Source of the DNA: an uncultured Candidatus Saccharibacteria bacterium | Lineage (GTDB): Bacteria; Patescibacteriota; Minisyncoccia; Phycocordibacterales; UBA2100 | DNA: 50,379 bases | Assembly (NCBI GenBank): GCA_964589005.1 | Contig: CAZPQI010000002.1 | Span: forward strand, 1-50,379 | Direction of reading: 5' to 3' | Shown: piece after piece, positions 1 through 50,379 of the stretch | Layout: each line of letters starts with the position of its first letter | Numbering within the stretch: position 1 is the stretch's first letter | Notes under the pieces: model-generated | Seen by the model: the letters and a program-made list of their open reading frames with translations, nothing else | Told to the model about the DNA's origin: nothing | The model's database searches: none | Made by a program: the position numbers and the translations under genes

Positions 1-53
1 TTTCAGTCGTCTTGTATACCGGCTCCGTCTTTCTCGTGCTACTGCGACGGAGA
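1..53 (-). repeat. Possible truncated copy (E0) of the tRNA-3'-linked repeat family, cut by the window edge
   Basis: Lies downstream (minus sense) of tRNA-Lys and its hairpin. It shares only the 10-nt block GAAAGACGGA that opens copies E1 and E3. The rest lies outside the window. Confidence 0.3.
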
Positions 54-91
54 AACATTAAACCCCGACTAATTAGTCGGGGTTTAATGTT
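54..91 (-). terminator. Strong hairpin directly 3' of tRNA-Lys
   Basis: Perfect 16-bp arms AACATTAAACCCCGAC / GTCGGGGTTTAATGTT around TAATTA. Confidence 0.6.
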
Positions 92-95
92 CTAG

Positions 96-168
96 TCCGC
101 CCACTAGGACTCGAACCTAGGACCCACCGCTTAAAAGGCGGTTGCTCTACCAACTGAGCTATGGGCGG
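96..168 (-). tRNA. tRNA-Lys (anticodon UUU)
   Basis: Manual cloverleaf of the reverse complement: acceptor CCGCCCA/UGGGCGG, D arm GCUC-AGUUGGU-AGAGC, anticodon stem ACCGC/GCGGU with loop CUUUUAA, T arm CUAGG-UUCGAGU-CCUAG. No CCA is encoded. Confidence 0.9.
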
Positions 169-227
169 ATTGTTCAAAAATATAGCACATGAAAGCTATT
201 TTCACAGTATATTGTATAGTATTTTGC

Positions 228-710
228 ATGAAAGAAGTGATAATCATATTGCATAACATACGCAGTACTCACAACGTAGGGTCTATGTTTAGAACCGCGG
301 ATGCGTTTGGGGTGTCAAAAATATATCTTACCGGGTATACCTCAACTCCTATTGATAGATTTGGACGCATACAAAAGGATATTGAAAAAACTGCGCTCGG
401 TGCCCAAGAATATATTACGTGGGAGCACCAAGAAATTAAAAAAACTGTAACCACACTTAAGAAAAATGGATTCGAAATTATTGCAGTAGAGCAAGACGAG
501 CGTTCAGTGTCGTTAGAAGAGTACATCGCACCAAAAAAGTTAGCGCTTATCTTTGGCAACGAAGTACGAGGAGTTTCAAAACAGTTGCGGGACGCGAGCG
601 ATAGTATTATAGAAATCCCAATGCACGGAAAAAAAGAATCTCTTAATGTAAGTGTTACCGCAGGTATTGTGCTATTTTCTGTAACTTCTTCCTCTAACTC
701 TAATAGTTAA
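228..710 (+). CDS. SpoU/TrmH-family RNA 2'-O-methyltransferase
   Basis: The translation has the SpoU pattern: NIRSTHNVGSMFRTADAFG, LIFGNEVRGVS, IPMHGKKESLNVSVTAGIVL. I prefer the internal ATG at 228 (MKEVIIILHN) over the ORF-track start at 189. Confidence 0.8.
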   Translation: MKEVIIILHNIRSTHNVGSMFRTADAFGVSKIYLTGYTSTPIDRFGRIQKDIEKTALGAQEYITWEHQEIKKTVTTLKKNGFEIIAVEQDERSVSLEEYIAPKKLALIFGNEVRGVSKQLRDASDSIIEIPMHGKKESLNVSVTAGIVLFSVTSSSNSNS

Positions 711-1611
711 ACACATCAACAGTTTTATTATTCTCGTCGAGGAGGCGAATAATTTCATAATTCTCTCGCCACAAAAGTCGGTCTTGGTTTAAGAAAATGC
801 GCCAATTCTTTTTAGAGTAGAAGTCTGAGTCGTCTTTAAAAGAGGCACTACAAAAATTATAGGTTAATCGAGGTTGTATATATTCGCGACACGCCTGTGT
901 GAGACTTTCAAATCCACGAAGACTATCGGTTACGTATTTGCATCTATCCATGCCTTCGATAAATTCGACACACGAACCGCCGAATTCTTTCAGGTTTGGT
1001 GCGGTTGGTATGAGTACTGTTTTAGGGTCAATACACGAAGACTGAATTGATGGAGCAAAATCTTGTGTGGTTCCCAGAAAACCAGAGCATTTATTAACAC
1101 GAAACGAAACTCCAACGGGGGATTGGCGCGTAGATATTATGACGCGATCTCCTGGTTGTAAATATATATCTTGTAGTTCGTTCACTTCGTTTGCTATGTA
1201 GAGCTCAGCACCTTGGGGAATGCCTATCCATTCGTCACTTACCAAACTCTGCACCGACCAATTGCTGATATTAATTGGTTGCACATTCTTTTCGTTGGCG
1301 ATTATTTCAACGTATTCGTAAAACATATCTGTTGTTTTAGCAGAGGGAGTATTTTTTACGAAAGACACCATACCTACAACGGGCGAGAGTTCTCCTAATT
1401 CTTCGAGGCTCACTTGTGCGGGGCCGAGTTTCTTTCCAATTCCAAGAGGGTCGGTGATTCGTTTAGCTACCGCCTGAAAGTAAGTGGTCTGGGGAAGTTT
1501 AGTATATAGAGTTTCGGGGGTACTTGCGTACGATGCAACAAATTTAAGAAATAACCACAGTGTGAGTAAAATAATTATGGAAAGAAATATCCAGAGTATT
1601 TTTTTAAACAT
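700..1611 (-). CDS. Hypothetical N-terminally membrane-anchored extracytoplasmic protein
   Basis: 303-aa ORF with a hydrophobic N-terminus (ILWIFLSIIILLTLWLFL) and several Cys in the C-terminal half. I recognise no catalytic motif. Confidence 0.55.
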   Translation of the reverse strand: MFKKILWIFLSIIILLTLWLFLKFVASYASTPETLYTKLPQTTYFQAVAKRITDPLGIGKKLGPAQVSLEELGELSPVVGMVSFVKNTPSAKTTDMFYEYVEIIANEKNVQPINISNWSVQSLVSDEWIGIPQGAELYIANEVNELQDIYLQPGDRVIISTRQSPVGVSFRVNKCSGFLGTTQDFAPSIQSSCIDPKTVLIPTAPNLKEFGGSCVEFIEGMDRCKYVTDSLRGFESLTQACREYIQPRLTYNFCSASFKDDSDFYSKKNWRIFLNQDRLLWRENYEIIRLLDENNKTVDVFNY

Positions 1612-1613
1612 AT

Positions 1614-2891
1614 CTATATAGTATCAGCACTCGTACTCGTGCCAAGTAGATTTTTTAGCTCTTCACGTGCAACTTGCGCGTCGCTCCATTCTTCACGAGT
1701 TCCGTTTGCACGCATTATAAAAGGGTCCGTACCTTTTCCGGTGATAAACACAGCACTAGCTTTGCCTATATATGCAAGATTAAATGCAGCGCGAATTGCT
1801 TTACGTCTGTCCATAACTACCTGAGGTTTTTTCTGCATGCCTGCTGCCATTTCTTGCACTATGGATTCTGGATTTTCGTCGTAGGGGTCTTCGTCGGTAA
1901 GAATGACACGCTCACAATACTTTTCGGCTAGTGCTGCCATTTTAGGTCGTTTCCATGTGTCGCGTCCACCTCCTGTGTTGCCAAGTACACAAATTTTTGT
2001 TCGGCTGGGGAACGCAAGGTAGAGTTTTTCTAAAGATTCTAAGGTGTGAGCGTAGTCAACTATGACGTCGAAACTTTGACCCTCATCTATTGGTTCCACT
2101 CTGCCAGGAATAAGGCGTGTGGCCTCAAGCCCTGAACGAATGGCAGGTGTCTGCACACCAATTGCCTGAGCAAAAGATGCAGCGGCAAGCATGTTGTACA
2201 CCGTAAATTCTCCAGGGATTGGCGAATGTATGGCGGTTTTATTAAAAGTAATGTCAGTTCCTTCCTCGCTTGTGCTCCAAGGCTCTGCATGTGAGAGGGC
2301 ATACGGAATCGCCGTGTCGACATCCAATCCTAAAAAGTCAGGTCCATATTCATCGTCTGCATTAGCTACAATTATTCTCTGTTCTTTTTTTGACTGCACG
2401 AGTGCATCTCCAATAGAAAACTTAGCACGGATGTAATTTGCAAAAGAACCGTGCGACTCAATGTGTTCAGCTGCAATATTAGTGAAAATAAGAGCGTCTA
2501 TGTCGATGCCAACGTGGCGAAATTGCTTAGCGCCTTCCGATGTCATTTCCACAATTACCCAGTCGCACTGTGCGCTTACTGCTTTACGCAAAAAACTCTG
2601 CAAGAAAAAACGACCTGGCATTGTCATTTTAAGTTGGTTCGGTTGTGAATTTTCTCCTATCTTAAAACGAATAGTGCTTGCAAGCGCAGTAGTGTATCCC
2701 GCATGTTCTAAAATTCCATTAACGAATTCGCAGACACTCGACTTTCCTTTAGTTCCTGTAACGGCGATTACTTTTAATTCGCGTGCAGGATACCCATACA
2801 AACGCGCACCTACGTGCGCGAGCATTTTGTGGTATATAGGGGCCAGTGTTTCGAAGAGAGCGACGGGAATAATTTTTTTTAATGCGTCCAT
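1614..2891 (-). CDS. murE: Mur ligase family protein, MurE-like (UDP-MurNAc-tripeptide synthetase)
   Basis: P-loop VIAVTGTKGKSSV, DYAHTLESLEKLY, and GNTGGGRDTWKRPKMAALAEKYCERVILTDEDPYDENP. At 425 aa it is shorter than a typical MurE at the N-terminus. Confidence 0.7.
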   Translation of the reverse strand: MDALKKIIPVALFETLAPIYHKMLAHVGARLYGYPARELKVIAVTGTKGKSSVCEFVNGILEHAGYTTALASTIRFKIGENSQPNQLKMTMPGRFFLQSFLRKAVSAQCDWVIVEMTSEGAKQFRHVGIDIDALIFTNIAAEHIESHGSFANYIRAKFSIGDALVQSKKEQRIIVANADDEYGPDFLGLDVDTAIPYALSHAEPWSTSEEGTDITFNKTAIHSPIPGEFTVYNMLAAASFAQAIGVQTPAIRSGLEATRLIPGRVEPIDEGQSFDVIVDYAHTLESLEKLYLAFPSRTKICVLGNTGGGRDTWKRPKMAALAEKYCERVILTDEDPYDENPESIVQEMAAGMQKKPQVVMDRRKAIRAAFNLAYIGKASAVFITGKGTDPFIMRANGTREEWSDAQVAREELKNLLGTSTSADTI

Positions 2892-2915
2892 TTTTTTGAG
2901 TTCCTTAACTTTTTA

Positions 2916-3476
2916 CTAGTCAAGAAGTTTTAGCGCGTGTTTTAATCGACTACTAGCGCCCGTTACTTCACTTGGTACTTTCTTCAACGCGTTTCGAGCT
3001 TCGGTAATTGTGTATCCCATTGCAGCAAGCGCGTCGATTGCATCAGCGTCTTCTTTAAGGATGGCACTACTGCCAACGTTGGCAACCTTGTCTTGCAGTT
3101 CGAGTACAATTTTCTGCGCACTCTTTGCGCCGATACCGGAAACTTTTGTAAGATAAGAGGTGTCGCCTTGGGCTATTGCACTAGTGAGAGTTGCAACATC
3201 AGTAAGTCCTAAAATAGAAAGTGCAGATTTAGGACCAATACCCGATATACCAATGAGCTGTTCGAAAAAAATTAAATCCTCTCGCGTAAGAAAACCAAAT
3301 ATATCGAGTGAGGTTTCGCGAACTGAAAGATACGTCCATAGCCGTATTTCTTTATTTTCAGGGGTGTGAGCGAGCGTTTCTGGCGTTATAAATATCCGAT
3401 AACCGACTCCTCCTACGTCTAAGATGCAATATTCGGGGTCTTTGGCGACGACTATACCGCGCAGTTGTGTAATCAT
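2916..3476 (-). CDS. ruvA: Holliday junction DNA helicase subunit RuvA
   Basis: MITQLRGIVV...VGGVGYRIFI N-terminal OB fold, HhH motifs (ISGIGPKSALSIL, VSGIGAKSAQKIVLEL) and a C-terminal domain III. Start taken at the internal ATG 3476. Confidence 0.9.
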   Translation of the reverse strand: MITQLRGIVVAKDPEYCILDVGGVGYRIFITPETLAHTPENKEIRLWTYLSVRETSLDIFGFLTREDLIFFEQLIGISGIGPKSALSILGLTDVATLTSAIAQGDTSYLTKVSGIGAKSAQKIVLELQDKVANVGSSAILKEDADAIDALAAMGYTITEARNALKKVPSEVTGASSRLKHALKLLD

Positions 3477-3551
3477 TATGCAAATCATACCATGTGACTC
3501 GGGTATAAAGACATTTGCGTTTAACCGTTAGATACAGTACTATGTCGCGCA

Positions 3552-3815
3552 ATGGCAACATCAAAGTCAGGTAACAAATCAGTCAAACAAGCAGAGGCAA
3601 AGCGTGTATTTAACGTGCGTCGTTTGCGAGCTATGAAAGATGCTATCAAACAAGTAGCAGTACTTGTGGATGCAAAAGATACAAAGGCAGCAGAAAATAT
3701 TTTACCTAAAGCATTTAAAGCTATCGACAAAGCTACTAAACGAGGAATTTTGAAGAAGAGCACCGCATCTCGCAGAAAATCAAAACTTGCACGAGACATT
3801 GCAGGAGTAAAGTAG
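3552..3815 (+). CDS. rpsT: 30S ribosomal protein S20
   Basis: 87 aa and basic. KSVKQAEAKRVFNVRRLRAMKDAIK ... AIDKATKRGILKKSTASRRKSKL is the typical S20 pattern. Confidence 0.9.
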   Translation: MATSKSGNKSVKQAEAKRVFNVRRLRAMKDAIKQVAVLVDAKDTKAAENILPKAFKAIDKATKRGILKKSTASRRKSKLARDIAGVK

Positions 3816-3817
3816 AG

Positions 3818-3841
3818 ATCGCTCGAAAGAGCGATTTTTTA
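3818..3841 (+). terminator. Rho-independent terminator of rpsT
   Basis: ATCGCTC-GAAA-GAGCGAT followed by a T run. Confidence 0.75.
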
Positions 3842-3913
3842 GTTGCATTCTCGCTAAGAGTTGAACCTACTTTTAGTGACGCTCACGGCTATCCAAAACT
3901 GCTATAGTTTATG

Positions 3914-4666
3914 TTAACGCAATGAGACTAAGGCACCGTATAATCCTGATTTTCCTTTAAGGTCAGTGATTTTACTTTTTGGACATCGGACATTTTTTAA
4001 AGCAACTTGTATTCGGTTTTTTTGTTGAACAGATATACCACCTCCAATCACGAAAACTTCAAAATTGTAATTCTCTGCTAGAGATGGCAGAGTTTCCTTT
4101 AAAGAGGTTAATATTTCTGTCCATTCTGATTCGTTTAATTTTTGGGCGGGTTTACCAAACCTCTTTTTAATGTTGTCTCCACCTATTTCGTGTTCTAGCT
4201 TATATATAGGTTCTCTATTTTTCGGTCGACTAACTACTGCTTCAGTTTTGTTCCAAATTATCTGAGCACATCCAACACCAGTGCCCCATGTAATGTAGAA
4301 AAAACCAGTTTGGTTAGGTTGACTAAAATAAGCCTCTCCCAAAGCTCCCATCTCGGCATCGTTCTTTACATGAATTAGACAGTCAAATTTTCCTGACAGA
4401 TTTTTTGCCAAAGGTTTATGAATCCAATCAGGCAAATTAGTAGAACCATCAAGTATGCCGTCACTATTTATACTTCCAGGTAAACCAATAGCGATAGCGG
4501 TGATTTTAATATTTAAAGAATTAATTTCCTCAATAATCTTTGTGACGCCTTGAATATAATCTTGTGGTGTTTCAAAAGAAATTTCATCACGAAATACAAC
4601 ATCCTCTAGTGATTCACAGGTAACGATTCTGATATTTGTACCTCCAATATCTATTCCAATAAACAT
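3914..4666 (-). CDS. ROK-family sugar kinase (glucokinase-like)
   Basis: N-terminal MFIGIDIGGTNIRIV, GLPGSINSDG, and NDAEMGALGEA, the actin-fold ATPase motifs of ROK kinases. Confidence 0.75.
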   Translation of the reverse strand: MFIGIDIGGTNIRIVTCESLEDVVFRDEISFETPQDYIQGVTKIIEEINSLNIKITAIAIGLPGSINSDGILDGSTNLPDWIHKPLAKNLSGKFDCLIHVKNDAEMGALGEAYFSQPNQTGFFYITWGTGVGCAQIIWNKTEAVVSRPKNREPIYKLEHEIGGDNIKKRFGKPAQKLNESEWTEILTSLKETLPSLAENYNFEVFVIGGGISVQQKNRIQVALKNVRCPKSKITDLKGKSGLYGALVSLR

Positions 4667-4771
4667 ATCATTTGTAAGTAGTCACTATTCTATCTAGCAA
4701 ATCTTTATAAATTACGATTCAATAATTTATCCTTCGGTGTGTTCTTTAACTTCCGAAGAAGTTTCAACGTG

Positions 4772-4843
4772 TGCTCCCGCTAGGAGTCGAACCTAGATCT
4801 CAGGTTCCGCAAACCTGTATTCTATCCATTGAACTACGGGAGC
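4772..4843 (-). tRNA. tRNA-Arg (anticodon GCG)
   Basis: Cloverleaf: acceptor GCUCCCG/CGGGAGC, D arm GUUC-AAUGGAUA-GAAU with A20, anticodon stem CAGGU/ACCUG with loop UUGCGGA, T arm CUAGG-UUCGACU-CCUAG. Confidence 0.85.
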
Positions 4844-4897
4844 AGTTACAGCCGTACTATACAAAATTATTGAGTTTTTACCAGAGCAAGTGTAGCG

Positions 4898-5021
4898 AAA
4901 AACCTGCTCGGCTAGATGTAATTCAAGGAGCATGAGTAAAATGGAATAAGTTGTATTGAACATACAACGAGCGACAATTTTATGATATGCGACAAAGGAG
5001 TACGCTAGCCGTGTAGGTTTT
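4898..5021 (+). repeat. Family-2 structured intergenic repeat, copy A
   Basis: 17-bp closing stem AAAACCTGCTCGGCTAG / CTAGCCGTGTAGGTTTT enclosing ATGTAATTCAAGGAGC, the hairpin GTTGTAT-TGAAC-ATACAAC, and GCGACAAAGGAGTACG. Aligns with copies at 20019-20138 (reverse complement) and 50205-50368. Confidence 0.75.
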
Positions 5022-5023
5022 AC

Positions 5024-5485
5024 TTAGAATCCGAACATCTCAAGTAGTCGCTGTAAAAACGGCTCGTGGATTTCTTCTTCAGGTAGATACTCTGATAAAT
5101 AGGCGTGGATTTTCTCTGTGTCTGCCGGGTCAAGTTCAGCAATTAGGTGGGGAGTCATAAATTTACGAGCGTCTATAATTAGAGTCGGATTTTCGGTGTC
5201 ACGACCGTGAATCCAAAAAGCAACCAACATTTGATATGGATACAGAGAATCTTCAATAGTAATACCTCGCTTGGAAAGAGAAAATGTAAGTTCGCGAGCT
5301 GGTTTTTTTGCAAGAAGAGCCATGGTACAGGAGCCAACTAAAATAAGTAACGCAAACAAGAAATTTTTAAACAGTAGCGCCACAATTGCGCTTGATACCG
5401 CGACAATGCCAAGTGCCCAAAACCAATCGGTGCTTTTTTCTGAGTGTTGGTGTTCGTATGCTTTCCAGATAATATCTTGTGGCAT
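5024..5485 (-). CDS. Hypothetical two-TM membrane protein
   Basis: 153-aa ORF with two adjacent hydrophobic helices (WFWALGIVAVSSAIVALLF, FLFALLILVGSCTMALLA) and a soluble C-terminal domain. Confidence 0.55.
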   Translation of the reverse strand: MPQDIIWKAYEHQHSEKSTDWFWALGIVAVSSAIVALLFKNFLFALLILVGSCTMALLAKKPARELTFSLSKRGITIEDSLYPYQMLVAFWIHGRDTENPTLIIDARKFMTPHLIAELDPADTEKIHAYLSEYLPEEEIHEPFLQRLLEMFGF

Positions 5486-5633
5486 AGTTCAAGTATACCA
5501 ACTTAGCAGTTAGGTTTGAGAGTTGTATTTTTAGTTGGTGCATAACAAAAGTAACAATGCATACACGCATTGTGTTACTTTTTAGTAGCAGTATGTCGAC
5601 AGAAAGGTTTCTCTTCAATAAGATTACCAGTAT

Positions 5634-6674
5634 ATGGATGCTCAAGAAAAAAAGAATATGCCAAATACAAAATTACTAAAAGTTGTAACAATAGGCGGTG
5701 GCACTGGGCAGTCGGTTCTTCTTACTGGACTAAAAGAATATCCTCTGCAACTTACTGCGATAGTATCGATGGCAGATGACGGAGGTTCAACTGGTGTGCT
5801 ACGTGATGAACTTGGTGTGCTTCCTCCAGGGGATGTGCGTATGTGTTTGGTAGCCCTTTCAAATGCGGCACAAGAGTTACGAGAACTTTTTCAATATCGT
5901 TTTGAGAATGGAGGAATGTCGGGGCACACGTTAGGTAACTTGTTTCTCAGTGCACTTCAAAAAACGTCCGGAAGTTTTAGTGATGCAATAACAACAGCAG
6001 GAAAAATTTTGCAGGTACAAGGAAGAGTCATTCCAGTTTCCGAAGAAGACATGCGCCTCATTATTACTTTAAAAGACGGCTCACAGTTGCGAGGGGAGCA
6101 TTATTTGAATGATAACGAACAGGTGCGAGAGCAGGGGGTCGTAGATGTGATTCTTGAAAATCGAGTAACGGCAACGAAAGCGGCGGTTGAATCTATACAC
6201 ACAGCTGATGTGATAGTAATTGGACCAGGTGGGTTGTATGACAGTTTGCTGCCACCGTTATTGGTAAGCGGGTTTTCAGAGGCAATTCAAGATTCAAATG
6301 CAAAACTTATTTATATCAGTAATTTAACAAATAAGAAAGGACAAACCGAACATTTCACTGTGCAAGATTACGTAACCTCTATAGAGGCGCATTTAGGAGA
6401 AAGAAAGATTGACACAGTTATGTGCAACAGTGCACATCCCGATGACGAACTGCTTAAAAATTACGAAGAACAAGAAGGTGTAGATGCTTTGGTTGTTTGC
6501 GCAGTGAATGACGGGGACTCGTACAAGACGATTTTTGTTGATGTGCTCGCAAATGCTGCTCCGGTAGTACATTCGGGAGATTCGATTGGAAAAAGTCGGT
6601 CACTTATTCGTCATGATAGTGACAAGCTAGCCAAAGCTATTGTAGAGTGTATATACGAGCATGAAAAACACTAA
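5634..6674 (+). CDS. yvcK: YvcK/CofD-family protein (gluconeogenesis factor / UDP-sugar-binding morphogenesis protein)
   Basis: VVTIGGGTGQSVLLTGLK, VSMADDGGSTGVLR and GDVRMCLVAL are the signature of the family. An alternative start is at 5658. Confidence 0.85.
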   Translation: MDAQEKKNMPNTKLLKVVTIGGGTGQSVLLTGLKEYPLQLTAIVSMADDGGSTGVLRDELGVLPPGDVRMCLVALSNAAQELRELFQYRFENGGMSGHTLGNLFLSALQKTSGSFSDAITTAGKILQVQGRVIPVSEEDMRLIITLKDGSQLRGEHYLNDNEQVREQGVVDVILENRVTATKAAVESIHTADVIVIGPGGLYDSLLPPLLVSGFSEAIQDSNAKLIYISNLTNKKGQTEHFTVQDYVTSIEAHLGERKIDTVMCNSAHPDDELLKNYEEQEGVDALVVCAVNDGDSYKTIFVDVLANAAPVVHSGDSIGKSRSLIRHDSDKLAKAIVECIYEHEKH

Positions 6675-7623
6675 CAACATACTTCTTGCAGTTTTCATAT
6701 ATTTTGTATCATTTACGTTTGTATATGCATCAAATGGGGCTGGGCTGGTGAATGGCATATGGTTTTCAGATGATCAAGTGAGCGATTTTGGAGAAACGAT
6801 TGTATATTCTGTAGTTCGAAATCAAACTGAAGAAAAAATACAAGGTATAGCGACGCTCGTTGTAGATGGGGTAGCAGTAGGTGTTCAGCAAGTAAGTATA
6901 AGTGCTGGCGATATTCAGAGAATAGGTATTGGATACACATTTTTCTCAGGAGAGAGAAATGTAAGTATGAGTTTTACTGCAGGAAATAATGTTGAAACAG
7001 CGATTGCAGAACTAGCTACGCAAAAAGTGTTTGTTGTTCGAGATACTGATGGTGACGGTATTAGAAACACAACTGATACTGACGACGACAACGATGGAAT
7101 ATTAGACACAGAAGACAGTGAGCCTTTAGTAAAACAAATCATCCCTACGCCCGAAATCAATTTAAGTGAGACTGGTAGAAACTTTCTTGAGAAAATAACA
7201 AGACGTGCTAACAAGAGTACAGAAGAGTCTGTCAGCGTTGCAGAAAATAACACTTCTAATGAAGCAACAACAGGTACGAGCACGAATGCATTCGTAGATA
7301 CACTCCTCTCTCTTGAAAGTGCTCGAAAAAGAGCAGCGATAGCACTGCAGGGATACGAGGAAGAACGAAGAGCCAAATTAAAAGAGCTTGAACAACTAGA
7401 GCAGGAAAACATAGATGCGGTAGAGGGCTTTGTTCCTTCGGCTGAAGATGAGGGTAAGAAGCGCGAACAGCAAATTGCCGCAGCAGGAGCCGCAACATTT
7501 GGATTTATGCTTGAGAAGAGATGGGTATTTTATCTGGAACTCGTAGTGCTTACGTTGGGGATATTACATTTGCTCATACTCTGGTTCCGTTCTCGTTTTA
7601 AAAATGTGGGTGAAGAAGAATAG
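6661..7623 (+). CDS. Hypothetical secreted protein with Asp-rich (thrombospondin-type-3-like) calcium-binding repeat and C-terminal TM anchor
   Basis: Signal-like N-terminus (ILLAVFIYFVSFTFVYA), DTDGDGIRNTTDTDDDNDGILDTEDSEP, and a C-terminal helix (WVFYLELVVLTLGILHLLILWF). Confidence 0.6.
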   Translation: MKNTNNILLAVFIYFVSFTFVYASNGAGLVNGIWFSDDQVSDFGETIVYSVVRNQTEEKIQGIATLVVDGVAVGVQQVSISAGDIQRIGIGYTFFSGERNVSMSFTAGNNVETAIAELATQKVFVVRDTDGDGIRNTTDTDDDNDGILDTEDSEPLVKQIIPTPEINLSETGRNFLEKITRRANKSTEESVSVAENNTSNEATTGTSTNAFVDTLLSLESARKRAAIALQGYEEERRAKLKELEQLEQENIDAVEGFVPSAEDEGKKREQQIAAAGAATFGFMLEKRWVFYLELVVLTLGILHLLILWFRSRFKNVGEEE

Positions 7624-7640
7624 TTAAGAACTTCTTAATC

Positions 7641-7660
7641 TGCGGAGAGGGCGAGATTCG
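7641..7660 (-). repeat. Exact 20-nt duplicate of the 3' end of tRNA-Ser (second copy at 7836-7855)
   Basis: TGCGGAGAGGGCGAGATTCG occurs at 7641-7660 and again at 7836-7855, which is half of the T loop, the T-stem 3' strand, the acceptor 3' strand and CA. Confidence 0.95.
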
Positions 7661-7776
7661 GCCACCCGTCACTAAGTATAATTTTCGTCTTCCAACTCAA
7701 TTTTACTAAGTACGCTCGACCCCGACTCAGCGCTTCTTCGTGCTTTGGCACGCGCGCTTCCGTCTTTCGAATCCAG
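7641..7776 (-). repeat. tRNA-3'-linked structured repeat, copy E1 (downstream of tRNA-Ser)
   Basis: Minus sense reads CTGGATTCGAAAGACGGAAGCGCGCGTGCCAAAGCACG...GGGGTCGAGCGTACTTAGTA...ATACTTAGTGACGGGTGGCCGAATCTCGCCCTCTCCGCA. It shares blocks with E2 and E3. The terminal stem is GGAUUCG/CGAAUC. Confidence 0.8.
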
Positions 7777-7791
7777 CTCTTAATCTACATT

Positions 7792-7833
7792 AAAACAAAA
7801 AAGATGCACCTATCAGTACATCATTTTTGTTTT
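7792..7833 (-). terminator. Hairpin directly 3' of tRNA-Ser
   Basis: 18-bp arms (2 mismatches) AAAACAAAAAAGATGCAC / GTACATCATTTTTGTTTT. Confidence 0.55.
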
Positions 7834-7837
7834 ATTG

Positions 7838-7922
7838 CGGAGAGGGCGAGATTCGAACTCGCGGTACCTTGCGGCACTCTGGTTTTCAAGACCAGTGCAT
7901 TCAACCACTCTGCCACCTCTCC
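7838..7922 (-). tRNA. tRNA-Ser (anticodon UGA), long variable arm
   Basis: Acceptor GGAGAGG/CCUCUCC, anticodon stem CUGGU/ACCAG with loop CUUGAAA, variable arm GUGCCGCAAGGUAC, T arm GCGAG-UUCGAAU-CUCGC. Confidence 0.9.
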
Positions 7923-7977
7923 GTGGGGGTATCCTAACAGATTGCTTTCCTAAAATACAGAATGTTATACTGTAAGC

Positions 7978-8208
7978 ATGTTAAATATATTTGGACAAAG
8001 CCCTTTTCTTTTTATGGTTCTTCTGGCGTTGTGGGTTCTTCCTTGGAAGGGGTGGGCACTGTGGCTTGCGGCACGCCGCAAAGAAAAATGGTGGTTTATT
8101 GAACTGCTTGTTATAAATACACTCGCAATTCTTGAGATTTTTTATATTTTTGTAATCGCAAAGAAAAGTGATACGAAATCCGAGCAGCATGTCGGAGAAG
8201 ATCTGTAA
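7978..8208 (+). CDS. Small two-TM membrane protein (DUF5652-like)
   Basis: 76 aa. LALWVLPWKGWALWLAARRKEKWWFIELLVINTLAILEIFYIF resembles the small membrane protein common in CPR genomes. Its stop overlaps the ruvX start by 1 nt. Confidence 0.55.
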   Translation: MLNIFGQSPFLFMVLLALWVLPWKGWALWLAARRKEKWWFIELLVINTLAILEIFYIFVIAKKSDTKSEQHVGEDL

Positions 8209-8591
8209 TGAAATATCTTGGAATCGATTATGGTACTAAAAAAGTAGGCCTTGCTCTTTCTGACGATGGGGGATCTTTAGCATTCCCACATTCTGTTATT
8301 CCGAGCGACGGGAGCTTGTTTGAAACAGTTGAGAGTCTTTTAAAAGAGAATGATATACAACGTGTTGTTATTGGGCACTCAGTGGCACATGATGGAAGCG
8401 AGAATCCAGTTATGCAAGGGGCACACGAATTTAAAAATCGATTGGAGAGTGAGAATTATGTTGTGTACCTCGAGCCCGAATTCTTAACTACGTTTCAAGC
8501 AAAAAGAAATACTGAAGACGCCATGGCTGACGCATCTGCGGCGGCACTTATTTTACAAAGTTTTCTTGATAGAGATACGAAGAAAGTTTAA
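8208..8591 (+). CDS. ruvX: Holliday junction resolvase-like / pre-16S rRNA nuclease YqgF (RuvX)
   Basis: MKYLGIDYGTKKVGLALSD N-terminus and a size of 127 aa are typical of YqgF. Confidence 0.85.
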   Translation: MKYLGIDYGTKKVGLALSDDGGSLAFPHSVIPSDGSLFETVESLLKENDIQRVVIGHSVAHDGSENPVMQGAHEFKNRLESENYVVYLEPEFLTTFQAKRNTEDAMADASAAALILQSFLDRDTKKV

Positions 8592-8601
8592 GATAGTAGT
8601 T

Positions 8602-8934
8602 ATGAAAAACGAAATAACAATCGATGATTTTACCAAGATAGATATTCGCATTGGGACTATTGTTGCAACTGAGCTCGTGCCCGAAACCGATAAGCTTGTA
8701 AAGTGTACGGTCGACTTTGGTGAAGAAGAACCACGAACAATTGTGTCGGGAATTGCGCAACTGCGCAATTATGAAGATTTAGTTGGAAAACAGTTGCCCT
8801 ATATTGTGAATCTAGCACCACGTACTATAAAAGGAGTGGAGAGCAATGGAATGTTACTCGCGGTCGGCGATGACGACTCATTTGCACTTTTGCATCCCGA
8901 TATAACGGTTCCTGCGGGAACTTCAGGAAAATAG
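8602..8934 (+). CDS. tRNA-binding domain protein (CsaA / EMAP-II-like OB fold)
   Basis: DFTKIDIRIGTIVATELVPETDKLVKCTVDFGEE.PRTIVSGI...LAPRTIKGVESNGMLLA is the classical tRNA-binding OB domain. Start taken at MKNEI. Confidence 0.8.
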   Translation: MKNEITIDDFTKIDIRIGTIVATELVPETDKLVKCTVDFGEEEPRTIVSGIAQLRNYEDLVGKQLPYIVNLAPRTIKGVESNGMLLAVGDDDSFALLHPDITVPAGTSGK

Positions 8935-8935
8935 T

Positions 8936-9535
8936 ATGGGAGAGCACACACAAGAACAACTGCGCAGTGCACGTGATTGGTTTGCTCGCAAGGCCGATAC
9001 GGCCTACGCTCGGTGGTGGCTCGCAGTTTTTTCGTTTACCGAAAGTAGTATTTTTATAATTTTACCGGATCCACTATTGGCGGCAATGGTATTTGTACAA
9101 AAAGAAAGGTGGGTTAGATATGCAGTAATAACTTCAGCAGCATCTGTTGCAGGTGCGGTGTTTGGCTACTTTATCGGAGCAGTACTGTTTGAAGTAGTGG
9201 GTGCCCGAATCGTTGAAATGTATGGACTACAAGAATATATGGACACCACCACTAAACTTATGCGCGACAATGTATTTATATTTACTCTCACTGCAGCGTT
9301 TACACCGATACCGTTTAAGGCTGTTGTGTTTACTGCAGGATTTACAAAAGCAAACTTTATAATATTTTTTATCGCTACGGTAATAGGGCGCAGTGCTCGG
9401 TATTTTTTTGTAGCCTTTATCGCAAAAATTTTAGGAGAAAATTCAGAACATATTATAAAACGATTTTGGTGGTACTCCATGGTTATGGGTATTTTAATTT
9501 TTGGAATTTTTATAGCGTATTCACTTCTCAATTAG
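8936..9535 (+). CDS. YqaA/DedA-type (SNARE-associated) membrane protein
   Basis: Multi-TM, 199 aa. WWLAVFSFTESSIFIILPDPLLAAMV resembles the YqaA family. Confidence 0.65.
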   Translation: MGEHTQEQLRSARDWFARKADTAYARWWLAVFSFTESSIFIILPDPLLAAMVFVQKERWVRYAVITSAASVAGAVFGYFIGAVLFEVVGARIVEMYGLQEYMDTTTKLMRDNVFIFTLTAAFTPIPFKAVVFTAGFTKANFIIFFIATVIGRSARYFFVAFIAKILGENSEHIIKRFWWYSMVMGILIFGIFIAYSLLN

Positions 9536-9584
9536 TCGTGCATAACGACTCAGGACTATAATTGATGGTGGTATACTTACATAC

Positions 9585-10670
9585 ATGCAGGGTCTGCATA
9601 CAAATAGAATTGCAGCGCTCTTTCCGCCGCCAGAGTTTCTTGCGATGCCTTCAGCTGGTATCGATATTTCGGACACCTCCATTAAATATGTTGATGCAAC
9701 ATACTCTCGTGCAGGCTTAGTTCCGCGAGTATTTGACTCAATAAGACTTCCTAAGGGGATAGTGACCGATGGAGTTGTATCAAATGTTCCCGAGCTTGCA
9801 AAAGCGCTACGAGAATTACGCGGACAAAATGACCGACAGTTTGCCAATGTGTCACTTCCTGAAGAATTAGTATATTTGTATACACTAGAAGTTCCCACAG
9901 CGCACAAACATGAAGATATTTTGCAAATAGTCGAGTTCTCGCTAAGCGAACACGTTCCTATTCCTGTTGGTAATGCCGTTTTTAATTATGACGTCATGCG
10001 CAAACATGGTGATGTAACGGAAATAAGTGTCACCGTTTTTCCTAAAGATGTTATCGAAGGATACAAGCAAGCATTTGAGGAAAGTGGTTTTAAAGTAAAA
10101 GGATTTGAGCTCGAAGCTCAGTCGGTTGCACGATCTATTATTCCGACAGGTTCAGTTGGTGTGTCTATGGTTATTGATTTTGGGCGAACACGCACAGGAA
10201 TTACTATTGCGTTGGGGCAGGTACCTATTTTTAGCACAACAGTAAAAATTGGGGGAAATGCGCTTACTGAGGCGATTATGGAACATTATTCGGTTTCCGA
10301 AGACGATGCCGATGAAATAAAACGACAGCAAGGAATATCTGAATGTGAAGACGAAGAGCTTTGTAAAAATCTCATGGACACCACAACTGCACTTATAGAC
10401 GAAATTCGACGACACTATCGGTATTGGGACACACGCCGTGACGAAGACGGAAATAAAATTGCAGGAATAGAAAGAATTTTTCTCTGTGGAGGAGCGGTGG
10501 GGTTAAAGGGTTTACCTGAGCATGTATCGGGAGTACTACAAGTACCGGTTCGCTTGGGTAATGTGTGGGGCAACATGTTTAACCTTAATGAACATATACC
10601 AAAAGTGTCTCGTGTTATTTCTTGGCAGTACGCCACGTCCACGGGATTATTGTTACGGGATGTGATGTAG
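9585..10670 (+). CDS. pilM: Type IV pilus assembly protein PilM (actin-like ATPase fold)
   Basis: AGIDISDTSIKYV, VIDFGRTRTGITI and IFLCGGAVGLKGL match the PilM/FtsA-like phosphate and adenosine motifs. PilN/O-like bitopic proteins follow. Confidence 0.75.
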   Translation: MQGLHTNRIAALFPPPEFLAMPSAGIDISDTSIKYVDATYSRAGLVPRVFDSIRLPKGIVTDGVVSNVPELAKALRELRGQNDRQFANVSLPEELVYLYTLEVPTAHKHEDILQIVEFSLSEHVPIPVGNAVFNYDVMRKHGDVTEISVTVFPKDVIEGYKQAFEESGFKVKGFELEAQSVARSIIPTGSVGVSMVIDFGRTRTGITIALGQVPIFSTTVKIGGNALTEAIMEHYSVSEDDADEIKRQQGISECEDEELCKNLMDTTTALIDEIRRHYRYWDTRRDEDGNKIAGIERIFLCGGAVGLKGLPEHVSGVLQVPVRLGNVWGNMFNLNEHIPKVSRVISWQYATSTGLLLRDVM

Positions 10671-10683
10671 TTTTCTAGTATAT

Positions 10684-11235
10684 ATGGCAAATGTATTACC
10701 AATAAAAGATAGAAGAATATTCCGCCGAAATTATTGGCTACGGTTGTTTGTAACTTCTTCAGTAATGATTACATCCGCAATTACTGTTGGAATTGTCGCG
10801 CTTGTACCTTCGTATATTTCAGCAAAAGCAGAGCTCGCGGAAACTACTCAATACAGTGAGTTACAAGATGATGTACGTGTAGCAGATACAGTAGGTACCT
10901 CAATGGTGAGTGCTCGTTTGGCGAATGTTCAAATAAGTGAACTTACTAACGCTCTAGATATAAGTGCGGATAGGGCAATTGATTTGGTTATGAGGGACTG
11001 GTCGACTCACGCTGATAACGTAATCATTAGCGGGTTTGCATATGCAGTAACAAAAGAAAAAGAAGTGACAGTTTCTACGTTGCGGGTATCGGGTGAAGCC
11101 CTCGATAGGGCAACGCTTAATGCGTTTGTGCAAACATTGAGATCGGACCCTGCTCTTTCGGAAGTGTCGTTTCCTATTTCTGATTTAGCAGGTGGAGGTA
11201 CTCTGGATTTTTCGCTTGTAGTGAAGTTTAAATAA
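10684..11235 (+). CDS. PilN-like bitopic membrane protein
   Basis: Short basic N-terminus (NVLPIKDRRIFRRNYW), a single TM, a periplasmic domain, and position directly after pilM. Confidence 0.5.
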   Translation: MANVLPIKDRRIFRRNYWLRLFVTSSVMITSAITVGIVALVPSYISAKAELAETTQYSELQDDVRVADTVGTSMVSARLANVQISELTNALDISADRAIDLVMRDWSTHADNVIISGFAYAVTKEKEVTVSTLRVSGEALDRATLNAFVQTLRSDPALSEVSFPISDLAGGGTLDFSLVVKFK

Positions 11236-11236
11236 T

Positions 11237-11791
11237 ATGAATCTTTTCAAACACAGCACACCCTTAATGATACTTGTTGGAGTAAGTCTGGTTGCCCTGG
11301 CGATTTCGTCCGCAACGTATATGTGGCTGTTTATAAAAGTAAATGACACGATACGCGAAGTCGCTATTGTTTCAGAAAGTGCACAACTTCTTTCTGCTCA
11401 AAATGCGTATACACAAACAATTCGTAAGATAGTACGTGACACAAGCTCCGAGCGAGATAAAATAAATTCATATTTCGTAACTGATGAAGGACTCGTTTCT
11501 TTTTTAGAGAATATTGAGGGTCTGGGTACACGAGCAGGGGTAAGTCTTGAGGTGCAGTCGGTAAGTGTCGGTGACTCAATAGACAAAGATGGGCTCGTCT
11601 CTCAACTAAGGTTGTCTTTGGAAAGCGAGGGTACGATTAAGGAGATATATTATATTTTGAGTTTGTTAGAAGCCTATCCTAAGGCACTTTCTGTGCGGCG
11701 CGTACAAATGAATCAGCGGTCGGATACGCTTGCATGGGTTGGGACGTTTGATATCGAAGTAATTAAAGTTTCGATGCCAAGTGCAAATTAA
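11237..11791 (+). CDS. PilO-like bitopic membrane protein
   Basis: Single N-terminal TM followed by a coiled-coil-like segment. The call rests mainly on its position after the PilM and PilN-like genes. Confidence 0.4.
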   Translation: MNLFKHSTPLMILVGVSLVALAISSATYMWLFIKVNDTIREVAIVSESAQLLSAQNAYTQTIRKIVRDTSSERDKINSYFVTDEGLVSFLENIEGLGTRAGVSLEVQSVSVGDSIDKDGLVSQLRLSLESEGTIKEIYYILSLLEAYPKALSVRRVQMNQRSDTLAWVGTFDIEVIKVSMPSAN

Positions 11792-11795
11792 TATT

Positions 11796-12131
11796 ATGGA
11801 CTCACTATTAAAACGAATGTATAGGAAATTGTACGAGTATCCTTTTTTCGCTCAAGTATTTACTGTGCTCAAAAAAACTCCTGCGTATGTGCTCCATTGG
11901 TATTTTCTGCTGGTTTTTTGTCTCACATTAGTGATTATTAGTGTCATTCTTGCGTGGGTTTCATTCGAGAGTATTGCTACTAAAACACAGGGGGGATTTA
12001 GCAACACCGCAAAACCTACCACCATACAAAGAGACAAACTAAAAAATGCTTTAGACACATACGAAGCGAAGCAAATAGAATTTGATCGTTTGAAACTTAC
12101 ACCACCTTCTATCGTTGACCCTGGGCGATAG
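11796..12131 (+). CDS. Hypothetical single-TM protein, last gene of the pilM cluster
   Basis: ORF overlaps the end of the preceding gene and has one TM (LHWYFLLVFCLTLVIISVILAWV). Function unknown. Confidence 0.4.
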   Translation: MDSLLKRMYRKLYEYPFFAQVFTVLKKTPAYVLHWYFLLVFCLTLVIISVILAWVSFESIATKTQGGFSNTAKPTTIQRDKLKNALDTYEAKQIEFDRLKLTPPSIVDPGR

Positions 12132-12175
12132 AAAACGTACAGTTCATGCATTGCCTGCCTTGTCGGCAAAAAAAT

Positions 12176-12247
12176 GTCCCCATAGTTTAATGGATAAAAC
12201 AAGAGGCTTCTATCCTCTCGATCTGGGTTCGAGTCCTGGTGGGGGCA
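12176..12247 (+). tRNA. tRNA-Arg (anticodon UCU)
   Basis: Acceptor GUCCCCA/UGGGGGC (one G-U), D arm GUUU-AAUGGAUA-AAAC, anticodon stem AGAGG/CCUCU with loop CUUCUAU, T loop UUCGAGU. Confidence 0.85.
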
Positions 12248-12445
12248 CAGCGGTAAACTAAAATTCGCTCAACTTTTGTTGAGCGAATTTTAGTTTATAA
12301 AGCAAATTGCTTTGCTTTCGACCGCTGTGTCGGGCGGAGCATGTTTTTATGACCCCACGGGAATAAAAACGGCGAGCCGGGGTCGAGCGCACTTAGTATT
12401 TTTGAGTGCAAAGCATGAAGAAAATACTTAGTGACGGGTGACCAC
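12248..12445 (+). repeat. tRNA-3'-linked structured repeat, copy E2 (downstream of tRNA-Arg-UCU)
   Basis: CAGCGGT...ACCGCTG stem enclosing a perfect 19-bp hairpin (12255-12296). This is followed by GTCGGGCGGAGCATGTTTTT...AAAAACGGCGAGCCGGGGTCGAGCGCACTTAGTA...AATACTTAGTGACGGGTGACC, which shares blocks with E1, E3 and E4. Confidence 0.8.
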
Positions 12446-12491
12446 AAGAAAATATTTAGCACTTTGCGACTGTAAGGAGTAAGATACGAGT

Positions 12492-13016
12492 ATGAAAATT
12501 ATCGACCTAACACTCCCACTTTACAGTGGTATGCCAGTTTTCCCTGGTGACCCTGAAGTGTCCATAGAGGTTATCCAGACGATTGCAAAAGACGAATGGG
12601 AAATGCGTCGCTTGGAAATAAGCTCTCATGACGCTACTCATGTAAACATGCCTTCGCATGCGATAGTTGGTGGGGACAATCTTGACGATTACGACTTAAG
12701 TCATTTTATAGGCGATGCTGTGCTTTTTGAGTCAGAAGGTGACATAAAAAAAGATGTAGGTGTGATTTTTCACGACCACGATATTACACAAGAAATTGCA
12801 GAGATAATCGTGCAAAGAAAGCCAAGATTCGTTGGGCTATCGAACCGTTTCGAGTTCGATATTAAGATTGAAAGATTTTTACTCGGAGAAGGGGTAATTT
12901 CGTTTGAAAGATTAACAAATACTGAGCGACTACCAAAACAGTTTATCTTTTACGGAGTCCCACTCAACCTTCCTCAAGGGGACGGCAGTCCTGTGCGTGC
13001 ATTTGCTATAGTTTAG
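12492..13016 (+). CDS. Cyclase-family protein (kynurenine formamidase-like metal hydrolase)
   Basis: MKIIDLTLPLYSGMPVFPGDPEV and SSHDATHVNMPSH (HxxTHxxxPxH metal motif). Confidence 0.75.
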   Translation: MKIIDLTLPLYSGMPVFPGDPEVSIEVIQTIAKDEWEMRRLEISSHDATHVNMPSHAIVGGDNLDDYDLSHFIGDAVLFESEGDIKKDVGVIFHDHDITQEIAEIIVQRKPRFVGLSNRFEFDIKIERFLLGEGVISFERLTNTERLPKQFIFYGVPLNLPQGDGSPVRAFAIV

Positions 13017-13041
13017 TTGCTAGCATGCTACACTTTCCGCT

Positions 13042-13992
13042 ATGGAATTATTTATTTGGGTAGGAGTACTCCTTGTGTCATTAGCTGTGCTCGTTAAATC
13101 AGCCGATTACTTTACTGTCGCATCCGAACGGCTCGGGCTTTTCTTTGGACTTTCGAGTTTTGTTATCGGCGCAACCATTGTTTCTTTTGGTTCTTCGATG
13201 CCAGAGCTTGCAACAGCACTTTTTGCCATAAAGGCTGGAGTTACTGACTTTGCAATAGATAATATCGTAGGTTCAAATATTGCCAACGCTCTTCTGGTGG
13301 CGGGTATTGCTTCAGTGGCAGTAAAAACTCTTCGTGTGAAAGAACAGCTCATTGATGTAGATGTCCCGTTTTTCTTTATGTCGACGGCAATGTTCATACT
13401 TTTTATAATGGATGGAAAATTTACCGCAGCCGAAGGGGTTGTGAGTTTAGTAATGTTAGGAGTTTTTGTTGTGTACACCATTAGCGCAGGAAGGGATAAT
13501 ATACCTGACCATGATAAAAGTGAGAATACAAAACCAGCGTTAAAAACAGTGTTTCAATCGCTCGGTATAATCGTAGTAAGTATTGTAGTTATTGTTATTT
13601 CCTCTAAATATACTATCGATAGCGTTACTCATATTGCACAGTTAATGAATATTGCCCCTGCAATTATTACTATGCTCGCCGTGGCTTTCGGAACTAGTTT
13701 GCCTGAAATTATAATTTCTGTTCGCGCTGCAATGGCGGGAAGACACTCAATCGCATTGGGAAATATTTTCGGCTCAAATACATTTAATGTGCTTGCAGTA
13801 GCGGGTATCCCTTCGTTTTTTGGCACACTCACTGTTTCTCCTGAAGTTTTTAAAATAGGTTTGCCATTCCTTATTGTTGCATCTCTTGCGTTTATTTTCA
13901 CAACATCAGACGATCGCATTCAAAAATGGGAAGGCCTAGCGTTACTTATTATTTACGTTGCCTTTGTAGGAAAAATAACGGGACTAATTTAA
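13042..13992 (+). CDS. Ca2+/cation antiporter (CaCA, YrbG-like sodium/calcium exchanger membrane protein)
   Basis: Two internal alpha repeats: GATIVSFGSSMPELATAL...GSNIANALLV and AVAFGTSLPEIIISV...GNIFGSNTFNVL. Confidence 0.8.
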   Translation: MELFIWVGVLLVSLAVLVKSADYFTVASERLGLFFGLSSFVIGATIVSFGSSMPELATALFAIKAGVTDFAIDNIVGSNIANALLVAGIASVAVKTLRVKEQLIDVDVPFFFMSTAMFILFIMDGKFTAAEGVVSLVMLGVFVVYTISAGRDNIPDHDKSENTKPALKTVFQSLGIIVVSIVVIVISSKYTIDSVTHIAQLMNIAPAIITMLAVAFGTSLPEIIISVRAAMAGRHSIALGNIFGSNTFNVLAVAGIPSFFGTLTVSPEVFKIGLPFLIVASLAFIFTTSDDRIQKWEGLALLIIYVAFVGKITGLI

Positions 13993-13997
13993 AAAAA

Positions 13998-14030
13998 GAG
14001 CCCACCAAGCTTGATACTTGGCGGGTCTCT
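13998..14030. terminator. Bidirectional hairpin between convergent genes
   Basis: CCCACCAAG-CTTGATA-CTTGGCGGG, flanked by an A run upstream. Confidence 0.55.
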
Positions 14031-14056
14031 AAGGTAAATACATAACATAACAGCCA

Positions 14057-14713
14057 TTAGTCTGCGACTGGGTAGTCGGGATGTTTTTCGCACCATTCTG
14101 CTCCGTGTCCGTAGTCAGTCCGCATAGGAATGCGAGCTTCACACCACGGGCAAGGGGAGTCGTCGGTGGGAGTATGGGGAACCCCGTTGACTTTGCACAG
14201 CGAAAAGAAGTGCCCGACGTCACCGATATCGCCTGCGGTTACATTTCCGCGATTAACGATAGCACCTGCGGCGACAACCGTACCCCCACATTTACGGATT
14301 TCCTCGATAACCGATTTAGTTGAGCCACCGGTTGACCACAGATCTTCGACAACAGCAATACTTTTACCATTTAATTCTTTATCGGCGCCTCTTTTGAATA
14401 CGAACGTACCCCTTCTCTCGCCCTTACTGGCTATGACGTTCAGAACGTGCTTTTTGTTCCAACCATAAAGGGCGAGTGCAGTCATGAGAGCAAAGGGGAC
14501 GGCATTGTCTGCTGGTCCTACTACGATATCCAAGTCTATGTCTTTGAGTCGGTCTGCCATCACGTCGCCGAGAACATCTGCTAACTTTGGTTTCCTAAGA
14601 ATTGTCGCACAATCGATGTAGAAGTTTGAATGACATCCGTTTGTTAATACGAAGTGTCCTTCATGGAAAGAGCCATGCTCTTTGAGCAAGGTAATGATTT
14701 TTTCGGGTTCCAT
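14057..14713 (-). CDS. Type I phosphoribosyltransferase (OPRT-like) with Cys/His-rich C-terminal tail
   Basis: PRPP loop IAVVEDLWSTGGST and OPRT-like N-terminus (GHFVLTNGCHSNFYIDC). Extra tail SPCPWCEARIPMRTDYGHGAEWCEKH. Start at 14713 (GGGAGA Shine-Dalgarno) is preferred over GTG at 14755. Confidence 0.7.
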   Translation of the reverse strand: MEPEKIITLLKEHGSFHEGHFVLTNGCHSNFYIDCATILRKPKLADVLGDVMADRLKDIDLDIVVGPADNAVPFALMTALALYGWNKKHVLNVIASKGERRGTFVFKRGADKELNGKSIAVVEDLWSTGGSTKSVIEEIRKCGGTVVAAGAIVNRGNVTAGDIGDVGHFFSLCKVNGVPHTPTDDSPCPWCEARIPMRTDYGHGAEWCEKHPDYPVAD

Positions 14714-14799
14714 TGATTTTCTCCCGCTTGTTACGTGGTGAATTATTTCAACCACTTCTGTACGCAGAGTAGAGTAGTTTTACTAGGAAAGCAATGGAT

Positions 14800-14831
14800 A
14801 AAAAAACCACCCCTCCTTTGTTGAGGGGTGG
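14800..14831 (-). terminator. Rho-independent terminator of the response-regulator gene
   Basis: CCACCCCTC-AACAAAG-GAGGGGTGG followed by T7 in minus sense. Confidence 0.75.
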
Positions 14832-14858
14832 TGATAGAGTCGACAAAGCCGTTTAAGC

Positions 14859-15221
14859 TTATTTTTTAACCAAAAATTTTAAAAGGAGTTCTCGAGCTAT
14901 CAAATTTCCTTTGTCTTGGAATACGGCGTTTCGTAATTTACAAAATTCTGTTAGATCACCACCGCCACTCATCAAAACAAATTTGGAATTATTGTGAAGT
15001 GGGTGAGCACGTACACGGTCGAGGAAATCCGTACCTTGCATAACGGGCATATCGTTATCCGACAGTATCAAATCAGGCGACTGACTTTGATCTTGGAGCC
15101 ACGCCCACGCCTCTTGTGCGTCGGGAAAGGCATGTATTACGAATTCCATGCGCTCTGCAATCATTACGAATATATCGCGCAAGTCATCGTTGTCTTCAGC
15201 TAGTAGCAGGACCGGTTGCAT
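14859..15221 (-). CDS. Stand-alone response-regulator receiver domain (CheY-like)
   Basis: LLLAEDNDD acidic pocket, phospho-acceptor context LILSDNDMPVMQG, VLMSGGG. There is no output domain and no kinase in the window. Confidence 0.8.
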   Translation of the reverse strand: MQPVLLLAEDNDDLRDIFVMIAERMEFVIHAFPDAQEAWAWLQDQSQSPDLILSDNDMPVMQGTDFLDRVRAHPLHNNSKFVLMSGGGDLTEFCKLRNAVFQDKGNLIARELLLKFLVKK

Positions 15222-15344
15222 AGTATGTTCCTTCCATTTCCGAATAAATCTAGCTCGGATAATACAATAAGAAAATCTATTTGTAAACCTTCAAAATCTT
15301 TTCGTAGGAAGTATTTCATATAACTAAGTTATATGAAAGAAATT

Positions 15345-15525
15345 GGGGACTCGGTCACAGTCACTAAGTATAATTTGCGTGCTTCGCACTTAATTCTACT
15401 AAGTGCTTCGCCCCTGTTTACTTATGAACAGAGTGAATTAGTAGAACAGGAAGTGCCCACGGGGTGCGACCCGGACTCAACGCTTTGCCGTGCTTAAGCA
15501 CGCGCGTTTCCGTCTTTCGAGTCCC
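15345..15525 (-). repeat. tRNA-3'-linked structured repeat, copy E3 (downstream of tRNA-Val)
   Basis: Minus sense reads GGGACTCGAAAGACGGAAACGCGCGTGCTTAAGCACG...GCACTTAGTAGAATTAAGTGC...TATACTTAGTGACTGTGACCGAGTCCC. The terminal stem is GGGACUCG/CGAGUCCC. It carries a 25-nt hairpin module at 15419-15443. Confidence 0.8.
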
Positions 15526-15534
15526 TAAACACTG

Positions 15535-15581
15535 TTGTATAGAAAAAGGTCGTGCGATTAGCACGACCTTTTTCTATACAA
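15535..15581 (-). terminator. Strong hairpin directly 3' of tRNA-Val
   Basis: Perfect 21-bp arms TTGTATAGAAAAAGGTCGTGC / GCACGACCTTTTTCTATACAA. Confidence 0.6.
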
Positions 15582-15583
15582 TG

Positions 15584-15657
15584 TGGGCGTTGAGGGACTC
15601 GAACCCCCGGCCTACTCGGTGTAAACGAGTTGCTCTAGCCAACTGAGCTAAACGCCC
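15584..15657 (-). tRNA. tRNA-Val (anticodon UAC)
   Basis: Acceptor GGGCGUU/AACGCCC, D arm GCUC-AGUUGGCU-AGAGC, anticodon stem ACUCG/CGAGU with loop UUUACAC, T arm GGGGG-UUCGAGU-CCCUC. Confidence 0.9.
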
Positions 15658-15714
15658 TTATTCAGTATGTTATATACTGGTTGTGGCATTATATATAGCT
15701 TCTAGTATATTTCA

Positions 15715-16401
15715 ATGATTATGAGCGCAAAAACACCACACTGCATTGGAATGATAATGGATGGAAATCGTCGTTGGGCGAAGGAGCGAGGACTTGCAAC
15801 ATTCGAAGGTCATAAAAAAGGTCTGGGAAATTTTGACGAAACAGCGCGATGGGTTCGCGATGCTGGTGTTAAACATCTGGCCGTGTACGCACTCTCTACT
15901 GAAAATTGGAATCGTAGTGAAGAAGAAGTTTCGTATTTATTAAAGCTTTTTCAGACTGCCATCGATGATGCTTTTAAGCGACTAGAAGAAGAGGGCGCTC
16001 GTATTCATTTTGTTGGAGATGTGTCGCGGTTCCCTCGAAAACTGCAAGATAACTTCAAGCGACTCGAAGAAAAAAGTAAAGAACATGACGATTTTCATGT
16101 GTGGGTGTGTCTTTCATACGGTGGGCGACTAGAAATAGAACACGCGGTAAAAAGTCTTGTTGCTTCAGGTGACGAAGTGACACAAGAAAGTATCCGCAAC
16201 CACATGTGGAGTGCAGGTATGCCTGATCCCGATTTAATTATTCGCACTGGAGGTGAGAAACGCCTTTCTAATTTTTTGCTCTGGCAAGGGGCGTATTCTG
16301 AACTCTTTTTTACTGACACATACTGGCCTGCATTTACAAAGGAAGAATTACAGGCGATACTCGAAGAGTATGCAAATAGAGAACGGAGGTATGGAAAATA
16401 A
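15715..16401 (+). CDS. uppS: Undecaprenyl-diphosphate synthase (cis-isoprenyl transferase)
   Basis: HCIGMIMDGNRRWA, AVYALSTENWNRS, IRTGGEKRLSNFLLWQGAYSELFF. Confidence 0.9.
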   Translation: MIMSAKTPHCIGMIMDGNRRWAKERGLATFEGHKKGLGNFDETARWVRDAGVKHLAVYALSTENWNRSEEEVSYLLKLFQTAIDDAFKRLEEEGARIHFVGDVSRFPRKLQDNFKRLEEKSKEHDDFHVWVCLSYGGRLEIEHAVKSLVASGDEVTQESIRNHMWSAGMPDPDLIIRTGGEKRLSNFLLWQGAYSELFFTDTYWPAFTKEELQAILEEYANRERRYGK

Positions 16402-17038
16402 AAAGTTGGAACGAGACTGGAGAGCAGAAAATTTGGCAGTTTACAATAAAACGGCAGTTAGAATGGCGAAGAAGTTTAACGATATAGGAGCACGAACTAA
16501 AGATATAGACATTTTGTTTTCTTACCTTGAGGATGGGGTAATAGACCCTCAAATATTGGAAATAGGATGTGGGAACGGTAGAGATGCCAAAGAAATAAGT
16601 AGAAGAACCAAAAATTACTTAGGGATAGATGTTTCGGAAGGCATGATTAATATAGCTAGAGACACTGTTCCCAACACTGAGTTTATCGTAGCGGACATGG
16701 AAACGTACACTTTTCCAGAAAACTTAGATGCTGTTGTTGCGTTCGCATCATTGTTGCATTCTGATAGAGCTACCTTTGCAAGTGTGCTTCAAAAAGCTTG
16801 GAACTCACTTACACCTGAAGGAGTTTTCTATATTTCGTTAAAGAAAGGTAATTATGGAAAACATGTAAAGACAGATGAATTCGGTACAAGAACTTATTAC
16901 TTCTACACACGTGGTGACATTGAGAAGCTTACTAAAAATAATTACGATATTGTAAATGTAGTTGATACGGAGCTTAATGGACAAGAGTGGTTAGACATTG
17001 TTCTCAAGAGAAAAGGTAAAAAAACTTATGGAAAATAA
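16391..17038 (+). CDS. Class I SAM-dependent methyltransferase
   Basis: Motif I ILEIGCGNGRDA and motif II DAVVAFASLLH. ATG at 16391 is preceded by GGAGG and overlaps the end of uppS by 11 nt. Confidence 0.75.
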   Translation: MENKKLERDWRAENLAVYNKTAVRMAKKFNDIGARTKDIDILFSYLEDGVIDPQILEIGCGNGRDAKEISRRTKNYLGIDVSEGMINIARDTVPNTEFIVADMETYTFPENLDAVVAFASLLHSDRATFASVLQKAWNSLTPEGVFYISLKKGNYGKHVKTDEFGTRTYYFYTRGDIEKLTKNNYDIVNVVDTELNGQEWLDIVLKRKGKKTYGK

Positions 17039-17762
17039 TCCCATTATAATTTATGAAGATGAGGATGTGTTGGTTATAAACAAACCATCTGGTTTAGTGG
17101 TGCATGGCGACGGACGTACAAAAGAGGATTCGGTTGCTGACTGGGTGGTAGAAAAGTATCCTGAAATAAAAGAAGTGGGAGAGCCATGGGAAAATCAAAA
17201 AGGAGAATTGATACCTCGCCCTGGTATTGTGCATCGGCTCGATAGAGAAACGAGTGGCGTTATGGTGGTCGCTAAAACACAAGAGAGCTTCGAGTTTTTA
17301 AAAGAGCAGTTTAAAGAACGGAATGTAAAAAAGACATATCGAACATTCGTATACGATGTATTTAAAGAGGAGGATGGAGACATAGAAAGACCCATTGGGA
17401 AAAGCAAAAATGATTTTAGGAAGTGGTCAGCACAGCCCGGAAGTCGGGGAGTGCAAAGGAGTGCACACACTGCGTGGGAGGTATTGGGAAGAATTGAGAA
17501 GAACAATAAAAAATACACGTACCTTGAACTAACTCCCACCACAGGGCGTACACATCAGTTGAGGGTACATTTAAAAGCAATTCACCACCCCATAGTGTGC
17601 GATAAGCTCTACGCACCAAAGCGTGGATGCTATCTTGGGTTTAAGCGTTTGGCATTACACGCACATACTTTAACTATTTCAACCAAGGGTACATTTGAAG
17701 CTCCGTTTCCTGAGGATTTTGAGGACGCAATACAAGAGCTGGATATTATAGATAATAACTGA
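17028..17762 (+). CDS. RluA-family pseudouridine synthase
   Basis: VINKPSGLVVH, catalytic HRLDRETSGVMVVAKT, and TGRTHQLRVHL. It lacks an S4 domain. Confidence 0.85.
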   Translation: MENNPIIIYEDEDVLVINKPSGLVVHGDGRTKEDSVADWVVEKYPEIKEVGEPWENQKGELIPRPGIVHRLDRETSGVMVVAKTQESFEFLKEQFKERNVKKTYRTFVYDVFKEEDGDIERPIGKSKNDFRKWSAQPGSRGVQRSAHTAWEVLGRIEKNNKKYTYLELTPTTGRTHQLRVHLKAIHHPIVCDKLYAPKRGCYLGFKRLALHAHTLTISTKGTFEAPFPEDFEDAIQELDIIDNN

Positions 17763-17801
17763 TGGGCAAGGGGTTCTCTTACACACTTACCCATTAGAAG
17801 A

Positions 17802-17838
17802 TTGACACCTTAAGTTATTACGTATACTATTACGTAAT
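17802..17838 (+). promoter_or_regulatory. Putative promoter with operator palindrome of toxin-antitoxin pair 1
   Basis: TTGACA (17802-17807), a 17-nt spacer, then TACTAT (17825-17830). The -10 lies between inverted arms ATTACGTA (17817-17824) and TACGTAAT (17831-17838). The ATG follows at 17839. Confidence 0.5.
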
Positions 17839-18093
17839 ATGAATATCACCAACTCCAAAAACAAAGTGACCATTATGCTTGATACACAAGTGTATGAAGG
17901 ACTACGTGCCAAAGTTGGCGCGCGTGGCATCGGTGAGTATCTTAGTAAATTAGCGCGTCCTTATGTGGTTTCAGATGATATCGAAGCAGGGTACAAAGCT
18001 ATGGCAGCTGATGATAAACATAACAAAGAAGCCAACGAATGGATTGAGGGAACGTTGTACACGTCGGATGATGAAAATGTATGGCAGTTTTAA
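17839..18093 (+). CDS. Type II antitoxin (MazE/RHH-like), partner of the MazF-like toxin
   Basis: 84-aa acidic C-terminus. Overlaps the downstream PemK/MazF gene by 13 nt. Confidence 0.65.
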   Translation: MNITNSKNKVTIMLDTQVYEGLRAKVGARGIGEYLSKLARPYVVSDDIEAGYKAMAADDKHNKEANEWIEGTLYTSDDENVWQF

Positions 18094-18419
18094 AACCCAA
18101 GAGAGGTGAGGTGAGATGGATTAATTTTGACCCGAGTGAAGGCTCAGAAACGCAAAAAACTAGGCCAGCAATTATTGTAAGTAATAATAGTGCAAATAAA
18201 TACCTAAGTCGTTTTCAGGTTATCCCGCTTACTTCAAATATAAAACAAATATATCCTTCTGAATGCTTGGTATTGGCTAGTGGGCAAAAAAGCAAAGCCA
18301 TGGCAGATCAAATTACTACCGTAGATACTATTCGCGTAGGTAAGAAGATCAGCTTCCTTTCAGGTAAAGATTTAATTTCGGTGGAACAAATAATGAAAAT
18401 ACAATTAGGCTTAGATTAG
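18081..18419 (+). CDS. mazF: MazF/PemK-family endoribonuclease toxin
   Basis: KPKRGEVRWINFDPSEGSETQKTRPAIIVSNN...VIPLTSN... is the canonical PemK pattern. Confidence 0.8.
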   Translation: MAVLKPKRGEVRWINFDPSEGSETQKTRPAIIVSNNSANKYLSRFQVIPLTSNIKQIYPSECLVLASGQKSKAMADQITTVDTIRVGKKISFLSGKDLISVEQIMKIQLGLD

Positions 18420-18472
18420 TTCATTGCATTGCCTAGTGGTATCAGCCGTGATACAGTTTCGCGCACTAATAT

Positions 18473-19105
18473 ATGAATAACAAAGTCATCACAAGTCCAG
18501 TAAATATGGAAGAGCGAGCGAATCTTGGCATTAAATCTGGGGACACTGTTCGTGTGTGGTTGAAGATTCAAGAAAAAGACAAAACGCGTTTACAGGCCTT
18601 CGAAGGTTTGGTGCTTGCCCGCAAACATGGAGCAGAAGCAGGGGGAACATTTACAGTACGCAAAGTTTCCAGTGGGGTAGGTGTAGAGAAAATTTTCCCA
18701 CTGTATTCGCCAATTATTGATAAAATTGAAATTGTAAAGCGAGCAAAAGTACGTCGTGCTAAGTTGTACTTTATTCGCGACAAAGTTGCTCGCGAAGTTA
18801 AACGATTATTGCGTAATACTAAGATGATGGGAATTTCTACTAAAGGTTCGCTCGAGCTTGAAGCTGAACGTAAGCAAGCTGAATCAGAAGAAAATAAACG
18901 ACAAGAGGAAGAAACAAAACGAGTAGAAGAGGAAGAGGCCGCGAAGACAACAACAGACAATGCAGACGACAGCACTGAAGAGGTAACTGAGGGCGAGTCG
19001 AAAGATGAAGCTCACGAGGAGGAGAAAAAGGAAGAAGAGAAACCAGCAGACACTGAAGAAAAAGAAGCAGAAACTCCAGAGGTGGAAGACAAGAAGAAAG
19101 AATAA
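18473..19105 (+). CDS. rplS: 50S ribosomal protein L19 with about 90-aa Glu/Lys-rich C-terminal extension
   Basis: [31 protein letters not shown]...[28 protein letters not shown] is the L19 core. The tail after about residue 120 is EEKKEE low complexity. Confidence 0.9.
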
Positions 19106-19140
19106 ACAAAACCCTACGATCGAATCGCAGGGTTTTGTTT
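19105..19140. terminator. Hairpin after rplS (17-bp arms, 1 mismatch)
   Basis: AAACAAAACCCTACGAT-CGA-ATCGCAGGGTTTTGTTT. Confidence 0.7.
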
Positions 19141-19145
19141 TATTT

Positions 19146-19240
19146 GGCGCAGGTTACTAATTCACTACGTTCATAAGTACCTCCTGCCCTGGCTCGCCCG
19201 TTTTGCTCAAGGAAAGTCGCAAAACATGACTCCGCCTCAC
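19146..19240 (-). repeat. tRNA-3'-linked structured repeat, copy E4 (downstream of tRNA-Leu; shorter)
   Basis: Minus sense reads GTGAGGCGGAGTCATGTTTTG...CAAAACGGGCGAGCCAGGGCAGG-[25-nt module]-CCTGC. It aligns with the 5' half of the E2 core. It carries the same 25-nt module as E3, in the opposite orientation. Confidence 0.7.
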
Positions 19241-19245
19241 AAATC

Positions 19246-19273
19246 TAAAAAACAGCACACAAGTGCTGTTTTT
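19246..19273 (-). terminator. Hairpin with T run directly 3' of tRNA-Leu
   Basis: AAAAACAGCAC-TTGT-GTGCTGTTTTTT in minus sense. Confidence 0.65.
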
Positions 19274-19285
19274 CTTTACGATTTG

Positions 19286-19369
19286 TGCCCAGAACTGGAG
19301 TTGAACCAGCACGCCCGTAAAGGCACATCCCCCTCAAGGATGCATGTCTACCAATTCCATCACCTGGGC
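19286..19369 (-). tRNA. tRNA-Leu (anticodon GAG), long variable arm
   Basis: Acceptor GCCCAGG/UCUGGGC, D region AUG-GAAUUGGUAGA-CAU, anticodon stem CAUCC/GGAUG with loop UUGAGGG, variable arm UGCCUUUACGGGCG, T loop UUCAACU. Confidence 0.85.
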
Positions 19370-19464
19370 AGTGTGGTGCGTATTTTAACGACTTTTACCG
19401 CGTACGCAACATAAAATGTCTGCCTACTGTACTCAATTGTTGATTCATTATGTATACTCGTTGC

Positions 19465-20019
19465 ATGGTGCTATACACAGGAAAAGGTGATGATGGTACG
19501 ACCAAGCTGTTTAACACAGAATCAGACAGTCGAGTTTCTAAGGATGATGCAATTTTTGAAGCGCTCGGAACCGTGGATGAACTCAATACCGTTATCGGGT
19601 GGTGCCGCAGTGCATGCGCGATTGATTGGTTTGTGGGTGACCAGAGTGTTAGTTCAATTTTGTTAGATGTACAACATCACTTGTTTACTATTCAGGCCGA
19701 ATTGGCTGGAGCAGAAAAAAGTATTCCAGAAAAAAACGTACAACAAATTGAAGTACGCATAATAATAATTGAAGAAAAAATTCCCGAGATAACAACTTTT
19801 TTTGTTCCAGGAGGTAGTGAGTTATCGTCGCGACTCGATATTGCCCGCGCAGTTAGTAGGCGAGCAGAGCGAAGACTGGTAGCACTCGAGGAAGAAAAAA
19901 AAGTATCTGGGTTTACACTTGCATATGCGAATAGGCTTTCTTCACTATTGTATGCTTTGGTGCGATTTGTAAATCATAATACTGATGTTGATGAACAACC
20001 TCCAGAGTACGTTGGGTAG
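19465..20019 (+). CDS. PduO-type ATP:cob(I)alamin adenosyltransferase family protein
   Basis: YTGKGDDGTT N-terminal motif and a helical-bundle remainder (FVPGGSELSSRLDIARAVSRRAER). Start taken at MVLYTGKGDDG. Confidence 0.8.
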   Translation: MVLYTGKGDDGTTKLFNTESDSRVSKDDAIFEALGTVDELNTVIGWCRSACAIDWFVGDQSVSSILLDVQHHLFTIQAELAGAEKSIPEKNVQQIEVRIIIIEEKIPEITTFFVPGGSELSSRLDIARAVSRRAERRLVALEEEKKVSGFTLAYANRLSSLLYALVRFVNHNTDVDEQPPEYVG

Positions 20020-20138
20020 AATCCTCAGAGTTAACGTATTTCTTTGTCGCGCTTCAGCAAATGGCGATTGTTGTATGCGCGATACAACTCACTTCATTTG
20101 TCTCACGCTCCTCGAACTACATTTAATTCTGAGGATTC
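20019..20138 (-). repeat. Family-2 structured intergenic repeat, copy B (inverted relative to copy A)
   Basis: Closing stem GAATCCTCAGAGTTAA / TTAATTCTGAGGATTC (one G-T). The reverse complement aligns with copy A over ATGTAGTTCGAGGAGCG, GTTGTAT-CGCGC-ATACAAC and GCGACAAAGAAATACG. Confidence 0.75.
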
Positions 20139-20218
20139 TAGAGTTAGCGCTGTATAAGAAGTTCGCGAAGTAGTGTAAAATTTGTTATATATAGCGAGTG
20201 CTCGTAGGCACACACTAT

Positions 20219-20290
20219 GGCGACTATGGTGTAATGGTAGCACTACTCCTTGTGGAGGAGTCAGTTCGGGTTCAAATCCCGATAGCCGCC
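20219..20290 (+). tRNA. tRNA-His (anticodon GUG), encoded G-1
   Basis: G-1 plus acceptor GCGACUA paired to UAGCCGC with C73 (one A-C mismatch), anticodon stem ACUCC/GGAGU with loop UUGUGGA, T arm UCGGG-UUCAAAU-CCCGA. Confidence 0.8.
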
Positions 20291-20302
20291 CAGATAAATA
20301 CC

Positions 20303-20336
20303 AAAAGCCGCGTATGCGAAAGCAGACGCGGCTTTT
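20303..20336 (+). terminator. Rho-independent terminator after tRNA-His
   Basis: AAAAGCCGCGT-loop-ACGCGGCTTTT. Confidence 0.7.
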
Positions 20337-20434
20337 GAAGTTGACGAAAAGTTCCCCACAGGGTGTGATTGCCGAAAAAAACAGCGTGCTACACTTAAAC
20401 TACATTATTATTAAGTTATAGTATTTATATTGTT

Positions 20435-20827
20435 ATGGAAACATCAATACTTTTAGCACAGGTCATAGGATTATATCTAGTTCTTGAGGGACTCGTGGTG
20501 CTTACGCAACGTAAATTTGTTATGCATATCGTTGACGACATGAGCAACCACAAAGCTCTTATGTACGTAACGGGAGCGATGATTCTTATCCTCGGACTCC
20601 TCATTGTGCTTAACCACAACGTGTGGGAAGCAACATGGCGAATAATTCCAACAATCATTGGTTGGGCGATGGTAGCCAAGGGAATTGCGATTTTCTTCGT
20701 TCCAAAAATGGTTATGAGGAAGGCAAGGAGGTTTGCTAAAAACCGCAATATGGCGGTATTAGCCGGCATCGCAGCAGTAGCCGTAGGAGCGTATCTTGTA
20801 TACGTCGGATTCGGTCTTGGTGCGTAG
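20435..20827 (+). CDS. Hypothetical four-TM membrane protein
   Basis: 130 aa and entirely hydrophobic helices. I recognise no motif. Confidence 0.5.
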   Translation: METSILLAQVIGLYLVLEGLVVLTQRKFVMHIVDDMSNHKALMYVTGAMILILGLLIVLNHNVWEATWRIIPTIIGWAMVAKGIAIFFVPKMVMRKARRFAKNRNMAVLAGIAAVAVGAYLVYVGFGLGA

Positions 20828-20856
20828 TCGCATAAAGGATTATTGAACTACTAGCG

Positions 20857-20889
20857 AAAACACCCCAGCCGTACAGGCTGGGGTGTTTT
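20857..20889 (+). terminator. Rho-independent terminator
   Basis: AAAACACCCCAGCC-GTACA-GGCTGGGGTGTTTT. Confidence 0.75.
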
Positions 20890-20949
20890 CCACAGGAGCA
20901 TGTCTAACGCATCTTGTGTTTTTCAGGGAGTGCGATAATATATGAATGT

Positions 20950-21270
20950 ATGAGCGAGCTTTCATATAAAGATACAACCAAGAAAGAAATAGGGTGGGCG
21001 CAGGAAACTGCTTCTGTTTTTAAAATTCTTGCCGATCCAACACGATGTAAGCTTCTCAAGTTACTTATACAAAATAAAGAGGGCATGTGCGTTGGAGAAA
21101 TAGCAGACATCATAGACTCTTCTCCGTCAGCAACGAGCCACCAGCTCACCGCGCTTGAGGTTCGTGGGGTGTTAAAGAGTTTTCGAGAAGGGCAGTCTAT
21201 ATGTTACAAAGTTTCCGATACGCGTATCGCACGAAATATTATGAGGATATTAGAAGTTTTTTTCAAATAA
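20950..21270 (+). CDS. ArsR/SmtB-family metalloregulatory transcription repressor
   Basis: FKILADPTRCKLLKLLIQNKEGMCVGEIADIIDSSPSATSHQLTALEVRGVL is the wHTH with the CVGE (alpha-3-type) motif. Start taken at MSELSYKD. Confidence 0.8.
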   Translation: MSELSYKDTTKKEIGWAQETASVFKILADPTRCKLLKLLIQNKEGMCVGEIADIIDSSPSATSHQLTALEVRGVLKSFREGQSICYKVSDTRIARNIMRILEVFFK

Positions 21271-21280
21271 ATAATAAAGT

Positions 21281-22363
21281 ATGACTCAAAAATATGTAAT
21301 TCTGATTGTGGCCATTCTAGCGATACTTTTCGTTGTGGCATTATTCGTTTTAAATTCAAACGAAACACAAAAAGTATCTTCTCTGGGTAGTAGTGGTGTT
21401 AGCCAAGAAGATGTAAGAGAAAATACACAAGAGCCAGTAAATACTGAAAGCGTGCAGCGGTCTCCAGAATCTTCCAGTAACGATGGAGCACTAGGAGATG
21501 CTACAAATAAAATAAACAAAATTTTCGAAGAAATTCCTGATAGCGAAATTCTCTCGGGTGGACCAGGTAAAGACGGCATTCCATCTATCGAGAATCCAAA
21601 GTTTGTCAGTGTAAAGAAAGCGTCTTTTCTTAACGACGACGACATAGGTATCGCTTTACAAGTTGGCACTGAGGCTCGTTTTTATCCTTTCCAAATACTT
21701 GTGTGGCATGAAATTGTTAACGATACAGTCGGCGGGATACCCCTGGCCGTTACCTACTGCCCCCTGTGTTTTACAGGTATTACATTTGAACGAACGCTTA
21801 ATGGAAAGGTAACTGAATTTGGCGTCTCGGGGAGACTTTGGAAATCGAATTTAGTGATGTATGACCGAACGGAAAATACCGCGGATGAATCACTGTGGTC
21901 ACAAGTGTTGGGGCGTGCAATTAAAGGACCAAAAACAGGCACACAACTCACTATTTATCCATCGGACACAATAAAGTTTGGTGAGTGGAGTAAGGCGCAT
22001 CCCGATGGAGCAGTGCTTTCACGTAAAACCGGAGCGTTTAGAGCATATGGAACAGACCCGTATGGTAGTTATTATACTAATCGTGACGTATCGTTTGGGG
22101 CGAGCTTTAGCGATACGCGCTTGCATCCAAAAGAGTTTATTCTCGGCATTGAGATTGATGACCAATTTAAGGCGTATGTTTCAGATGCGCTACCAGTTGG
22201 TACGACCAACGACACTTTTGCAGGTAAAACAATAACGATTGAAAAAAGTGTAGCAAGCGAGGTACGTATGTCGGTTGAAGGCAAGCCACTGCCACACATT
22301 GGAGGATTTTGGTTCTCATGGGCTGAGGTACACCCAACCACAGAACTTTACGAGAGCAATTAA
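21281..22363 (+). CDS. DUF3179-domain secreted/membrane-anchored protein
   Basis: N-terminal TM, GGPGKDGIPSIENPKF, YPFQILVWHEIVND, and PLAVTYCPLCFTG (CxxC), which I recognise as the DUF3179 pattern. Confidence 0.7.
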   Translation: MTQKYVILIVAILAILFVVALFVLNSNETQKVSSLGSSGVSQEDVRENTQEPVNTESVQRSPESSSNDGALGDATNKINKIFEEIPDSEILSGGPGKDGIPSIENPKFVSVKKASFLNDDDIGIALQVGTEARFYPFQILVWHEIVNDTVGGIPLAVTYCPLCFTGITFERTLNGKVTEFGVSGRLWKSNLVMYDRTENTADESLWSQVLGRAIKGPKTGTQLTIYPSDTIKFGEWSKAHPDGAVLSRKTGAFRAYGTDPYGSYYTNRDVSFGASFSDTRLHPKEFILGIEIDDQFKAYVSDALPVGTTNDTFAGKTITIEKSVASEVRMSVEGKPLPHIGGFWFSWAEVHPTTELYESN

Positions 22364-22372
22364 ATTAGTCGT

Positions 22373-22936
22373 ATGAAAAATATATACACCATAGGAATTG
22401 TTATATTAGTTATTATTGTAGGCGGTGCTTTTTTTCTGCGGGAAGATACTTCGAATATTTCTTCAGGTAGTTCAGAGCCCGTACCATCAGAATCTTCAGA
22501 AAAAAAAGAAACTCCCTCACTTGGCACAGTTCCCGAAACAAATATTCAAAATCCAGACGGAAGTGAGGTCGCATTGAGCGAGGTGCTTGTGCGCAATACG
22601 GTAATCAACTCGTGGGCGGCGTGGTGTCCATTTTGTGTGAAAGAGTTAGCTGAGTTCGCGGAGTTTGCATCTGAACGCGAAGGTGAGATTGATCTTATCA
22701 TCGTAAACCGTGGGGAATCAGTAGAAACGGGAGAAGCTTTTCTTAAAGAGCTTGGGTTGAGTGAAACGAGTATGCGAGTATTCTACGACGAAGACCAGTC
22801 ACTCTATCAAGCGTTTGGCGGTTTCTCGATGCCTGAAACTATATTTGTTGATAGCGAGGGTGAAATTCGTTTTCACAAACGAGGACCTCTTACAAAATCA
22901 GAACTTGAAAATATTGTTAATAACTTAGGTTGGTAG
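22373..22936 (+). CDS. TlpA/ResA-like membrane-anchored thioredoxin-fold thiol:disulfide oxidoreductase
   Basis: N-terminal TM and active site NSWAAWCPFCVKEL (WCxxC). Confidence 0.8.
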   Translation: MKNIYTIGIVILVIIVGGAFFLREDTSNISSGSSEPVPSESSEKKETPSLGTVPETNIQNPDGSEVALSEVLVRNTVINSWAAWCPFCVKELAEFAEFASEREGEIDLIIVNRGESVETGEAFLKELGLSETSMRVFYDEDQSLYQAFGGFSMPETIFVDSEGEIRFHKRGPLTKSELENIVNNLGW

Positions 22937-22937
22937 T

Positions 22938-23702
22938 ATGGAACCGATAAGCATAGGTCTTATAGCAGCAGCTTTTATCGCAGGAATATTTACTTTTTTA
23001 GCACCCTGCACGCTTCCTCTCATACCTGCGTATCTAGGCTTTATTAGTGGGGTAGACCCTGACGCCCTTAAGGATCCGAGCCGTAGAAAAGAAGTACGAC
23101 GAAAAATTATAGTAAACGGACTCTTTTTTGTTATTGGATTTTCAATAATCTTTGTACTCTTCGGCGCACTCGCAGGGTTTATCGGCGCCGAACTAGCTCC
23201 GTATCGCATCTGGCTTTCGCGTGTCGGTGGGGTATTTATTATTTTATTTGGTTTATTGATGCTTGGAGTATTTAACCTTCCATTTTTACAGCGCGACCAC
23301 AAAATAAAAATGCCAAGTTGGATTGCAGTTGGTAAGCCTTCGAGCTCAAGCCTCATTGGAGCAATTTTTGCACTCGGATGGACACCGTGTGTGGGCCCCG
23401 TGCTCGGTTCTATCTTGCTTCTTGCTTCTTCAAGTGCGACAGCATTCTCAGGAGGGCTTTTACTGTTGGTATTTTCTTTGGGACTTGCAGTGCCGTTTAT
23501 GATTACCGCAGTAGGCTTTGCACATGCGAGTGAGCGCATTAACGCAATTCAGAAATGGCTCAAGTGGGTATCAATAATTGGCGGGGTATTCCTTATAGGA
23601 ATTGGACTTCTTTTGGTAACGAATAATTTTGTCCTTCTTATCGTATGGGGCTTTAAACTTTTTGGCTTCCTTGAGTATGAATCGTTACTTAATCTTTTGT
23701 AG
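22938..23702 (+). CDS. ccdA: CcdA/DsbD-family transmembrane thiol-disulfide electron transporter
   Basis: FLAPCTLPLIPAYLGF and LGWTPCVGPVLGSIL, the two conserved Cys-containing half-motifs of CcdA. Confidence 0.8.
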   Translation: MEPISIGLIAAAFIAGIFTFLAPCTLPLIPAYLGFISGVDPDALKDPSRRKEVRRKIIVNGLFFVIGFSIIFVLFGALAGFIGAELAPYRIWLSRVGGVFIILFGLLMLGVFNLPFLQRDHKIKMPSWIAVGKPSSSSLIGAIFALGWTPCVGPVLGSILLLASSSATAFSGGLLLLVFSLGLAVPFMITAVGFAHASERINAIQKWLKWVSIIGGVFLIGIGLLLVTNNFVLLIVWGFKLFGFLEYESLLNLL

Positions 23703-23760
23703 TACAAATGATCGAGAAGAAATTTTCGTGGATGCATGAGAGCTGGACTTTTTCACAAGA

Positions 23761-23790
23761 AATGGTCGGCTAAAAGAATAGCCGACCATT
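23761..23790. terminator. Bidirectional hairpin between ccdA and the purK remnant
   Basis: AATGGTCGGCT-AAAAGAAT-AGCCGACCATT. Confidence 0.65.
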
Positions 23791-23828
23791 TTGATTGTTT
23801 GATGTTCTGAAGAACAATAGAGCTACAC

Positions 23829-24377
23829 TTATGGATGAGTGCAACTAGTCACGTGACCCATTTTGCGCCCGTCCCTCCACTCTTTTTTACCGTAGAAATG
23901 AACATGAACGTCCGGATCTTTGAGTGCTTTGTTCGCTTTGCTGGCGCAGGTTCCAATTAGATTATCTATACGAACATATTGGAACAACGCTTTAGGTTGG
24001 TGCAACTCTAGGTTGCATATGGCACGAATGTGCATTTCGAACTGCGAACGATTACATCCTTCAATAGTCCAGTGTCCCGAATTATGTGGACGTGGAGCAA
24101 TTTCATTGATGAAAATTACACCTTCTTTAGTTACAAACATCTCCACTGTAAGAAGACCAACGACATCGAGTTTTCTCGCAAGAAGTTTTGCAATATTCGC
24201 TGCTTCTCCGCGTACTTTGGGAGAGATAAAAGACATAAGAGAAGATTTCTTATGCTCTGTAGAGCGCAATATGCCTTCGCTGTGTGTATTGATTCCCACT
24301 GGAAAACATACGCAGTGCCCTCCAGTGTTTCGGGCAACGATGACAGATGTCTCGTACTCGAAGTCAATTTTCTTGAC
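23829..24377 (-). pseudogene. purK: C-terminal remnant of purK (N5-CAIR synthase, ATP-grasp)
   Basis: The frame is open from an in-frame TAA at 24378-24380 with no ATG start. It translates to ...FEYETSVIVARNTGGHCVCFPVGINTHSEGILRS...LLTVEMFVTKEGVIFINEIAPRPHNSGHWTIEGC..SQFE.HIRAI...GHVT. About the first half of PurK is missing. Confidence 0.7.
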
Positions 24378-24443
24378 TTAACACGTATTTCGTCTATTAT
24401 ATCCACATATCGCCCGAGAGGGTGTTTTTAATTACCACATTAT

Positions 24444-24626
24444 ATGATTTCACGACTAATCCAATACGTTAAGGACACAAATGCTGAAATGAAGCATGTT
24501 TCGTGGCCAACTCAGAAACAAACTACGATATTCACCATATTAGTGATTATAATTTCGATAGTTATATCGTTATATATAGGAACATTTGACTATTTCTTTA
24601 CTGGAGCGCTCAACCTAATAATTTAA
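24444..24626 (+). CDS. secE: Preprotein translocase subunit SecE
   Basis: 60 aa. VKDTNAEMKHVSWPTQKQT followed by a single TM, and position upstream of nusG. Confidence 0.8.
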   Translation: MISRLIQYVKDTNAEMKHVSWPTQKQTTIFTILVIIISIVISLYIGTFDYFFTGALNLII

Positions 24627-24630
24627 ATCT

Positions 24631-25176
24631 ATGGCAAAACAACAAGCATCGACAGAGCGCCGGTGGTACGTTATTCATACGTACTCTGGATACGAAGAAG
24701 CAGTTGCACGCAACTTGCGCCAACGTATTGACTCAATGAACATGCGAGACCAAATTTTTGAAGTCATCGTACCAACGGAAAAAAAGATTAAAGTTAAGGC
24801 TGGAAAACGCGTCGAAGAAAATGAAAAAGTATTCCCTGGATATGTGCTCGTAGACATGCTCGTTAACGACGAATCGTGGTACGTAGTACGTAACACGCCT
24901 CGTGTGACAGGCTTCGTGGGTTCAGGAACGCAGCCAGTGCCGCTTGAGCAGGCAGAGGTAGATGCGCTTCTTAAGCGAATGACATCAGACACTGCAAAAC
25001 ATACTATTGAACTTAACATTGACGACGCGGTGGTCATCGCAGACGGACCATTCAAAGATTTGGAAGGAAAAGTTGGAGAAGTCGACGAAGAGCGCGGTAA
25101 AGTTAAAGTTATGGTGCCTATGTTTGGTCGCGAGACACCAGTGGAGCTTGATTTCTTGCAAGTAAAAAGAATATAA
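24631..25176 (+). CDS. nusG: Transcription termination/antitermination factor NusG
   Basis: RRWYVIHTYSGYEEAV, FPGYVLVDM, and KOW motif GPFKDLEGKVGEVDEERGKVKVMV. Confidence 0.9.
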   Translation: MAKQQASTERRWYVIHTYSGYEEAVARNLRQRIDSMNMRDQIFEVIVPTEKKIKVKAGKRVEENEKVFPGYVLVDMLVNDESWYVVRNTPRVTGFVGSGTQPVPLEQAEVDALLKRMTSDTAKHTIELNIDDAVVIADGPFKDLEGKVGEVDEERGKVKVMVPMFGRETPVELDFLQVKRI

Positions 25177-25180
25177 AAGC

Positions 25181-25663
25181 ATGATTCGCATTTGGAACAT
25201 AAAAAAACTCAAAGAAGAAATAAGTTCAGGAGAATTGTCAGAGAGCGCTAAGTTTTTCTATTTGTTCTTCGCTGTAATAGTCTTTACAGCATTTGGGCAG
25301 TGGATGGCGGTGGTGATACCTATTCAAAATACTCCCGAAGTTTTCTGGTCTATAATTATATGGATAATTGCAGCTATTGGTATGTACGTTGCGTACCTAA
25401 TGAACGGCGGTAAACAAGGTTTTGATTTTTCAGATAAATATCTAAGTATCAGCTTTGTCACTTTCATACGTTTTCTTCCAGTATTTATTGTTGGTATGAT
25501 ACTTTCGGTTTTCATAAGCTCGTGGATATCAGGTGTTCCTCTGGAGGATATGGAGGAAAGCATGTCTTGGATTGATGTATTAGTTGGCAGTCTTTTATAC
25601 GTATATTATGTGTGGCGTGTTGCCACACATGTTCGCGATGTAAAAAAAGTGGACAAAGTGTAA
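25181..25663 (+). CDS. Hypothetical four-TM membrane protein inserted between nusG and rplK
   Basis: 160-aa hydrophobic ORF, tightly packed (5 nt after nusG). Confidence 0.55.
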   Translation: MIRIWNIKKLKEEISSGELSESAKFFYLFFAVIVFTAFGQWMAVVIPIQNTPEVFWSIIIWIIAAIGMYVAYLMNGGKQGFDFSDKYLSISFVTFIRFLPVFIVGMILSVFISSWISGVPLEDMEESMSWIDVLVGSLLYVYYVWRVATHVRDVKKVDKV

Positions 25664-25686
25664 TTTTTAAGTAACATACTGCAACA

Positions 25687-26109
25687 ATGGCAAAAAAGGT
25701 AGAAAAACAATTAAAGCTTCAGGTACCAGCAGGTAAGGCAACTCCTGCGCCACCACTTGGTCCTGCATTAGGGCAAGCGGGTATTAACATTGGTGATTTT
25801 GTAAACCAGTTTAACGACGCAACACGCGACATGATGGGAGATTTAATTCCTGTAGTCATTAGTGTGTACGATGATAGAAGTTTCGATTTCATCCTTAAAA
25901 CGCCTCCTGCATCGAGCCTTCTTCTTAAAGCAATCAACCAACAAAAAGGTTCAGGAAGTAATTTAACTAAAAAAGTAGGTAGCGTAACTCAACAACAGCT
26001 TGAAGATATTGCTACACGAAAACTTGAAGATTTAAGTGCCAACGATGTAAAAGCGGGAGCCAAGATTATTGCGGGGACAGCTCGCTCGATGGGAATCGAG
26101 GTAGAATAA
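25687..26109 (+). CDS. rplK: 50S ribosomal protein L11
   Basis: [34 protein letters not shown] is the invariant L11 N-terminal domain. Confidence 0.95.
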
Positions 26110-26226
26110 TCTCAAATTTAGCGTATTGCTTTGGCGCACTGCGAGAAAAACACACGCACCATATCTCGATATGTCTTGCGTGTTTTTTCTTGCGCTTCGC
26201 GCACTACATCTAAATTTGAGTTTATT
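26105..26226 (+). repeat. About 122-nt extended hairpin immediately after rplK
   Basis: Outer arms AATAATCTCAAATTTAG / CTAAATTTGAGTTTATT (16/17) and inner arms GAAAAACACACGCA / TGCGTGTTTTTTC. Probably a terminator or stability element. Confidence 0.6.
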
Positions 26227-26295
26227 CTTAAACCACACTTCATTTGTAACTTTTTGCTATACTCTATGTAATAACATTTGCGTATGACATAAGTC

Positions 26296-26334
26296 ACCTA
26301 AAAACCTAGTAACCTAAGAAGCTAATAACCTAAG
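26296..26334 (+). promoter_or_regulatory. Four phased ACCTA(A/G) repeats in the glyA 5' region
   Basis: ACCTAA (26296), AACCTAG (26303), and TAACCTAAG twice (26310 and 26326). Spacing is 8, 8 and 16 nt. They end 10 nt before the glyA ATG. Confidence 0.35.
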
Positions 26335-26344
26335 CAATTAACTT

Positions 26345-27619
26345 ATGTCTAAACCTCAAGATCTATCATTTTTAGAAGAGCAAGACAGCGACGTATACAA
26401 TGCAATACGTGGTGAAGAAAAACGTCAAGAAGAAGGACTTGAATTAATTCCATCAGAAAACTATGTCTCAAAAGCAGTACGTGAAGCAATGGGCTCGGTA
26501 TTAACTAATAAATATTCTGAAGGGTATCCGGGGAAACGGTATTATGGTGGACAAGAATTTACTGACTCGGTAGAAGACACTGCGCGAGAGCGAGTAAAAA
26601 AGCTTTTTAACTGCAAATACGCAAATGTCCAAGCTCATTCAGGAGCATCGGCGAACATTGCTATGTACTTTGCATTGCTTGAACCAGGCGACACAGTGTT
26701 GGGTATGGATCTTTCACACGGTGGGCATTTAACGCACGGACATCCCGTCACGTATGTAACTAAAATATTTAATTTCGTACGGTATAAAATGAAAAACAGT
26801 GACACTGGAGAGATTGATTACGACGAAATGCGAGAAGTGGCGCTACGCGAGAAACCAAAGATAATTTTGGCTGGCTTCTCTGCGTACTCGCGGGAACTTG
26901 ATTATCAAAAAATTTCTGATATCGCAAAAGAGGTGGGGGCGATTTCAGTTATGGATGCAGCGCATATCGCAGGGCTTATCGCAGGAGGGGCACACAAAAA
27001 TCCGTTTGATTACGGGTTCGACATTATTACCTCAACAACACACAAAACACTACGTGGCCCACGAGGAGGACTGATACTTGTGCGAGAAGACGAAGCGATG
27101 GCAAAAAAGATAGACAAGAGTGTATTTCCTGGGTTGCAAGGAGGGCCACTCATGCACCAGATTGCAGCGCGCGCCGTGGCGTTTGGTGAAGCACTACACC
27201 CCAGTTTCAAAGATCATGTACAACAAGTGATAAAAAATGCCGCAGCAATGGCCGAAGTTTTTGACAGAGAAGAGGTCCGAATGTTAGGTGGTGGCACGAG
27301 CAACCATCTTATTCTTGCTGACATCACAAGTTTTGGTATCGATGGGCACGTCGCCGAAACGGCTCTGGATGAGGTTGGTATTACATTAAATAAGAATATG
27401 ATAGCTGATGACCCAAACCCACCGATGAAGCCATCAGGAATTCGTTTTGGAACCCCTGCCATCACTACACGTGGCTTTAAAGAAAAAGAATGTGCACGAG
27501 TAGCCGAACTTATGATAGAAATATTACGAAATCACACCGATGAAGATGTAAAACAAAAAGTACACGAAGAAATCAAAGAGCTCGCCCACAAGTTTCCAAT
27601 TCCAGACAAACACTTTTGA
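26345..27619 (+). CDS. glyA: Serine hydroxymethyltransferase
   Basis: LELIPSENYVS, YSEGYPGKRYYGG, and PLP lysine context TSTTHKTLRGPRGG. Confidence 0.95.
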   Translation: MSKPQDLSFLEEQDSDVYNAIRGEEKRQEEGLELIPSENYVSKAVREAMGSVLTNKYSEGYPGKRYYGGQEFTDSVEDTARERVKKLFNCKYANVQAHSGASANIAMYFALLEPGDTVLGMDLSHGGHLTHGHPVTYVTKIFNFVRYKMKNSDTGEIDYDEMREVALREKPKIILAGFSAYSRELDYQKISDIAKEVGAISVMDAAHIAGLIAGGAHKNPFDYGFDIITSTTHKTLRGPRGGLILVREDEAMAKKIDKSVFPGLQGGPLMHQIAARAVAFGEALHPSFKDHVQQVIKNAAAMAEVFDREEVRMLGGGTSNHLILADITSFGIDGHVAETALDEVGITLNKNMIADDPNPPMKPSGIRFGTPAITTRGFKEKECARVAELMIEILRNHTDEDVKQKVHEEIKELAHKFPIPDKHF

Positions 27620-27680
27620 TATGTAAAAAACTGTGCTATAAACTAGGCAGGTCAGCAATTTTGGAAGAAAAGGAAAGCCA

Positions 27681-28055
27681 ATGATACAGATAGAAATTAT
27701 GGATCTTTTTTGGGTGAGTATATTTGGGATCACGTGCTACCTCGCTTGGAACGAGCGGTACCGACTCTTTCCCATTTCTGACCCCGAACTGATAATCCTA
27801 AGAATTCTCGAAACTCGCCGTAAAAAATGTGGTACGGCTTGGTATGAACTTTGTGAACTTACAGGACAGAATATTGATGACACGTGCGTGACACTTTCAT
27901 TGAAGCGTCTCAAAAGCCGAGGTTTAGTTGAGCACCGTGATCAACTGGTAAAAGAGCAAAAAGATCCGAGGAATACACCACGACACAAGATCTATTGGAT
28001 CACCAGTGACGGAACAGAAAGATTCGAAAAGTTGAGGATTTTTCTCACCGCGTAA
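27681..28055 (+). CDS. Membrane-anchored PadR-like winged-helix protein
   Basis: N-terminal TM (LFWVSIFGITCYLAW) followed by ILRILETRRKKCGTAWYELCELTG...LSLKRLKSRGLVEH....RHKIYWITSDGTERF, which follows the PadR wHTH pattern. Confidence 0.5.
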   Translation: MIQIEIMDLFWVSIFGITCYLAWNERYRLFPISDPELIILRILETRRKKCGTAWYELCELTGQNIDDTCVTLSLKRLKSRGLVEHRDQLVKEQKDPRNTPRHKIYWITSDGTERFEKLRIFLTA

Positions 28056-28187
28056 CTCCTAAGGGTGAAAATTTAAAAGATCGTCTAGTACAGGCGGTCT
28101 TTTTATTTTTGGAAACATTGACATATGAAGACATGAGTGTTTATCTAATTTTAGTTGTATTCTCTCATTTGTAAGAAGGGGTTCGAA

Positions 28188-28529
28188 ATGGACATTATTT
28201 TTATCGCGATTATGGGAGCGTTTGTAGTATCTGGTGTCGTTTTTGCATTCGCTGTCATGGAGGTGATCTATTCTAAGATTCGGTATCCAAATCAATATGA
28301 AGTAGTCATCTTTCTTCTCTCAGACGGTCGGGAGAGAGGCATGGGAGAAATTCTAAAGGAGTGTAAGGGCAAAGTGTCTAAGGCGCTTATTCCCGTAATA
28401 CTTCAGAGGGCTGTATCCGAAGAATGGATTTCTGTACGTACAGAAATCACACCCTGGGGGCCACGAGATCCAGAAGTTTCGCCGAAAATGTTTTGGAGCA
28501 TGAAGGAGGAATACTCCAAAACAAAGTAA
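28188..28529 (+). CDS. Second membrane-anchored winged-helix-like protein (same architecture as 27681-28055)
   Basis: N-terminal TM (IIFIAIMGAFVVSGVVFAFAV) followed by VVIFLLSDGRERGMGEILKECKGKVSKALIPVILQRAVSEEWI. ATG at 28188 is preferred over TTG at 28155. Confidence 0.45.
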   Translation: MDIIFIAIMGAFVVSGVVFAFAVMEVIYSKIRYPNQYEVVIFLLSDGRERGMGEILKECKGKVSKALIPVILQRAVSEEWISVRTEITPWGPRDPEVSPKMFWSMKEEYSKTK

Positions 28530-28547
28530 GGAGTATAAGAACGATCT

Positions 28548-28579
28548 AATAGCAAGTGTCACTGGTGACGCTTGCTATT
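28548..28579. terminator. Bidirectional hairpin between convergent genes
   Basis: AATAGCAAGTGTCAC-TG-GTGACGCTTGCTATT followed by a T run. Confidence 0.65.
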
Positions 28580-28580
28580 T

Positions 28581-29090
28581 TTATTGATGCTTCAAAATTG
28601 TGCGCGTAAACTTTAACTCACCTTCGTCGTGATGCTCTTGCGAAATAACTTCACTAAATTCAGAATAATCTGGAAAGAATACGTCGCCGTCTGCGTCATC
28701 GTGCACGAGAGTGAGGTCGAGGGTATCAGTCTCGGGAAGCATTAGTGTATAAATTTGTCCGCCACCAATTATAAATATTTTTTCTGATCCGATGCTGTTA
28801 CGAGCAATTTCCAGCGCTTCTTCTTTTGAGTGCGCAACATGTGCACCTTCTACTATTACATCGGGTTCGAGCGTAAGAATAATATTCGTACGATTCGGCA
28901 GAGTTCTTCGCCCCATAGATTCAAAAGTTGCATAACCCATAATTACTGGATGACCACTCGTTATTTCCTTAAAGCGTGGTAAGTCACCCGGAATTCTCCA
29001 TAAGAGTTCGTTGTCTTTCCCAATCGCGCGGGTCTTTGCACCAATCGCCGCAATGGCAACTATTTCGTGACTCACATCCTTTTTATCCAT
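28581..29090 (-). CDS. folA: Dihydrofolate reductase
   Basis: IVAIAAIGAKTRAIGKDNELLWRIPGDLPRFKEITSGHPVIMGYATFESMG, LPNRTNIILT, FIIGGGQIY. Confidence 0.85.
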   Translation of the reverse strand: MDKKDVSHEIVAIAAIGAKTRAIGKDNELLWRIPGDLPRFKEITSGHPVIMGYATFESMGRRTLPNRTNIILTLEPDVIVEGAHVAHSKEEALEIARNSIGSEKIFIIGGGQIYTLMLPETDTLDLTLVHDDADGDVFFPDYSEFSEVISQEHHDEGELKFTRTILKHQ

Positions 29091-29137
29091 ACGCCACACT
29101 ATAACACGCAGTGCAATGTGGGAGACAATTTACGAGG

Positions 29138-29146
29138 TGGTATAAT
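29138..29146 (+). promoter_or_regulatory. Extended -10 element (TGGTATAAT) 6 nt upstream of the thyA ATG
   Basis: TGnTATAAT consensus at 29138-29146, with the thyA ATG at 29153. This implies a leaderless or nearly leaderless mRNA. Confidence 0.45.
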
Positions 29147-29152
29147 TCGCTG

Positions 29153-29995
29153 ATGCAACAATACTTGAACGCGCTGGAAACTATAATGAAAGATGGTATT
29201 GATAGAGAGGGAAGGAATGGGTCTACTCGTTCTATGTTCGCAATACAAATGCGATTTAATTTGGAAGATGGCTTTCCTGCTGTAACTACTAAAAAGTTAG
29301 CTTTCAAGTCAGTTTTATCTGAGCTAATTTGGTTTATTGAAGGCTCAAATGATGAGCGTAGACTTGCGGAGATTCTTCATGGAACCCGCGACTTAGATAA
29401 AAAAACTATATGGAGTGCAAATGCGGAGGCAGATTATTGGAAACCGAAAGCAAAGTTTGAAGGAGATTTGGGAAGAGTGTATGGCGTTCAATGGAGGGAT
29501 TGGACTAATTCTGACGGTGAGAAATTTGATCAATTAGCAGATATTATTGAGCGTATAAAAACAAATCCATACGATCGACGATTAATAGTTTCGGCATGGA
29601 ATCCTGGAGAATTACATAAAATGGCACTTCCACCTTGTCATCGCGATTTTCAATTTTATGTTGCGAACGGAAAGTTGTCGTTGCATATGAATCAGAGGAG
29701 TTGTGATATGTTCCTAGGAGTACCATTTAATATAGCTAGTTATTCGATGCTGTTGTCCATGGTGGCGCAAGTTACTGAACTACAAGCACACGAAACAGTC
29801 TTTACATTTAATGACGCACATATTTATGATAATCATTTTGATGCTGTAAAAGAGCAATTACAAAGAAAGCCTGATGCACTACCAAAGCTATGGATTAATG
29901 AGAGTATTAAAAATATAGAAGATTTTACAATGAACGATCTAAAGTTGGAGAATTACAATCCGCAAAAAACTATTAAAGCTCCAATGGCTGTATAG
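29153..29995 (+). CDS. thyA: Thymidylate synthase (ThyA type)
   Basis: MQQYLNALETIMKDG..R..RNGSTRSMFAIQMRFNLEDGFPAVTTKK, catalytic LPPCH, DMFLGVPFNIASYS. Confidence 0.95.
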   Translation: MQQYLNALETIMKDGIDREGRNGSTRSMFAIQMRFNLEDGFPAVTTKKLAFKSVLSELIWFIEGSNDERRLAEILHGTRDLDKKTIWSANAEADYWKPKAKFEGDLGRVYGVQWRDWTNSDGEKFDQLADIIERIKTNPYDRRLIVSAWNPGELHKMALPPCHRDFQFYVANGKLSLHMNQRSCDMFLGVPFNIASYSMLLSMVAQVTELQAHETVFTFNDAHIYDNHFDAVKEQLQRKPDALPKLWINESIKNIEDFTMNDLKLENYNPQKTIKAPMAV

Positions 29996-29998
29996 CGT

Positions 29999-30538
29999 AT
30001 GATTTTATCTGACTCAGAGATTTTGAAATATTTGGAAAATGGAGACATTGGTATAAAGCCATACACTAGAGAAAACCTAGGTAGTAACTCGTATGATGTT
30101 CATTTAAGTAAACATCTTGCAACGTACGAAGACGAAATATTGGACTCCAAAAAGCATAATAAAGTTCATCATTTTGAAATTCCTGAGGAAGGATTTGTAT
30201 TACAACCAGGAGAATTATATTTAGGAAGTACTTTAGAATATACAGAAACGTTTAAACACGTCCCCTTCTTGGAGGGAAAGTCGAGTACAGGGCGATTGGG
30301 AATTGATATTCACGCAACCGCTGGAAAAGGGGATGTTGGTTTTTGTGGACACTGGACACTCGAAATTTCAGTGAGTAAGCCAGTGCGCGTGTACGATGGC
30401 ATGCCAATTGGCCAGCTAATTTACTATACGGTGGAGGGGGAAACAATTAATCCTTATCACAAAAAGGCGTCTGCGAAATATCATAATCAGTCGCTACTTC
30501 CGAAAGAGTCAATGATGTGGAAAAATAAATTTGAATGA
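29999..30538 (+). CDS. dcd: dCTP deaminase
   Basis: MILSDSEILKYLENGDIGIKPY...GSNSYDVHL, EGKSSTGRLGI, and HWTLEISV, typical of the Dcd/dUTPase-fold trimer. Confidence 0.9.
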   Translation: MILSDSEILKYLENGDIGIKPYTRENLGSNSYDVHLSKHLATYEDEILDSKKHNKVHHFEIPEEGFVLQPGELYLGSTLEYTETFKHVPFLEGKSSTGRLGIDIHATAGKGDVGFCGHWTLEISVSKPVRVYDGMPIGQLIYYTVEGETINPYHKKASAKYHNQSLLPKESMMWKNKFE

Positions 30539-30659
30539 GATAATGAGCGTAGTGATTATATTGAATTTATGTCTCAATTTTCTCCTTTTTCCAAGAGAAA
30601 ATTGCTAGACCAGAATGGTAAAATTAGCGTGGATTTCGAAAATACAAATTAAGTAATGT

Positions 30660-31292
30660 ATGACAAATAATAAAAAAGGAACATTTATAGTTTTAGATGG
30701 TGGAGAAGGAGCAGGGAAAACAACGGTCGCCAAAGAGGTTGTTGAGCGCTTTGGATGGGGCGCAATATATACTCGCGAACCGGGCGGTTCTCCGTACGCT
30801 GAGAAGATTCGTGACCTTGTGCTTTCAGATGAAGCCAAACATTCTGACGCTGAGACACAATTTGCATTGTTTTGGGCAAGTAGAAGAGATCATCTTAAGC
30901 ACACTATAGTTCCAGCTCTTGAAGATGGGAAAGTGGTTATCACTGATCGTTTTGACTCGTCATCGTATGCGTACCAGCTCATCGCACAAGAACAAATCCA
31001 ACTAATTGAGCTATTTTGGAAAATGAGAGAGCATTTTTTAGATGGATTTCTACCCGATGCATATATTCTTTTGGATGTTTCGGCAGAAGTGGGAATTACT
31101 CGAGCAAAAGGAAGAAACGAAGAGCTCAATCATTTCGATAAACGAAAAATTGATTTTCACAAAAGGGTAAATAAAGGATTAAAAGAATTTATTATGACAA
31201 AAGTGGAAAAAGGAATTGTAATTGACGCGGAACAGCCACTGGAAAAAGTGGTACAACAAACACTTGGGGCAATTAACGATGTTGTTAAATAA
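30660..31292 (+). CDS. tmk: Thymidylate kinase
   Basis: P-loop FIVLDGGEGAGKTT, TREPGGSPYAEKIR, and DRFDSSSYAYQ. Confidence 0.9.
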   Translation: MTNNKKGTFIVLDGGEGAGKTTVAKEVVERFGWGAIYTREPGGSPYAEKIRDLVLSDEAKHSDAETQFALFWASRRDHLKHTIVPALEDGKVVITDRFDSSSYAYQLIAQEQIQLIELFWKMREHFLDGFLPDAYILLDVSAEVGITRAKGRNEELNHFDKRKIDFHKRVNKGLKEFIMTKVEKGIVIDAEQPLEKVVQQTLGAINDVVK

Positions 31293-31295
31293 ATT

Positions 31296-31718
31296 ATGAA
31301 AGTTTTGGTTAAAAAAGTAAATGACAAAGCTCGGATTCCAACGTATGCCCACGAAGGAGATGCAGGGATGGATTTATTTGCATTTCGCAGCGCAACTATA
31401 GAACCTATGCAGCGTATGTTAATTTCCACTGGTATATCGATGGTAATTCCCAAAGGTTACGTCGGATTGATTTGGGATAAAAGTGGAGTGGCAGCAAAGC
31501 GAGGTTTAAAAACGCTTGCGGGAGTAGTAGATTCTGGGTACCGTGGAGAAGTGTTTGTTGCGCTTTTTAATACAGCATCCGAACCACAGACATTTGAGGC
31601 AGGAGAGAAATTAGCACAAATGCTCATACAGCCAGTGGAAAGCCCTGAGGTAGTGGAAGTAGCAGAGTTAGATGTTACCAAAAGAGGTATTGGCGCCTTT
31701 GGTAGTACAGGAAAATAA
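31296..31718 (+). CDS. dut: dUTP diphosphatase
   Basis: AHEGDAGMDL, GVVDSGYRGEV, and C-terminal RGIGAFGSTG, the five dUTPase motifs. Confidence 0.9.
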   Translation: MKVLVKKVNDKARIPTYAHEGDAGMDLFAFRSATIEPMQRMLISTGISMVIPKGYVGLIWDKSGVAAKRGLKTLAGVVDSGYRGEVFVALFNTASEPQTFEAGEKLAQMLIQPVESPEVVEVAELDVTKRGIGAFGSTGK

Positions 31719-33388
31719 TGACCATACAAGAAACAATTTTAAAATTAGTTCAGGACGCTCTTGCGAGTTTAGATTTGTCTGGTGAAGTGATACTTGAACA
31801 TCCGAGCGATTTAATTCACGGAGATTTTTCGTGCAATGTCGCGATGGCGCTTGCAAAAGAAATTGGAAAGAATCCAAAAGAACTCGCAGAGACAATTGTA
31901 GCTTCGCTTCCTAAGCACGAAGATATCGAAAAAGTAGAAGTCGCAGGGCCGGGATTTATAAACTTCTATTTATCTGAAAGCTTCTTTACAAATGTTACGA
32001 ATGAGGTCGTCGAAAACGAAAAAGAGTGGGGGAACACAAAGGCGAATCAGGGAAAAACAATTTTAATCGAACATAGTTCACCTAATTTATTCAAACCATT
32101 TCATATTGGGCATTTGGTAAATAACTCTCTTGGAGAATCTATTGTGCGATTAGTGCGTACAACAGGAGCCGATGTAACAGCGCTCTCGTTTCCGTCGGAT
32201 GTATCACCCGGAATTGCGAAGGCTGTATGGGCGGTGTTAGATAAGGGATGGCAGAGTGATATAACATTGGAAAAAATCGGTGAGGCGTATGTGCACGGTG
32301 TTGAGAGTTATAAAGAAAATGAGGATGCAAAAGTACAAATTGATGCAATTAACCAGTCACTGTACAACCAAGACAAAGGGACTCCTGAATGGAAAGTGTA
32401 TGAAGACGGCAGAAAGCTCTCTCTGGAATATTTTAAATATATAACGGCGAAATTAGGTTCGGAATTTAGTGAACTTATCTTTGAATCAGAGTCAGAAGTT
32501 GAGGGGAAGAAAATAGTCGCAGACAATACACCAAAAGTTTTTGAAGAATCCGACGGAGCAATTATTTTTCGTGGATCAGAACATGGGTTATTTGATAATG
32601 TATTTATTAACTCCGCAGGGTTTGGCACATACCTAGCAAAAGACATTGGCCTTTTGAGTCTTAAGTTTAAGAAATATAATTTTGATGCATCTATTACTGT
32701 TACTGATATAGAACAAAAACATCACTTTGAGTTAGTAAAAAAAGCTGCAAAATTTGTTAATCCAGAATGGGCAGAAAAATCAAATTACATACAACACGGG
32801 AGGCTGGAGCTTACGAGTGGAAAAATCTCGTCTCGCAAAGGAAATGTTCCTCTTGCCGAAGATATCATTAATTCTGTGGAGCAACGTGCAATTGAGAGAA
32901 TGAAAGAGAACGGGAAAGAAGAAGATAAAAAAATAGCGCAGCAAGTTGCCGTATCTGCAATTAAATATACAATCGTACGCGTTGGAATGGGAAAAAATAT
33001 AACGTTTGATATGGACACATCACTTTCGTTTGAGGGAGATACAGGCCCATATTTGCAATATGCGCACGCGCGGGCTCTTTCAATTTTACGTAAAGCCTCA
33101 GCAGAGGGGAGTGTATCTGATAGAGGAGGAATGTCTGTTGTAGAAATAGAGCGTCTTTTGTATCGTTTTCCGTCAATAGTTGCGCGTGCAGCAAAAGAAT
33201 ACGAGCCTCATTATGTCGCGAATTATCTTTCCGAACTTGCGAGTGCGTACAATAGTTGGTATGTGCAAGAACAAGTGCTCGACGGAAGTGATACGCAGAA
33301 TTATAAGTTGGCACTAACACAAGCCGTAGCGACGACTCTAAAGAATGGATTGTGGACTTTGGGTATAGAATCTCCTGAAAAGATGTAG
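31718..33388 (+). CDS. argS: Arginyl-tRNA synthetase
   Basis: SPNLFKPFHIGHL (HIGH), a class I fold, and a C-terminal anticodon-binding domain YLQYAHARALSIL. Confidence 0.95.
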   Translation: MTIQETILKLVQDALASLDLSGEVILEHPSDLIHGDFSCNVAMALAKEIGKNPKELAETIVASLPKHEDIEKVEVAGPGFINFYLSESFFTNVTNEVVENEKEWGNTKANQGKTILIEHSSPNLFKPFHIGHLVNNSLGESIVRLVRTTGADVTALSFPSDVSPGIAKAVWAVLDKGWQSDITLEKIGEAYVHGVESYKENEDAKVQIDAINQSLYNQDKGTPEWKVYEDGRKLSLEYFKYITAKLGSEFSELIFESESEVEGKKIVADNTPKVFEESDGAIIFRGSEHGLFDNVFINSAGFGTYLAKDIGLLSLKFKKYNFDASITVTDIEQKHHFELVKKAAKFVNPEWAEKSNYIQHGRLELTSGKISSRKGNVPLAEDIINSVEQRAIERMKENGKEEDKKIAQQVAVSAIKYTIVRVGMGKNITFDMDTSLSFEGDTGPYLQYAHARALSILRKASAEGSVSDRGGMSVVEIERLLYRFPSIVARAAKEYEPHYVANYLSELASAYNSWYVQEQVLDGSDTQNYKLALTQAVATTLKNGLWTLGIESPEKM

Positions 33389-33389
33389 T

Positions 33390-34187
33390 TTATATACGAT
33401 CTGTTTCTTTATGTAGATCTTCGTCTTTTCGTACTGCTGTAAAATAGGACGTAATTTGATCTGAGGTAATCATTCTTTGTACATGTTTTAAATTGTATTG
33501 TTCAATAAAATTATTTAAATCCTCAAAACGAAGCCGTTCAAATTTATCGTGTGTGTAGTCAGCGAATGGACTTACAGATCGAGCCTCCTCTAGCATCTTA
33601 TTGATTACTTCCACAGGGGTTTTCTCACCTCTTAGGAGGTATGCTACTCCAAAACTAAACCATCTGTCTTTTAGTTTGCCACTTCCGTCATCTTCTTCCT
33701 TTCTATTCGGGCGACCGTTTTTTTCATAATATTTGATATCGTTGTCCCAAGTTCTATTAGCAAATACTCGAATATCTGGTTTGGGAGCTTTCTCTGTTGG
33801 TTGCCTATCAAGGAAACTAAGTTGGTGCTGGAGAGTCTTTAAAGGAGTACTAGTATCATGACTAGTGTATATTCTGTCGTAGCTCGTTGTTGTTATGGAT
33901 TCACCATCAATTGGTTCGTGAAAAGATCGAATATTTTTACTTAGCTGTATATCTTTTCCGTCAAAATGTTTGTCTACGAACAGGTTGAGTGCTTCATTGT
34001 ATATATTCTTTTTGAATGGTTCTGTATGAGAGATTGCATAGTCTAGGACTTGTTTTTGTATTTGCGGGTTTCCTTGAGATAGTAAAAAACTCCAATAGAG
34101 TATTCTTTCGTATGTTTCCGCAGAGTGTTCTAGAGTTATGTCAGGTAGTTCGGGTGAGTTTCCAGGTGTTCCTTCGAGATTTTCCAT
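33390..34187 (-). CDS. Hypothetical protein (orphan, no recognisable motif)
   Basis: 265-aa ORF, by eye more AT-rich than its neighbours. It is convergent on argS, with the two stops 1 nt apart. Confidence 0.5.
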   Translation of the reverse strand: MENLEGTPGNSPELPDITLEHSAETYERILYWSFLLSQGNPQIQKQVLDYAISHTEPFKKNIYNEALNLFVDKHFDGKDIQLSKNIRSFHEPIDGESITTTSYDRIYTSHDTSTPLKTLQHQLSFLDRQPTEKAPKPDIRVFANRTWDNDIKYYEKNGRPNRKEEDDGSGKLKDRWFSFGVAYLLRGEKTPVEVINKMLEEARSVSPFADYTHDKFERLRFEDLNNFIEQYNLKHVQRMITSDQITSYFTAVRKDEDLHKETDRI

Positions 34188-34253
34188 GTTATGTAATAAT
34201 TTAGAGTAACATATACAATTATGTCAAAGATAGAACACTCTATGTAGATAACT

Positions 34254-34307
34254 CTGTGTATTAAGCTGTGTATAACTTGTGAGTAACACGTTGATAGTGG
34301 GTGTATA
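34254..34307 (+). promoter_or_regulatory. Phased TGTG(T/A)(A/G)T(A/T)A 9-mer array (iteron-like or operator-like) in a divergent promoter region
   Basis: TGTGTATTA (34254), TGTGTATAA (34266), TGTGAGTAA (34277), GGTGTATAT (34299). Spacing is 12, 11 and 22 nt. A further TGTGTATAC lies at 34608. Confidence 0.45.
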
Positions 34308-34352
34308 TTGTAGCTAGGCTAGTTTTTATGTTCATTCTTGGGAGATTTCGCT

Positions 34353-34601
34353 ATGTGCAAACCCCTGACTCCAAAAGAGCTTTTTGAGTTCCTTTGCGGA
34401 TTCTTTAAAGAGATAGGGGATACATCAGGACACCCTATCAAGGCGCTCTTAAGTAAATCGAAATTCGTATACCAATTAGACGGTGGCGATGATGATTCAA
34501 AAATTTGTGCCCGTATTGCCATGAATGTGGTTAAGAACGATGAAGAGGTTCAAGTATGGCGCGATCGGAAACTAATAGAAACTCTACGTTTTGCACACTA
34601 G
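34353..34601 (+). CDS. Hypothetical small protein
   Basis: 82-aa ORF from ATG 34353 (the track start 34338 is TTG). No motif. Confidence 0.35.
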   Translation: MCKPLTPKELFEFLCGFFKEIGDTSGHPIKALLSKSKFVYQLDGGDDDSKICARIAMNVVKNDEEVQVWRDRKLIETLRFAH

Positions 34602-34728
34602 TAACTGTGTGTATACGACTTAAGTCGTTCAACTTATTTTATATAAGTGGGCGACTTTCTCTTCATTTAACGATAGCTTATACTGTAAGTAGTTTTGTTT
34701 TTTATGACGATCGAAAAGGGGTGCCAAC

Positions 34729-35007
34729 GTGACTAAGCTAGACAATACTCATTGTGCAAGTAATGATGCACAGAGCATCGTTAGAATTTTAAAATTTCGT
34801 TTGGGGGTGGAAGAAATAGTTTATCTGTGCCCAATTAGAGACCCAGAAAAGTGGAGTATGGCGGTTTGTAAAAATGACGAAAAGAAATTGTTTGTTCTTG
34901 CAAAACGTGCTGTGAACAGAGACGCGGGGGAGAGCAGGAAAAGTGGAATTCCAAATTTTGGAATTCAGGTTTCCGATATTTCCCATAAGGATCATTTGCC
35001 AAAGTAA
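34729..35007 (+). CDS. Hypothetical small protein (GTG start)
   Basis: 92-aa ORF with no motif, followed by a hairpin. Confidence 0.3.
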   Translation: MTKLDNTHCASNDAQSIVRILKFRLGVEEIVYLCPIRDPEKWSMAVCKNDEKKLFVLAKRAVNRDAGESRKSGIPNFGIQVSDISHKDHLPK

Positions 35008-35021
35008 CAATTAGAAAATAT

Positions 35022-35054
35022 TAATACCGCACGTGCTTTATATGTGCGGTATTA
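35022..35054. terminator. Hairpin between convergent genes
   Basis: TAATACCGCAC-loop-GTGCGGTATTA. Confidence 0.6.
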
Positions 35055-35056
35055 CA

Positions 35057-35665
35057 TTATTGATTATCTAAAATACTCCAAATAGTAGTTGCAGCATAAG
35101 TACGGTACGGAGACCATTTTTTTGAAAGCGACTCGATTTTCTTTTTGTTTGGAAGCGATTTTAATTTATATATTTTTTGTATTCCTTTTTGGAGCCCTAA
35201 ATCCCCAGAAGAAAATACATCTTCGTGTCCAAGAGCGAACATAAGAAACATTTCACTGCTCCACGGACCAATACCAATAACTTTTTGAAGTTCTTCACGG
35301 GCTTCCTCATCAGTTTTTTTATGAAGCGACGAAAGGCGTAATGAACGCGCGCGTACGCGCGCACTTAAATCTCGTACTGAGCGAATCTTTGCAAACGAAA
35401 TACCACTTTCTCGTAGTTTTGTATCGTTCATTTTCAAAATTGCTGTTGCACTAGGTTTGTTGCGGGGAAAGAGTGCTCTAAACTTGTTCCAAATAGATGC
35501 CGCCGCTTTACCCGAGAGCTGTTGTCCTACAATAGTGCGACACAGACTTGCGAATAAGTCTTTTTGCACTTGTGGACCATCACGCAAGTCTCCCTTAAAC
35601 GCACGAATCGCCGCGTACAATTTTGGGTCACTTTTTTTGAAATGATTGAGCACCTTTATGTTCAT
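35057..35665 (-). CDS. HhH-GPD superfamily DNA glycosylase (AlkA / 3-methyladenine glycosylase II-like)
   Basis: IVGQQLSGKAAASIW, HhH plus GPD loop LQKVIGIGPWSSEMFLMFALGHEDVFSSGDLGLQKG. Confidence 0.8.
   Translation of the reverse strand: MNIKVLNHFKKSDPKLYAAIRAFKGDLRDGPQVQKDLFASLCRTIVGQQLSGKAAASIWNKFRALFPRNKPSATAILKMNDTKLRESGISFAKIRSVRDLSARVRARSLRLSSLHKKTDEEAREELQKVIGIGPWSSEMFLMFALGHEDVFSSGDLGLQKGIQKIYKLKSLPNKKKIESLSKKWSPYRTYAATTIWSILDNQ
35347..35362. repeat. 16-nt GC palindrome GCGCGCGTACGCGCGC inside the glycosylase CDS
   Basis: Perfect palindrome that encodes ARVRAR in frame. Confidence 0.8.
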
Positions 35666-35721
35666 GAGAAAAAGAATAGCATGTTGTGCTACATAGCCAT
35701 ATTCTGATAGGATAAGCTCTT

Positions 35722-38616
35722 ATGGCTAGCGAAAAGGAATCAAAGAAAAGCGCTGTGGCTCTGCGCGAAGAAGAAATACAGAAATTCTGGGAAGAGAATG
35801 ATATTTTCAATAAATCTGTAGAAAAGGAAGCACCAAATGGCGATTATGTTTTTTACGATGGTCCACCGTTTGCCACAGGCACACCCCACCACGGACATTT
35901 AGTCCCCAGTGTTATCAAAGACGCTATTCCTAGATATTGGACGATGCGCGGATATCGAGTTGAGCGTCAGTGGGGATGGGACTGCCACGGGTTACCGATA
36001 GAAAATATAGTTGAGAAAGAGATAGGAACTAAGAATAAAAAAGATATTGAAAAGCTGGGAGTTAAAAAATTCAACGATCTTTGTCGCGAGAAGATTTTTA
36101 CCTACGCAGACGTATGGGACAAATTCATGCCTCGCTTTGGGCGTTGGGCTGATATGAGTAAGCCCTACCGCACTATGGATAAAGATTATATGGAGAGTGA
36201 ATGGTGGGCATTCAAAACACTTTACGATAAGGGGCTTATTTACGAAGATTATCGCTCAATGCATATTTGCCCACGATGCGAAACTACACTCGCACAAAGC
36301 GAAGTAACAGAGGGTTATGAGACTATAAAAGATTTGGCCGTTACGGTAGAGTTCCCATTAAAAGATGAAGAGAGCACATCAATATTAGCTTGGACTACAA
36401 CGCCATGGACATTACCAGGGAATGTTGCGCTTGCAGTTGGGAAAGATATTGACTATGTCACCGTTGAAAAAAAAGACCTGCCTGCGCAGGCAGGCGAAGG
36501 AGACGGAAAGCTCGTTCAGTTTATCATCGCAAAAGAAGCGCTTGATAATGTTTTCGGAGAAGACGAGTATACAGTTGTTTCAGAGATGAAAGGTTCAGAG
36601 TTGGTTGGTAAAGAATATATTCCACCTTTTGATTCATACACCAACGACGAGACACTAGAAAATCGCGAGAATGCATGGAAAATATATGCTGCTGACTTTG
36701 TAACAACCGACACAGGAACTGGAATAGCACATGAAGCTCCTGCATTTGGTGCTGAAGATATGGAGCTCGCACAAGAAGTAGGGTTGCCGATGATTAAGCA
36801 CGTTGGTATGGACGGCATTATTGCTCCTGAAGTTAAAGAATTGGCAGGGCTCTCCGTAAAGCCAATTGATGACCCACAAGCGACCGATGTAGAAGTAATT
36901 AAATTCTTAGCTAAAAAAGGAATACTATTTGCAAAAGAAAAGTACGAACACTCGTATCCTCATTGTTGGCGATGCGATACACCGCTGATTAATTACGCCA
37001 TGAGTTCGTGGTTTGTTGCAGTTGAAAAGATAAAAAAAGATTTACTTACCTACGCCAAGGAAATCAACTGGTCACCGTCCCATATGAAAGAGGGGCGTTG
37101 GGGAGAATGGCTTAAAGGTGCACGTGATTGGTCAATTTCACGACAGCGCTTTTGGGCGAACACTATTCCTGTGTGGAGATGCAAAAAGTGTAAGAAAGAC
37201 CGAGTGTTTGGCTCAGCCAGTGAACTTGAAGAGGCGAGTGGAGTAGAAGTAAATGATTTGCATAAAGAAGTTGTTGATGAAATCACTGTGCCATGTGAGT
37301 GTGGTGAAGAAATGCGACGTGACCCTGATGTGCTCGACACATGGTTTAACTCAGGCTCAGTGCCGTATGCTTCATATCACTATCCTTTTGAAAACAAAGA
37401 GAAAGTAAACAAAAGGATTCCTGCTGATTTTATTGCGGAAGGACAGGACCAAGTATCCAAGTGGTTTTATTACCAACATGTATTAGGTGGAGGGCTCTTT
37501 GGTAAGCACGTATTTAAAAATGTAGTGTCTCACGGGGTAGTATTAGCAGAAGACGGTAAAAAGATGAGCAAGCGTCTTAAAAATTATTCAGATCCACAAG
37601 GAGTAATTGATAACTATGGAGCGGACGCCATTCGTTTGTACTTGCTCAACTCTCCGGTGGTGCGAGCAGAAAATCTTAATTTTTCTGAACAAGGAGTGGC
37701 TCAAGTGGCGAGTAAAGTGGGAGGGCGTTTAACTAATATATATTCGTTCTATGAGCTATACAAAGACTCGGTACCGCACGAACTAAGTGGCGACAGTACT
37801 AATGTGTTGGACAGATGGATTATAGCGAGGATGTATCAGTTACATACTGAAGTAACACGAGCAATGGATAACTATGAGCTTGAAAGGGCCACGCGGCCAC
37901 TTGGGGAATTTATTGATGACCTTTCGACGTGGTATATTCGCCGCTCTCGCGATCGACTAAAATCTGACGATGAAGAAGACAAAAAAGCGGCACTCGAAAC
38001 TATTCGCTGGGTACTGCGAAAATATGCAAAAGTAGCTGCACCGTTTACTCCATTTATTTCTGAGTGGCTTTGGGCTAGAGTTAAAGGAGAAAAAGAACCA
38101 GAGAGTATTCATTTAGCAAACTGGTGCGAAGCACGGGAAATAGATACCGAAGTGCTGGAAAAAATGAAACAAGTGCGTGGTGTAGTTTCAGCAGCGCTTG
38201 AAAAACGGGCAGAGGCAAATATAAAAGTACGACAGCCACTCGCGTTACTCAAAATCCGAAATTCTAAATCCGAAATTCTAAACGACGAAGAACTTAAACA
38301 ATTGGTACTAGATGAAGTGAATGTAAAGAAGGTGGCGTTTGACGGGAGTATTACTGATGAAGTCGAAATAGATACAAATATTACACCTGAACTAAAAGAA
38401 GAGGGGGATGTACGAGAACTTATTCGTACCATACAAAGTGCGCGGAAAGAAAACGGACTCAATGCAGGGGACGCAGCGCGTGGGGTTATTTCTGGCTCAG
38501 TCGAAACTCTTGAGCTTGCAGTTAAGTTCGCCAACGAAATTGAAAAACAAACCTTGGTGACTGTTGAAAAAGGTGAAGAGCAAGAAGAAACGCTGATGGA
38601 AATCACAAAAAATTAA
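35722..38616 (+). CDS. ileS: Isoleucyl-tRNA synthetase
   Basis: PPFATGTPHHGHL (HIGH), CP1 editing-domain motif WTTTPWTLPGN, and KMSKRLKN (KMSKS). Confidence 0.95.
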   Translation: MASEKESKKSAVALREEEIQKFWEENDIFNKSVEKEAPNGDYVFYDGPPFATGTPHHGHLVPSVIKDAIPRYWTMRGYRVERQWGWDCHGLPIENIVEKEIGTKNKKDIEKLGVKKFNDLCREKIFTYADVWDKFMPRFGRWADMSKPYRTMDKDYMESEWWAFKTLYDKGLIYEDYRSMHICPRCETTLAQSEVTEGYETIKDLAVTVEFPLKDEESTSILAWTTTPWTLPGNVALAVGKDIDYVTVEKKDLPAQAGEGDGKLVQFIIAKEALDNVFGEDEYTVVSEMKGSELVGKEYIPPFDSYTNDETLENRENAWKIYAADFVTTDTGTGIAHEAPAFGAEDMELAQEVGLPMIKHVGMDGIIAPEVKELAGLSVKPIDDPQATDVEVIKFLAKKGILFAKEKYEHSYPHCWRCDTPLINYAMSSWFVAVEKIKKDLLTYAKEINWSPSHMKEGRWGEWLKGARDWSISRQRFWANTIPVWRCKKCKKDRVFGSASELEEASGVEVNDLHKEVVDEITVPCECGEEMRRDPDVLDTWFNSGSVPYASYHYPFENKEKVNKRIPADFIAEGQDQVSKWFYYQHVLGGGLFGKHVFKNVVSHGVVLAEDGKKMSKRLKNYSDPQGVIDNYGADAIRLYLLNSPVVRAENLNFSEQGVAQVASKVGGRLTNIYSFYELYKDSVPHELSGDSTNVLDRWIIARMYQLHTEVTRAMDNYELERATRPLGEFIDDLSTWYIRRSRDRLKSDDEEDKKAALETIRWVLRKYAKVAAPFTPFISEWLWARVKGEKEPESIHLANWCEAREIDTEVLEKMKQVRGVVSAALEKRAEANIKVRQPLALLKIRNSKSEILNDEELKQLVLDEVNVKKVAFDGSITDEVEIDTNITPELKEEGDVRELIRTIQSARKENGLNAGDAARGVISGSVETLELAVKFANEIEKQTLVTVEKGEEQEETLMEITKN
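36477..36494. repeat. 18-nt perfect GC-rich palindrome CCTGCCTGCGCAGGCAGG in frame within ileS
   Basis: Read directly from the sequence. It encodes LPAQAG. The same 9-nt arms recur in glyQS at 41664-41699. Confidence 0.95.
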
Positions 38617-38621
38617 ACATC

Positions 38622-39194
38622 ATGGCACACGAAGTGTATACAACTGAAGCTATTGTCTTGAGTAGTACTGGAGTGCAAGATGCCGACAAATTGTTTTGGT
38701 TATTAACAAAGGACTTGGGTTTGCTATTTGTGAGTGCAAAAAGTGTGCGCGAAGAGACCTCTAAATTACGCTATTCGTTACAAGATTTGTCACTTGTACG
38801 AGTTTCACTTGTGCGCGGACGCGGACTTTGGCGTTTAACGGGAGCTGAAGAAAATGGCGAGACAGCATTGGAGTTGCACGACTCAAAAGTATTTGGGCGC
38901 GTTGCTGCACTTGTGCGGCGACTTGTTCCGACCGACGAAAAAAATTCAGATATCTTTACACTTATACGTGGTGCTCGCAGTGCGCTGTTCACACAGGCAG
39001 GAACTGCTGAAAGCATCGAAACACTCACAGTTGCACGTATGTTGTACAGGTTGGGTTATTTGGATTGTAAAGATGCATATCGAGGAGTTGTAGATACTAT
39101 TCATTTTGACAGTGCAGTGATACAAAATGCAGAAGCACTTGTGCAGAAGCTCATCCACGACATTAACGATGGATTAACCGAGAGTCAGTTGTAA
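38622..39194 (+). CDS. recO: RecO-like DNA repair protein (short form)
   Basis: N-terminal OB-fold pattern: EAIVLSS....DADKLFWLLTKDLGLLFVSAKSVRE..SKLRYSLQ. It is 190 aa and has no zinc-finger Cys. Confidence 0.6.
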   Translation: MAHEVYTTEAIVLSSTGVQDADKLFWLLTKDLGLLFVSAKSVREETSKLRYSLQDLSLVRVSLVRGRGLWRLTGAEENGETALELHDSKVFGRVAALVRRLVPTDEKNSDIFTLIRGARSALFTQAGTAESIETLTVARMLYRLGYLDCKDAYRGVVDTIHFDSAVIQNAEALVQKLIHDINDGLTESQL

Positions 39195-39213
39195 GAGTGG
39201 TATACTTTTTTAT

Positions 39214-41178
39214 ATGGAAACTGACGGAATACAACCTCCGCAAAAGAACAACGAACCAAAAACCCCCACATTTGAAGACCCGGGGCGTATTGGCAACTTA
39301 AAAGAGCAGATGTATTCTCGAGGTACGCAGCCACAAGCGCGTCCACGGCGACCACTCACATCTCTTGATAGAGAAACTCCGCAAGAATGGCAAGAGCCAC
39401 CTATACCTCCTAAAAAAGAACCAATGCTGCCGAGTTCGCATTCATTGCCAAGTATATTGTTGATTATTTCTGTATTAGTTTTTGTGATAGCAGGAGGAGT
39501 AGCAATTTCTTTTTTTATTTCAGGGGCAAACGTAGTTACATCTAACAAAATCGATATTTCGATTAATGGGCCGCGAACTATTGATGGTGGAGAAATTCTT
39601 GAATTACAAGTGGCTGTGCGCAATAACAACAGTGCAACACTGGATCTTGCCGATTTGGTTATTACATACCCGCCCGGAACTCGAGTGCCAACAAACCTCG
39701 CTCTTTCTATGGAAGACCAAAGAATTCCGCTAGGTTCAATAGAGCCTGGAGGAACTCGTAACGGTACGGTTCGCGGAGTTTTATTTGGTAGGAATGGAGA
39801 ATATCAAGATATACAAGTGGCACTCGAGTATCGGCTGAAAGGCTCGAATGCGGTGTTCTTTGCTGAAGCAAAACATACAATACTGGTTTCTTCGGGAACC
39901 TTAGATATTTCGGTGAATGCAAAAGACGAAGTAGTAGCAGGGCAGAATGTTGATATGACCGCAACTATCACTTCGAATGCAAAGACCACAGTTAACGATG
40001 TGGTTCTACGAGTCACGTATCCCTTTGGTTTTGAAGTTATAAGTACATCTCCAGAAACTCAGTCGAATGGTTTTTGGAACCTCGGTAATATGGAGCCTAG
40101 TGAGGCAAGAATAGTGAGAATTGTAGGAACCATTGATGGGCAAACAGGAGATTCGAGAGTTTTTAAATTTTCAACAGGAACACGTAAAAATTCGGAATCC
40201 ACGCTCGTAGATGTGGTACTCGCAGATTTTGAAAAAAAGGTTACGGTTACCAGGCCATTTTTGGGTATGTCGCTTTCATACGCGAAACTTTCTTCTGAAG
40301 ACTATGTGGCTCGTATAGGGAAGTCGGTTCCTATTGAACTTTCATGGATAAACAATCTCGACGTGTCCCTTTCCGATGTTGTTGTAGCGGCGACAGTGAG
40401 CGGATCTGCATTTGATCCATTTGGTATTTCTGCCAACCTTGGTTTTTATCGCTCAATAGACTCGGTTGTGTTGTGGGATAAAACAACAACAAAAGGGGCA
40501 TTGGCCATAATTCCTGGCGGGCAAGATGGTACGCTTTCTATGCAACTTACTCCAAATCTTCTTGACAACGCACCTTTTGTTATCGACCCAACAATTAAAA
40601 TTGAATTGCACGCAGCAGGGCAACAACTTTCAGCGGGAAGTGTACCCGAAACTATTCAGGCAACAGTAAGCGAAGAAATTAAAGTTGCAACCAACGCGGG
40701 ATTTTCTGGCAGGGCGCTCTATTTTGAAAATCCACTTGGCAGTGTTGGTCCGCTACCGCCAAAAATTGAAAACGAAACAACATACGGAATTTTATGGGAG
40801 ATTTCTAATACTACGAGTTTGGTGCGTGATGTAAAAATTACTGCAGTATTACCTCCGTATGTGCGTTGGCTAGGTACCGTGAGTCCGTCTGTCGAAAATG
40901 TAACCTTCAATGCGAATGATGGGACGATAACGTGGCATGTTGGGAAACTATTACCTAAAACAGGAGTGCGAGGTACATTGCCACGACGCGTCGTGTTCTC
41001 TATTGGTTTAGTGCCAAGTACAAGCCAGGTAGGGAAAGAGCCCGATTTGATTTTGAATCAAAAGTTGGTAGGGATAGATAACTTCGTAGAAGTGCCAGTT
41101 AGCATCACTCTCAACAACTTAACAACTATCTTAGATGAGGCTGATTTTGCGAATGTTTATGGCACCGTGGTGAAGTAA
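39214..41178 (+). CDS. Large hypothetical bitopic surface protein
   Basis: Pro-rich cytoplasmic N-terminus, a single TM (ILLIISVLVFVIAGGVAISFFI), and about 540 aa of extracytoplasmic sequence that looks beta-rich. No catalytic motif. Confidence 0.6.
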   Translation: METDGIQPPQKNNEPKTPTFEDPGRIGNLKEQMYSRGTQPQARPRRPLTSLDRETPQEWQEPPIPPKKEPMLPSSHSLPSILLIISVLVFVIAGGVAISFFISGANVVTSNKIDISINGPRTIDGGEILELQVAVRNNNSATLDLADLVITYPPGTRVPTNLALSMEDQRIPLGSIEPGGTRNGTVRGVLFGRNGEYQDIQVALEYRLKGSNAVFFAEAKHTILVSSGTLDISVNAKDEVVAGQNVDMTATITSNAKTTVNDVVLRVTYPFGFEVISTSPETQSNGFWNLGNMEPSEARIVRIVGTIDGQTGDSRVFKFSTGTRKNSESTLVDVVLADFEKKVTVTRPFLGMSLSYAKLSSEDYVARIGKSVPIELSWINNLDVSLSDVVVAATVSGSAFDPFGISANLGFYRSIDSVVLWDKTTTKGALAIIPGGQDGTLSMQLTPNLLDNAPFVIDPTIKIELHAAGQQLSAGSVPETIQATVSEEIKVATNAGFSGRALYFENPLGSVGPLPPKIENETTYGILWEISNTTSLVRDVKITAVLPPYVRWLGTVSPSVENVTFNANDGTITWHVGKLLPKTGVRGTLPRRVVFSIGLVPSTSQVGKEPDLILNQKLVGIDNFVEVPVSITLNNLTTILDEADFANVYGTVVK

Positions 41179-41307
41179 TGTATGTTGCTGCGCTATAAAG
41201 TAATTGTTGGTATAGTAGCCCCATGATAAATACAGATGGCACCACAATGGATCCCGTTAGAAGTCGCGAGCGTCTAAGGTTCTTCTTATATAATAAATCT
41301 TACTAAA

Positions 41308-42729
41308 ATGACTACATCGGATAAAAATACAGGAGAAAGTAATAAAGACTCGCGCTCTACTTCTAACGGGATGGAAAAAATCGTAAGTCTCGCAAAACGT
41401 CGCGGATTTATTTTTCAAGGTTCAGAAATTTATGGTGGCTTAGCGGGTACATGGGACTATGGCCCACTTGGCGTGGCTCTAAAGAACAATATTAAGAAAC
41501 TATGGTGGGATACGTTTGTTGAAAAGCGCGACGATATGTATGGGCTCGATGCTTCTATTTTAATGAACGAGAAAGTGTGGGAAGTAAGTGGGCACACGGG
41601 TGCTGGGTTTACCGATCCGCTTGTTGAATGCAAAAAATGCAAGAAACGATTTCGCGAAGACCACCTGCCTGCGCCTGTCCGCGCAGACGGGCAGGCAGGC
41701 CTTGAAGATGTAAGTACGTGCCCCGAGTGTAAAGGAGAGCTCGGAGCAAAAAAAGATTTTAACTTAATGTTCGAAACCAAAGTTGGTGCGCAAGGTGACA
41801 CGAAAAGTTATTTACGACCAGAAACAGCACAAGGAATATTTGTGAATTTTAAAAATGTCGTAGACACCATGCGTCCCAAGCTTCCGTTTGGTATCGCACA
41901 AATTGGTAAAGCATTTCGTAACGAAATTGCTCCACGGGATTTTATTTTTAGAACTCGTGAGTTTGAGCAAATGGAAATTGAATATTTTGTAGAAGAAAGT
42001 ACATGGGAAGATGAATTTGAAAAATGGCGCACACGTGTGTGGGAATTTATAGAGTTACTCGGGCTTTCTAAAGAAAATGTACAAGAAGTCGACATTCCTG
42101 CAGGTGACCTTGCTCATTACTCAAAAAAAACTATAGACTTTGAATACAATTATCCTGGGAAAGGCTACGACGAACTACTTGGATTAGCGTATCGTACCGA
42201 TCACGACTTGAAGGTTCACCAAGAGGGAAGCGGAGAAAAAATGTTGTACACTCCAGTGGAAGGAGATCCATTCATTCCGCATGTTATCGAGCCATCGTTT
42301 GGAGTCGAGCGTGCACTTATGGCAGTTCTATCAGAAGCGTACACTGAAGACGACTTAGGAGACGGGCGCGTATTTCTAAAATTAAAACCAGAGCTTGCTC
42401 CAATAAAAGTTGCCGTGTTTCCATTGATGAAAAATCGTCCAGAGCTTGTGGCAAAAGCACGTGAAGTATTCGACGAATTAAAACAAACCATTCCACAAAT
42501 TATGTTTGATGATAACGGTAATGTGGGCAAGCGTTATCGTCGCCAAGACGAAATTGGTACAATCTTGACAGTTGTTGCAGACTTTGAGACATTGGAGGAC
42601 GATACGGTTACTGTTCGTGATCGTGATACGGGCAAACAAATAAGAGTGGCAACTAAGGATTTACTCAACATAGTTACTCAGGTTATAACTGGTGCTGACT
42701 TGTTTAAATTCGGTAAGGTTATTTCGTAA
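41308..42729 (+). CDS. glyQS: Glycyl-tRNA synthetase (alpha2 dimeric, GlyQS type)
   Basis: RRGFIFQGSEIYGGLAGTWDYGPLG, class II motifs YLRPETAQGIF and GKAFRNEI.PR, PHVIEPSFGVER, and an insertion with CKKC...CPEC. Confidence 0.95.
   Translation: MTTSDKNTGESNKDSRSTSNGMEKIVSLAKRRGFIFQGSEIYGGLAGTWDYGPLGVALKNNIKKLWWDTFVEKRDDMYGLDASILMNEKVWEVSGHTGAGFTDPLVECKKCKKRFREDHLPAPVRADGQAGLEDVSTCPECKGELGAKKDFNLMFETKVGAQGDTKSYLRPETAQGIFVNFKNVVDTMRPKLPFGIAQIGKAFRNEIAPRDFIFRTREFEQMEIEYFVEESTWEDEFEKWRTRVWEFIELLGLSKENVQEVDIPAGDLAHYSKKTIDFEYNYPGKGYDELLGLAYRTDHDLKVHQEGSGEKMLYTPVEGDPFIPHVIEPSFGVERALMAVLSEAYTEDDLGDGRVFLKLKPELAPIKVAVFPLMKNRPELVAKAREVFDELKQTIPQIMFDDNGNVGKRYRRQDEIGTILTVVADFETLEDDTVTVRDRDTGKQIRVATKDLLNIVTQVITGADLFKFGKVIS
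41664..41699. repeat. 36-nt palindromic element in frame within glyQS (same arms as the ileS palindrome)
   Basis: CCTGCCTGC-[18 nt GCCTGTCCGCGCAGACGG]-GCAGGCAGG. The window 41674-41691 (CCTGTCCGCGCAGACGGG, offset 1 nt from the spacer) matches the ileS 18-mer at 14/18. It encodes LPA-PVRADG-QAG. Confidence 0.9.
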
Positions 42730-44332
42730 TCTCCACTATATTTCTGTCCGTTTCTCGTATATTTTCAGCAAGAGTTTGCTTACTAATATCAAGAATTTCT
42801 AGTGTTCTTTTTAGGATGTATATGGGGATTCTGTTTTTCTTTAGTTTCCACGCTGATAGTGTGCCTTTATGTATGTTTAGGAAGTAGGCTGCTTTTTTGT
42901 ATGTCCCGAAGTTTCTAAGTAGCTTTTGGAAAAGTTGCTTATGTAAATGATTGCTCAAAAACACAGACGTTTCTTGGCTGGTGTTTTCGTATAATTTACG
43001 TGGCTTTTTTGTCAAATGAATTTTCCGTTGCTTTTGTAATATTCTTAGATATGTAGTGATAATTGGTCTGCTACGTTTAAAATGAGTCTCAAGAAATGCT
43101 ATATCGCAGCCCTCTATGAGTCGGATTAAATCAAGCACCTCACTAATGTTGAAATTTGTTTTGCGAGAATTTGGTTTGGGAACCGGACGTTGTGTAAGGT
43201 CACCTTGTTGCCAAAGCAAAAGTTTATTTTTTTGTGTATTGGGCTCAAAATATTGAAGTATTTTTTTAGGCTCATTTTCTGATGTTGTATACAGGCAATG
43301 TTCTCCTCTTTTGTTAGTAGTTTTTCCGTGACGAATTCCGTCTTTTGTAAAAATTGTTGATATTGAATCTATCAGACCTTTACTTTTAAGGCTAAGCGAC
43401 ATTTGAGAATTATTATTTACAGATCCATCAAACATCAATACTCCTTTTGCGAACTCTTTTTGTATACGCAAATTCGCTTCACATATTATATCTGGTTCGT
43501 GTGCGCTGTATGTCTTTGGCCCAGGCATAACTCCGAAAAAAGTTGTTAGATACCTAGATAATATTTTATTCGAATAAGCGACTCTCCACGCATTAGTCTT
43601 CTGCGTGTAAAATGCCGGACTTATTTTGAATTCTTCCTCGACCCATTTTATAAATGCATCAACAGAATCTTTATAATTTTCTGTTAGTTCTACTACGTTG
43701 TGCGACTGCGAATGAAATTTAGCCAATTTTGTTTGCAAGAGCTTTCTCATATTAGTTGCATTACTTGTATTCACTTGCGTGCTTACATAATGTCCTAACT
43801 TTCGCGACTCGCTTCTGCCTTCTGAAAAGTGAATACGATTTACTTCAAGGTGTAATTTTATTTGTTCCAGTTCCTCTCTGTTGTTGCACTCTATTACAAT
43901 TTGCTCACTCAAACTCCCATCAGCCATAAAAGCCCCTAGTATTTTTGCAAGATTTTCGTTTAGCTTTTTAGGTAGAGTTATGGGTTTTGCAGAAGCTGAA
44001 TTCACCTTTAATATTTCAGTTACTTCATTTATATCTGACAGGAATTTCGTCTTTTTCCTTGTATCTCCGAGTTTTGCCAGCGTGAGAATAAATGGAATAG
44101 GATAGTACAGCCTATCTTGGTGCAGCATGTTTTTTGAAGTACTTAATGCACAGCTTAGCATCTGCGAAATCTTTCGTGCTAGTTTTTCTCGAGACCACCT
44201 ATGTTGTTTTAATACTTCTTGTTCTTTTTCTAGCAGCATTTGTTGGATGTTTGCTCCGTGCACGCATATCCATGATCGTGGATGTAAATCACGATCTTGG
44301 TGTAGCAGTAATAGATTAAAAACTTTACTCAT
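42719..44332 (-). CDS. Free-standing double-motif LAGLIDADG endonuclease-like protein with flanking HTH-like regions
   Basis: Two dodecapeptide motifs, LAKILGAFMADGSL and FAKGVLMFDGSV, about 170 aa apart. C-terminal HTH-like YKKAAYFLNIHKGTLSAWK. The maximal ORF extends to 44377. The 3' end overlaps the glyQS stop region by 11 nt. Confidence 0.75.
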   Translation of the reverse strand: MSKVFNLLLLHQDRDLHPRSWICVHGANIQQMLLEKEQEVLKQHRWSREKLARKISQMLSCALSTSKNMLHQDRLYYPIPFILTLAKLGDTRKKTKFLSDINEVTEILKVNSASAKPITLPKKLNENLAKILGAFMADGSLSEQIVIECNNREELEQIKLHLEVNRIHFSEGRSESRKLGHYVSTQVNTSNATNMRKLLQTKLAKFHSQSHNVVELTENYKDSVDAFIKWVEEEFKISPAFYTQKTNAWRVAYSNKILSRYLTTFFGVMPGPKTYSAHEPDIICEANLRIQKEFAKGVLMFDGSVNNNSQMSLSLKSKGLIDSISTIFTKDGIRHGKTTNKRGEHCLYTTSENEPKKILQYFEPNTQKNKLLLWQQGDLTQRPVPKPNSRKTNFNISEVLDLIRLIEGCDIAFLETHFKRSRPIITTYLRILQKQRKIHLTKKPRKLYENTSQETSVFLSNHLHKQLFQKLLRNFGTYKKAAYFLNIHKGTLSAWKLKKNRIPIYILKRTLEILDISKQTLAENIRETDRNIVEITK

Positions 44333-44548
44333 AATACCTATATTATAGCATGTCTGTAACTTGAAATAGAATGACACCGTTATTCTGCAGATTGCGACAC
44401 AGGAGAACAGACACGCGTTGCACTTACTGCGCTTGTTGGTGAGTTGAAATTAGGCTAACCCTAGAACGTCAGTAGGTTGATAAAATTTACATAGTGGAAT
44501 AGAGTCCATGTGTTCATTAAATCACCACAATAAGGAAAGGAGGAAGAT

Positions 44549-44635
44549 ATGAATGCGATTCCAGAAGTGTTCCTACTGTTATCAAGTTTGTTTAGGTTTA
44601 CGTGGTGCGGTTTTTTTCGTCGTTTTGTCTTTTAA
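44549..44635 (+). CDS. Candidate 28-aa hydrophobic peptide ORF
   Basis: AAGGAAAGGAGGAAGAT-ATG gives a strong Shine-Dalgarno. Translation: MNAIPEVFLLLSSLFRFTWCGFFRRFVF. Not in the ORF track because it is under 60 aa. Confidence 0.3.
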   Translation: MNAIPEVFLLLSSLFRFTWCGFFRRFVF

Positions 44636-44732
44636 GTATCTTCGACTAGAGGAACGTGCAGGTCATCAGGGGCTAAAGCAGGTGGAGCAAAGGGCGGTTT
44701 TCTGGGGAAGAATATGCTTTTGGGGAGGAATC

Positions 44733-44795
44733 ATGCTATTTTTTGCCACTGTCTTCTTACTTGAATATATCCAGATATCCAATTTTGATATTTAG
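44733..44795 (+). CDS. Candidate 20-aa hydrophobic peptide ORF
   Basis: GGGGAGGAATC-ATG. Translation: MLFFATVFLLEYIQISNFDI. A terminator follows at 44833-44863. Confidence 0.25.
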   Translation: MLFFATVFLLEYIQISNFDI

Positions 44796-44832
44796 CAGAA
44801 GTTCTTATCTTAGAAAAACCAACAAGCTTTTT

Positions 44833-44863
44833 AAAGACGACTTCCATGTCGTCTTTAATTTTT
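44833..44863 (+). terminator. Rho-independent terminator
   Basis: AAAGACGAC-TTCCAT-GTCGTCTTT followed by AATTTTT. Confidence 0.7.
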
Positions 44864-44890
44864 ACACTACATACTCACGAATGAATACGA

Positions 44891-44968
44891 TATACCCAGC
44901 ACTAACTTCATTGTTGTGCATCGTATGCACGCGAACTTCGTTCGACAATGAAGTTAGTGCTGGGTATA
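44891..44968. repeat. Perfect 24-bp inverted repeat enclosing two small hairpins (three-way junction)
   Basis: TATACCCAGCACTAACTTCATTGT (44891-44914) pairs with ACAATGAAGTTAGTGCTGGGTATA (44945-44968). The loop holds GTGCAT-CGT-ATGCAC and CGAAC-TTC-GTTCG. It ends 10 nt before the likely transporter ATG. Confidence 0.9.
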
Positions 44969-44977
44969 CTGCTTCCT

Positions 44978-46030
44978 ATGAACGATGTGACATTTTCTAT
45001 AACCACCGGCACGATAATACGTGTAATACTATTTCTTACAGGAGCAGCACTACTATGGTATTTGCGCGATTTGGCACTCATCGTGCTCACCTCTATTGTT
45101 ATCGCATCAGCTATTGAGCCAGCCGCTCGAGGACTTATACGATACAAAGTTCCACGTGTACTTGCGGTACTTGGTGTGTACTTACTGTTTTTTGGTACAT
45201 TTTTTGCCATCGTCTTTTTTCTTTTGCCACCAGTACTTGACGAAACATCTAATCTTCTCGCGTCACTTCCATCGTATCTTGAAACCATTGGTGCAACAGA
45301 CGCACTTACCGAAAATGCAATTCTAGAAACACGCTCACTTATAAATGGATTTACGATACAGGAAACAGCTCGTGATGTTAATTCGTTTATCACTGGTCTC
45401 TCAGGAAACTTTCTTTCCGTTATGAGCATTATTTTTGGAGGGGTAGTAAGTTTCATACTCGTTGTAGTATTTTCTTTTTATTTCGCCGTTAACGAGAGAG
45501 GTATCGAAAAGTTTTTGCGCGTACTTACACCACTAAAGCACGAAGAGTATGTATTAGACTTATGGCATCGTGCTCAAGTTAAAATTGGCTTGTGGATGCA
45601 GGGGCAGTTTTTGCTCGCGATTCTCATTGGAGTACTTACGTACTTAGGGCTTTCGATTCTAGGCATTCCATATCCGTTGGTGCTCGCAGTGATTGCAGGA
45701 GTTATGGAACTTATTCCCGTCTTTGGACCAATTCTCGCAGCAATTCCAGCAATTGCCATAGCGTTTTCGACAGGGGGTACGGGGATGGCAGTAAGTGTGA
45801 CGGTATTTTATGTAATTATTCAGCAATTTGAGAACCATCTCATTTATCCGCTGGTAGTTACTAAAGTTGTAGGAGTACCGCCTATTTTAATTATCTTGTC
45901 GCTTTTAATTGGTGCTCAGCTTGCGGGAATAATCGGTATATTACTCGCCGTTCCCATAGCAGCTGCAGCACAAGAGTTATTTACTGATATGGGAAAAGCT
46001 CGGCATCTACCTGAAAAACAAAATGGCTAG
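44978..46030 (+). CDS. AI-2E family transporter (PerM-like permease)
   Basis: Multi-TM with conserved C-terminal region ELIPVFGPILAAIPAIAIAF...IIQQFENHLIYPLVV. Start moved to ATG 44978 because the track start lies inside the 24-bp inverted repeat. Confidence 0.85.
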   Translation: MNDVTFSITTGTIIRVILFLTGAALLWYLRDLALIVLTSIVIASAIEPAARGLIRYKVPRVLAVLGVYLLFFGTFFAIVFFLLPPVLDETSNLLASLPSYLETIGATDALTENAILETRSLINGFTIQETARDVNSFITGLSGNFLSVMSIIFGGVVSFILVVVFSFYFAVNERGIEKFLRVLTPLKHEEYVLDLWHRAQVKIGLWMQGQFLLAILIGVLTYLGLSILGIPYPLVLAVIAGVMELIPVFGPILAAIPAIAIAFSTGGTGMAVSVTVFYVIIQQFENHLIYPLVVTKVVGVPPILIILSLLIGAQLAGIIGILLAVPIAAAAQELFTDMGKARHLPEKQNG

Positions 46031-46163
46031 GATTCTTCGATGAATTTCATGTCAATTCAATTATCCAAAATATTGTTGCAGCTTGTTTCAAACCCTTCAT
46101 CAATACGTTATATTGATTCAGGCTTTTCAACGTCGCCTCACATTATATTTTGAAGAATTCATC

Positions 46164-47618
46164 ATGACAGCAAATTCACCGAAAAATCTCAAGGCTCGCT
46201 ACATAACGACGACACTTCCGTATGTTAATGCGAGTCCTCACATTGGATTTGCTGTTGAGGTTGTACAGGCTGACGCCTTGGCGCGTTTTTGGGAGCACGT
46301 AGAGCGAAGAGATGTTTTCTTCAATACAGGAGCGGATGAGCATGGACAGAAGATATGGGAGAAGGCACAAGAAGAAGGAGAGGAAGTACAGGCATATGTG
46401 GACAGGTATGCTGACGAGCTTAAACAACTTAAAGACACCCTTAACTTGTCGAACGATAACTTCATTCGTACAACTGATACTAATCACAAGTTTGCAGCAC
46501 AAGAACTGTGGAGACGGTGCGATGCAGCAGGTGACATCTATAAAAAAAAGTATAAAGGATTGTACTGTGTTGGATGCGAGAAATTTCTAACAGAGCGTGA
46601 CTTGGAAAATGGAAAATGTGTGCTCCATATGGGGCAGGAGCCCATTGAATTGGAAGAGGAAAATTACTTCTTTAAATTATCAAACTACCAAGAAGAACTA
46701 ACCAAGTATTTTAGTAGAGAAAATTCTATTATTCCACCACACAGACTGAAAGAAGCACAGCAATTTGTTGCATCTGGACTAGAAGATGTAAGTATTTCGC
46801 GAGAGTACGATAAGCTTCCGTGGGGAATTTCTGTGCCCGACGATGACTCTCAGATTATGTATGTCTGGTTTGATGCGCTTACAAACTATATCTCGACACT
46901 TGGATGGCCAGAAGACAAAGACGGAAACTTTAAGAAGTTTTGGGAAGACGGAGAGACTCTACAGGTGGCAGGTAAGGACATGATTCGTTTTCAATCTATT
47001 CTATGGCAAGCAATGCTCATGTCAGCTGGGATCGCAACAACAGACAGAATTTTTTACCACGGGTTTATAAATTCAGGAGGGCAGAGAATGAGCAAGTCAC
47101 TTGGGAATGTTATTAGTCCATTCGAATTGGTTGAGAAATATGGGACTGAAGCAACTCGCTTTCTTTTGCTAAAGCACGTCCATCCCGTTGACGATACTGA
47201 TATAACGTGGGAGCGACTTGATGAGTGGTATACAGCAGACTTAGTGAATGGATATGGAAACTTAGTTGCGCGTATTATGAAGTTGGCTGAAATGTATTTA
47301 GATTCGCCGATAGAAAAACCAGAAGGGAATTCGTTTCCCGAAGAGTACACTGGTGCAATAGAGAATTTCAGAATGGATCAAGCACTGGATTATGTATGGA
47401 AACGAATTGGTGATTTAGATGAGAAAATTACTACGACAGAACCATTTAAACTCATCAAAACAGACAAAGAGAAAAGTATTGAATTAATTCAAGAGTTAAC
47501 TCTAGAGTTGTACATGATTACACGAATGCTCAATCCATTTATGCCCGAAACGAATAAAACCGTGAAGGAAACAATCCTCGCAAACAAAAAACCAGAAAAT
47601 TTATTTCCACGGCTATGA
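46164..47618 (+). CDS. metG: Methionyl-tRNA synthetase (short form without C-terminal tRNA-binding domain)
   Basis: YITTTLPYVNASPHIGF (HIGH-like), CVGCEKF...C Zn knuckle, and RMSKSLGNV (KMSKS). Start at MTANSPK. Confidence 0.95.
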   Translation: MTANSPKNLKARYITTTLPYVNASPHIGFAVEVVQADALARFWEHVERRDVFFNTGADEHGQKIWEKAQEEGEEVQAYVDRYADELKQLKDTLNLSNDNFIRTTDTNHKFAAQELWRRCDAAGDIYKKKYKGLYCVGCEKFLTERDLENGKCVLHMGQEPIELEEENYFFKLSNYQEELTKYFSRENSIIPPHRLKEAQQFVASGLEDVSISREYDKLPWGISVPDDDSQIMYVWFDALTNYISTLGWPEDKDGNFKKFWEDGETLQVAGKDMIRFQSILWQAMLMSAGIATTDRIFYHGFINSGGQRMSKSLGNVISPFELVEKYGTEATRFLLLKHVHPVDDTDITWERLDEWYTADLVNGYGNLVARIMKLAEMYLDSPIEKPEGNSFPEEYTGAIENFRMDQALDYVWKRIGDLDEKITTTEPFKLIKTDKEKSIELIQELTLELYMITRMLNPFMPETNKTVKETILANKKPENLFPRL

Positions 47619-48031
47619 ATACAGAAGATGTCTCTAAAAAGGTAATACGAAAAGCTCTATTAATACCAATAAATAGCAAAAAAGAAATTCTCATTCAAGA
47701 TAGGAGGAATTATAAGAAGCCAGACTGGGGCTTCTTTGGGGGCGGCGTAGAAGAAGGAGAAACATATTTAGAGGCTGTTATTAGAGAGGCTAAAGAAGAG
47801 CTCGATTTGGAGATAGAAGAAAAAGAATTAATTTTTCTAGGAGAATTTAAAACACTTTTCCGTAATTCTCCAAAAGAACGTCAGTTGTTTTTATATAGGA
47901 CAGATCGACAGGACTTTACTGTTTTAGAAGGCCAGGGGGCTCACTGGATGGATTTTGAGACAGCTAAAACGTATCTAGATATAGGCGATAGATTTGAAGA
48001 AATCTACGATTGGATAAATAAAAATTGCTAA
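47615..48031 (+). CDS. NUDIX hydrolase
   Basis: Nudix box GGGVEEGETYLEAVIREAKEELDL. ATGA overlap with the metG stop. Confidence 0.8.
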   Translation: MNTEDVSKKVIRKALLIPINSKKEILIQDRRNYKKPDWGFFGGGVEEGETYLEAVIREAKEELDLEIEEKELIFLGEFKTLFRNSPKERQLFLYRTDRQDFTVLEGQGAHWMDFETAKTYLDIGDRFEEIYDWINKNC

Positions 48032-48099
48032 TTACGAAATACATAGACTCTCTCTCATCTTTACGAATAAAAGGTGTAATAGCCACGACATATTCTACG

Positions 48100-48140
48100 T
48101 ATATACAATGTATTGACAATGTACGTACATTGTATATACT
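48100..48140 (+). promoter_or_regulatory. Putative promoter with nested operator palindromes of toxin-antitoxin pair 2
   Basis: TTGACA (48113-48118), 16 nt, then TATACT (48135-48140). An 18-nt perfect palindrome ACAATGTACGTACATTGT lies at 48116-48133. Outer arms are TATATACAATGTA (48100-48112) and TACATTGTATATA (48126-48138). The ATG is at 48149. Confidence 0.55.
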
Positions 48141-48148
48141 ATGAGTAT

Positions 48149-48442
48149 ATGAACAATACATTAAACAATACAACAATAAACGTACGAATAGATTCTGCTA
48201 CCAAAGAAGCGGCACATAAAACATTTGAAAGTCTGGGGTTAGATATTAGTACTGCGATAAAGATGTTCTTGCGTCGTGCTGTTGATACTCAGTCAATTCC
48301 TTTTGAAGTGCGAACAGAAAATGGATTTACTCCAGAGTACGAAAAGATGCTCCTGAGAGAAACAAAGGAAGCTCTCAAGGAAGCAAAGAAGCATAATTTT
48401 AAAACGGGAAAAGAGGTGCATGATCATATTTTGTGTCGGTAA
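48149..48442 (+). CDS. RelB/DinJ-family antitoxin
   Basis: INVRIDSATKEAAHKTFESLGLDISTAIKMFLRRAVDTQSIPFEV is the DinJ ribbon-helix-helix pattern. Confidence 0.8.
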   Translation: MNNTLNNTTINVRIDSATKEAAHKTFESLGLDISTAIKMFLRRAVDTQSIPFEVRTENGFTPEYEKMLLRETKEALKEAKKHNFKTGKEVHDHILCR

Positions 48443-48445
48443 ACT

Positions 48446-48727
48446 ATGTATATAGTTTACCCAACAAAAGAGTACAAGAAGATGTTGAAAAAGTTATCTT
48501 CTCAAAAGAGTTTTGATGAAGACTTACTAAATACAGTAATCGACATACTGATTTCTGGGAATACATTATCCAAGCGATATAAAGATCATAAATTGAAAGG
48601 GAAATTTAATTTATATAGAGAGTTACACGTTAAAAACGATATGTTGCTAATATATACTAAAAATGACAGGCAGTTAATTTTAGTTTTAGTAGCAGTCGGC
48701 TCTCATAGTGGTCTCTTTGGAAAATAA
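48446..48727 (+). CDS. YafQ/RelE-family mRNA interferase toxin
   Basis: HKLKGKFNLYRELHVKNDMLLIYTKNDRQLILVLVAVGSHSGLF matches the YafQ C-terminal catalytic region. Confidence 0.8.
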   Translation: MYIVYPTKEYKKMLKKLSSQKSFDEDLLNTVIDILISGNTLSKRYKDHKLKGKFNLYRELHVKNDMLLIYTKNDRQLILVLVAVGSHSGLFGK

Positions 48728-48728
48728 T

Positions 48729-50379: not shown

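Follow-up and report, generated by a model that had tools for sequence, protein, structure and literature searches.

What kind of genetic element holds a conserved interior between closing stems that are different at every site yet always paired? The question is raised by a window of 50,379 nucleotides (the whole stretch of DNA analysed here, the leading bases of a 63-kb contig), in which an initial annotation had described three copies of a structured intergenic repeat. The genome studied (G000; 821 kb, 46 contigs, 94% complete) is the tiny genome of a Kaiserbacteria-type (CPR) bacterium, and the CPR bacteria, or Patescibacteria, have the smallest and most streamlined free-standing bacterial genomes.

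Identification of the repeat family

Searches with nhmmer using the three annotated copies (A, B, and C) as seeds returned dozens of matches, and iteration brought these to 42 in the genome. A covariance model built from 40 copies and applied to the whole genome identified 43 clear copies at E ≤ 7e-10, four of them in the window, so that the original count of three was wrong. The fourth, copy D, lies immediately behind rplK and had been overlooked. All copies in G000 are hairpin repeats of about 135 nt without a gene, and together they occupy 5.4 kb, or 0.66% of the DNA; a streamlined genome nevertheless spends this share on one hairpin repeat that is found across a class. The copies are old, the best core identity between any two being 86%. 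Those in the window and the genes that they abut are as follows.

4898..5021, plus strand: copy A, a 124-nt rod hairpin (covariance-model match 4884-5032)
5024..5485, minus strand: gene for a 153-aa membrane protein, its stop codon adjoining copy A
19450..20019, plus strand: cob(I)alamin adenosyltransferase-family gene, its TAG stop within the closing stem of copy B
20017..20140, minus strand: copy B, a rod hairpin whose outermost three base pairs include the TAG stop of the upstream gene
25687..26109, plus strand: rplK (ribosomal protein L11), the gene abutted by copy D
26103..26232, minus strand: copy D, a rod hairpin immediately behind rplK
50196..50377, plus strand: copy C, a variant that carries an additional hairpin, about 57 nt long, after GAGGAGCGAC

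Copies A, B, and C, first placed at 4898-5021 (plus strand), 20019-20138 (minus strand), and 50205-50368 (plus strand), were confirmed as homologous. The conserved interior blocks described for them are present, and B and C have exact runs of 16, 16, and 12 nt in common, as had been noted. The family was also correctly described as structured and absent from Rfam: its stems co-vary strongly, and searches with the window and five related loci gave no Rfam match at the gathering threshold or at E ≤ 1-10. A literature search for repeats or MITEs in CPR/Patescibacteria gave no hits, and no paper on the family was found.

Three other points of the initial annotation did not hold. The proposed association with tRNA genes is not general, since of the 43 copies only A and B have such a gene within 300 nt, and it is a coincidence in a window rich in tRNA genes. 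A degenerate fragment suggested at 44391-44407 was detected neither by nhmmer nor by the covariance model. Beyond position 50379, where a tRNA gene had been considered, there is a 100-N scaffold gap (C2:50380-50479) followed by ssb and rpsR. The last 54 nt of copy C are duplicated on the other side of this gap, and the duplication is an assembly overlap artefact at a palindromic repeat. The rods thus carry a warning for annotation: they overlap stop codons, replace terminators, and break assemblies, as copy C does at the gap.

Structure, covariation, and folding strand

Each of copies A, B, and C folds into one long rod, with minimum free energies of -47.5, -47.2, and -50.4 kcal/mol and z-scores against dinucleotide shuffles of -7.5, -7.2, and -4.9, respectively. 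Outermost in the rod is a closing helix that varies in sequence, spans about 17 bp, and often has the termini TAGRA...TYCTA. Next inward is a conserved imperfect helix, TTGG-A-TGCA-G-TTC opposite GAA-A-TGCG-CCAA, which contains a U.G pair and is interrupted by a bulged A and a G.A mismatch. It encloses an asymmetric loop, GAGG opposite ACAAAG, and a helix of 3-4 bp, beyond which a variable A/T-rich helix leads to a conserved tip hairpin, GYNGTAT-loop-ATACNRC. Two boxes of about 20 nt, imperfectly paired, are conserved: TTGGATGCAGTTCGAGGCGC on the 5' side and GCAACAAAGAAATGCGCCAA on the 3' side.

The earlier statement that the closing stems differ yet pair stands, although the 8-bp stem assigned to copy C is actually about 17 bp long (50196-50377). 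The extra hairpin reported in copy C is real, and the same insertion occurs in a second copy, at G000:C12:18645-18853. A strain in metagenome run X2 differs within copy A by A4948G and C4972T; both changes shift copy A closer to the family consensus, and C4972T converts a mismatch of the rod (A.C, 4946/4972) into an A-U pair.

RNAalifold analysis of a MAFFT alignment of the paralogues revealed 44 base pairs, 41 of them with double (compensatory) changes. The element's own strand, by which we mean the strand given in the initial annotation, was the more stable in 39 of 41 copies, by a mean of 10 kcal/mol (Wilcoxon p = 4e-8). In the variable helices, G-U outnumbered A-C by 79 to 30 in convergent copies and by 38 to 9 in the other copies, and the excess in both sets indicates that the asymmetry follows the polarity of the element and not the direction of host transcription. 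It also opposes the local GC skew, and we infer that it is opposite to the outcome of transcription- or replication-linked deamination. These results show that the strand required to fold is the element's own, which is usually antisense to the abutted gene.

A fold borne by the element's own strand, usually antisense to the neighbour, together with strong covariation, would also suit independent small RNA or antisense RNA genes transcribed from that strand. However, nothing is conserved upstream of the 5' arm, where flank identity between copies (27%) is at background; in the atpE-atpF spacer described below, the promoter would have to be inside atpF. Moreover, 43 paralogues in a 0.8-Mb genome and zero in sister species are unlike RNA genes. 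The repeat is not plausibly a set of dedicated RNA genes, and we consider this reading very improbable.

Position at stop codons

In G000, about 30 of the 43 copies have a convergent gene whose stop codon is positioned where the 3' arm ends, and a crude gene call gave a convergent 3' neighbour for 34 of 42 copies. This stop codon is 10-20 nt from the core, which corresponds to the outer end of the closing helix. Exact measurement at 30 sites placed the end of the helix in the range from 6 nt short of the stop codon to 1 nt beyond the first base of that codon at 23 of them, whereas at the other 7 the helix reaches 4-27 nt into the coding sequence. The arrangement recurs in other genera (G013 and G020), where a convergent stop lies within a few nucleotides of the 3' arm in 14 of 20 copies, compared with 2 of 20 on the mirror side. 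Copies are thus shown to land, or to survive, directly 3' of stop codons in one orientation.

In the window, 2 nt separate the end of copy A's 3' arm from the stop codon at 5024-5026, which belongs to the convergent 153-aa gene, and the closing stem of copy D takes in the final GAA codon of rplK and its TAA stop, both present as an inverted copy in the far arm. Copy C belongs to the minority that are co-oriented with both neighbours, in the order rpsF terminator, copy C, ssb.

Stop codon usage at these sites is biased. TAG was found at 16 of 30 element-adjacent genes, compared with 31% genome-wide (p = 0.008), and in a comparison with the complete genome G008, used to distinguish empty from filled sites, TAG at the filled site in G000 corresponded to TAA at the empty site in G008 in 10 cases, with the reverse in 2. 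This offers a testable link between gene ends, that is, stop codons, and the insertion or retention of the element. There is no U-tract behind the rod on either strand, so the rod is not an intrinsic terminator, and separate canonical terminators lie downstream of many copies.

The location just behind ORF stop codons recalls integron attC sites, whose hallmarks are R''(RYYYAAC)...R'(GTTRRRY) boxes, cassette arrays, and an integrase. As in attC sites, it is the bottom strand that folds, as an imperfect palindrome with extrahelical bases, and that folded strand is the active one in attC. However, attC-like single-strand recombination sites marking gene cassettes can hardly be credited here, and we rejected this candidate: the box order is GTTRRRY...RYYYAAC-like, the reverse of attC (consensus), with no R-box consensus; filled and empty sites differ by the element alone and not by a cassette; and the copies in G000 form no arrays, being scattered beside core genes (rplK and ssb, and atpE in other genomes) and in regions rich in tRNA synthetase genes.

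Distribution, gain, and loss

An even sample of the class revealed copies in 35 of 301 genomes and in 30 of 221 genera, and at least one copy was present in 93 of 151 genomes of the taxonomic family. Within the genus, copy number ranges from 0 to 44 across species, the species other than that of G000 having 0, 0, 7, 0, 3, 7, 18, 7, 5, and 1 copies. The hairpin repeat is therefore widespread yet patchy in the class Paceibacteria (Kaiserbacteria and relatives).

Comparison of orthologous sites showed that about 25 sites filled in G000 are empty in G008, with protein C-termini unchanged, and that 4 sites are filled in both; copies have been gained and lost from one species to another. At the copy A site, for example, the G008 orthologue of the 153-aa gene ends with the same residue and has no element behind it. 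Only 2 of 10 species of the genus, G000 and its closest relative G007, carry the element at rplK, and the eight others have a canonical intrinsic terminator instead. In the window (26110-26345), the element replaces the rplK terminator, and no terminator was seen before glyA. Contigs skipping copy A or B were not found in three seawater metagenomes, and no RNA run was found to contain the locus.

Where close relatives carry copies at the same site, the closing and inner stems are unrelated, as observed at rplK (G000 and G007) and at C6:32948 (G000 and G008). The rplK-site copies of G000 and G007 are about 60% identical, whereas the L11 proteins are 93% identical. Such same-site differences are more suggestive of hot spots, at which copies are replaced or insert independently, than of simple descent.

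Bursts of copies were seen in two genomes: G391 carries 5 identical copies, and G304 carries 8 near-identical copies at different loci. The burst copies have an extra outer shell, consisting in G304 of 18-bp inverted ends with 3-bp TNA duplications, which are TTA, TAA, or TGA in 7 of 8 cases. The same shell also exists alone in G304, as a palindromic MITE of 47-51 nt with TTA duplications; such empty shells (GAAAGTGTTTACAAAACCTTCG-TAG-CGAAGG...) were recorded at L184 (G304:C3:67294-67340) and L185 (G304:C6:7823-7870). Since the shell exists without the module, the composite is the product of nesting, in which the module came to lie in the tip of another palindrome, followed by amplification. 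Nesting in a foreign palindrome tip is supported once, by the eight amplified copies of G304. The TNA duplications and long inverted ends bear the signature of a DDE transposase, rather than of an HUH enzyme, at work on the outer shell.

These extended copies are also an argument for a classical MITE of the cut-and-paste kind, in which a DDE transposase would mobilise an element bounded by terminal inverted repeats and the TA or TNA target would coincide with stop codons. The inverted termini of canonical copies (TAGRA...TYCTA) would fit this reading, and so would the 10-to-2 excess of TAG at filled over TAA at empty sites, which is expected if the first G of the element completes a TA target. 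However, the inverted ends and duplications in G304 belong to the separate MITE, which also occurs module-free, and 61 canonical copies showed no excess of direct repeats (3-6 nt) at their borders. A double-strand mechanism further predicts neither a strand-specific G-U bias nor a conserved interior, and it leaves the orientation bias relative to genes unexplained. We therefore consider a cut-and-paste origin improbable. The initial annotation had named dozens of copies, terminal inverted repeats, and target-site duplications as the features of a plain MITE; the dozens of copies were found, the canonical copies have inverted termini that recur across genera but are weakly alike over the outer 14 bp, and target-site duplications were not found, so that the repeat resembles a REPIN-like hairpin element more than a plain MITE.

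Origin of the closing helix

The closing stems contain sequence of two kinds. The outer 14-bp arms are 36-37% identical between copies, compared with 27% for the flanks, and arm similarity tracks core similarity weakly but significantly (Mantel p about 0.01). Termini such as TAGGAC...GTCCTA or TAGRA...TYCTA recur across genera. As the arms are more alike than the flanks and the termini recur, part of the helix travels with the element, and a closing stem derived purely from the target was rejected because arm similarity tracks core similarity.

A purely element-borne stem was likewise rejected, because the arms complement conserved coding ends. At ssb, the far arm GGCTAAAAC is matched to the gene end ...CCGTTTTAGCC, which encodes the universally conserved DDIPF* end. 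At rplK, the far arm matches the stop codon of the species itself, TAA in G000 and TAG in G007, and inverted copies of the gene end were also found in the far arm at atpE and at a site on C38 (KNPF* end). A coding end of this kind cannot have adapted to the element, so the match must have arisen in the far arm, either by copying of the gene end or by selection. The helix stays about 17 bp long at any distance between core and stop codon. Insertion into a terminator loop was also considered as the source of the stem and was rejected, the stems being AT-rich, about 17 bp long, and without a U-tract, with separate terminators downstream.

A tentative and on balance rather unlikely extension of these observations is that the repeat is a hairpin replicator whose active strand is antisense to the abutted gene, which homes to ORF ends and palindrome tips, and which rebuilds its closing stem by copying the gene end, with the stop codon, in inverted form over about 3-15 nt. 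Such copying might proceed by snap-back or template-switch synthesis on ssDNA or cDNA, and it would explain closing stems that are different at every site yet always paired. To our knowledge, no described transposon makes an inverted "target duplication" of this gene-end kind; a mechanistic basis for the inverted copying, if there is one, would make it a novel form of DNA mobility.

The inverted gene-end copies can also be accommodated by a retro-mobile hairpin, in which the element is transcribed together with the upstream gene, converted into cDNA, and re-inserted, with snap-back synthesis making the inverted copy. The position before terminators and the orientation of the copies ensure read-through transcription of the complementary strand, and the polarity of the cDNA would be that of the folding strand. 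Neither a reverse transcriptase linked to the element nor a poly-A or priming signature is visible, and we judge this route quite improbable.

The atpE-atpF site

Among genomes with a single copy, 9 of 16 have it directly behind atpE (ATP synthase subunit c), and an added scan of atpE loci showed the atpE-atpF spacer to be occupied in at least 19 species; the element is absent from this spacer in G000 and G008. In all 12 loci examined, atpF starts 5-25 nt beyond the element, which thus fills a spacer within an operon. The 3' arm consists of the last 4-5 atpE codons and the stop codon.

The 19 atpE orthologues, aligned with MAFFT and folded de novo, gave a common rod of 42 pairs, 37 of them with compensatory changes. 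In this alignment 89.9% of cells are paired, compared with 67.5% after shuffling, a value as high being reached in 0 of 500 shuffles; with the partners slid, 35-39% of cells are paired. Synonymous differences in the end codons of atpE are mirrored in the far arm, and the element strand, antisense to atpE, was the more stable in 9 of 9 atpE copies. The orthologues form a natural data set on the upkeep of a palindromic fold, in which some compensations occur against synonymous coding changes. The fold has persisted for very long times, and it is kept even where the atpE copy is the sole copy in the genome, which selection for transposition cannot explain and which points to a host-level role or a palindrome-correcting process. 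Some sites, atpE-atpF among them, are probable cases of co-option of the hairpin by the host.

A host function has also been considered for the family as a whole. The element would then be a cis-acting RNA structure in the mRNA, in a 3' UTR or intercistronic spacer, serving as an exonuclease barrier, an RNase III site, or a device for translational coupling that hides the stop or next start region, and its spread would be secondary. The filled spacer in at least 19 species, with the last atpE codons and stop in the base of the rod, and the persistence of the fold in lone copies fit this proposal, and the location between stop codon and intrinsic terminator at many sites means that the element is co-transcribed. 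However, the mRNA strand is the one that folds more weakly, with 59 A-C and 16 G-U by hand count in the atpE orthologues, and the G-U bias follows the polarity of the element instead of the direction of the neighbouring gene. A range of 0 to 44 copies within one genus, with mostly empty orthologous sites, is also a misfit with a needed regulator. As an account of the family, a host RNA element appears unlikely to us, if still worth serious consideration.

Mobility and candidate machinery

Patchy spread, empty orthologous sites, bursts of identical copies, and nesting together show a mobile or formerly mobile non-autonomous element, and the polarity-bound G-U bias and the lack of duplications favour a single-stranded intermediate over double-strand cut-and-paste. 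The explanation that we prefer, with confidence about evenly balanced between acceptance and doubt, is that the copies are non-coding, non-autonomous hairpin repeats of about 135 nt of the REPIN/MITE kind, with a single-strand active form, a trans-acting host enzyme, and a closing helix that is partly rebuilt. The active form would be a single-stranded hairpin, most likely ssDNA but possibly cDNA or RNA. A host-encoded enzyme would handle the hairpin in trans, and the closing helix would be partly rebuilt at each site by inverted copying of the adjacent gene end.

The obvious candidates for the enzyme are four RAYT-like HUH Y1 tyrosine transposases encoded in G000 outside the window, in the following regions.

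C18:16750-17500: RAYT-like gene region, with the gene at 16777-17436
C9:9925-10645: RAYT-like gene region, with the gene at 9950-10603
C1:18420-19425: RAYT-like gene region, with the gene at 18717-19373
C5:1867-2555: RAYT-like gene region, with the gene at 1867-2547

The best NCBIfam match of these proteins is NF047646, "REP-associated tyrosine transposase", with scores of 36-69 bits where the cut-off is 80. Three of the four genes are bracketed on both sides by palindromes of their own of 25-29 nt (e.g. ATAGATAGTCATTCGATGACTATCTAT), a REPtron-like layout that, as far as we know, is unreported for CPR bacteria. A REPtron arrangement of the hairpin repeat itself was rejected, as no copy lies within 1.5 kb of the best RAYT-like genes in the four genomes G000, G007, G013, and G039.

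A Y1 match was found in 9 of 10 genomes with at least 3 copies and in 14 of 31 others, in a hand tally that is confounded by phylogeny. Several observations count against a RAYT or other HUH enzyme: G003, G010, G014, and G019 contain copies but no Y1 transposase match, and the bursts of identical copies have long inverted ends and 3-bp TNA duplications. The IS200/IS605 model expects the folding strand on the lagging-strand template, which is the sense strand of the gene. The folding strand observed here is the opposite one, and this counts against the preferred explanation. So do the age of the copies in G000, the absence of presence/absence polymorphism from the three metagenomes, the RAYT-like genes that the element does not flank, and the upkeep of the fold in lone atpE copies.

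Comparison with known systems

The closest likeness is to REPINs, doublets of REP sequences that form hairpins and are associated with RAYT transposases (Bertels & Rainey 2011, PMC3116915). Shared features are two conserved inverted boxes around a less conserved spacer, a long single-strand hairpin, common compensatory changes, tens of copies without target-site duplication, long vertical persistence, and RAYT-like genes in the genome (PMC3116915). The present repeat differs in having a closing helix of about 17 bp outside the boxes that includes the stop and last codons of the neighbour, a conserved tip hairpin, and no RAYT-like gene flanked by it. Its copies lie directly behind stop codons in one orientation, whereas REPINs are random in extragenic space, and its host is a CPR bacterium.

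ERIC (IRU) and Correia (NEMIS/CREE) elements are structured MITEs of Enterobacteria and Neisseria. They too are imperfect palindromes, 100-150 bp long and located in transcribed intergenic DNA, forming RNA hairpins with orientation-dependent effects, but have defined inverted ends and TA duplications. These families are not known to show systematic contact with stop codons, or a strand-specific G-U bias that is independent of the direction of transcription.

Liang, Rudd & Deutscher reportedly found in 2015 that stop-proximal REP sequences of E. coli stall terminating ribosomes and lower expression of the upstream gene. These also place a stable hairpin within about 15 nt of the stop codon. They are about 35 nt long, whereas the stems of the present repeat often contain the stop codon itself, and its weaker-folding strand is the one in the mRNA.

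With IS200/IS605-type single-strand transposition and its miniature derivatives the repeat shares strand-specific hairpins with bulges and G.T pairs, the lack of duplication, and orientation-specific insertion beside a short target motif, although no target tetranucleotide could be defined at the hairpin-repeat sites. The IS200/IS605 hairpins are about 20-30 nt long, with one at each end of a longer element, and for co-directional genes the predicted folding strand is opposite to that seen here.

Two minor observations concern neighbouring elements. Behind ssb in G008, a distinct element of about 110 nt (GGTGAAGGACAGAGCTTTGTAAGGCAAAGCG...) lies between the ssb stop codon and the hairpin element (L005, G008:C1:424346-424560); part of it also occurs behind ssb in G006, and it may represent another mobile family. 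In G000, a tandem pair of hairpin-repeat copies in the same orientation, with about 20 nt between them, was found at C6:32832-33095, and similar adjacent pairs occur in G005, G006, and G236.

What the first reader, a model, noticed from the sequence alone, without database searches (positions are those of the whole stretch)
7641..7922. 175-bp element bracketed by an exact 20-nt duplication of the tRNA-Ser 3' end (attL/attR-like, but no integrase)
TGCGGAGAGGGCGAGATTCG occurs at 7836-7855, inside the intact tRNA-Ser (second half of the T loop through the acceptor 3' strand plus CA). It occurs again at 7641-7660. Identity stops exactly at both edges of the 20-mer. The 175 bp between the copies is a hairpin (7792-7833) plus repeat copy E1. 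This is the geometry left by tyrosine-integrase insertion into a tRNA 3' end, but the cargo is far too small to encode anything. Copy E3 ends with only an 8-nt match (CGAGTCCC) to the tRNA-Val T arm, and E2 has none. So either E1 is a recent insertion of a non-autonomous miniature integrative element mobilised in trans, or the tRNA-like 3' end is a functional part of the RNA.
Basis: partly seen in the sequence, partly recalled or inferred. Interest (0 to 1): 0.75.

Follow-up and report, generated by a model that had tools for sequence, protein, structure and literature searches.

The report
Small structured element targeting tRNA ends
The 20-base repeat flanks one copy of a previously undescribed, gene-less, about 190-base structured element that sits at the 3' ends of tRNA, tmRNA and a few very conserved protein genes across a whole class of ultra-small (CPR/Paceibacteria) bacteria, duplicating the end of the gene it enters; how it moves is unknown.

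Summary
TGCGGAGAGGGCGAGATTCG occurs only at 7641-7660 and 7836-7855, where the second copy is the 3' end of tRNA-Ser. Chance expectation is zero.

It is not a one-off. The 175 bp between the copies is a terminator hairpin plus one member (E1) of a structured family. The window holds four members (E1-E4), behind 4 of its 7 tRNAs.

A motif scan and a covariance model found over 140 copies in about 100 Patescibacteria genomes. Of the 104 assessable copies among the 113 best hits, 80 lie just downstream of a same-strand tRNA (29 anticodon types; 3% expected). Others follow tmRNA, ftsZ, rplL and other ribosomal-protein genes.

The anatomy is constant:
- gene 3' end (A);
- hairpin;
- a strand complementary to A;
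- a three-way-junction core (97% of pair cells paired, 23 of 25 pairs with compensatory changes; not in Rfam);
- a second copy of the gene end (B).

In T-loop insertions the repeat is most often 19-22 nt. Two close relatives differ by a precise 191-nt presence/absence at tRNA-Gln.

No integrase, transposase or reverse transcriptase lies next to any copy, and none is on viral contigs.

Best reading: an ORF-less integrative element that restores its target gene. The mechanism is unresolved.

The parts
7837..7922 (-). tRNA-Ser(tga), intact; target gene of E1
   Evidence: ARAGORN; Rfam RF00005, 65.1 bits
7836..7855 (-). Repeat copy A: the functional 3' end of tRNA-Ser (T loop C56 to discriminator, plus CA)
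   Evidence: Exact 20-mer; lies inside the tRNA
7792..7833 (-). Hairpin X: intrinsic-terminator-like hairpin directly after the tRNA
   Evidence: Terminator scan: stem 7803-7822, then TTTTTTGTTT; at the tip of the long hairpin in the fold
7768..7790 (-). 'Anti' strand of E1 (ATGTAGATTAAGAGCTGGATTCG). Its 3' part GGATTCG is complementary to the T-loop/T-stem start of both repeat copies; the rest pairs imperfectly with the tRNA end
   Evidence: Sequence; folds; family comparison
7660..7769 (-). E1 core: three-way-junction structured motif (P2 hairpin; long P3 hairpin with ACUUAGUA...UACUUAGUGAC)
   Evidence: Covariance model R1, 75.6 bits, E=3.7e-17; the antisense strand scores only 9 bits. Covariation
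7641..7660 (-). Repeat copy B: displaced or duplicated copy of the tRNA-Ser 3' end, directly abutting the core
   Evidence: Exact 20-mer. The same arrangement occurs at 26 other tRNA T-loop sites, with a mode of 19-22 nt
12176..12248 (+). tRNA-Arg(tct), target gene of E2
12254..12446 (+). E2 unit: hairpin X (12254-12297), small conserved hairpin P0 (~12299-12319), anti strand ACCGCTGTG (12321-12329, complementary to the tRNA end plus trailer at 12246-12254), core (12328-12443), 4-nt repeat CACA (12443-12446)
   Evidence: (71.1 bits)
15583..15657 (-). tRNA-Val(tac), target gene of E3
15346..15581 (-). E3 unit: hairpin X (15535-15581), anti GGGACTCG (15517-15524), core with an extra inserted hairpin (15353-15519), 8-nt repeat CGAGTCCC (15346-15353)
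   Evidence: 38.1 + 16.6 bits
19285..19369 (-). tRNA-Leu(gag), target gene of E4
19145..19284 (-).
   Evidence: Covariance model, 39.8 bits, E=4e-8; sequence

Best explanation
E1 is one copy of a large family of ORF-less, roughly 110-130-nt structured elements. The whole inserted unit is about 190 nt. The family is specific to Patescibacteria of the Paceibacteria/Parcubacteria group. Its members integrate into the last few to ~40 nt of highly conserved genes: tRNA at the T loop or at the 3' terminus, tmRNA, ftsZ, rplL and other ribosomal-protein genes.

The inserted unit reads: a replacement copy of the gene's 3' end (A), a terminator hairpin (X), sometimes a small hairpin P0, a strand complementary to A ('anti'), and the conserved three-way-junction core. 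The original 3' end is displaced and remains as copy B just after the core. The 20-mer pair in the window is this A/B pair, so it is attL/attR-like.

Shown: the family, its structure, its target specificity, the A/anti/B anatomy, and precise gain or loss between relatives.

Inferred: integration happens by pairing or recombination between the target copy carried by the element and the target gene (Campbell-type or guide-dependent). The conserved core is the recognition scaffold for a factor encoded elsewhere. Loss can occur by recombination between A and B. The catalytic machinery is unknown.
For: The repeat is exact and not due to chance.

Family size and context. Three copies match the motif in the window, and the model finds a fourth. 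The same motif is in 115 or more genome loci, almost all of them Patescibacteria. The model gives 143 hits in 99 loci.

Target association. Of 104 assessable copies, 80 lie within 330 nt downstream of a same-strand tRNA, covering 29 anticodon species. Chance expectation is 3%, and no copy lies behind an opposite-strand tRNA. Five copies follow tmRNA genes. Others sit at the 3' ends of ftsZ, rplL and rplB-, rplE- and rpsI-like genes.

Repeats. At T-loop sites the exact repeat of the local tRNA end is most often 19-22 nt, running from C56 to the tRNA end. Other lengths range from 7 to 57 nt. At 3'-terminal sites repeats are 3-6 nt, or 42-44 nt when they include the terminator.

Structure. 97.2% of pair cells are paired, against 78% in shuffles. 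23 of 25 pairs show changes on both sides. The covariation score is 0.475, against 0.138 shuffled and at most 0.056 with slid partners. A conserved G-U pair and the model scores (75 against 9 bits) identify the gene-sense strand as the folded one.

Precise 191-nt presence/absence bounded by the 19-nt repeat between L005 and L004. A third species has the same insertion with the same hairpin.

Nested and tandem copies occur at one gene (L013, L049, L054).

A whole unit X-anti-core-B(tRNA-Asp) is copied to a second site in L035.

Cores 90-94% identical sit at different tRNAs within one genome, each with its own matching anti and B.

In protein genes, A and B encode the same C-terminal peptide and stop codon despite 41 nucleotide differences, none of them nonsynonymous. 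This is expected if both were functional gene ends, one native and one imported.
Against: No recombinase, transposase, reverse transcriptase or nuclease is adjacent to any copy, and no autonomous relative was found.

No strain-level empty site was found for E1 itself.

The anti strand matches each local target. A simple cut-and-paste element would not produce that.

Long-term conservation of the core with compensatory changes, across a class-level clade, would also fit a host-beneficial RNA.

Within-genome similarity of cores may reflect gene conversion rather than transposition. P3 swapping is seen in L035.

No promoter-like site lies between the terminator and E1, so it is unclear how or whether an RNA is made.
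Confidence: 0.55

Rival explanations
1. E is mainly a host-functional structured RNA, a trailer or 3'-UTR module of highly expressed genes. The duplicated gene end and the anti strand are working parts of it. They would form alternative helices (A:anti against anti:B), or a tRNA-like acceptor/T minihelix that lets RNase P, RNase Z or the CCA-adding enzyme process it. Spread would be by ordinary duplication and recombination rather than dedicated mobility.
For: There is strong structural covariation across a whole class of bacteria. E is always co-oriented with the upstream gene. The anti strand follows the functional gene end, with the longer helix to A in 44 of 76 copies and to B in only 6. 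It co-varies with synonymous sites of ftsZ. In the P0 subfamily, anti is the exact complement of acceptor plus T stem, split by P0 at the acceptor/T junction (L020, L023, L074, L126). That gives a tRNA-like top half. In L005 and L061, B is identical to A although the core has diverged by about 10%.
Against: B has decayed in about half of the T-loop copies, and where tested it is not compatible with the 5' half of the RNA (L074). A terminator separates the gene from E, and no promoter-like site was found. The precise 191-nt indel and the dispersed copy of a whole unit show mobility-like behaviour. G-U against A-C mismatches in the A:anti helix (14 against 9) show no clear RNA-level bias.
Confidence: 0.2
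2. E is a classical site-specific integrative element remnant (a CIME-like or miniature att-bearing element). It would be mobilised in trans by one or more tyrosine integrases.
For: The target classes (tRNA T loop and 3' end, tmRNA, 3' ends of rplL and rpsI) and the tandem accretion match what tyrosine-integrase islands and IMEs do (Islander abstract, PMC4383910; PMC5357655). The target is regenerated and a displaced fragment remains.
Against: No integrase is present in the window, and none is recurrent in 115 loci. No copy is on IMG/VR viral contigs. One sequence family uses 29 or more tRNA types plus protein genes, with repeat lengths from 3 to 57 nt, whereas integrase families are tied to one or a few att sites (PMC5357655). 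The conserved part shows RNA-type covariation with G-U pairs, not protein-binding-site conservation.
Confidence: 0.1
3. E moves through an RNA intermediate, or is itself a guide. The anti strand and the 3' copy of the target would specify the integration site for a reverse transcriptase or an RNA-guided recombinase/nuclease encoded elsewhere.
For: The layout is a constant scaffold flanked by target-specific segments at both ends. The unit copied in L035 starts at the tRNA 3' processing site and ends at the tRNA-like end of B. The T-loop repeats end at or within 3 nt of the mature tRNA 3' end.
Against: No RT or nuclease partner was seen. The anti strand copies the genomic trailer rather than a CCA end. 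Repeats that include whole terminators fit DNA-level recombination equally well.
Confidence: 0.13
4. E is a REP/PATE-like single-strand DNA element mobilised by the IS200-like Y1 (RAYT-like) transposases present in these genomes.
For: Y1_Tnp ORFs with HUH and Y motifs are in 4 of 115 loci. The structure is strand-specific and has a pseudo-symmetric helix, ACTTAGT on both strands.
Against: The ORFs lie 2.4-5 kb from E, not adjacent to it. IS200/IS605-type elements make no target duplication and follow replication direction. E makes 3-57-nt repeats and follows gene orientation, with both orientations within 8 kb in the window.
Confidence: 0.04
5. The 20-mer repeat is a chance match or a local slippage duplication of no consequence.
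For: None beyond its small size.
Against: Zero matches in shuffles. The same geometry recurs at 26 or more other tRNAs in other genomes.
Confidence: 0.01

Closest known systems
tRNA/tmRNA-targeting genomic islands and prophages (tyrosine integrases; 'Islander'-type)
   Same: Insertion into the T loop or the 3' end of tRNA and tmRNA genes. The element carries sequence that regenerates the gene, and a displaced 3' fragment marks the far end (PMC4383910 abstract).
   Different: Those islands are kb-sized and encode their integrase, with one att specificity per integrase. E is about 190 nt and ORF-less. One family has dozens of specificities, an internal inverted copy of the target, and a covarying RNA-like core.
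IMEs, ICEs and CIMEs integrated in the 3' ends of rplL, rpsI, rpmG and tRNA genes of streptococci
   Same: The same class of targets (3' ends of ribosomal-protein and tRNA genes), direct repeats of variable length, and tandem accretion (PMC5357655).
   Different: Those elements carry integrase and mobilisation genes (CIMEs are their deletion derivatives) and are kb-scale. No such genes or relatives were found for E.
MITEs and REP/BIME elements
   Same: Small, non-coding, multicopy and structured, presumably mobilised in trans.
   Different: MITEs have terminal inverted repeats and a fixed, short target duplication. REPs are simple hairpins. E has no TIRs, has target-derived direct and inverted repeats of variable length, strict gene-3'-end specificity, and long-term compensatory evolution.
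Folded single-strand recombination sites (integron attC; CTX-phage attP)
   Same: A long imperfect hairpin (A-X-anti) whose sequence varies while its structure is kept. In E this hairpin duplex mimics the target site.
   Different: No integron integrase, cassette ORF or dif-like site is present. E has an additional, highly conserved three-way-junction core. This comparison rests on my own knowledge of those systems and was not tested here.
Guide-RNA-bearing insertion sequences (IS110/IS1111 bridge or seek RNA; IS200/605 TnpB/IscB omega RNA)
   Same: A conserved structured scaffold of about 100-200 nt next to short segments that match the target. The 3' target-matching tail of 19-22 nt resembles the geometry of a TnpB guide.
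   Different: No IS110 recombinase, TnpB or IscB gene is adjacent. Those elements do not create long target duplications or carry a replacement gene end. No Rfam hit was found. The resemblance is recalled from knowledge and was tested only through Rfam and ORF searches.

Membership tests
Tyrosine-integrase genomic island / CIME at a tRNA gene | Insertion in the T loop, anticodon loop or 3' end of a tRNA/tmRNA gene, with regeneration of the gene and a displaced fragment | tested here: met
   20-nt A/B repeat from the T loop to the tRNA end. The same holds at 26 other T-loop sites and at tmRNA genes.
Tyrosine-integrase genomic island / CIME at a tRNA gene | An integrase gene in the element, or an integrase-bearing relative with the same ends | tested here: not met
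   No integrase among about 40 window ORFs. No recurrent recombinase in 1427 ORFs of 115 loci. No copies on viral contigs.
Tyrosine-integrase genomic island / CIME at a tRNA gene | One att specificity (or a few) per element family | tested here: not met
   29 tRNA anticodon species, tmRNA and at least five protein genes are used by one sequence family.
MITE (DDE-transposon derivative) | Terminal inverted repeats conserved between copies | tested here: not met
   The ends of the unit are target-derived and differ between copies. Only the internal core is conserved.
MITE (DDE-transposon derivative) | Target-site duplication of fixed short length | tested here: not met
   Exact repeats of 3-6, 19-22, 42-44, 51 and 57 nt.
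IS200/IS605-type or REP/RAYT single-strand elements | No target duplication; insertion 3' of a fixed tetra- or pentanucleotide; orientation tied to replication direction | tested here: not met
   Duplications are present. Targets are diverse gene ends. E2 is on the + strand between E1 and E3 on the - strand, all within 8 kb.
IS200/IS605-type or REP/RAYT single-strand elements | A Y1 HUH transposase encoded in the genome | tested here: inconclusive
   Y1_Tnp ORFs are in 4 of 115 loci but not adjacent to E. Whole genomes could not be examined.
Known structured RNA families (Rfam 15) | A match to a curated covariance model | tested here: not met
   Only tRNAs reach the gathering score. Nothing credible overlaps E even at E<=10.
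Structured RNA (generic) | Base pairs kept through compensatory changes, with strand asymmetry (G-U pairs) | tested here: met
   23 of 25 pairs have changes on both sides; 97.2% of cells are paired; covariation 0.475 against 0.138 in shuffles. G-U in 81 of 112 rows at the base of P3. The sense strand scores 75 bits and the antisense 9 bits. Caveat: alignment A3 is fitted to the model, but the independent MAFFT alignment A2 gives the same picture.
Guide-RNA IS (IS110 bridge RNA, TnpB/IscB omega RNA) | The RNA is encoded next to its recombinase or nuclease gene | tested here: not met
   No such ORF lies next to any copy.
Self-splicing or spliced intron | The host gene is interrupted and requires removal of the insert | tested here: not met
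   The upstream gene is always complete through copy A: ARAGORN finds intact tRNAs, the tmRNA 5' strand pairs with A, and the ORFs have stop codons. Splicing itself is not testable with these tools.

The most novel reading that the evidence does not exclude
E is a new kind of programmable, ORF-less mobile RNA/DNA element. A conserved three-way-junction scaffold carries two target-derived segments, one complementary to the target gene's 3' end and one identical to it. Together these would specify integration into the ends of the most conserved genes, through an RNA-guided or RNA-mediated (reverse-transcription or ribozyme-assisted) mechanism using a host- or genome-encoded factor. The element supplies a replacement gene end and terminator so that the host gene survives.
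Probability: 0.22. Interest if true: 0.95.

Novelty: categorically new. Interest (0 to 1): 0.82.

Why it matters
CPR/Patescibacteria have tiny genomes and few recognised mobile elements. Here a single non-coding family occupies more than half of the tRNA genes in a 50-kb window, and it recurs behind tRNA, tmRNA, ftsZ and ribosomal-protein genes in about a hundred genomes.

It combines three things:
- the target logic of integrase-driven islands;
- the size of a MITE;
- the long-term compensatory evolution of a functional RNA.

Each copy carries both a sense and an antisense copy of its own target. If the target-matching segments direct integration, this would be a compact, naturally reprogrammable system that inserts DNA without destroying the target gene.

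If instead E is a host RNA, it is a new abundant RNA class tied to tRNA and mRNA 3' ends in a major, poorly understood part of the bacterial tree.

Either way, it creates tRNA-gene fragments and duplicated gene ends that annotation pipelines will misread.

Tried and rejected
1. Rfam at gathering and permissive thresholds gave only tRNAs.

2. Strain-level empty site for E1. Exact-protein look-ups returned only the same organism with the same 355-nt spacing. The metagenome scan with the predicted empty junction returned 42 tRNA-Ser loci, mostly unrelated bacteria. Only L153 was a distant syntenic empty site.

3. Viral contigs. The strict motif gave 0 hits. The loose motif gave 41 loci, none matching the covariance model.

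4. Search for a partner protein. All-against-all clustering of 1427 ORFs from 115 loci, with Pfam on cluster representatives and on about 40 window ORFs, found only housekeeping genes and a non-adjacent Y1 transposase.

5. Opposite-strand guide-RNA idea (5' 20 nt antisense to the tRNA, ending at the bidirectional hairpin). Rejected, because the conserved G-U pairs and the model scores favour the tRNA-sense strand.

6. Primer-binding-site idea. The anti strand complements the genomic trailer, not a CCA end.

7. Hammerhead and other ribozyme motifs: no Rfam hit, and the motif order does not fit.

8. G-U against A-C bias in the A:anti helix (14 against 9): inconclusive.

9. Fixed-length target-site duplication: rejected by repeat lengths of 3-57 nt.

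10. Literature searches on CPR ncRNAs and tRNA-targeting small elements found no description.

Full report
**Observation.** TGCGGAGAGGGCGAGATTCG occurs exactly twice in the window, at 7641-7660 and 7836-7855. No further match appears with up to three mismatches, and none appears in 100 shuffles. tRNA-Ser(tga) lies at 7837-7922 on the minus strand. The right-hand copy is therefore the tRNA from the middle of the T loop to the discriminator, plus two bases. Identity stops on both sides of both copies, and 175 bp separate them. The hairpin next to the tRNA (stem 7803-7822 followed by a T run) scores as an intrinsic terminator for the tRNA.

**What lies between the copies.** The remaining ~130 bp is one member of a repeat. 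All three copies lie directly downstream of a tRNA plus a perfect ~20-bp hairpin, in the orientation of the tRNA. A covariance model built later finds a fourth, more divergent copy behind tRNA-Leu (19145-19241). So 4 of the 7 tRNAs in the window carry the element. Rfam has no family for it.

**The family.** Apart from one chance hit in Calothrix and two contigs of a probably contaminated bin, all are Patescibacteria: Paceibacteria, Parcubacteria, Kaiser-, Campbell-, Nomura- and Wolfebacteria, and Minisyncoccia. The model finds 143 copies in 99 of these 8-kb loci, up to five per locus.

Target association was counted on the 113 best hits.
- 104 had enough upstream sequence to judge.
- 80 lie within 330 nt downstream of a same-strand tRNA, covering 29 anticodon species.
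- None lies behind an opposite-strand tRNA.
- 3% would be expected for random positions.

Five further copies follow tmRNA genes. Others sit at the very end of ftsZ (three species), rplL (three species) and rplB-, rplE- and rpsI-like genes. None is on IMG/VR viral contigs.

**Structure.** An independent MAFFT alignment of 48 cores gives a three-way junction: a short helix P2a, a variable hairpin P2b, and a long hairpin P3 with a very conserved, pseudo-symmetric stem. 13 of its 25 pairs show compensatory double changes.

On 113 model-aligned copies the figures are as follows.
- 97.2% of pair cells are standard pairs, against 78% after shuffling.
- 23 of 25 pairs have changes on both sides.
- The covariation score is 0.475, against 0.138 in shuffles and at most 0.056 when partners are slid.

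A conserved G-U pair (81 of 112 rows) identifies the folded strand. So do the model scores: 75.6 and 71.1 bits on the tRNA-sense strand, against 9 and 19 bits on the other. The folded strand is the gene-sense strand. This rejects my early idea of an antisense guide RNA ending at the bidirectional hairpin.

**Anatomy of a unit.** Listing tRNA end, spacer, core and tail for about 70 copies shows a constant plan:
- the gene's 3' end (A);
- a hairpin X that starts right at the gene end;
- in one subfamily, a small conserved hairpin P0;
- a strand complementary to A and its trailer ('anti');
- the core;
- a second copy of the gene end (B) abutting the core.

There are two site types.
- In 26 copies, plus L065, the repeat starts in the T loop. 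Exact lengths are 7-57 nt, with a clear mode at 19-22 nt, which spans C56 to the tRNA end. The window's 20-mer belongs to this mode.
- In 19 copies the repeat starts in the last few bases of the tRNA. It is 3-6 nt long, or 42-44 nt when it includes the whole terminator.

In 11 T-loop copies, B is 18/18 identical to tRNA positions 56-73. In about half of the copies it has diverged.

The anti strand follows A rather than B. Its longest Watson-Crick helix is longer with A in 44 of 76 copies and with B in only 6. In the ftsZ lineage it co-varies with synonymous third positions of A.

In the P0 subfamily, anti is the exact complement of acceptor plus T stem, and P0 interrupts it at the acceptor/T junction (L020, L023, L074, L126). 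Together with B this would form a tRNA-like top half.

For E1, the 3' seven bases of anti (GGATTCG) pair with the start of either repeat copy. The rest pairs imperfectly with the tRNA end. The whole region folds well below shuffled controls (z = -3.9).

**Evidence for gain and loss.**
- Two related species (flanks ~97% identical over ~250 nt) differ by a precise 191-nt indel in tRNA-Gln. L005 has A, X, anti, core and B. L004 has a single copy of the 19-nt repeat and nothing else.
- A more distant species (L061) has the same insertion with the same hairpin X. Either the element was lost precisely in L004 or it entered the same site twice.
- A distant syntenic relative of the window's own locus has tRNA-Ser with no element (L153).
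- In L035 a complete unit, including the tRNA-Asp-derived B, is copied 1.5 kb away, where only 7 nt of the left flank match. Its P3 has been exchanged for another variant with all pairs kept.
- Nested and tandem units occur at single genes (L013, L049, L054).
- Cores 90-94% identical sit at different tRNAs in one genome, each with its own matching anti and B. Gene conversion between cores could contribute to this similarity.

**Protein-gene targets.** In ftsZ and rplL the tail after the core re-encodes the same C-terminal peptide and stop codon as the gene's actual end. This holds despite 41 nucleotide differences over about 55 codons, none of them nonsynonymous. In L066 the first 23 nt are identical and the next 15 carry eight synonymous differences. 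Both copies have therefore been functional gene ends. The simplest reading is that B is the resident end and A arrived with the element from a diverged lineage. Use of both copies, through excision or splicing, is not excluded. In the tmRNA case the 5' acceptor strand pairs with A, not B. All tRNAs and ORFs are complete through A, so the element does not need to be removed for gene function.

**Machinery.** About 40 window ORFs are all housekeeping. Examples are SpoU, Mur ligase, RuvA, CofD, RuvX, PilM/N, UppS, L19, NusG, SHMT, ThyA and several aminoacyl-tRNA synthetases. Clustering 1427 ORFs from 115 loci gives no recurrent recombinase, RT or nuclease. The only candidate is an IS200-like Y1 transposase in four loci, 2.4-5 kb from the nearest element. 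No sigma-70-like promoter is predicted between the terminator and E1.

**Interpretation.** E behaves like the tRNA/tmRNA-targeting islands catalogued in Islander, which regenerate the target and leave a displaced fragment (PMC4383910). It also resembles the integrative elements found in the 3' ends of rplL, rpsI and tRNA genes, which show tandem accretion (PMC5357655). But it fails their defining tests:
- it has no integrase;
- it is about 190 nt long;
- one family has dozens of target specificities;
- its repeats range from 3 to 57 nt.

It also fails the tests for MITEs (no TIRs, no fixed duplication) and for IS200/605- or REP-type elements (it makes duplications, and its orientation follows the gene rather than replication).

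My best-supported account (0.55) is an ORF-less integrative element. Its conserved core is a recognition scaffold, and its target-derived segments (A/B and anti) provide site specificity by pairing or recombination with the target. Precise loss would occur through the direct repeats. The steps shown and the steps inferred are separated in the explanation section.

A host-functional trailer RNA (0.2), an RNA-mediated or RNA-guided mechanism (0.13), a classical trans-acting integrase (0.1) and Y1-transposase mobilisation (0.04) remain as rivals. They are not all mutually exclusive.

**Novelty.** No Rfam family exists and no description was found in the searchable literature. The combination of features is not that of any known class, so I rate it categorically new at the level of what is demonstrated (a new structured element family with this anatomy). 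The mechanism is open.

Noticed in passing
It lies behind tRNA-Leu(gag) and has a shortened P3. It shares a 25-nt segment with the extra hairpin inserted in E3 (15419-15443 against 19155-19179, 92% complementary).
   Followed up: yes
L004 (SCTS01000006.1), oriented extract positions ~40-130 upstream of tRNA-Gln: Relative to L005 there is an ~88-nt insertion at the 5' side of tRNA-Gln, flanked by a 20-nt duplicate of the tRNA 5' end (TGGGGAATCGTCTAATGGTA). The geometry mirrors that of E, so it may be a different small element that targets tRNA 5' parts.
   Followed up: no
L013 6914-7573, L088 3187-3843, L107 2201-2890, L108 2997-3671: IS200-like Y1 (RAYT-like) transposase ORFs of ~220 aa with HUH and Y motifs (PF01797). 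They lie 2.4-5 kb from E copies and are not adjacent to them.
   Followed up: partly
L126 10052-10225; L049 oriented extract ~105-300; L054 oriented extract ~160-300: Units with the same A-hairpin-anti(P0)-...-B architecture but a different or much shorter core, which the covariance model misses. The superfamily is wider than the motif used here.
   Followed up: partly
L065 5414-5463: A 50-nt AT-rich perfect palindrome (TTAATTTAGGTATATAATTAGGTATATACCTAATTATATACCTAAATTAA) interrupts the duplicated terminator after copy B.
   Followed up: no
window 44891-44914 / 44945-44968: A perfect 24-nt inverted repeat with a 30-nt spacer at the start of an AI-2E transporter gene. It gives a weak (19-bit) match to the E model through its stem only.
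   Followed up: no
window 48091-48158: Overlapping AT-rich palindromes (39-nt arms, 77% complementary) in an intergenic region.
   Followed up: no
window 17839-18419 (+): A MazF/PemK-type toxin gene (18081-18419) with a small upstream ORF (17839-18093), a likely antitoxin. It lies between the E3 and E4 loci.
   Followed up: no
L039, L115 (JBLHQB01, labelled Patiriisocius sp.): Two contigs of a Flavobacteriaceae-labelled MAG carry typical E copies, in L039 next to an rplB-like ribosomal-protein gene. This probably reflects CPR contamination of the bin.
   Followed up: no

What the first reader, a model, noticed from the sequence alone, without database searches (positions are those of the whole stretch)
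12248..12445. Unrecognised structured repeat family parked immediately 3' of tRNA genes (four clear loci plus one possible)
Copies, all in the same sense as the tRNA they follow: E1 7641-7776 (after tRNA-Ser), E2 12248-12445 (after tRNA-Arg-UCU), E3 15345-15525 (after tRNA-Val), E4 19146-19240 (after tRNA-Leu), and possibly E0 1-53 (after tRNA-Lys, cut by the window edge). In every case the order is tRNA, then a strong hairpin, then the element. Shared blocks: TCGAAAGACGGAA(A/G)CGCGCGTGC in E1 and E3; GGGTCGAGCG(C/T)ACTTAGTA in E1 and E2; the 3' block TACTTAGTGAC(G/T)G(G/T)TG(A/G)CC in E1, E2 and E3, with a 17-nt identical run GTCACTAAGTATAATTT on the + strand of E1 and E3; and GGCGGAG..CATGTTTT...AAAACGG.GAGCC in E2 and E4. 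Helices are kept by compensatory changes. The terminal stem is GGAUUCG/CGAAUC in E1 and GGGACUCG/CGAGUCCC in E3. AGCGC...GCGCU in E1 becomes AACGC...GCGUU in E3, around an invariant CGUGC-loop-GCACG hairpin. GUUUUU/AAAAAC in E2 becomes GUUUUG/CAAAAC in E4. No ORF is conserved across copies. I cannot match the family to tmRNA, RNase P, SRP, 6S, a T-box or a known ribozyme core. The two ends of E1 and E3 mimic the two halves of a tRNA T loop (GGAYTCGAA ... CGARTC). That fits either a tRNA-targeting miniature mobile element or a co-transcribed tRNA-trailer RNA.
Basis: seen in the sequence. Interest (0 to 1): 0.85.

Follow-up and report, generated by a model that had tools for sequence, protein, structure and literature searches.

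The report
Mobile structured RNA element at tRNA ends
The window holds four and a half copies of an undescribed, about 100-base folded RNA element that is common in Patescibacteria, inserts at the 3' ends of tRNA, tmRNA and a few highly conserved protein genes, and on inserting copies the end of the target gene both backwards and forwards, which no known kind of mobile element does.

Summary
E1, E2, E3 and E4 share a roughly 100-nt core. E0 is cut by the window edge. A covariance model built from 71 relatives scores the four at 40-75 bits. Across 142 copies, 95% of cells are paired, all 26 pairs show compensatory changes, and slid-partner controls collapse. Rfam gives no match, even at E<=10.

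The family occurs in well over 100 Patescibacteria species (mostly Paceibacteria), often several copies per genome. In an unbiased 708-kb sample, 19 of 22 copies lie 47-260 nt 3' of a same-strand tRNA. It also follows tmRNA, rplL, rplB, rplE, rpsI, ftsZ, topA and dnaJ.

The variable "terminal stem" is not a conserved helix. Its 5' arm is an antisense copy of the target gene's 3' end. Its 3' arm is a sense duplicate of that end.

An empty-versus-filled site pair shows a clean 191-nt insertion with a 20-nt target duplication. Near-identical cores sit at different tRNAs.

Best reading: a non-autonomous mobile element whose arms are templated by the target. The enzyme or ribozyme that moves it is unknown. 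This looks like a new kind of element.

The parts
1..29 (-). E0 core, first ~29 nt only (GACGGAGCCGGUAUACAAGA...), cut by the window edge
   Evidence: GAAAGACGGA at 33-24. The same 24 nt follow a tRNA-Val in L118. Sequence.
30..53 (-). E0 antisense arm (a'). A degenerate complement of the tRNA-Lys T loop and acceptor 3' strand.
   Evidence: Read. Compare L086, which has a similarly imperfect arm.
54..91 (-). E0 terminator-like palindrome between tRNA-Lys and the element
   Evidence: Inverted repeat I20, 19+19 nt, 100% complementary
95..168 (-). tRNA-Lys(UUU), target of E0
7633..7660 (-). E1 distal sense duplicate. CGAATCTCGCCCTCTCCGCA (7660-7641) is the tRNA-Ser T loop C56 to 3' end. It is followed by the native trailer GATTAAGA (7640-7633).
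   Evidence: Identical 20 nt at 7855-7836. GATTAAGA is also present at 7785-7778.
7659..7764 (-). E1 core: P1/P2 hairpin arm and P3/P4 hairpin arm
   Evidence: Model R1, 72.9 bits, E 3e-13
7766..7774 (-). E1 antisense arm a' (GGATTCGAA). Complement of the tRNA-Ser T loop and T stem 3' strand, 1 nt before P1.
   Evidence: Family-wide statistics.
7786..7835 (-). E1 terminator-like palindrome. It lies between the tRNA end and the duplicated native trailer.
   Evidence: Inverted repeat I22; terminator-like site 7822-7803
7837..7922 (-). tRNA-Ser(UGA), target of E1. Its last 20 nt are the proximal copy of the duplication.
12176..12248 (+). tRNA-Arg(UCU), target of E2
12254..12297 (+). E2 terminator-like palindrome
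   Evidence: Inverted repeat I14, 20+20 nt, 100%
12300..12320 (+). E2 second hairpin H2 (AAGCAAAUUGCUUUGCUUUCG). A module that recurs in many relatives.
   Evidence: The same hairpin type is seen in L019, L031, L048, L073, L076 and L088.
12321..12329 (+). E2 antisense arm a' (ACCGCTGTG). Complement of the last nucleotides of the tRNA plus the start of its trailer (CACAGCGGT, 12246-12254).
12333..12444 (+). E2 core. This is the finding's own coordinates, minus the hairpins.
   Evidence: R1, 75.3 bits, E 1e-13. The single-sequence fold reproduces P1/P2 and P3/P4, z = -4.0.
15345..15353 (-). E3 distal sense duplicate (CGAGTCCC, = tRNA-Val 15601-15594)
15353..15514 (-). E3 core with an extra inserted domain (about 15400-15452) between P1/P2 and P3/P4
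   Evidence: R1 hits 15352-15447 (41.9 bits) and 15453-15514. The 58-nt block is 84% identical to E1. A similar optional domain occurs in L052 and L089.
15516..15525 (-). E3 antisense arm a' (GGGACTCGAA)
15535..15581 (-). E3 terminator-like palindrome
   Evidence: Inverted repeat I10, 21+21 nt, 100%
15583..15657 (-). tRNA-Val(UAC), target of E3
19142..19146 (-). E4 short distal duplicate (CAAAT = tRNA-Leu last nucleotide plus trailer, 19285-19281). The native bidirectional terminator follows at 19104-19140.
19146..19236 (-). E4 core, the minimal form with a divergent P4
   Evidence: R1, 39.7 bits, E 2e-6; fold
19238..19246 (-). E4 antisense arm a' (AGATTTGTG, complement of CACAAATC at 19287-19280)
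19247..19274 (-). E4 terminator-like hairpin
19285..19369 (-). tRNA-Leu(GAG), target of E4

Best explanation
The copies belong to a family of small (0.1-0.2 kb), protein-less mobile elements of Patescibacteria.

The constant part is a ~100-nt core that folds, on the strand co-oriented with the upstream gene, into two arms:
- P1/P2: GNC-GGA...GA-GNC around a variable hairpin.
- P3/P4: GGUC...GACC around a long hairpin whose commonest form is CACUUAGUA/UACUUAGUG with a central U.U.

The element lands in the last 5-65 nt of a heavily transcribed, highly conserved gene. Most targets are tRNAs, either at T-loop position 55/56 or right at the 3' terminus. It also lands in tmRNA and in ribosomal-protein, ftsZ, topA and dnaJ genes.

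A filled site reads as follows:
1. The intact gene end.
2. A trailer or terminator hairpin, sometimes with a second hairpin.
3. An antisense copy (a') of the gene end, stopping 1 nt before P1.
4. The core.
5. A second sense copy of the gene end.

The target is therefore present forward, inverted, then forward again. The gene stays whole and keeps a terminator, so the insertion is harmless.

Shown directly: the fold, the distribution, the insertion polymorphism, the target origin of both arms, and fast retargeting.

Inferred: the arms are made from the target during insertion, by a template-switching or snap-back copying step (most simply a reverse transcriptase or repair polymerase acting in trans on a read-through transcript of the element). 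The conserved core would then be the part that this machinery recognises. The element is expressed only by read-through from the host gene. Between genomes it spreads by recombination through the conserved gene sequence it carries.
For: Fold:
- Alignment of 71 cores gives 26 pairs, 16 with compensatory change.
- On 142 model hits, 95.4% of cells are paired against 72% in shuffles. All 26 pairs have double changes. The covariation score is 0.529, against <=0.061 when partners are slid by 1-3 columns.
- G.U pairs number 105 against 25 A.C, which places the structure on the sense strand.

Distribution:
- More than 115 pattern matches in GTDB species genomes, almost all Patescibacteria MAGs, often several per genome.
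- 142 model hits in 100 loci.
- Only one hit in viral contigs, and it is a chance match.

Target association:
- In 80 loci chosen through an unrelated protein (708 kb, 164 tRNAs), 19 of 22 hits lie 47-260 nt 3' of a same-strand tRNA, and 17 tRNAs are occupied.
- tmRNA and intron-containing tRNAs are also targets.
- Protein targets were confirmed by Pfam.

Mobility:
- L004 (empty) versus L005/L075 (filled) differ by one 191-nt block flanked by a 20-nt duplication.
- Occupancy of the tRNA-Val next to uppS is patchy, with tandem arrays of different subtypes.

Target-derived arms:
- A direct repeat of >=8 nt is present in 71 of 162 copies. It starts at tRNA position 56 in 24 copies and 1-2 nt upstream of it in 9 more.
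- The longest perfect complement of a' to its own tRNA has a median of 10 nt, against 5 nt to other tRNAs. a' ends 1 nt before P1 in 79 of 110 copies.
- At protein targets a' matches the proximal copy over 9-12 nt.
- The distal copies of ftsZ and rplL ends keep the peptide and the stop codon through 10/1, 10/1, 5/1 and 4/0 synonymous versus other changes, as expected of a displaced native gene end.

Fast retargeting: the nearest-neighbour core (85-94% identical) sits at a different tRNA species in 86 of 95 cases.

No partner gene: no recurrent neighbouring protein family in 115 loci, and only housekeeping genes in the window.
Against: - No enzyme has been identified, so the copying step is pure inference.
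- In L086 the direct duplication is fresh (about 65 nt, 95% identical) yet a' has two mismatches and an indel. That fits an arm carried by the element better than one made on the spot.
- Terminator-like hairpins precede every window copy. If they terminate efficiently, little element RNA would be made.
- The strong sequence conservation of unpaired core positions (CGGA, GAG, G-rich joiner) would also fit a catalytic or host-serving RNA.
- Covariation cannot separate RNA from top-strand single-stranded DNA.
- Most evidence comes from metagenome-assembled genomes. Only one clean empty/filled pair was found, and the closest relatives of the window genome share just 76% UppS identity.
Confidence: 0.55

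Rival explanations
1. Intron-like or self-mobile ribozyme. The unit from the start of the proximal gene-end copy to the end of the core would be an RNA that excises itself. The antisense arm a' would act as an internal guide, pairing across the 5' junction (2 nt of exon plus the unit's own start) and, alternatively, with the distal copy (3' exon). Splicing would rejoin the gene to its distal end. Reverse splicing into abundant transcripts or into the displaced DNA strand, followed by reverse transcription, would give new copies.
For: - a' spans the insertion point, pairing with 2 nt to the left of the duplicated segment in 23 of 37 clear cases. It sits 1 nt from P1, and the distal copy starts directly after P3. 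Both junctions therefore meet at one multi-helix junction.
- Unpaired core nucleotides are strongly conserved even in the 42 copies found without the search pattern.
- Targets are the most abundant transcripts.
- Distal copies of protein-gene ends remain translatable.
- In fresh copies the duplication runs to the end of the native terminator, which is the transcript's 3' end.
Against: - No resemblance to any catalytic RNA family in Rfam, even at E<=10.
- A ~100-nt core is small for a splicing ribozyme.
- Distal tRNA copies decay (L014, L087, L004, L044), and one rplL distal copy is frameshifted (L021). Use of the distal end is therefore not required.
- A plain intron needs no proximal duplicate and no internal terminator.
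- Reverse splicing would carry the old arms to a new site. Instead, near-identical cores have arms that perfectly match different tRNAs.
Confidence: 0.17
2. Host-serving 3'-trailer RNA. The core would be a functional small RNA or cis-acting processing, stability or termination module that is co-transcribed with tRNAs and highly expressed genes and has been recruited repeatedly. The antisense arm would pair with the gene's 3' end in read-through transcripts to direct their processing or decay.
For: - Same-strand position directly after the gene in every case.
- No independent promoter was detected.
- Strong purifying selection on sequence and structure across many lineages.
- a' pairs with the functional (proximal) gene end rather than with the remnant.
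Against: - Only about 10% of tRNAs carry it in an unbiased sample, and occupancy of the same tRNA differs between relatives.
- There are tandem arrays, truncated copies and decayed copies.
- The clean insertion with target duplication needs a mobility mechanism anyway.
- Two of seven tRNAs in the window do without it.
Confidence: 0.13
3. Leftovers or miniature derivatives of classical integrase-driven integrative elements. A tyrosine or serine integrase would integrate a circle carrying the gene's 3' end (attP) into tRNA, tmRNA or protein-gene ends. The copies would be cis-mobilisable or decayed versions.
For: - The direct repeat of the tRNA T loop to 3' end is the hallmark of such integration.
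- tmRNA and the ends of conserved genes are classic integration sites.
- The proximal copy differs from the native distal copy at synonymous sites, as expected if it was imported.
Against: - One conserved core is associated with more than 20 tRNA species and several protein genes, whereas an integrase lineage recognises one site.
- No integrase lies next to any of 115 loci.
- Duplication length varies from 4 to about 65 nt.
- Integrase chemistry explains neither the antisense arm nor the covarying RNA-like fold with its G.U excess.
Confidence: 0.07
4. Single-stranded-DNA transposon derivative (IS200/IS605, REPIN/RAYT-like). A Y1 HUH transposase would mobilise it in trans. The hairpins would be the recognised DNA structures, and a' would be an extended version of the guide sequence that pairs with the cleavage or target site.
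For: - Strand-specific hairpins.
- A guide-like segment next to a hairpin foot that pairs with the flank.
- Non-autonomous, multi-copy behaviour.
Against: - That family makes no target duplication and inserts next to a fixed 4-5 nt motif. Here duplications are long and variable and the targets are diverse.
- Orientation follows the host gene's transcription, not one replication strand. Window copies lie on both strands of a region with uniform GC skew.
- No tnpA or RAYT gene in the window or near 115 loci.
Confidence: 0.05

Closest known systems
Integrative elements that target the 3' end of tRNA/tmRNA genes (phage and island integrases, tycheposons)
   Same: Insertion from the T loop onwards. 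A direct repeat of the tRNA 3' end. The gene is kept intact by a replacement end. tmRNA and the ends of conserved genes are also used.
   Different: The element is 0.1-0.2 kb with no integrase or cargo. One core goes with dozens of different sites. There is an extra antisense copy of the target. Duplication length is variable. The core has a covarying RNA-type fold.
Bacterial class C group II introns
   Same: Sit in the sense orientation just after terminator hairpins at gene ends. The target is chosen partly by base pairing. Mobile through RNA.
   Different: No domain V/VI and no reverse-transcriptase ORF. No Rfam intron match. The core is about 100 nt. The target is duplicated, which retrohoming does not do.
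Guide-carrying transposon RNAs (IS110/IS1111 bridge or seek RNA; IS200/605 TnpB and IscB omega RNA, HEARO)
   Same: A structured non-coding RNA scaffold with an adjacent segment complementary or identical to the flanking target. Multi-copy.
   Different: No recombinase or nuclease gene next to any copy. No Rfam HEARO or IS605 motif match. These systems make no long target duplication. Here the arm seems to be made from the target rather than to select it.
Free-standing homing-endonuclease insertions that carry a duplicate of the host gene's 3' end (fungal mitochondrial atp6/cox cases; recalled from memory)
   Same: The gene's 3' end is present twice. One copy is functional and one is displaced, and they differ mostly at synonymous sites. 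Spread between genomes goes through conserved gene sequence.
   Different: No ORF at all. tRNA genes are the main targets. The antisense arm and the structured RNA core have no counterpart.
MITEs / REPINs and other small bacterial repeats
   Same: Short, non-autonomous, many copies, hairpin-rich, intergenic.
   Different: No constant terminal inverted repeats. No fixed-length duplication. The ends differ at every site because they are target-derived. Strict sense orientation behind the host gene.
Small ribozymes placed directly 3' of tRNAs (HDV-like theta ribozymes of gut phages; recalled from memory)
   Same: A compact structured RNA immediately downstream of, and co-transcribed with, tRNAs.
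   Different: No HDV-like, hammerhead, twister, pistol or hatchet match. Chromosomal rather than viral. Flanked by target copies. Also found at protein genes.

Membership tests
Any Rfam 15 RNA family (ribozymes, introns, HEARO/IS605 motifs, tmRNA, RNase P, 6S, T-box, riboswitches) | Match to the family covariance model | tested here: not met
   At gathering thresholds only tRNAs are found. At E<=10 nothing overlaps the cores except chance-level microRNA and leader hits over hairpins.
Group II intron (class C) | Domain V/VI catalytic hairpins and GUGYG...AY boundaries | tested here: not met
   No intron model match. The core consensus has neither feature.
Group II intron (class C) | Position just after a terminator hairpin, in the sense orientation | tested here: met
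Integrase-mediated integrative element | Direct repeat of the tRNA/tmRNA 3' end flanking the insert | tested here: met
Integrase-mediated integrative element | Integrase gene in the element, or one site per element lineage | tested here: not met
   No recurrent neighbouring protein. Nearest-neighbour cores sit at different tRNAs in 86 of 95 cases.
IS110/IS1111 bridge (seek) RNA | Encoded in the non-coding end of an element that carries a DEDD/RuvC-like recombinase | tested here: not met
   No adjacent ORF family. Window genes are housekeeping only.
IS110/IS1111 bridge (seek) RNA | Two internal loops that pair with target and donor; no long target duplication | tested here: not met
   There is a single target-complementary arm, outside the core. 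Duplications are 4-65 nt.
TnpB / IscB omega RNA | Overlaps or abuts a tnpB/iscB gene, with the guide formed by flanking DNA | tested here: not met
   No such gene nearby. The flank-derived segment is present, but so is its antisense copy.
IS200/IS605-type ssDNA transposon or REPIN | No target duplication; insertion 3' of a fixed tetra- or pentanucleotide | tested here: not met
IS200/IS605-type ssDNA transposon or REPIN | Y1 HUH transposase or RAYT present in the genome | not testable with these tools
   Whole genomes could not be fetched. None is present in the window or in the 8-kb loci.
MITE | Constant terminal inverted repeats and a fixed-length target-site duplication | tested here: not met
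   The arms differ with each target. Duplication length is variable.
Self-cleaving or self-splicing ribozyme (new class) | Site-specific cleavage or ligation by the RNA alone | not testable with these tools
   Needs in vitro transcription assays. Only the geometry is suggestive.
Structured non-coding RNA (generic) | Base pairs maintained by compensatory substitutions beyond the controls | tested here: met

The most novel reading that the evidence does not exclude
The core is a catalytic or self-templating RNA. On this reading it would be a new class of mobile ribozyme or retro-element that attaches itself to the 3' ends of abundant transcripts or their genes. It would use or create a guide from the target itself, and protect the host gene by duplicating its end plus a terminator. 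That would be a third strategy, beside introns and inteins, for a selfish element to live inside essential genes.
Probability: 0.2. Interest if true: 0.95.

Novelty: categorically new. Interest (0 to 1): 0.85.

Why it matters
Patescibacteria make up a large share of bacterial diversity, have tiny genomes and were thought to be poor in mobile DNA. Here a roughly 100-nt folded element occupies about a tenth of tRNA genes in relatives of this genome and five of seven in this window. It has also entered tmRNA, ribosomal-protein, ftsZ, topA and dnaJ genes without breaking them.

The forward-inverted-forward copying of the target implies an insertion chemistry that has not been described. If the arm is a guide, or is written from the target, the system is a candidate for a compact programmable insertion mechanism. 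If the core is catalytic, it is a new ribozyme class.

Practical consequences:
- The family should be added to RNA and repeat libraries.
- Its duplicated tRNA ends can mislead tRNA and pseudogene annotation and the prediction of genomic islands in CPR genomes.

Tried and rejected
- Rfam at gathering and at E<=10: no family.
- Literature searches by taxon, by context and by the sequence motif itself: nothing relevant.
- Looking for an autonomous copy or partner protein. ORFs within 4 kb of 115 copies were clustered; the best family occurs in only 11 loci, at scattered positions. Pfam on some 40 window ORFs gave only housekeeping functions.
- Viral contigs: one hit, a chance match in coding-like sequence on a contig that ends in a sequencing adapter.
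- Exact look-up of the window's UppS for sister strains: not on record. The closest relatives found share only 76% identity, so strain-level empty sites for the window's own copies could not be obtained.
- Independent promoters for the elements: none above background.
- The idea that core subfamilies correspond to insertion type (T loop versus 3' terminus). Rejected because 93%-identical cores occur in both types.
- The idea that terminator hairpins with CUGC loops always belong to the element. Not general, because in fresh copies the hairpin is simply part of the duplicated native sequence.
- Hammerhead, HDV-like and K-turn readings of the junction and of the GGA/GA internal loop were considered by eye. 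The order and lengths of the joining strands do not fit.
- I could not derive a fully consistent step-by-step model from target-primed reverse transcription, fold-back priming or reverse splicing alone. Each explains some junctions but not all.
Full report
**What is in the window**

ARAGORN and Rfam place seven tRNA genes in the first 20 kb.

| Copy | Upstream tRNA |
|---|---|
| E0 | Lys-UUU |
| E1 | Ser-UGA |
| E2 | Arg-UCU |
| E3 | Val-UAC |
| E4 | Leu-GAG |

The shared blocks are real. E1/E3 share 58 nt at 84%, E2/E3 47 nt at 79%, E1/E2 41 nt at 80%, and E3/E4 25 nt at 92%. tRNA-Arg-GCG and tRNA-His have only an ordinary hairpin after them. The rest of the window is housekeeping: murein ligase, RuvA/RuvX, pilus genes, UppS, L19, aminoacyl-tRNA synthetases and the like. 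There is no transposase, integrase or reverse transcriptase.

**It is a large family with a well-supported fold**

Almost all are Patescibacteria MAGs (Paceibacteria/Parcubacteria, Kaiser-, Campbell-, Wolfe-, Nomura- and Lloydbacteria), often with several hits per genome.

Seventy-one trimmed cores align into two arms:
- P1 is GNC paired with GNC, enclosing a GGA/GA internal loop and a variable hairpin P2.
- P3 is GGUC/GACC, enclosing the long hairpin P4.

A covariance model built from that alignment recovers E2 at 75 bits, E1 at 73, E3 at 42 and E4 at 40, and nothing else credible in the window. It finds 142 copies in 100 loci.

On those 142 copies:
- 95.4% of cells form standard pairs, against 72% after shuffling.
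- All 26 pairs show changes on both sides.
- The covariation score is 0.529, against at most 0.061 when the 3' partners are slid by 1-3 columns.
- None of 500 shuffles reaches the observed values.

G.U pairs outnumber A.C by 105 to 25, so the structure belongs to the strand that is co-oriented with the upstream gene. Single-sequence folds of E2 and E4 give the same helices. The 42 copies that do not match the search pattern keep the same unpaired CGGA, GAG and G-rich joiner. Variant cores with an unrelated P4 sequence exist (L125, L131, L134), so the family is wider than the pattern.

Rfam 15 has no match, even at E<=10. Five literature searches found nothing, including one for the motif itself.

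**Where it sits**

Of 162 model hits, 115 have a same-strand tRNA within 600 nt upstream. All isoacceptor families are represented.

To remove ascertainment bias I fetched 80 loci through an unrelated protein, UppS. In their 708 kb and 164 tRNAs the model finds 22 copies. Nineteen lie 47-260 nt 3' of a same-strand tRNA, and 17 tRNAs (10%) are occupied, some twice.

Copies that seemed to lack a tRNA fall into three groups:
- After tmRNA: L053, L060, L090, L115.
- After tRNA genes split by a group I intron, which ARAGORN misses: L016, L101.
- After the stop codons of rplL, rplB, rplE, rpsI, ftsZ, a topoisomerase zinc-ribbon gene and dnaJ.

So the link to tRNAs is strong but not exclusive. The common denominator is the 3' end of a highly expressed, highly conserved gene, always in the sense orientation.

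**The variable ends are copies of the target**

In E1 the last 20 nt of the element (7660-7641) are identical to tRNA-Ser from T-loop C56 to two bases past the discriminator (7855-7836). The next eight bases of native trailer (GATTAAGA) are duplicated too. The 5' arm GGATTCGAA is the complement of the T loop and stem.

The same holds family-wide:
- An exact direct repeat of at least 8 nt (up to more than 30) links the 3' flank to the upstream gene in 71 of 162 copies. It starts at tRNA position 56 in 24 copies and 1-2 nt upstream of it in nine more.
- In a second class the duplication starts at the last few bases of the tRNA. E2 and E4 belong here; E4 has CAAAT.
- The 30 nt before the core contain a perfect complement of the copy's own tRNA 3' end with a median length of 10 nt, against 5 nt for other tRNAs. 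This complement ends exactly 1 nt before P1 in 79 of 110 copies.
- Where both boundaries are clear, the antisense arm covers 2 nt to the left of the duplicated segment in 23 of 37 cases.
- In many copies the antisense arm is continuous with the 3' strand of the terminator hairpin, which gives perfect palindromes of up to 28 bp. Often a second conserved hairpin, H2, interrupts it.

A filled site therefore reads: gene end (forward), hairpin, gene end (inverted), core, gene end (forward).

**It is an insertion**

Two different species carry the same tRNA-Gln. In L004 the tRNA is followed directly by AGTGCACACGAA... In L005 the same flank follows the distal duplicate. The only difference between them is a 191-nt block running from C56 of the proximal copy to the end of the core, bounded by a 20-nt duplication.

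The tRNA-Val next to uppS is empty in six relatives. In seven others it is filled with different subtypes, sometimes two or three in tandem or as truncated remnants. Perfect tandem units (L020, L087) and mixed tandems (L121, L133) show that an occupied gene end can be hit again.

In fresh copies the duplication runs through the whole native terminator: about 65 nt at 95% identity in L086 and 42 nt identical in L036. In older tRNA copies the distal duplicate decays (L004, L014, L044, L087).

**Protein targets**

At protein genes the two copies of the gene end differ almost only at synonymous sites, and both keep the stop codon:

| Locus | Gene | Synonymous / other differences |
|---|---|---|
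| L009 | ftsZ | 10 / 1 |
| L095 | ftsZ | 10 / 1 |
| L081 | ftsZ | 5 / 1, including an AGT-to-TCT serine switch |
| L003 | rplL | 4 / 0 |

The antisense arm matches the proximal copy over 9-12 nt but the distal copy over only 4-9 nt. The simplest reading is that the distal copy is the displaced native end. The proximal copy and the arm would then travel together with the element between genomes through the conserved gene sequence. One rplL distal copy is already frameshifted (L021), so the distal copy is not generally needed.

**Retargeting is fast**

For 95 tRNA-linked cores, the most similar core in another locus (85-94% identity, loops included) sits at a different tRNA species in 86 cases. 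One example is a 93% pair in which one copy lies at the 3' terminus of tRNA-Trp and the other in the T loop of tRNA-Leu. Their arms are each perfect for their own tRNA.

The arms must therefore be written from the target at or soon after insertion. They cannot have evolved slowly as guides. One counter-example is L086, which has a fresh duplication but an imperfect arm. It leaves room for an arm that is carried and tolerates mismatches.

**How it probably works**

Shown:
- A conserved sense-strand fold.
- Insertion with duplication of the target.
- An inverted target copy abutting P1.
- No linked protein gene.
- No independent promoter above background.
- Orientation tied to host transcription rather than to one replication strand. 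Window copies lie on both strands while GC skew is uniform.

Inferred:
- The element is expressed by read-through of the host gene.
- A trans-acting polymerase with template-switching or snap-back ability copies it into the ends of highly transcribed genes. A reverse transcriptase is the simplest candidate.
- The forward-inverted-forward pattern is the footprint of two template switches, with the core laid down at the second switch.
- The duplicated gene end plus hairpin keeps the host gene functional.
- The conserved gene sequence then serves as homology for spread between genomes.

I could not build a step-by-step scheme that explains every junction. The enzyme is unknown, and this part is a hypothesis.

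The main rival is that the core is itself catalytic, an intron-like or self-inserting ribozyme. In its favour, the arm spans the junction, both junctions meet at one multi-helix junction, and unpaired nucleotides are highly conserved. Against it stand the lack of any ribozyme match, the decay of distal copies, and the fact that reverse splicing would carry old arms to new sites. A host-serving trailer RNA, integrase remnants and an IS200/605-like single-stranded-DNA element were also considered. Each fails at least one tested feature (see the membership table).

**Verdict**

I found no described family that combines a covarying ~100-nt core, target-derived inverted and direct arms, and a preference for the 3' ends of tRNA, tmRNA and conserved protein genes. 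I rate it as a new kind of element, with high interest. The caveats are that all evidence is comparative, that most of it comes from metagenome-assembled genomes, and that the mobility mechanism is unresolved.

Noticed in passing
L016:181-483 (+) and L101:7756-8000 (-): Group I catalytic introns (Rfam RF00028, 65 and 59 bits) interrupt tRNA genes in two Paceibacteria genomes. ARAGORN misses these tRNAs. The element studied here sits after their 3' exons.
   Followed up: partly
window 17839-18419 (+): A MazF/PemK-type toxin gene (18081-18419, Pfam PF02452) overlaps by 13 nt the end of a preceding 84-aa ORF (17839-18093), the usual position of an antitoxin gene. It is a likely type II toxin-antitoxin pair between the pseudouridine synthase gene and rplS.
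   Followed up: no
window 44891-44968: A perfect 24-nt inverted repeat with a 30-nt spacer overlaps the start of the AI-2E family transporter gene (44948-46030). The element model gives only chance-level scores here (16 and 12 bits), so it is an unrelated hairpin of unknown role.
   Followed up: no
window 15400-15452 (-); also L052 and L089: E3 carries an optional extra domain (GGGCACUUCC...UCUAAYUC...) inserted between the two arms of the core. A similar insert recurs in copies from other genomes. A different large insert (GGGCGUAGAUUCUGU...ACAGAAUCAAGUGC) recurs in L038 and L077, and in L077 it contains tandem repeats.
   Followed up: partly
L080, about 60 nt after the core: The distal duplicate of the tRNA-Arg terminator is interrupted by a 49-nt perfect palindrome (TTAATTTAGGTATATAATTAGGTATATACCTAATTATATACCTAAATTAA). 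This looks like another small inserted repeat.
   Followed up: no
window 7786-7835 (-): In E1 the terminator-like palindrome lies exactly between the end of tRNA-Ser and a copy of the native trailer (GATTAAGAG), while the distal copy has tRNA end and trailer contiguous. The hairpin therefore looks like a separate insertion, or a part of the element that the native locus never had. Many such hairpins and the H2 hairpin share a CUGC-type loop.
   Followed up: partly
L196:13190-13234: The only viral-contig pattern hit is a chance match. The contig end also carries a Nextera transposase adapter sequence (AGATGTGTATAAGAGACAG), which is an assembly contaminant.
   Followed up: yes
L051 (Patiriisocius sp. 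MAG) and L055 (Elulimicrobium sp. MAG): Two short contigs binned into non-Patescibacteria MAGs carry typical copies, the one in L051 after an rplB gene. They are probably mis-binned Patescibacteria contigs rather than evidence of a wider host range. The Calothrix hit (L065) is a chance match inside coding sequence.
   Followed up: partly
window 9585-11791 (+): A type IV pilus assembly cluster (PilM and a PilN-like gene, followed by two ORFs with no Pfam match) lies directly upstream of tRNA-Arg-UCU. It may be relevant to DNA uptake in these bacteria and hence to spread of the element between genomes.
   Followed up: no

What the first reader, a model, noticed from the sequence alone, without database searches (positions are those of the whole stretch)
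36477..36494. 18-nt perfect GC-rich palindrome in frame inside ileS, sharing its arms with an element in glyQS
CCTGCCTGCGCAGGCAGG (perfect palindrome, 78% GC in a genome of about 40% GC) sits in the CP1/editing-domain region of IleRS and is read as LPAQAG. The identical 9-nt arms CCTGCCTGC / GCAGGCAGG occur in the unrelated glyQS gene (41664-41699), in the same reading frame (LPA...QAG). Two essential synthetase genes independently sharing an 18-nt palindromic sequence is very unlikely by chance. It resembles Rickettsia palindromic elements, which insert in frame into protein-coding genes. I am not aware of this being described for CPR-like genomes.
Basis: seen in the sequence. Interest (0 to 1): 0.75.

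Follow-up and report, generated by a model that had tools for sequence, protein, structure and literature searches.

The report
Tiny mobile palindrome inside essential genes
The 18-base palindrome in the isoleucyl- and glycyl-tRNA synthetase genes is a copy of a 16-21-base hairpin element found unchanged in many bacterial phyla; it inserts without a footprint, survives in frame in protein loops, and sits next to small GIY-YIG nuclease genes that invade tRNA genes, a combination I found described nowhere.

Summary
CCTGCCTGCGCAGGCAGG (36477-36494, "PAL18") lies in frame (LPAQAG) in ileS. Its two 9-nt arms flank 18 further bases in glyQS (41664-41699) in the same frame.

Both are clean insertions of 18 and 36 nt. 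They are absent from the closest orthologues, including a GlyRS 90% identical in protein, and lie in loops predicted to be disordered.

PAL18 and its sibling PAL20 (CCTGCCTGCCGGCAGGCAGG) recur exactly in Patescibacteria, Omnitrophota, Bacteroidota, Planctomycetota and other genomes, and in viral contigs. They were not found in cultured phages, plasmids or 5,426 E. coli genomes. A shuffled control palindrome gave no hits.

Copies have sharp ends, no target duplication and no flank consensus. They nest inside each other and favour hairpin loops. PAL variants occupy the same GlyRS codon boundary in four lineages and the same IleRS boundary in two non-sister lineages.

Eighty loci were fetched only by similarity to a small GIY-YIG nuclease. 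At least 14 carry PAL 20-50 nt upstream, inside a relic tRNA 5' half. Other nuclease clades carry other GC-rich mini-hairpins there.

Best reading: a very small non-autonomous mobile palindrome, probably mobilised by these nucleases. The mobility mechanism is inferred, not shown.

The parts
36477..36494 (.). PAL18, a perfect 18-nt palindrome CCTGCCTGCGCAGGCAGG. It is a net +18 nt in-frame insertion encoding LPAQAG.
   Evidence: Searches give the sequence and frame. Searches show its absence from orthologues (KKD^EGxG). One search gives an RNA hairpin of -14.3 kcal/mol (z = -3.6). Searches place it in loop 252-263 between strands 244-251 and 264-270, with pLDDT below 50.
35722..38616 (+). ileS (isoleucyl-tRNA synthetase), the host gene of PAL18. 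The insertion is in the CP1 editing domain.
   Evidence: Pfam tRNA-synt_1, Anticodon_1; best hits named isoleucine--tRNA ligase. (PDB IleRS 8c8v, 1ile).
41664..41699 (.). 36-nt PAL-derived element: PAL18 arms (41664-41672 and 41691-41699) around 18 extra bases (41673-41690). It is a net +36 nt in-frame insertion encoding LPAPVRADGQAG.
   Evidence: Searches show the empty site GAAGACCAT^CTTGAAGAT in a relative 90% identical in protein. One search gives -24.5 kcal/mol. One search shows pLDDT below 50 and coil across the insert.
41308..42729 (+). glyQS-type glycyl-tRNA synthetase, the host gene. The element lies between two CxxC knuckles (CKKC ... CPEC). The true start is probably the ATG at 41371 (MEKIV...).
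   Evidence: (orthologues begin at MEKIV).
48876..48896 (.). 21-nt GC hairpin GCGCGCGCC-GAA-GGCGCGCGC in the TatD-like gene. It has the same style as the mini-hairpins of GIY-YIG cassettes, replaces 12 nt of the orthologues (net +9 nt) and is probably the same process.
   Evidence: unique to the window among 5 relatives. (present in an independent assembly, L327). (-24.5 kcal/mol).
48978..49012 (.). 35-nt perfect palindrome (17-nt arms, 1-nt centre) in the TatD-like gene, net +24 nt in frame. Its relation to PAL is unknown.
   Evidence: (independent assembly). (-31.0 kcal/mol, z = -6.8). (core not found in viral contigs).

Best explanation
The palindrome is a copy of a very small (16-21 bp) non-autonomous mobile DNA element, called PAL here. 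Its forms are PAL20 = CCTGCCTGCCGGCAGGCAGG, PAL18 = the same without the central CG, and rarer 16-, 19- and 21-nt forms.

Shown:
- PAL enters DNA as an exact block with no target-site duplication and no flanking consensus.
- It occurs in many phyla and in viral contigs.
- It lands in the loops of existing hairpins, including its own centre, more often than expected.
- Inside genes, the surviving copies keep the reading frame and sit in tolerant loops. These are mainly the 18-mer read as LPAQAG and the 20-mer plus one base read as LPAGRQ.
- The ileS and glyQS copies in the window are two such insertions. They add 6 and 12 disordered residues at a beta-hairpin tip of the IleRS editing domain and between two zinc-knuckle motifs of GlyRS.
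- Both sites are recurrent targets: PAL variants occupy the same codon boundary in four GlyRS lineages and two IleRS lineages.
- PAL is physically linked to a cassette made of a relic tRNA 5' part, a roughly 79-residue GIY-YIG nuclease gene and an intact tRNA gene. PAL sits in the loops of the relic.

Inferred:
- The GIY-YIG nuclease, a relative of structure-specific nucleases, nicks DNA at loop/stem junctions of extruded hairpins.
- It thereby excises and/or inserts its cognate mini-hairpin in trans, much as RAYT transposases are thought to move REP sequences.
- The window copies are probably near-neutral passengers. They have no demonstrated function, although each creates a stable mRNA hairpin.

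The confidence of 0.6 is a blend: about 0.9 that these are insertions of a dispersed mobile element, and about 0.4-0.45 that GIY-YIG nucleases move it.
For: Insertion status:
- The IleRS insert is absent from 58 of 60 orthologues. At DNA level it is GAC|CTGCCTGCGCAGGCAGGC|GAA against GAT|GAA in L002.
- The GlyRS insert is absent from 117 of 121 orthologues and from the 90%-identical L328.
- There is no target-site duplication in either gene.
- An internal control exists in L071/L247. The relic tRNA-Lys half reads GGGGACGTAGCTCAGTGGTAGA[PAL20]GCAGCGGC, and the intact copy about 260 nt away lacks exactly those 20 nt.

Dispersed family:
Spacer 2 occurred 65 times, spacer 1 20 times and spacer 0 12 times, against 0-7 for every other spacer up to 30.
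- The viral scan gave spacer 0, 1 and 2 at 22, 7 and 35.
- A shuffled-arm control palindrome gave 0 hits.
- No PAL20 was found in 2.3 Gb of phages, 7.3 Gb of plasmids or 28 Gb of E. coli.
- Hosts span several sequencing technologies and include three Flavobacteriaceae isolates.
- Flanks show no consensus.
- Solitary and decayed half-arms are about 7-fold over-represented in PAL-bearing loci.

Targeting:
- Nested PAL-in-PAL copies occur.
- 9.5% of PALs lie in the loop of an inverted repeat with a stem of at least 6 bp, against 1.7% of random positions.

Coding copies and recurrence:
- PAL is read as LPAQAG in RodA/FtsW, SecF, a ComF-like gene, TopA and RuvX.
- 5 of 13 PAL18 copies lie in ORFs, against 6 of 53 PAL20 copies.
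- The same GlyRS boundary carries perfect PAL18 in L330, PAL18 with one substitution in L329, and a 21-nt PAL20-like form in L331.
- The IleRS site carries TCATCTGCGCAGGCAGGC in L001, which is not sister to the window in an NJ tree.

Link to the nuclease:
- All 5 GIY-YIG ORFs in 2 Mb of PAL-selected loci lie 20-422 nt from a PAL.
- Conversely, 14 of 80 loci chosen only by GIY-YIG similarity carry intact PAL 20-50 nt upstream, and at least 7 more carry variants. Half-arms number 39 in 200 kb against 1.5 expected.
- The hairpins sit at loop/3'-stem junctions of relic tRNA parts.
- Hairpin type follows the GIY-YIG clade.
- The protein matches Pfam GIY-YIG, PF01541.

Tolerance: pLDDT is below 50 across both inserts.
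Against: - No GIY-YIG gene lies in the window, and the rest of this genome could not be read. The nuclease is therefore not shown to be present in the organism that carries these copies.
- The nuclease-PAL link is an association. PAL could simply prefer tRNA-like hairpin DNA, which is mostly found as relics beside these cassettes. The match between hairpin type and nuclease clade could reflect host phylogeny.
- Only a few percent of PAL copies lie beside a GIY-YIG gene.
- The IleRS target has no obvious hairpin.
- The inner 18 nt of the GlyRS element match no recurrent element.
- No empty-site/filled-site polymorphism within a population was seen, so recent mobility is not demonstrated.
Confidence: 0.6

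Rival explanations
1. Break-repair scar rather than a copied element. PAL is not copied from another PAL. It is made afresh at DNA breaks, for example by an enzyme that adds CCTGCCTG(C)(C) to both 3' ends, or that caps them with a hairpin before joining. The result is a palindrome with a variable centre. The GIY-YIG nuclease only supplies the breaks.
For: The centre varies while the arms are constant: 16-, 18-, 19-, 20- and 21-nt forms, and (CCTG)3(CAGG)2 in L006. There is no target duplication and ends are sharp. Copies accumulate in the non-essential relic beside the nuclease gene.
Against: Symmetric forms greatly outnumber asymmetric ones (65 twenty-mers, 12 eighteen-mers and about 12 C/G-centred nineteen-mers). 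That does not fit two independently added tails. No enzyme with such an activity is known in bacteria (my knowledge). Other nuclease clades carry quite different hairpins with 3-4-nt loops, which fits cognate DNA elements better.
Confidence: 0.15
2. One ancient insertion in each gene, inherited vertically and precisely lost many times, or moved between lineages by homologous recombination of a gene segment. On this view there are no repeated independent insertions.
For: The inserts in different lineages sit at exactly the same codon boundary and share DNA sequence.
Against: Carriers are scattered among non-carriers: IleRS P0015's nearest relatives P0017 and P0012 lack the insert, and GlyRS carriers are 4 of 121 while the 90%-identical relative is empty. 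The forms differ at the same site (18, 18 with one change, 21 and 36 nt). Flanking codons have diverged at synonymous sites while the insert stays near-identical. The same 18-mer also lies in unrelated genes in other genomes.
Confidence: 0.08
3. Local template-switch (quasi-palindrome) mutation. Replication copies the nascent or opposite strand at a short inverted repeat and makes a perfect palindrome on the spot, independently in each gene.
For: This signature is present elsewhere in the window. In the HhH-GPD gene, GAGCGCGTATCTAACCGA of the orthologue has become GCGCGCGTACGCGCGCGT with no length change; one arm was pre-existing and the other was rewritten.
Against: For PAL both arms are new sequence, and the same 18 or 20 nt appear at unrelated loci and in unrelated phyla. 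A local copying error cannot produce that.
Confidence: 0.03
4. A selected functional motif. The hairpin in the mRNA (pausing or stability), or the LPAQAG peptide, is advantageous and was gained convergently at these positions.
For: There are recurrent gains at the same positions in two synthetases and stable RNA hairpins.
Against: Most orthologues lack it. The inserts are predicted to be disordered. The commonest family member lies outside genes, in relic tRNA pieces and nested in itself. Convergence on 18 identical bases across phyla is implausible.
Confidence: 0.04
5. Sequencing or assembly artefact, such as a linker or adapter.
For: The sequence is a perfect self-complementary oligonucleotide-like block with sharp ends. 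It is seen mostly in metagenome-assembled genomes and is absent from cultured phage, plasmid and E. coli collections.
Against: Flanks are contiguous and in frame in essential genes. Decayed and variant copies exist at orthologous sites in independent samples. It occurs in Illumina, Nanopore, HiFi, single-cell and isolate assemblies, but only in certain taxa. The other palindromic insertions of the window are reproduced in an independent assembly at 99.8% identity.
Confidence: 0.01

Closest known systems
Rickettsia palindromic elements (RPE)
   Same: Repeated palindromic DNA that inserts in frame into essential protein-coding genes and is tolerated in surface regions of the proteins (my knowledge of the RPE literature; the behaviour here is shown).
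   Different: RPEs are about 100-150 bp, restricted to Rickettsia and relatives, and have no known associated nuclease. PAL is 16-21 bp, identical across phyla and linked to GIY-YIG/tRNA cassettes.
REP / REPIN sequences with RAYT transposases
   Same: Short (20-40 nt) GC-rich hairpins dispersed in many copies, a few of which flank a single-copy nuclease gene thought to move them in trans. Hairpin type co-varies with the enzyme (compare; REP size and tags from the abstract of PMC3733652).
   Different: REPs are extragenic, imperfect and carry a conserved GTAG or CGTC tag. Their enzyme is a HUH Y1 transposase. PAL is a perfect palindrome with no tag or flank consensus, it enters coding sequence, and the linked enzyme is a GIY-YIG nuclease embedded in a tRNA gene duplication.
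Mobile GC clusters and coding palindromes of mitochondrial genomes (yeast GC clusters; Nematomorpha coding palindromes, PMC6649704)
   Same: GC-rich or perfect inverted repeats that lie inside protein-coding genes of AT-rich genomes without destroying them.
   Different: Those are organellar, lineage-specific and much longer (up to 284 bp in Nematomorpha, per that abstract). None is a fixed 18-20-mer shared across phyla or tied to a nuclease/tRNA cassette.
Free-standing GIY-YIG homing endonucleases in tRNA gene clusters (phage T4 SegB, PMC2330249)
   Same: A GIY-YIG nuclease gene placed among or next to tRNA genes and acting on tRNA-gene DNA (abstract of PMC2330249). Here a GIY-YIG ORF directly precedes an intact tRNA gene in about 55 of 80 loci.
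   Different: SegB is a larger phage enzyme with a DNA-binding domain. No duplicated tRNA half carrying hairpin insertions and no dispersed palindrome family is described for it.
Miniature inverted-repeat transposable elements (MITEs)
   Same: Non-autonomous, palindromic at the ends and dispersed. Some MITEs are found within genes.
   Different: MITEs have internal sequence (50-500 bp) and target-site duplications. PAL is nothing but two abutted 8-10-nt arms and makes no duplication.

Membership tests
Rickettsia palindromic elements | Length about 100-150 bp with an extended palindromic fold | tested here: not met
   The elements are 18 and 36 nt in the window and 16-21 nt elsewhere.
Rickettsia palindromic elements | In-frame insertion into protein-coding genes, tolerated in the protein | tested here: met
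Rickettsia palindromic elements | Sequence similarity to RPE families and a Rickettsiales host | not tested
   The host is a CPR/Parcubacteria bacterium. No RPE sequences were compared, and an 18-mer is too short for a meaningful similarity test.
REP / RAYT | 20-40-nt GC-rich palindrome present in many copies | tested here: inconclusive
   Size and composition fit. Copy number per genome could not be measured: 2 copies in 50 kb here, up to 4 in 12 kb in L222.
REP / RAYT | Conserved GTAG or CGTC tetranucleotide tag at one end | tested here: not met
   No conserved flanking base in 62 PAL20 and 12 PAL18 copies.
REP / RAYT | Association with a RAYT (Y1 HUH transposase) gene flanked by the repeats | tested here: not met
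   The associated gene is a GIY-YIG nuclease, PF01541. RAYT genes were not specifically searched for.
REP / RAYT | Extragenic location | tested here: not met
   The window copies and several others are inside genes. PAL20 is mostly non-coding.
MITE | Target-site duplication | tested here: not met
   Exact +18, +36 and +20 nt with no duplicated flank.
MITE | Internal sequence between terminal inverted repeats; parent IS with the same ends | tested here: not met
   The arms abut with 0-2 nt between them. No long-range pairs of arms suggesting a parent element were seen in 2 Mb of loci.
Template-switch (quasi-palindrome) mutation | One arm pre-exists in the ancestral sequence and the other is its new complement | tested here: not met
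   Both arms are absent from orthologues. The feature is met for a different palindrome at 35347-35362.
GIY-YIG / tRNA cassette mini-hairpins (undescribed; defined here) | GC-rich hairpin of the form YCNGCC...GGCNGR, inserted without duplication | tested here: met
   PAL = CC-TGCC-TGC...GCA-GGCA-GG. Compare TCCGCC-N3-GGCGGA, CCAGCC-N4-GGCTGG and others.
GIY-YIG / tRNA cassette mini-hairpins (undescribed; defined here) | The same hairpin type is present in relic tRNA parts upstream of a GIY-YIG gene | tested here: met
   PAL lies in 14 of 80 GIY-YIG loci, plus variants.
GIY-YIG / tRNA cassette mini-hairpins (undescribed; defined here) | A cognate GIY-YIG cassette is present in the same genome as the window copies | not testable with these tools
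   None in the 50-kb window and none of these hairpins in the 8 kb beyond it (L327).

The most novel reading that the evidence does not exclude
PAL and its sibling mini-hairpins are a new class of mobile DNA. They are 15-21-bp hairpins moved in trans, without target duplication, by small structure-specific GIY-YIG nucleases. The genes for these nucleases propagate by invading tRNA genes and duplicating their 5' part. The system has spread across phyla and continually seeds short in-frame peptide insertions at recurrent sites in essential genes of small-genome bacteria.
Probability: 0.4. Interest if true: 0.9.

Novelty: new variant of a known kind. Interest (0 to 1): 0.8.

Why it matters
If the reading holds, this would be among the smallest mobile elements described (to my knowledge). 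It would show that an element consisting of only two abutted 8-10-bp arms can spread across phyla.

It would give a mechanistic source for the short lineage-specific loop insertions that are common in proteins of CPR and other streamlined bacteria.

It would assign a role to the very common but uncharacterised small GIY-YIG proteins found beside tRNA genes.

It would also offer a natural system for footprint-free insertion and excision at DNA hairpins.

Practically, PAL copies are easy markers for insertion events. They can confound alignments, gene calling (20-mers shift the frame) and tRNA annotation (relic halves).

Tried and rejected
- Chance: rejected by shuffles and composition.
- Known RNA families: only tRNAs were found in the window.
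- The inner 18 nt of the GlyRS element as a separate universal element: 4 viral hits, all in high-GC coding contexts such as LSAQTGIS. Treated as chance.
- A T-variant family, CCTGTCTGC..GCAGACAGG: only 2 viral hits.
- The TatD palindromes as universal elements: 0 hits for the 35-mer core and 2 for the 21-mer.
- A parent transposon with PAL ends: no consistent long-range arm pairs were seen.
- A conserved target motif: none. An excess of A at position -3 on one side only was not pursued and may be noise or duplicate loci.
- Repeated LPAGRHG-like motifs in high-GC viral contigs (L226, L181): the six-frame view was uninformative.
- Literature: no paper contains the 18-mer or 20-mer, and none found describes GIY-YIG/tRNA-relic/hairpin cassettes. 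The library covers open-access papers only.
- Reaching the rest of the source genome: one window protein is not on record. Another led only to a 9.9-kb contig from a second sample.
Full report
**1. The observation**

The window has 41.1% G+C. Its genes place it in the CPR/Parcubacteria: the best IleRS hits are Pacebacteria, Kaiserbacteria and Wolfebacteria MAGs at no more than 74% identity.

At 36477-36494 lies CCTGCCTGCGCAGGCAGG, a perfect 18-nt palindrome. It sits in the IleRS ORF 35722..38616 and is read as LPAQAG. In the GlyRS ORF 41308..42729 the same 9-nt arms flank 18 bases at 41664-41699. They are read in the same phase as LPAPVRADGQAG.

These are the only exact copies of the arms in the window. 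One-mismatch hits are at chance level, and no copy within three mismatches exists elsewhere. By composition, the pair is expected about 3e-6 times.

**2. Both are insertions**

Sixty IleRS orthologues were aligned. Fifty-eight read ...KKD^EGxG..., and the window has six extra codons exactly at ^. At DNA level the window reads GAC|CTGCCTGCGCAGGCAGGC|GAA, against GAT|GAA in the syntenic relative L002.

For GlyRS, 117 of 121 orthologues lack any residue there. The closest orthologue is 90% identical (L328). It reads GAAGACCAT^CTTGAAGAT where the window has 36 extra bases. Neither insertion has a duplicated flank.

AlphaFold models built on 40-sequence alignments place the IleRS insert in loop 252-263, between strands 244-251 and 264-270 of the CP1 editing domain, with pLDDT below 50 at 254-261. 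The GlyRS insert lies in a coil with pLDDT below 50 between the two CxxC knuckles. In solved IleRS structures the alignment shows a gap at this turn.

**3. The element is not private to this genome**

A scan of one genome per species for CCTGCCTGC-N(0-30)-GCAGGCAGG stopped at its 120-locus limit. The spacer distribution was far from uniform: 65 hits with spacer 2 (almost all CG, giving the 20-mer PAL20), 20 with spacer 1 and 12 with spacer 0 (the window's PAL18). Every other spacer gave 0-7.

Viral contigs gave the same picture, with 22, 7 and 35 hits for spacers 0, 1 and 2. A 20-mer palindrome with shuffled arms gave none.

About 29 of the 120 genome loci are Patescibacteria. The others are Bacteroidota (including three cultured Flavobacteriaceae), Omnitrophota, Planctomycetota, Gammaproteobacteria and Acidobacteriota, from Illumina, Nanopore, HiFi and single-cell assemblies.

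PAL20 was not found in 2.3 Gb of cultured-phage records, 7.3 Gb of plasmids or 28 Gb of E. coli genomes. Together with variant copies at orthologous sites (section 5), this excludes a general technical artefact.

No paper in the searchable library contains either sequence.

**4. Anatomy and behaviour of the family**

- *No target duplication.* In L071, a curated complete WWE3 genome, a 30-nt relic of tRNA-Lys carries PAL20. An intact copy of the same 30 nt lies about 260 nt away without it. The difference is exactly 20 nt, with nothing duplicated or lost.
- *Nesting and hairpin preference.* PAL is repeatedly found nested one base off the centre of another PAL (L040, L081, L044, L055, L100, L226 and others). 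Of all copies, 9.5% lie in the loop of a pre-existing inverted repeat, against 1.7% of random positions.
- *Decay.* PAL-bearing loci hold about seven times more solitary arms than expected. Most are PALs with one or two changes in the partner arm.
- *Coding copies.* Surviving copies keep the frame. PAL18 is read as LPAQAG in RodA/FtsW and SecF (L020), a ComF-like protein (L021), TopA just after a CxxC knuckle (L117) and RuvX (L110). PAL20 is mostly non-coding (6 of 53 in ORFs, against 5 of 13 for PAL18). When it is coding it is followed by one extra base and read as LPAGRQ.
- *The GlyRS element.* The window's 36-mer looks like a PAL18 with 18 further bases at its centre. Those inner bases match no recurrent element and remain unexplained.

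**5. Recurrent sites**

Three other GlyRS lineages carry a PAL at exactly the same boundary:
- L330: perfect PAL18.
- L329: PAL18 with one substitution.
- L331: the 21-nt form CTACCTGCCGGCAAGGCAGGT.

Their flanking codons have diverged normally.

One other IleRS, P0015/L001, carries TCATCTGCGCAGGCAGGC at the window's site. In an NJ tree its nearest relatives lack the insert, and it is not sister to the window. That tree is poorly resolved.

Different forms at one site, scattered carriers and an empty 90%-identical relative favour repeated insertion at hot spots over a single ancient event. The empty GlyRS site can fold as AAGA-CCA-TCTT, with the insertion at the loop/3'-stem junction. That is my reading of the sequence. 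I see no such hairpin at the IleRS site.

**6. The link to a nuclease**

In the PAL-selected loci, the five small GIY-YIG ORFs present all lie 20-422 nt from a PAL.

I then fetched 80 metagenome loci using only the GIY-YIG protein. Fourteen carry intact PAL and at least seven more carry a variant, almost always 20-50 nt upstream of the ORF. The loci hold 39 half-arms in 200 kb, against 1.5 expected.

The cassette has a constant plan:
- a relic copy of the 5' part of a tRNA gene, usually nt 1 to about 33, sometimes up to the T-loop, and once full length (L257);
- then the roughly 79-residue GIY-YIG ORF (PF01541);
- then, within 0-30 nt in the clearest cases, the intact tRNA gene. About 55 of 80 loci have such a gene within about 150 nt.

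The relic is identical to the intact gene except for short GC-rich hairpins inserted at loop/3'-stem junctions of the D, anticodon and T arms.

PAL is one hairpin type. Other loci carry TCCGCC-N3-GGCGGA, CCAGCC-N4-GGCTGG, TCGGCC-N3-GGCCGA, CCCGCC-N3-GGCGGG or TGCGCC-N3-GGCGCA. In an NJ ordering of the nucleases, PAL-type hairpins are confined to one clade (about 19 of 28 members), and the other types to other clades.

I found no description of this cassette in the literature. The nearest item is phage T4 SegB, a GIY-YIG homing endonuclease in a tRNA gene cluster (PMC2330249).

**7. Mechanism**

*Shown:*
- exact, duplication-free insertion;
- cross-phylum identity;
- preference for hairpin loops;
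- frame-preserving survival in disordered protein loops;
- recurrent sites;
- physical and clade-level association with GIY-YIG/tRNA cassettes.

*Inferred:*
- The nuclease nicks extruded hairpins at loop/stem junctions and moves its cognate mini-hairpin in trans, by analogy with REP/RAYT.
- A self-complementary 18-20-mer released from a cruciform could re-anneal into a blunt duplex and be ligated into another nick or break. This would explain precise gain and, possibly, precise loss.

A variant in which PAL is made afresh at breaks cannot be excluded, but it fits the excess of symmetric forms poorly.

The window holds no GIY-YIG gene, and the rest of the genome is out of reach. The agent is therefore not shown in this organism.

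**8. The window's lineage seems prone to such events**

I compared twelve syntenic genes with L002. Four of eleven window-specific internal insertions of two or more codons are strong palindromes: IleRS, GlyRS and two in the TatD-like gene. Neither of the two L002-specific insertions is.

The TatD insertions are unique among five relatives. They are reproduced in an independent assembly from another sample at 99.8% identity.

A further palindrome in the HhH-GPD gene arose without length change by rewriting one arm. This is the signature of template switching.

**9. Verdict**

It is the visible tip of a wider and apparently undescribed system.

- That the elements are insertions of a dispersed element: about 0.9.
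- That GIY-YIG nucleases mobilise them: about 0.4-0.45.

Noticed in passing
L247-L326 (metagenome loci); L071 2108-2480: Small GIY-YIG nuclease genes (about 79 residues) sit directly upstream of intact tRNA genes of many specificities. They are preceded by a relic copy of that tRNA's 5' part, whose loops are filled with short GC-rich hairpins. It looks like a tRNA-gene-invading selfish cassette, and I could not find it described.
   Followed up: partly
L257 about 1375-1475: A full-length second copy of tRNA-Arg(TCT) upstream of a GIY-YIG gene is interrupted by two PAL variants, one in the D-loop and one at the anticodon-loop/stem junction. The downstream copy is intact.
   Followed up: partly
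window 48876-48896 and 48978-49012: There are two further palindromic in-frame insertions in the TatD-like gene: a 21-nt GC hairpin and a 35-nt perfect palindrome with 17-nt arms. Both are unique to this lineage among five relatives and are present in an independent assembly (L327).
   Followed up: yes
window 35347-35362 (HhH-GPD gene, minus strand): GCGCGCGTACGCGCGC arose without length change. The orthologue has GAGCGCGTATCTAACCGA, so one arm was rewritten to complement the other. This is the classic signature of a template-switch mutation cluster.
   Followed up: partly
window about 38257-38295 (ileS, residue about 850): A 15-nt tandem duplication (CGAAATTCTAAAT / CCGAAATTCTAAAC) adds five codons relative to L001 and L002. 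It is an ordinary slippage insertion, in contrast with the palindromic ones.
   Followed up: no
window 44891-44914 and 44945-44968: Perfect 24-nt inverted repeats 30 nt apart span the start of the AI-2E transporter gene (ATG at 44948). They could be a regulatory hairpin or another inserted element.
   Followed up: no
window 54-91, 12254-12297, 15535-15581: Perfect 19-21-bp AT-rich hairpins lie immediately downstream of tRNA-Lys, tRNA-Arg and tRNA-Val. They are presumably terminators and are unusually long and perfect.
   Followed up: no
window about 50238-50280 versus L327 1543-1558: The window has about 59 extra bases relative to the 99.8%-identical contig from another sample, at a 16-nt repeat downstream of the S6 gene. 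This is an indel polymorphism between populations.
   Followed up: no
L023 3331-3348 and L074 2960-2979; L222 (three copies); L004 2683-2706: Other zero-loop GC-rich perfect palindromes recur in PAL-bearing loci: CTCCGCCAGCTGGCGGAG in two unrelated genomes, CCTTGTCCGCCGCGGCGGACAAGG three times in one viral contig, and CCCCTCCGGCCGCGGCCGGAGGGG. This hints at further families.
   Followed up: no
window 41308-41370: The GlyRS ORF as listed starts 21 codons upstream of where all orthologues start (MEKIV...). The real start is probably the ATG at 41371.
   Followed up: partly
L328 3855-4679: The closest relative has a 274-residue ORF with a faint LAGLIDADG hit between the AI-2E transporter and MetRS genes. 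At the corresponding region the window has an unrelated 552-residue ORF on the minus strand (42719-44377) with no Pfam hit.
   Followed up: no

What the first reader, a model, noticed from the sequence alone, without database searches (positions are those of the whole stretch)
41664..41699. Nested copy of the same palindromic element inside the zinc-ribbon insertion of glyQS
CCTGCCTGC-GCCTGTCCGCGCAGACGG-GCAGGCAGG. The outer arms are identical to the two halves of the ileS 18-mer. The 18-nt window 41674-41691 (CCTGTCCGCGCAGACGGG, shifted 1 nt from the 41673-41690 spacer and borrowing the first G of the 3' arm) is 14/18 identical to the 18-mer, including one compensatory pair. This looks as if a second copy inserted into the centre of the first. 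It encodes LPA-PVRADG-QAG between the CKKC and CPEC cysteine pairs of GlyRS, keeps the frame (36 nt), and can fold as a long GC hairpin in the mRNA.
Basis: seen in the sequence. Interest (0 to 1): 0.7.

Follow-up and report, generated by a model that had tools for sequence, protein, structure and literature searches.

The report
Nested 18-nt palindromic insertions in glyQS
The 36 bases are two nested copies of a tiny GC-rich palindrome that sits in frame inside many essential genes of ultra-small (CPR/Patescibacteria) bacteria and some other phyla; it behaves like an unusually small selfish DNA insertion and I found no description of it in the literature I could search.

Summary
Window 41664-41699 is CCTGCCTGCG|CCTGTCCGCGCAGACGGG|CAGGCAGG inside glyQS. 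Its outer 10+8 nt equal the exact 18-mer in ileS (36477-36494).

It is an insertion. Of the 120 nearest GlyRS homologues, 118 lack it, including the 90%-identical one. Two non-sister relatives carry a single 18-mer at the same CA|C step of the His119 codon, so 0-, 18- and 36-nt states all exist.

The inner 18 nt match the canonical 18-mer at 14/18 (P about 0.001-0.009). All four differences are transitions. It lies at a G|C step in the predicted 4-nt loop of the outer hairpin.

The 18-mer is widespread. In unambiguous long ORFs it reads LPAQAG in 32 of 39 cases (p=5e-10). Hosts include TopA, PolA, GyrB, DnaG and several aaRS. Flanks show only R|Y, with no target duplication and no recurrent neighbouring gene.

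Best reading: a REP/RPE-like, non-autonomous, translated passenger element, here inserted twice. The insertion mechanism is unknown; a hairpin- or single-strand-based route is inferred. Its low copy number per genome combined with identical sequence across phyla is unexplained.

The parts
41664..41699 (+). Composite 36-nt palindromic insertion in glyQS, encoding LPAPVRADGQAG (residues 120-131)
   Evidence: Sequence. Absent from 118/120 homologues. Clean +36 nt relative to the empty site GAC CAT|CTT in L002.
41664..41673 (+). Outer copy, left 10 nt (CCTGCCTGCG)
   Evidence: Together with 41692-41699 it reconstitutes the exact 18-mer.
41692..41699 (+). Outer copy, right 8 nt (CAGGCAGG)
   Evidence: The outer copy is read in the LPAQAG frame.
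41674..41691 (+). Inner, diverged copy CCTGTCCGCGCAGACGGG. It lies at a G|C step in the predicted loop of the outer hairpin and is read in the PACAGR frame as PVRADG.
   Evidence: 14/18 identity with four transitions, P=0.0008-0.009. On its own it no longer forms a stable hairpin (DNA -1.9 kcal/mol, z -0.1).
36477..36494 (+). Canonical single copy in ileS (35722..38616), encoding LPAQAG in a variable loop
   Evidence: Absent from ileS of the syntenic relatives L001, L124 and L125.
41308..42729 (+). glyQS (alpha2-type glycine--tRNA ligase). The likely true start is Met22 at 41371.
   Evidence: Best solved relative is 8u2q, E=3e-124.
41629..41640 (+). First cysteine pair, CKKC (C108, C111)
   Evidence: C108 and C111 are nearly invariant in alignment A1.
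41719..41730 (+). Second cysteine pair, CPEC (C138, C141)
   Evidence: The loop between the two pairs varies in length across GlyRS. The AF2 model gives pLDDT<50 for residues 122-126 and 128-132.

Best explanation
The 36 nt are two generations of one very small insertion element, the 18-nt perfect palindrome CCTGCCTGCGCAGGCAGG = (CCTG)2-CG-(CAGG)2.

Shown:
- One copy sits cleanly, with no target duplication and no flank loss, at the CA|C step of the His119 codon. This is in the variable loop between the two Cys pairs of GlyRS, where the copy is read as LPAQAG.
- A second, now diverged, sequence lies at the G|C step one nt off the centre of the first copy, inside its predicted 4-nt loop. That position puts it in the PACAGR frame, where it now reads PVRADG.
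- The 18-mer belongs to a family found in many CPR classes and some other phyla, in essential genes and in non-coding DNA. Relatives differ in whether a given site is occupied.
- In genes it is almost only kept in the LPAQAG frame, so it is translated.

Inferred:
- It is a selfish, non-autonomous passenger tolerated in a disordered surface loop. It is not a working part of GlyRS.
- Insertion is precise, prefers R|Y steps, and probably acts on hairpin or single-stranded DNA. That would make the loop of an existing copy a natural target.
- The inner copy is more diverged than the outer for two possible reasons. A perfect 36-nt nested palindrome would delete itself, so only mismatched ones survive. 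Its four substitutions are also all amino-acid changing, and one removes a Cys (TGC to CGC) that would lie between zinc-binding cysteines.
- The enzyme or template that specifies the sequence is unknown.
For: Insertion, not ancestral:
- 118/120 nearest GlyRS lack it.
- The three carriers (window; L001/P0004; L123/P0044) are not each other's nearest relatives.
- Four-fold sites between the carrier genes are saturated (0.30-0.40 identity), yet the element is identical or differs by 1 nt.

Second copy:
- 14/18 identity, P=0.0008-0.009, all four differences transitions.
- Three of the four substitutions occur singly in standalone copies elsewhere.
- The flanks G|C obey the family's R|Y rule.
- Six more nested structures were found.

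Family:
- The exact 18-mer gave at least 120 stretches in species-representative genomes, and 46 of the 80 listed are CPR.
- Frames in unambiguous ORFs are 32 LPAQAG, 7 PACAGR and 0 CLRRQ (p=5e-10). Non-coding-like sites split 12/10/10.
- Hosts include TopA, PolA, GatB, RecJ, CysRS, ArgRS, GyrB, DnaG, PheT and Obg.
- Homologous proteins carry it at different positions.
- Length variants exist with extra CCTG units or a CCGG centre.

Tolerated loop: the AF2 model gives low-confidence coil at residues 122-132, and the loop varies in length in other GlyRS.

Real sequence: JGI contig L272 is 100% identical over 6279 nt and includes both elements.
Against: - The outer copy has 0/18 changes and the inner 4/18, although the inner must be younger. 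The chance that all four fall in the inner half is about 0.05 (my calculation).
- No mobilising gene, larger master element or target duplication was found, so mobility itself is inferred from distribution and not shown.
- Three hits at one glyQS codon, and five at one spot in tRNA-Gln fragments, could instead mean old insertions kept by nucleotide-level selection.
- Many elements with the same arms hold inner hairpins unrelated to the 18-mer.
- Copy number per genome is low while the sequence is identical across phyla. This is unlike known REP or MITE families.
Confidence: 0.72

Rival explanations
1. This is a single longer family member, not a second copy. The element class would consist of conserved arms (CCTGCCTGC...GCAGGCAGG) around a variable inner hairpin, and the window's inner 18 nt would be one such filler.
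For: It returned recurrent inner hairpins unrelated to the 18-mer, such as GCCGAGGCTTCG and CGCGACGNNCGCGGC. Gap lengths were mostly multiples of 3 (71/125), and several were read as LPA...QAG in long ORFs. L072 in the genome set has a 21-nt unrelated inner hairpin.
Against: The window's inner segment matches the 18-mer at 14/18 in one register, differs only by transitions, and scores P=0.0008-0.009. Four of the five other 18-nt inner segments score 8-9/18; the fifth (L260, 16/18) is itself a nested copy. The exact inner sequence occurs nowhere else in 1.9 Mb of fetched loci.
Confidence: 0.15
2. This is a functional cis-element kept by selection. The palindrome would be a protein-binding site, or an RNA or DNA hairpin, with a role in translation pausing, mRNA processing or genome maintenance. 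Recurrence at the same sites would reflect conservation.
For: The sequence is identical across phyla. It is also identical in three glyQS lineages whose synonymous sites are saturated. It recurs at one position in tRNA-Gln 5' fragments in five genomes. The hairpin is stable.
Against: It is absent from the closest relatives of every carrier. It sits at unrelated positions in unrelated genes and at different positions in homologous proteins. The frame bias shows selection on the encoded peptide, not only on structure. The inner copy has lost hairpin stability. Only about four R|Y codon-phase-compatible sites exist in the permissive GlyRS loop (my count), so repeated hits at one site are not very unlikely.
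Confidence: 0.08
3. This is an assembly or library artefact at a GC-rich hairpin.
For: All CPR records are metagenome assemblies. Palindromes are hard for assemblers. No reads were available here.
Against: The insertion is exactly in frame in conserved genes and has a strong codon-phase bias. A point-mutated copy sits at the same site in an independent ENA assembly, and an exact copy in a Logan assembly. The inner copy has unique sequence that an assembler cannot invent. A second record is identical. The 18-mer also occurs in isolate genomes, Litoribacter ruber and Rosettibacter primus.
Confidence: 0.02
4. This is an old, conserved segment of the GlyRS zinc-ribbon insertion domain.
For: The loop between the Cys pairs carries long lineage-specific segments in some GlyRS.
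Against: The 12 codons are missing in 118/120 nearest homologues, including one that is 90% identical. The same 18 nt occur in ileS and in dozens of unrelated genes.
Confidence: 0.01

Closest known systems
Intragenic REPs and Rickettsia palindromic elements (RPE) (Ogata et al. 2000, from my own knowledge; Di Nocera et al. 2013, PMC3733652)
   Same: Both are short GC-rich palindromes inserted in frame into genes for functional proteins, often replication, repair or translation genes. Both are tolerated in loops and regarded as selfish passengers.
   Different: REPs carry an unpaired GTAG or CGTC tag and a tail, are 20-40 bp, and are many per genome and largely lineage-specific. RPE-1 is about 100-150 bp (my own knowledge) and confined to Rickettsia. 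The present element is an untagged perfect 18-mer, has few copies per genome, and is identical across many CPR classes and some other phyla.
REPIN/RAYT systems (Bertels & Rainey 2011, listed)
   Same: Both are hairpin-forming, non-autonomous repeats without a target duplication. REPINs are thought to be moved in trans by a single-copy HUH tyrosine transposase acting on single-stranded hairpins.
   Different: REPINs are doublets of REPs, vertically inherited, extragenic, and linked to a RAYT gene flanked by REPs. Here the units are single, are intragenic, are shared between phyla, and have no recurrent neighbouring gene.
MITEs such as Correia/NEMIS, RUP and ERIC
   Same: Both have terminal inverted repeats, lack coding capacity, and are sometimes intragenic and in frame.
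   Different: MITEs are 50-500 bp, make target-site duplications, and derive from an IS with the same ends. Here there is no duplication, the length is 18 nt, and no longer element with these ends was seen.
GC clusters and 'byp' elements in yeast mitochondrial genes (from my own knowledge)
   Same: Both are short mobile GC-rich hairpins that invade protein-coding genes of AT-rich genomes.
   Different: Byps are skipped by the ribosome, whereas the frame bias here shows translation. The yeast elements are organellar and lineage-specific.
IS1397/ISKpn1-type insertion into the loop of REP palindromes (from my own knowledge; REPs as IS targets are noted in PMC3733652)
   Same: Both involve a mobile element landing in the apical loop of an existing palindrome, giving a nested structure.
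   Different: Those are full insertion sequences that encode a transposase. Here the incoming element is another 18-nt palindrome.

Membership tests
REP (GTAG/CGTC-tagged repetitive extragenic palindromes) | Small GC-rich stem-loop of 20-40 bp | tested here: inconclusive
   The unit is an 18-nt perfect palindrome with a 7-bp stem and 4-nt loop. This is just below the stated size range (PMC3733652).
REP (GTAG/CGTC-tagged repetitive extragenic palindromes) | Unpaired GTAG or CGTC tag at one end, with a short tail | tested here: not met
   Flanks of 98 sites carry information only at -1/+1 (R|Y) and show no tag. Some 20-mer variants contain GGTAGGCAGG internally.
REP (GTAG/CGTC-tagged repetitive extragenic palindromes) | Many copies per genome; families largely lineage-specific | tested here: not met
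   There are 2 sites in this 50-kb window and at least 3 in a 598-kb contig. The same 18-mer occurs in many CPR classes, Bacteroidota and others.
REP (GTAG/CGTC-tagged repetitive extragenic palindromes) | Association with a RAYT (HUH tyrosine transposase) gene | tested here: inconclusive
   No recurrent transposase-like family was found among 1434 ORFs in the 120 8-kb loci. Whole genomes were not searched.
RPE (Rickettsia palindromic elements) | In-frame insertion in ORFs of functional proteins, at surface or loop positions | tested here: met
RPE (Rickettsia palindromic elements) | Sequence family of Rickettsia; RPE-1 about 100-150 bp | tested here: not met
   The length is 18 or 36 nt and the hosts are CPR and others. 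The RPE size is from my own knowledge.
MITE | Target-site duplication flanking terminal inverted repeats | tested here: not met
   The filled site is exactly +18 or +36 nt relative to the empty site, with no repeated flank.
MITE | Derived from an autonomous IS with the same ends | tested here: inconclusive
   Every isolated half-site in 0.8 Mb of low-GC loci belongs to a short variant element, and none brackets a longer element.
IS200/IS605-type single-strand 'peel and paste' elements (PATEs) | Hairpin ends, no target duplication | tested here: met
IS200/IS605-type single-strand 'peel and paste' elements (PATEs) | Insertion 3' of a fixed 4-5-nt target, with distinct left and right end hairpins | tested here: not met
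   There is no consensus beyond R at -1, and the element is a single symmetric hairpin.
HIP1-like over-represented palindromes (cyanobacteria) | Arise within existing sequence without changing its length | tested here: not met
   The glyQS, ileS and TatD alignments show length gains of 6-12 codons.

The most novel reading that the evidence does not exclude
The 18-nt palindrome is itself a complete mobile unit, which would make it the smallest known. It would be written into DNA precisely and without target duplication, at R|Y steps and in hairpin loops, by a trans-acting enzyme or template that is conserved or horizontally shared across CPR and several other phyla. That would explain why the sequence is identical between phyla although each genome holds only a few copies.
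Probability: 0.3. Interest if true: 0.9.

Novelty: new variant of a known kind. Interest (0 to 1): 0.74.

Why it matters
If this holds, essential and highly conserved genes of CPR bacteria (aaRS, gyrase, primase, Pol I, topoisomerase I) are repeatedly invaded by an 18-nt palindrome that is translated as LPAQAG.

- It would be a natural map of insertion-tolerant loops in these proteins.
- It would give presence/absence markers for strain-level population genetics of uncultivated lineages.
- It poses a mechanistic puzzle: what specifies the same 18 nt in phyla that diverged very long ago, when each genome holds only a few copies?
- The nested copy in glyQS gives one concrete clue, because it lies in the loop of an existing hairpin.
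- It is also a practical warning for annotation and alignment of CPR proteins, where LPAQAG-type indels are not phylogenetic signal.

Tried and rejected
- Literature. Searching for the DNA or peptide strings found nothing. Six keyword searches found no description of this element, and a REPIN/RAYT search listed only known REP work.
- Rfam. A scan of the whole window found only six tRNAs and nothing at either element.
- Viral contigs. There were 25 stretches with the 18-mer, mostly in high-GC contigs with mixed frames, so nothing points to a phage source.
- Neighbouring genes. Clustering ORFs from the 120 loci recovered only common housekeeping families and no transposase.
- Larger master element. 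No longer element with the same ends was seen.
- Target site.
- Source record. Exact look-up of the window's GlyRS with two alternative start codons found nothing on record. The IleRS look-up did find L272.
- The 552-aa ORF next to glyQS. My guess that it is a LAGLIDADG enzyme got no Pfam support.
- Arm-duplication model (9|9 split, each arm doubled by slippage). Rejected because that register gives a poor match; only the 10|8 register gives 14/18.
- Double-strand-break healing by addition of (CCTG)n to both ends. I considered this because copies vary in the number of CCTG units. Three clean same-site insertions argue for a precise reaction, so I left it as speculation.

Full report
**Observation.**
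Window 41664-41699 reads CCTGCCTGCGCCTGTCCGCGCAGACGGGCAGGCAGG. It lies in frame in the glyQS ORF 41308..42729 and encodes LPAPVRADGQAG between CKKC (C108/C111) and CPEC (C138/C141).

The exact 18-mer CCTGCCTGCGCAGGCAGG occurs once more in the window, at 36477-36494 in ileS, where it also reads LPAQAG. A match with up to three mismatches is expected 0.01 times by chance. The window is about 41% GC, so both sites are sharp GC-rich islands.

The 36-mer is predicted to fold at -23.4 kcal/mol as RNA (z -2.8) and -12.9 kcal/mol as DNA. The 18-mer forms a 7-bp stem with a GCGC loop. No Rfam family matches either site.

**It is an insertion.**
The protein is an alpha2-type GlyRS of Paceibacteria-like CPR bacteria. 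In an alignment with 36 relatives of 67-90% identity, 35 read ...REDH|LEDxxxCPEC with no extra residues. These include the closest relative, P0001, at 90% identity.

Among all 120 listed homologues, only P0004 and P0044 contain PAQAG. Both have it at exactly this position. At the DNA level:
- The empty sites are GAC CAT|CTT (L002) and GAT CAT|TTA (L124, L125).
- L001 has GAC CA[C CTA CCT GCG CAG GCA GG]C CTC, one mismatch to the 18-mer.
- L123 has the exact 18-mer.
- The window has 36 nt.

The gain is clean, with no duplicated or lost flanking bases. The three carriers are not each other's nearest relatives, and each has closer relatives that lack the insertion.

Four-fold degenerate sites between the carrier genes are saturated at 0.30-0.40 identity, yet the element is identical or differs by one base. 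An old, neutrally evolving insertion is therefore excluded. Either the site was hit repeatedly, or the nucleotides are constrained.

Repeated hits are less surprising than they first look. An LPAQAG-frame insertion must fall between codon positions 2 and 3 at an R|Y step. By my count, the permissive part of this loop offers only about four such places.

The ileS copy is likewise missing from three syntenic relatives, in a variable loop. The AlphaFold2 model gives low-confidence coil for residues 122-132. The same loop varies in length in other GlyRS, including the best solved relative.

**The inner 18 nt.**
In the register 41674-41691, the inner segment CCTGTCCGCGCAGACGGG matches the 18-mer at 14/18. 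A match this good appeared in 0.08% of composition shuffles and 0.9% of random quasi-palindromes. Of the five other 18-nt inner segments found between the same arms, four scored 8-9/18; the fifth (L260, 16/18) is itself a nested copy.

All four differences are transitions (C5T, T7C, G14A, A16G). Three of them occur singly in standalone copies in other genomes (L120, L084, L013).

The inner copy splits the outer copy 10|8, at a G|C step inside the predicted GCGC loop. This obeys the only flank rule the family shows.

Because of that position, the inner copy is read in the PACAGR frame, and the four substitutions turn PACAGR into PVRADG. All four change an amino acid, and one removes a cysteine that would lie between the zinc-binding pairs. 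That reading of the sequence is an inference.

On its own the inner copy no longer folds stably.

A 9|9 'arm duplication' register fits poorly, so slippage of the arms does not explain the structure.

**The family.**
- **Taxonomic spread.** Of the 80 listed titles, 46 are CPR. They include WWE3, Microgenomates, Woesebacteria, Gottesmanbacteria, Saccharibacteria, Dojkabacteria, Paceibacterota, Kaiserbacteria, Nomurabacteria and Minisyncoccia.
  - The rest include Bacteroidota, low-GC 'Gammaproteobacteria' MAGs, WOR-3 and Terriglobia.
  - They also include two cultured isolates, Litoribacter ruber and Rosettibacter primus. A few high-GC genomes may be chance matches.
- **Frame bias.** In loci of at most 50% GC, 39 sites lie in an unambiguous long ORF. 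Of these, 32 read LPAQAG, 7 PACAGR and 0 CLRRQ (binomial p=5e-10). Sites with no long ORF split 12/10/10. The element has no stop codon in any frame, so this bias means it is translated and selected at the peptide level.
- **Host genes.** Hosts include TopA, PolA, GatB, RecJ, a UvrD/AddA-like helicase, CysRS, ArgRS, a class I aaRS, another class II aaRS, GyrB, DnaG, PheT, Obg, a Mur ligase and HsdR. Homologous proteins carry it at different positions.
- **Flanks.** Flanks of 98 sites carry information only at -1/+1. R|Y holds in coding sites (78/94 half-sites) and non-coding sites (48/64), and Y|R was never seen. There is no target duplication.
- **Variants.** Some copies have extra CCTG or CAGG units, and some have a CCGG centre. 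One example is the intergenic 20-mer after recO in L123.

Gap lengths were mostly multiples of three (71/125). Inner hairpins recurred, for example GCCGAGGCTTCG and CGCGACGNNCGCGGC. Six clean nested copies were present, with inner copies carrying 1-2 mismatches. That scan required intact arms, so it could only detect central nesting.

**What was not found.**
No longer element with the same ends was seen. No recurrent transposase-like neighbour appeared among 1434 ORFs in the 120 loci. Viral contigs gave no clear signal. None of the eight literature searches found any description of the sequence or peptide.

**Interpretation.**
The best-supported reading is that the 36-mer is two nested copies of a REP/RPE-like, non-autonomous palindromic insertion element. 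It is translated and tolerated in a disordered loop.

How the element inserts is inferred, not shown. Clean, duplication-free insertion of a hairpin at R|Y steps, plus a nested copy in a hairpin loop, points to a precise reaction on hairpin or single-stranded DNA. A few copies also lie at the centre of longer palindromes (L067, L071, L079), which fits the same idea.

Why the younger inner copy is more decayed than the outer is only partly explained. Taken alone, the chance of that split is about 0.05. Two things could contribute:
- **Survivorship.** A perfect 36-nt palindrome with direct arm repeats should delete itself.
- **Peptide selection.** The inner copy sits in the unfavourable frame.

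**The main rival** is that the inner part is unrelated filler between conserved arms, as in many metagenomic relatives. I give that about 0.15. A functional cis-element, an artefact and an ancestral protein segment are each unlikely, for the reasons listed under rivals. A second record, JGI contig L272, is identical over 6279 nt and includes both elements.

**Comparison with known elements.**
The closest known things are intragenic REPs and Rickettsia palindromic elements (PMC3733652). This element works like them, as an in-frame selfish palindrome in housekeeping genes.

It fails the REP membership features that I could test. It has no GTAG or CGTC tag, it is not high-copy, and it is not lineage-specific. 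It also fails the MITE features tested, because it makes no target duplication. I therefore file it as a new variant of a known kind.

The most unusual trait is a few copies per genome combined with identical sequence across phyla. I cannot explain it.

Noticed in passing
window 48876-48896 and 48978-49012 (TatD-like gene 48708..49550, +): There are two more palindromic in-frame insertions, unrelated in sequence to the 18-mer and absent from the syntenic relatives L001 and L124. One is GCGCGCGCC-GAA-GGCGCGCGC (+3 codons). The other is a 35-nt perfect palindrome, CTAGATAAGGGGACGTC-C-GACGTCCCCTTATCTAG (+8 codons). Its outer arm looks like an inverted copy of the left flank. Neither occurs elsewhere in 1.9 Mb of fetched loci. 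Palindromic insertion into genes may therefore be a general process in this genome.
   Followed up: partly
L029:1735, L039:3540, L040:6792, L044:372, L112:728: In five CPR genomes the exact 18-mer sits at the same spot, about nt 10/11 between ...GGRTCG and TCTAATGGTAGG, in a partial or damaged tRNA-Gln copy. An intact tRNA-Gln gene lies close by. The reason is unexplained. It could be a hot spot, an old conserved site, or part of a tRNA-targeting element.
   Followed up: partly
L068:2080, L084:1716 and 7274, L099:7451, L107:4963, L109:5739, L114:5471: A second GC-rich palindrome family, (T)CCGCCAGCTGGCGG(A), recurs in the same set of genomes. In L068, L107 and L114 it lies within about 60 nt of the 18-mer, and it is often nested inside a longer palindrome. 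Most copies are in non-coding DNA.
   Followed up: partly
window 42719-44377 (-): A 552-aa ORF lies directly downstream of glyQS and is absent from the syntenic relatives L001, L124 and L125, where glyQS is followed by an AI-2E transporter gene. It has no Pfam match. It contains an LGAFMADGS motif that looks LAGLIDADG-like by eye only. L002 has a 274-aa ORF with a faint LAGLIDADG_3 hit nearby.
   Followed up: partly
L123:2524-2543: A 20-nt variant, CCTGCCTGCCGGCAGGCAGG, lies in the spacer after recO in the genome that also has the glyQS copy. It is absent at that place in the window, L001 and L124. This is further presence/absence variation within one syntenic block.
   Followed up: no
L209 (metagenome contig Ga0190315_1001658, 8845 nt, 57% GC): There are three arm-flanked extended elements in this 8.8-kb contig; by my stop-to-stop ORF calls all three lie in open frames of more than 1100 codons. 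This is an unusually dense carrier outside CPR-like GC content.
   Followed up: no
window 48446-48727 (+): A YafQ-family type II toxin ORF of 93 aa overlaps the start of the TatD-like gene.
   Followed up: no
window 35347-35362: The 16-nt perfect palindrome GCGCGCGTACGCGCGC lies inside the HhH-GPD glycosylase ORF (35057..35665, -). The protein is 202 aa, the same as in the relatives, so this is probably not an insertion.
   Followed up: partly
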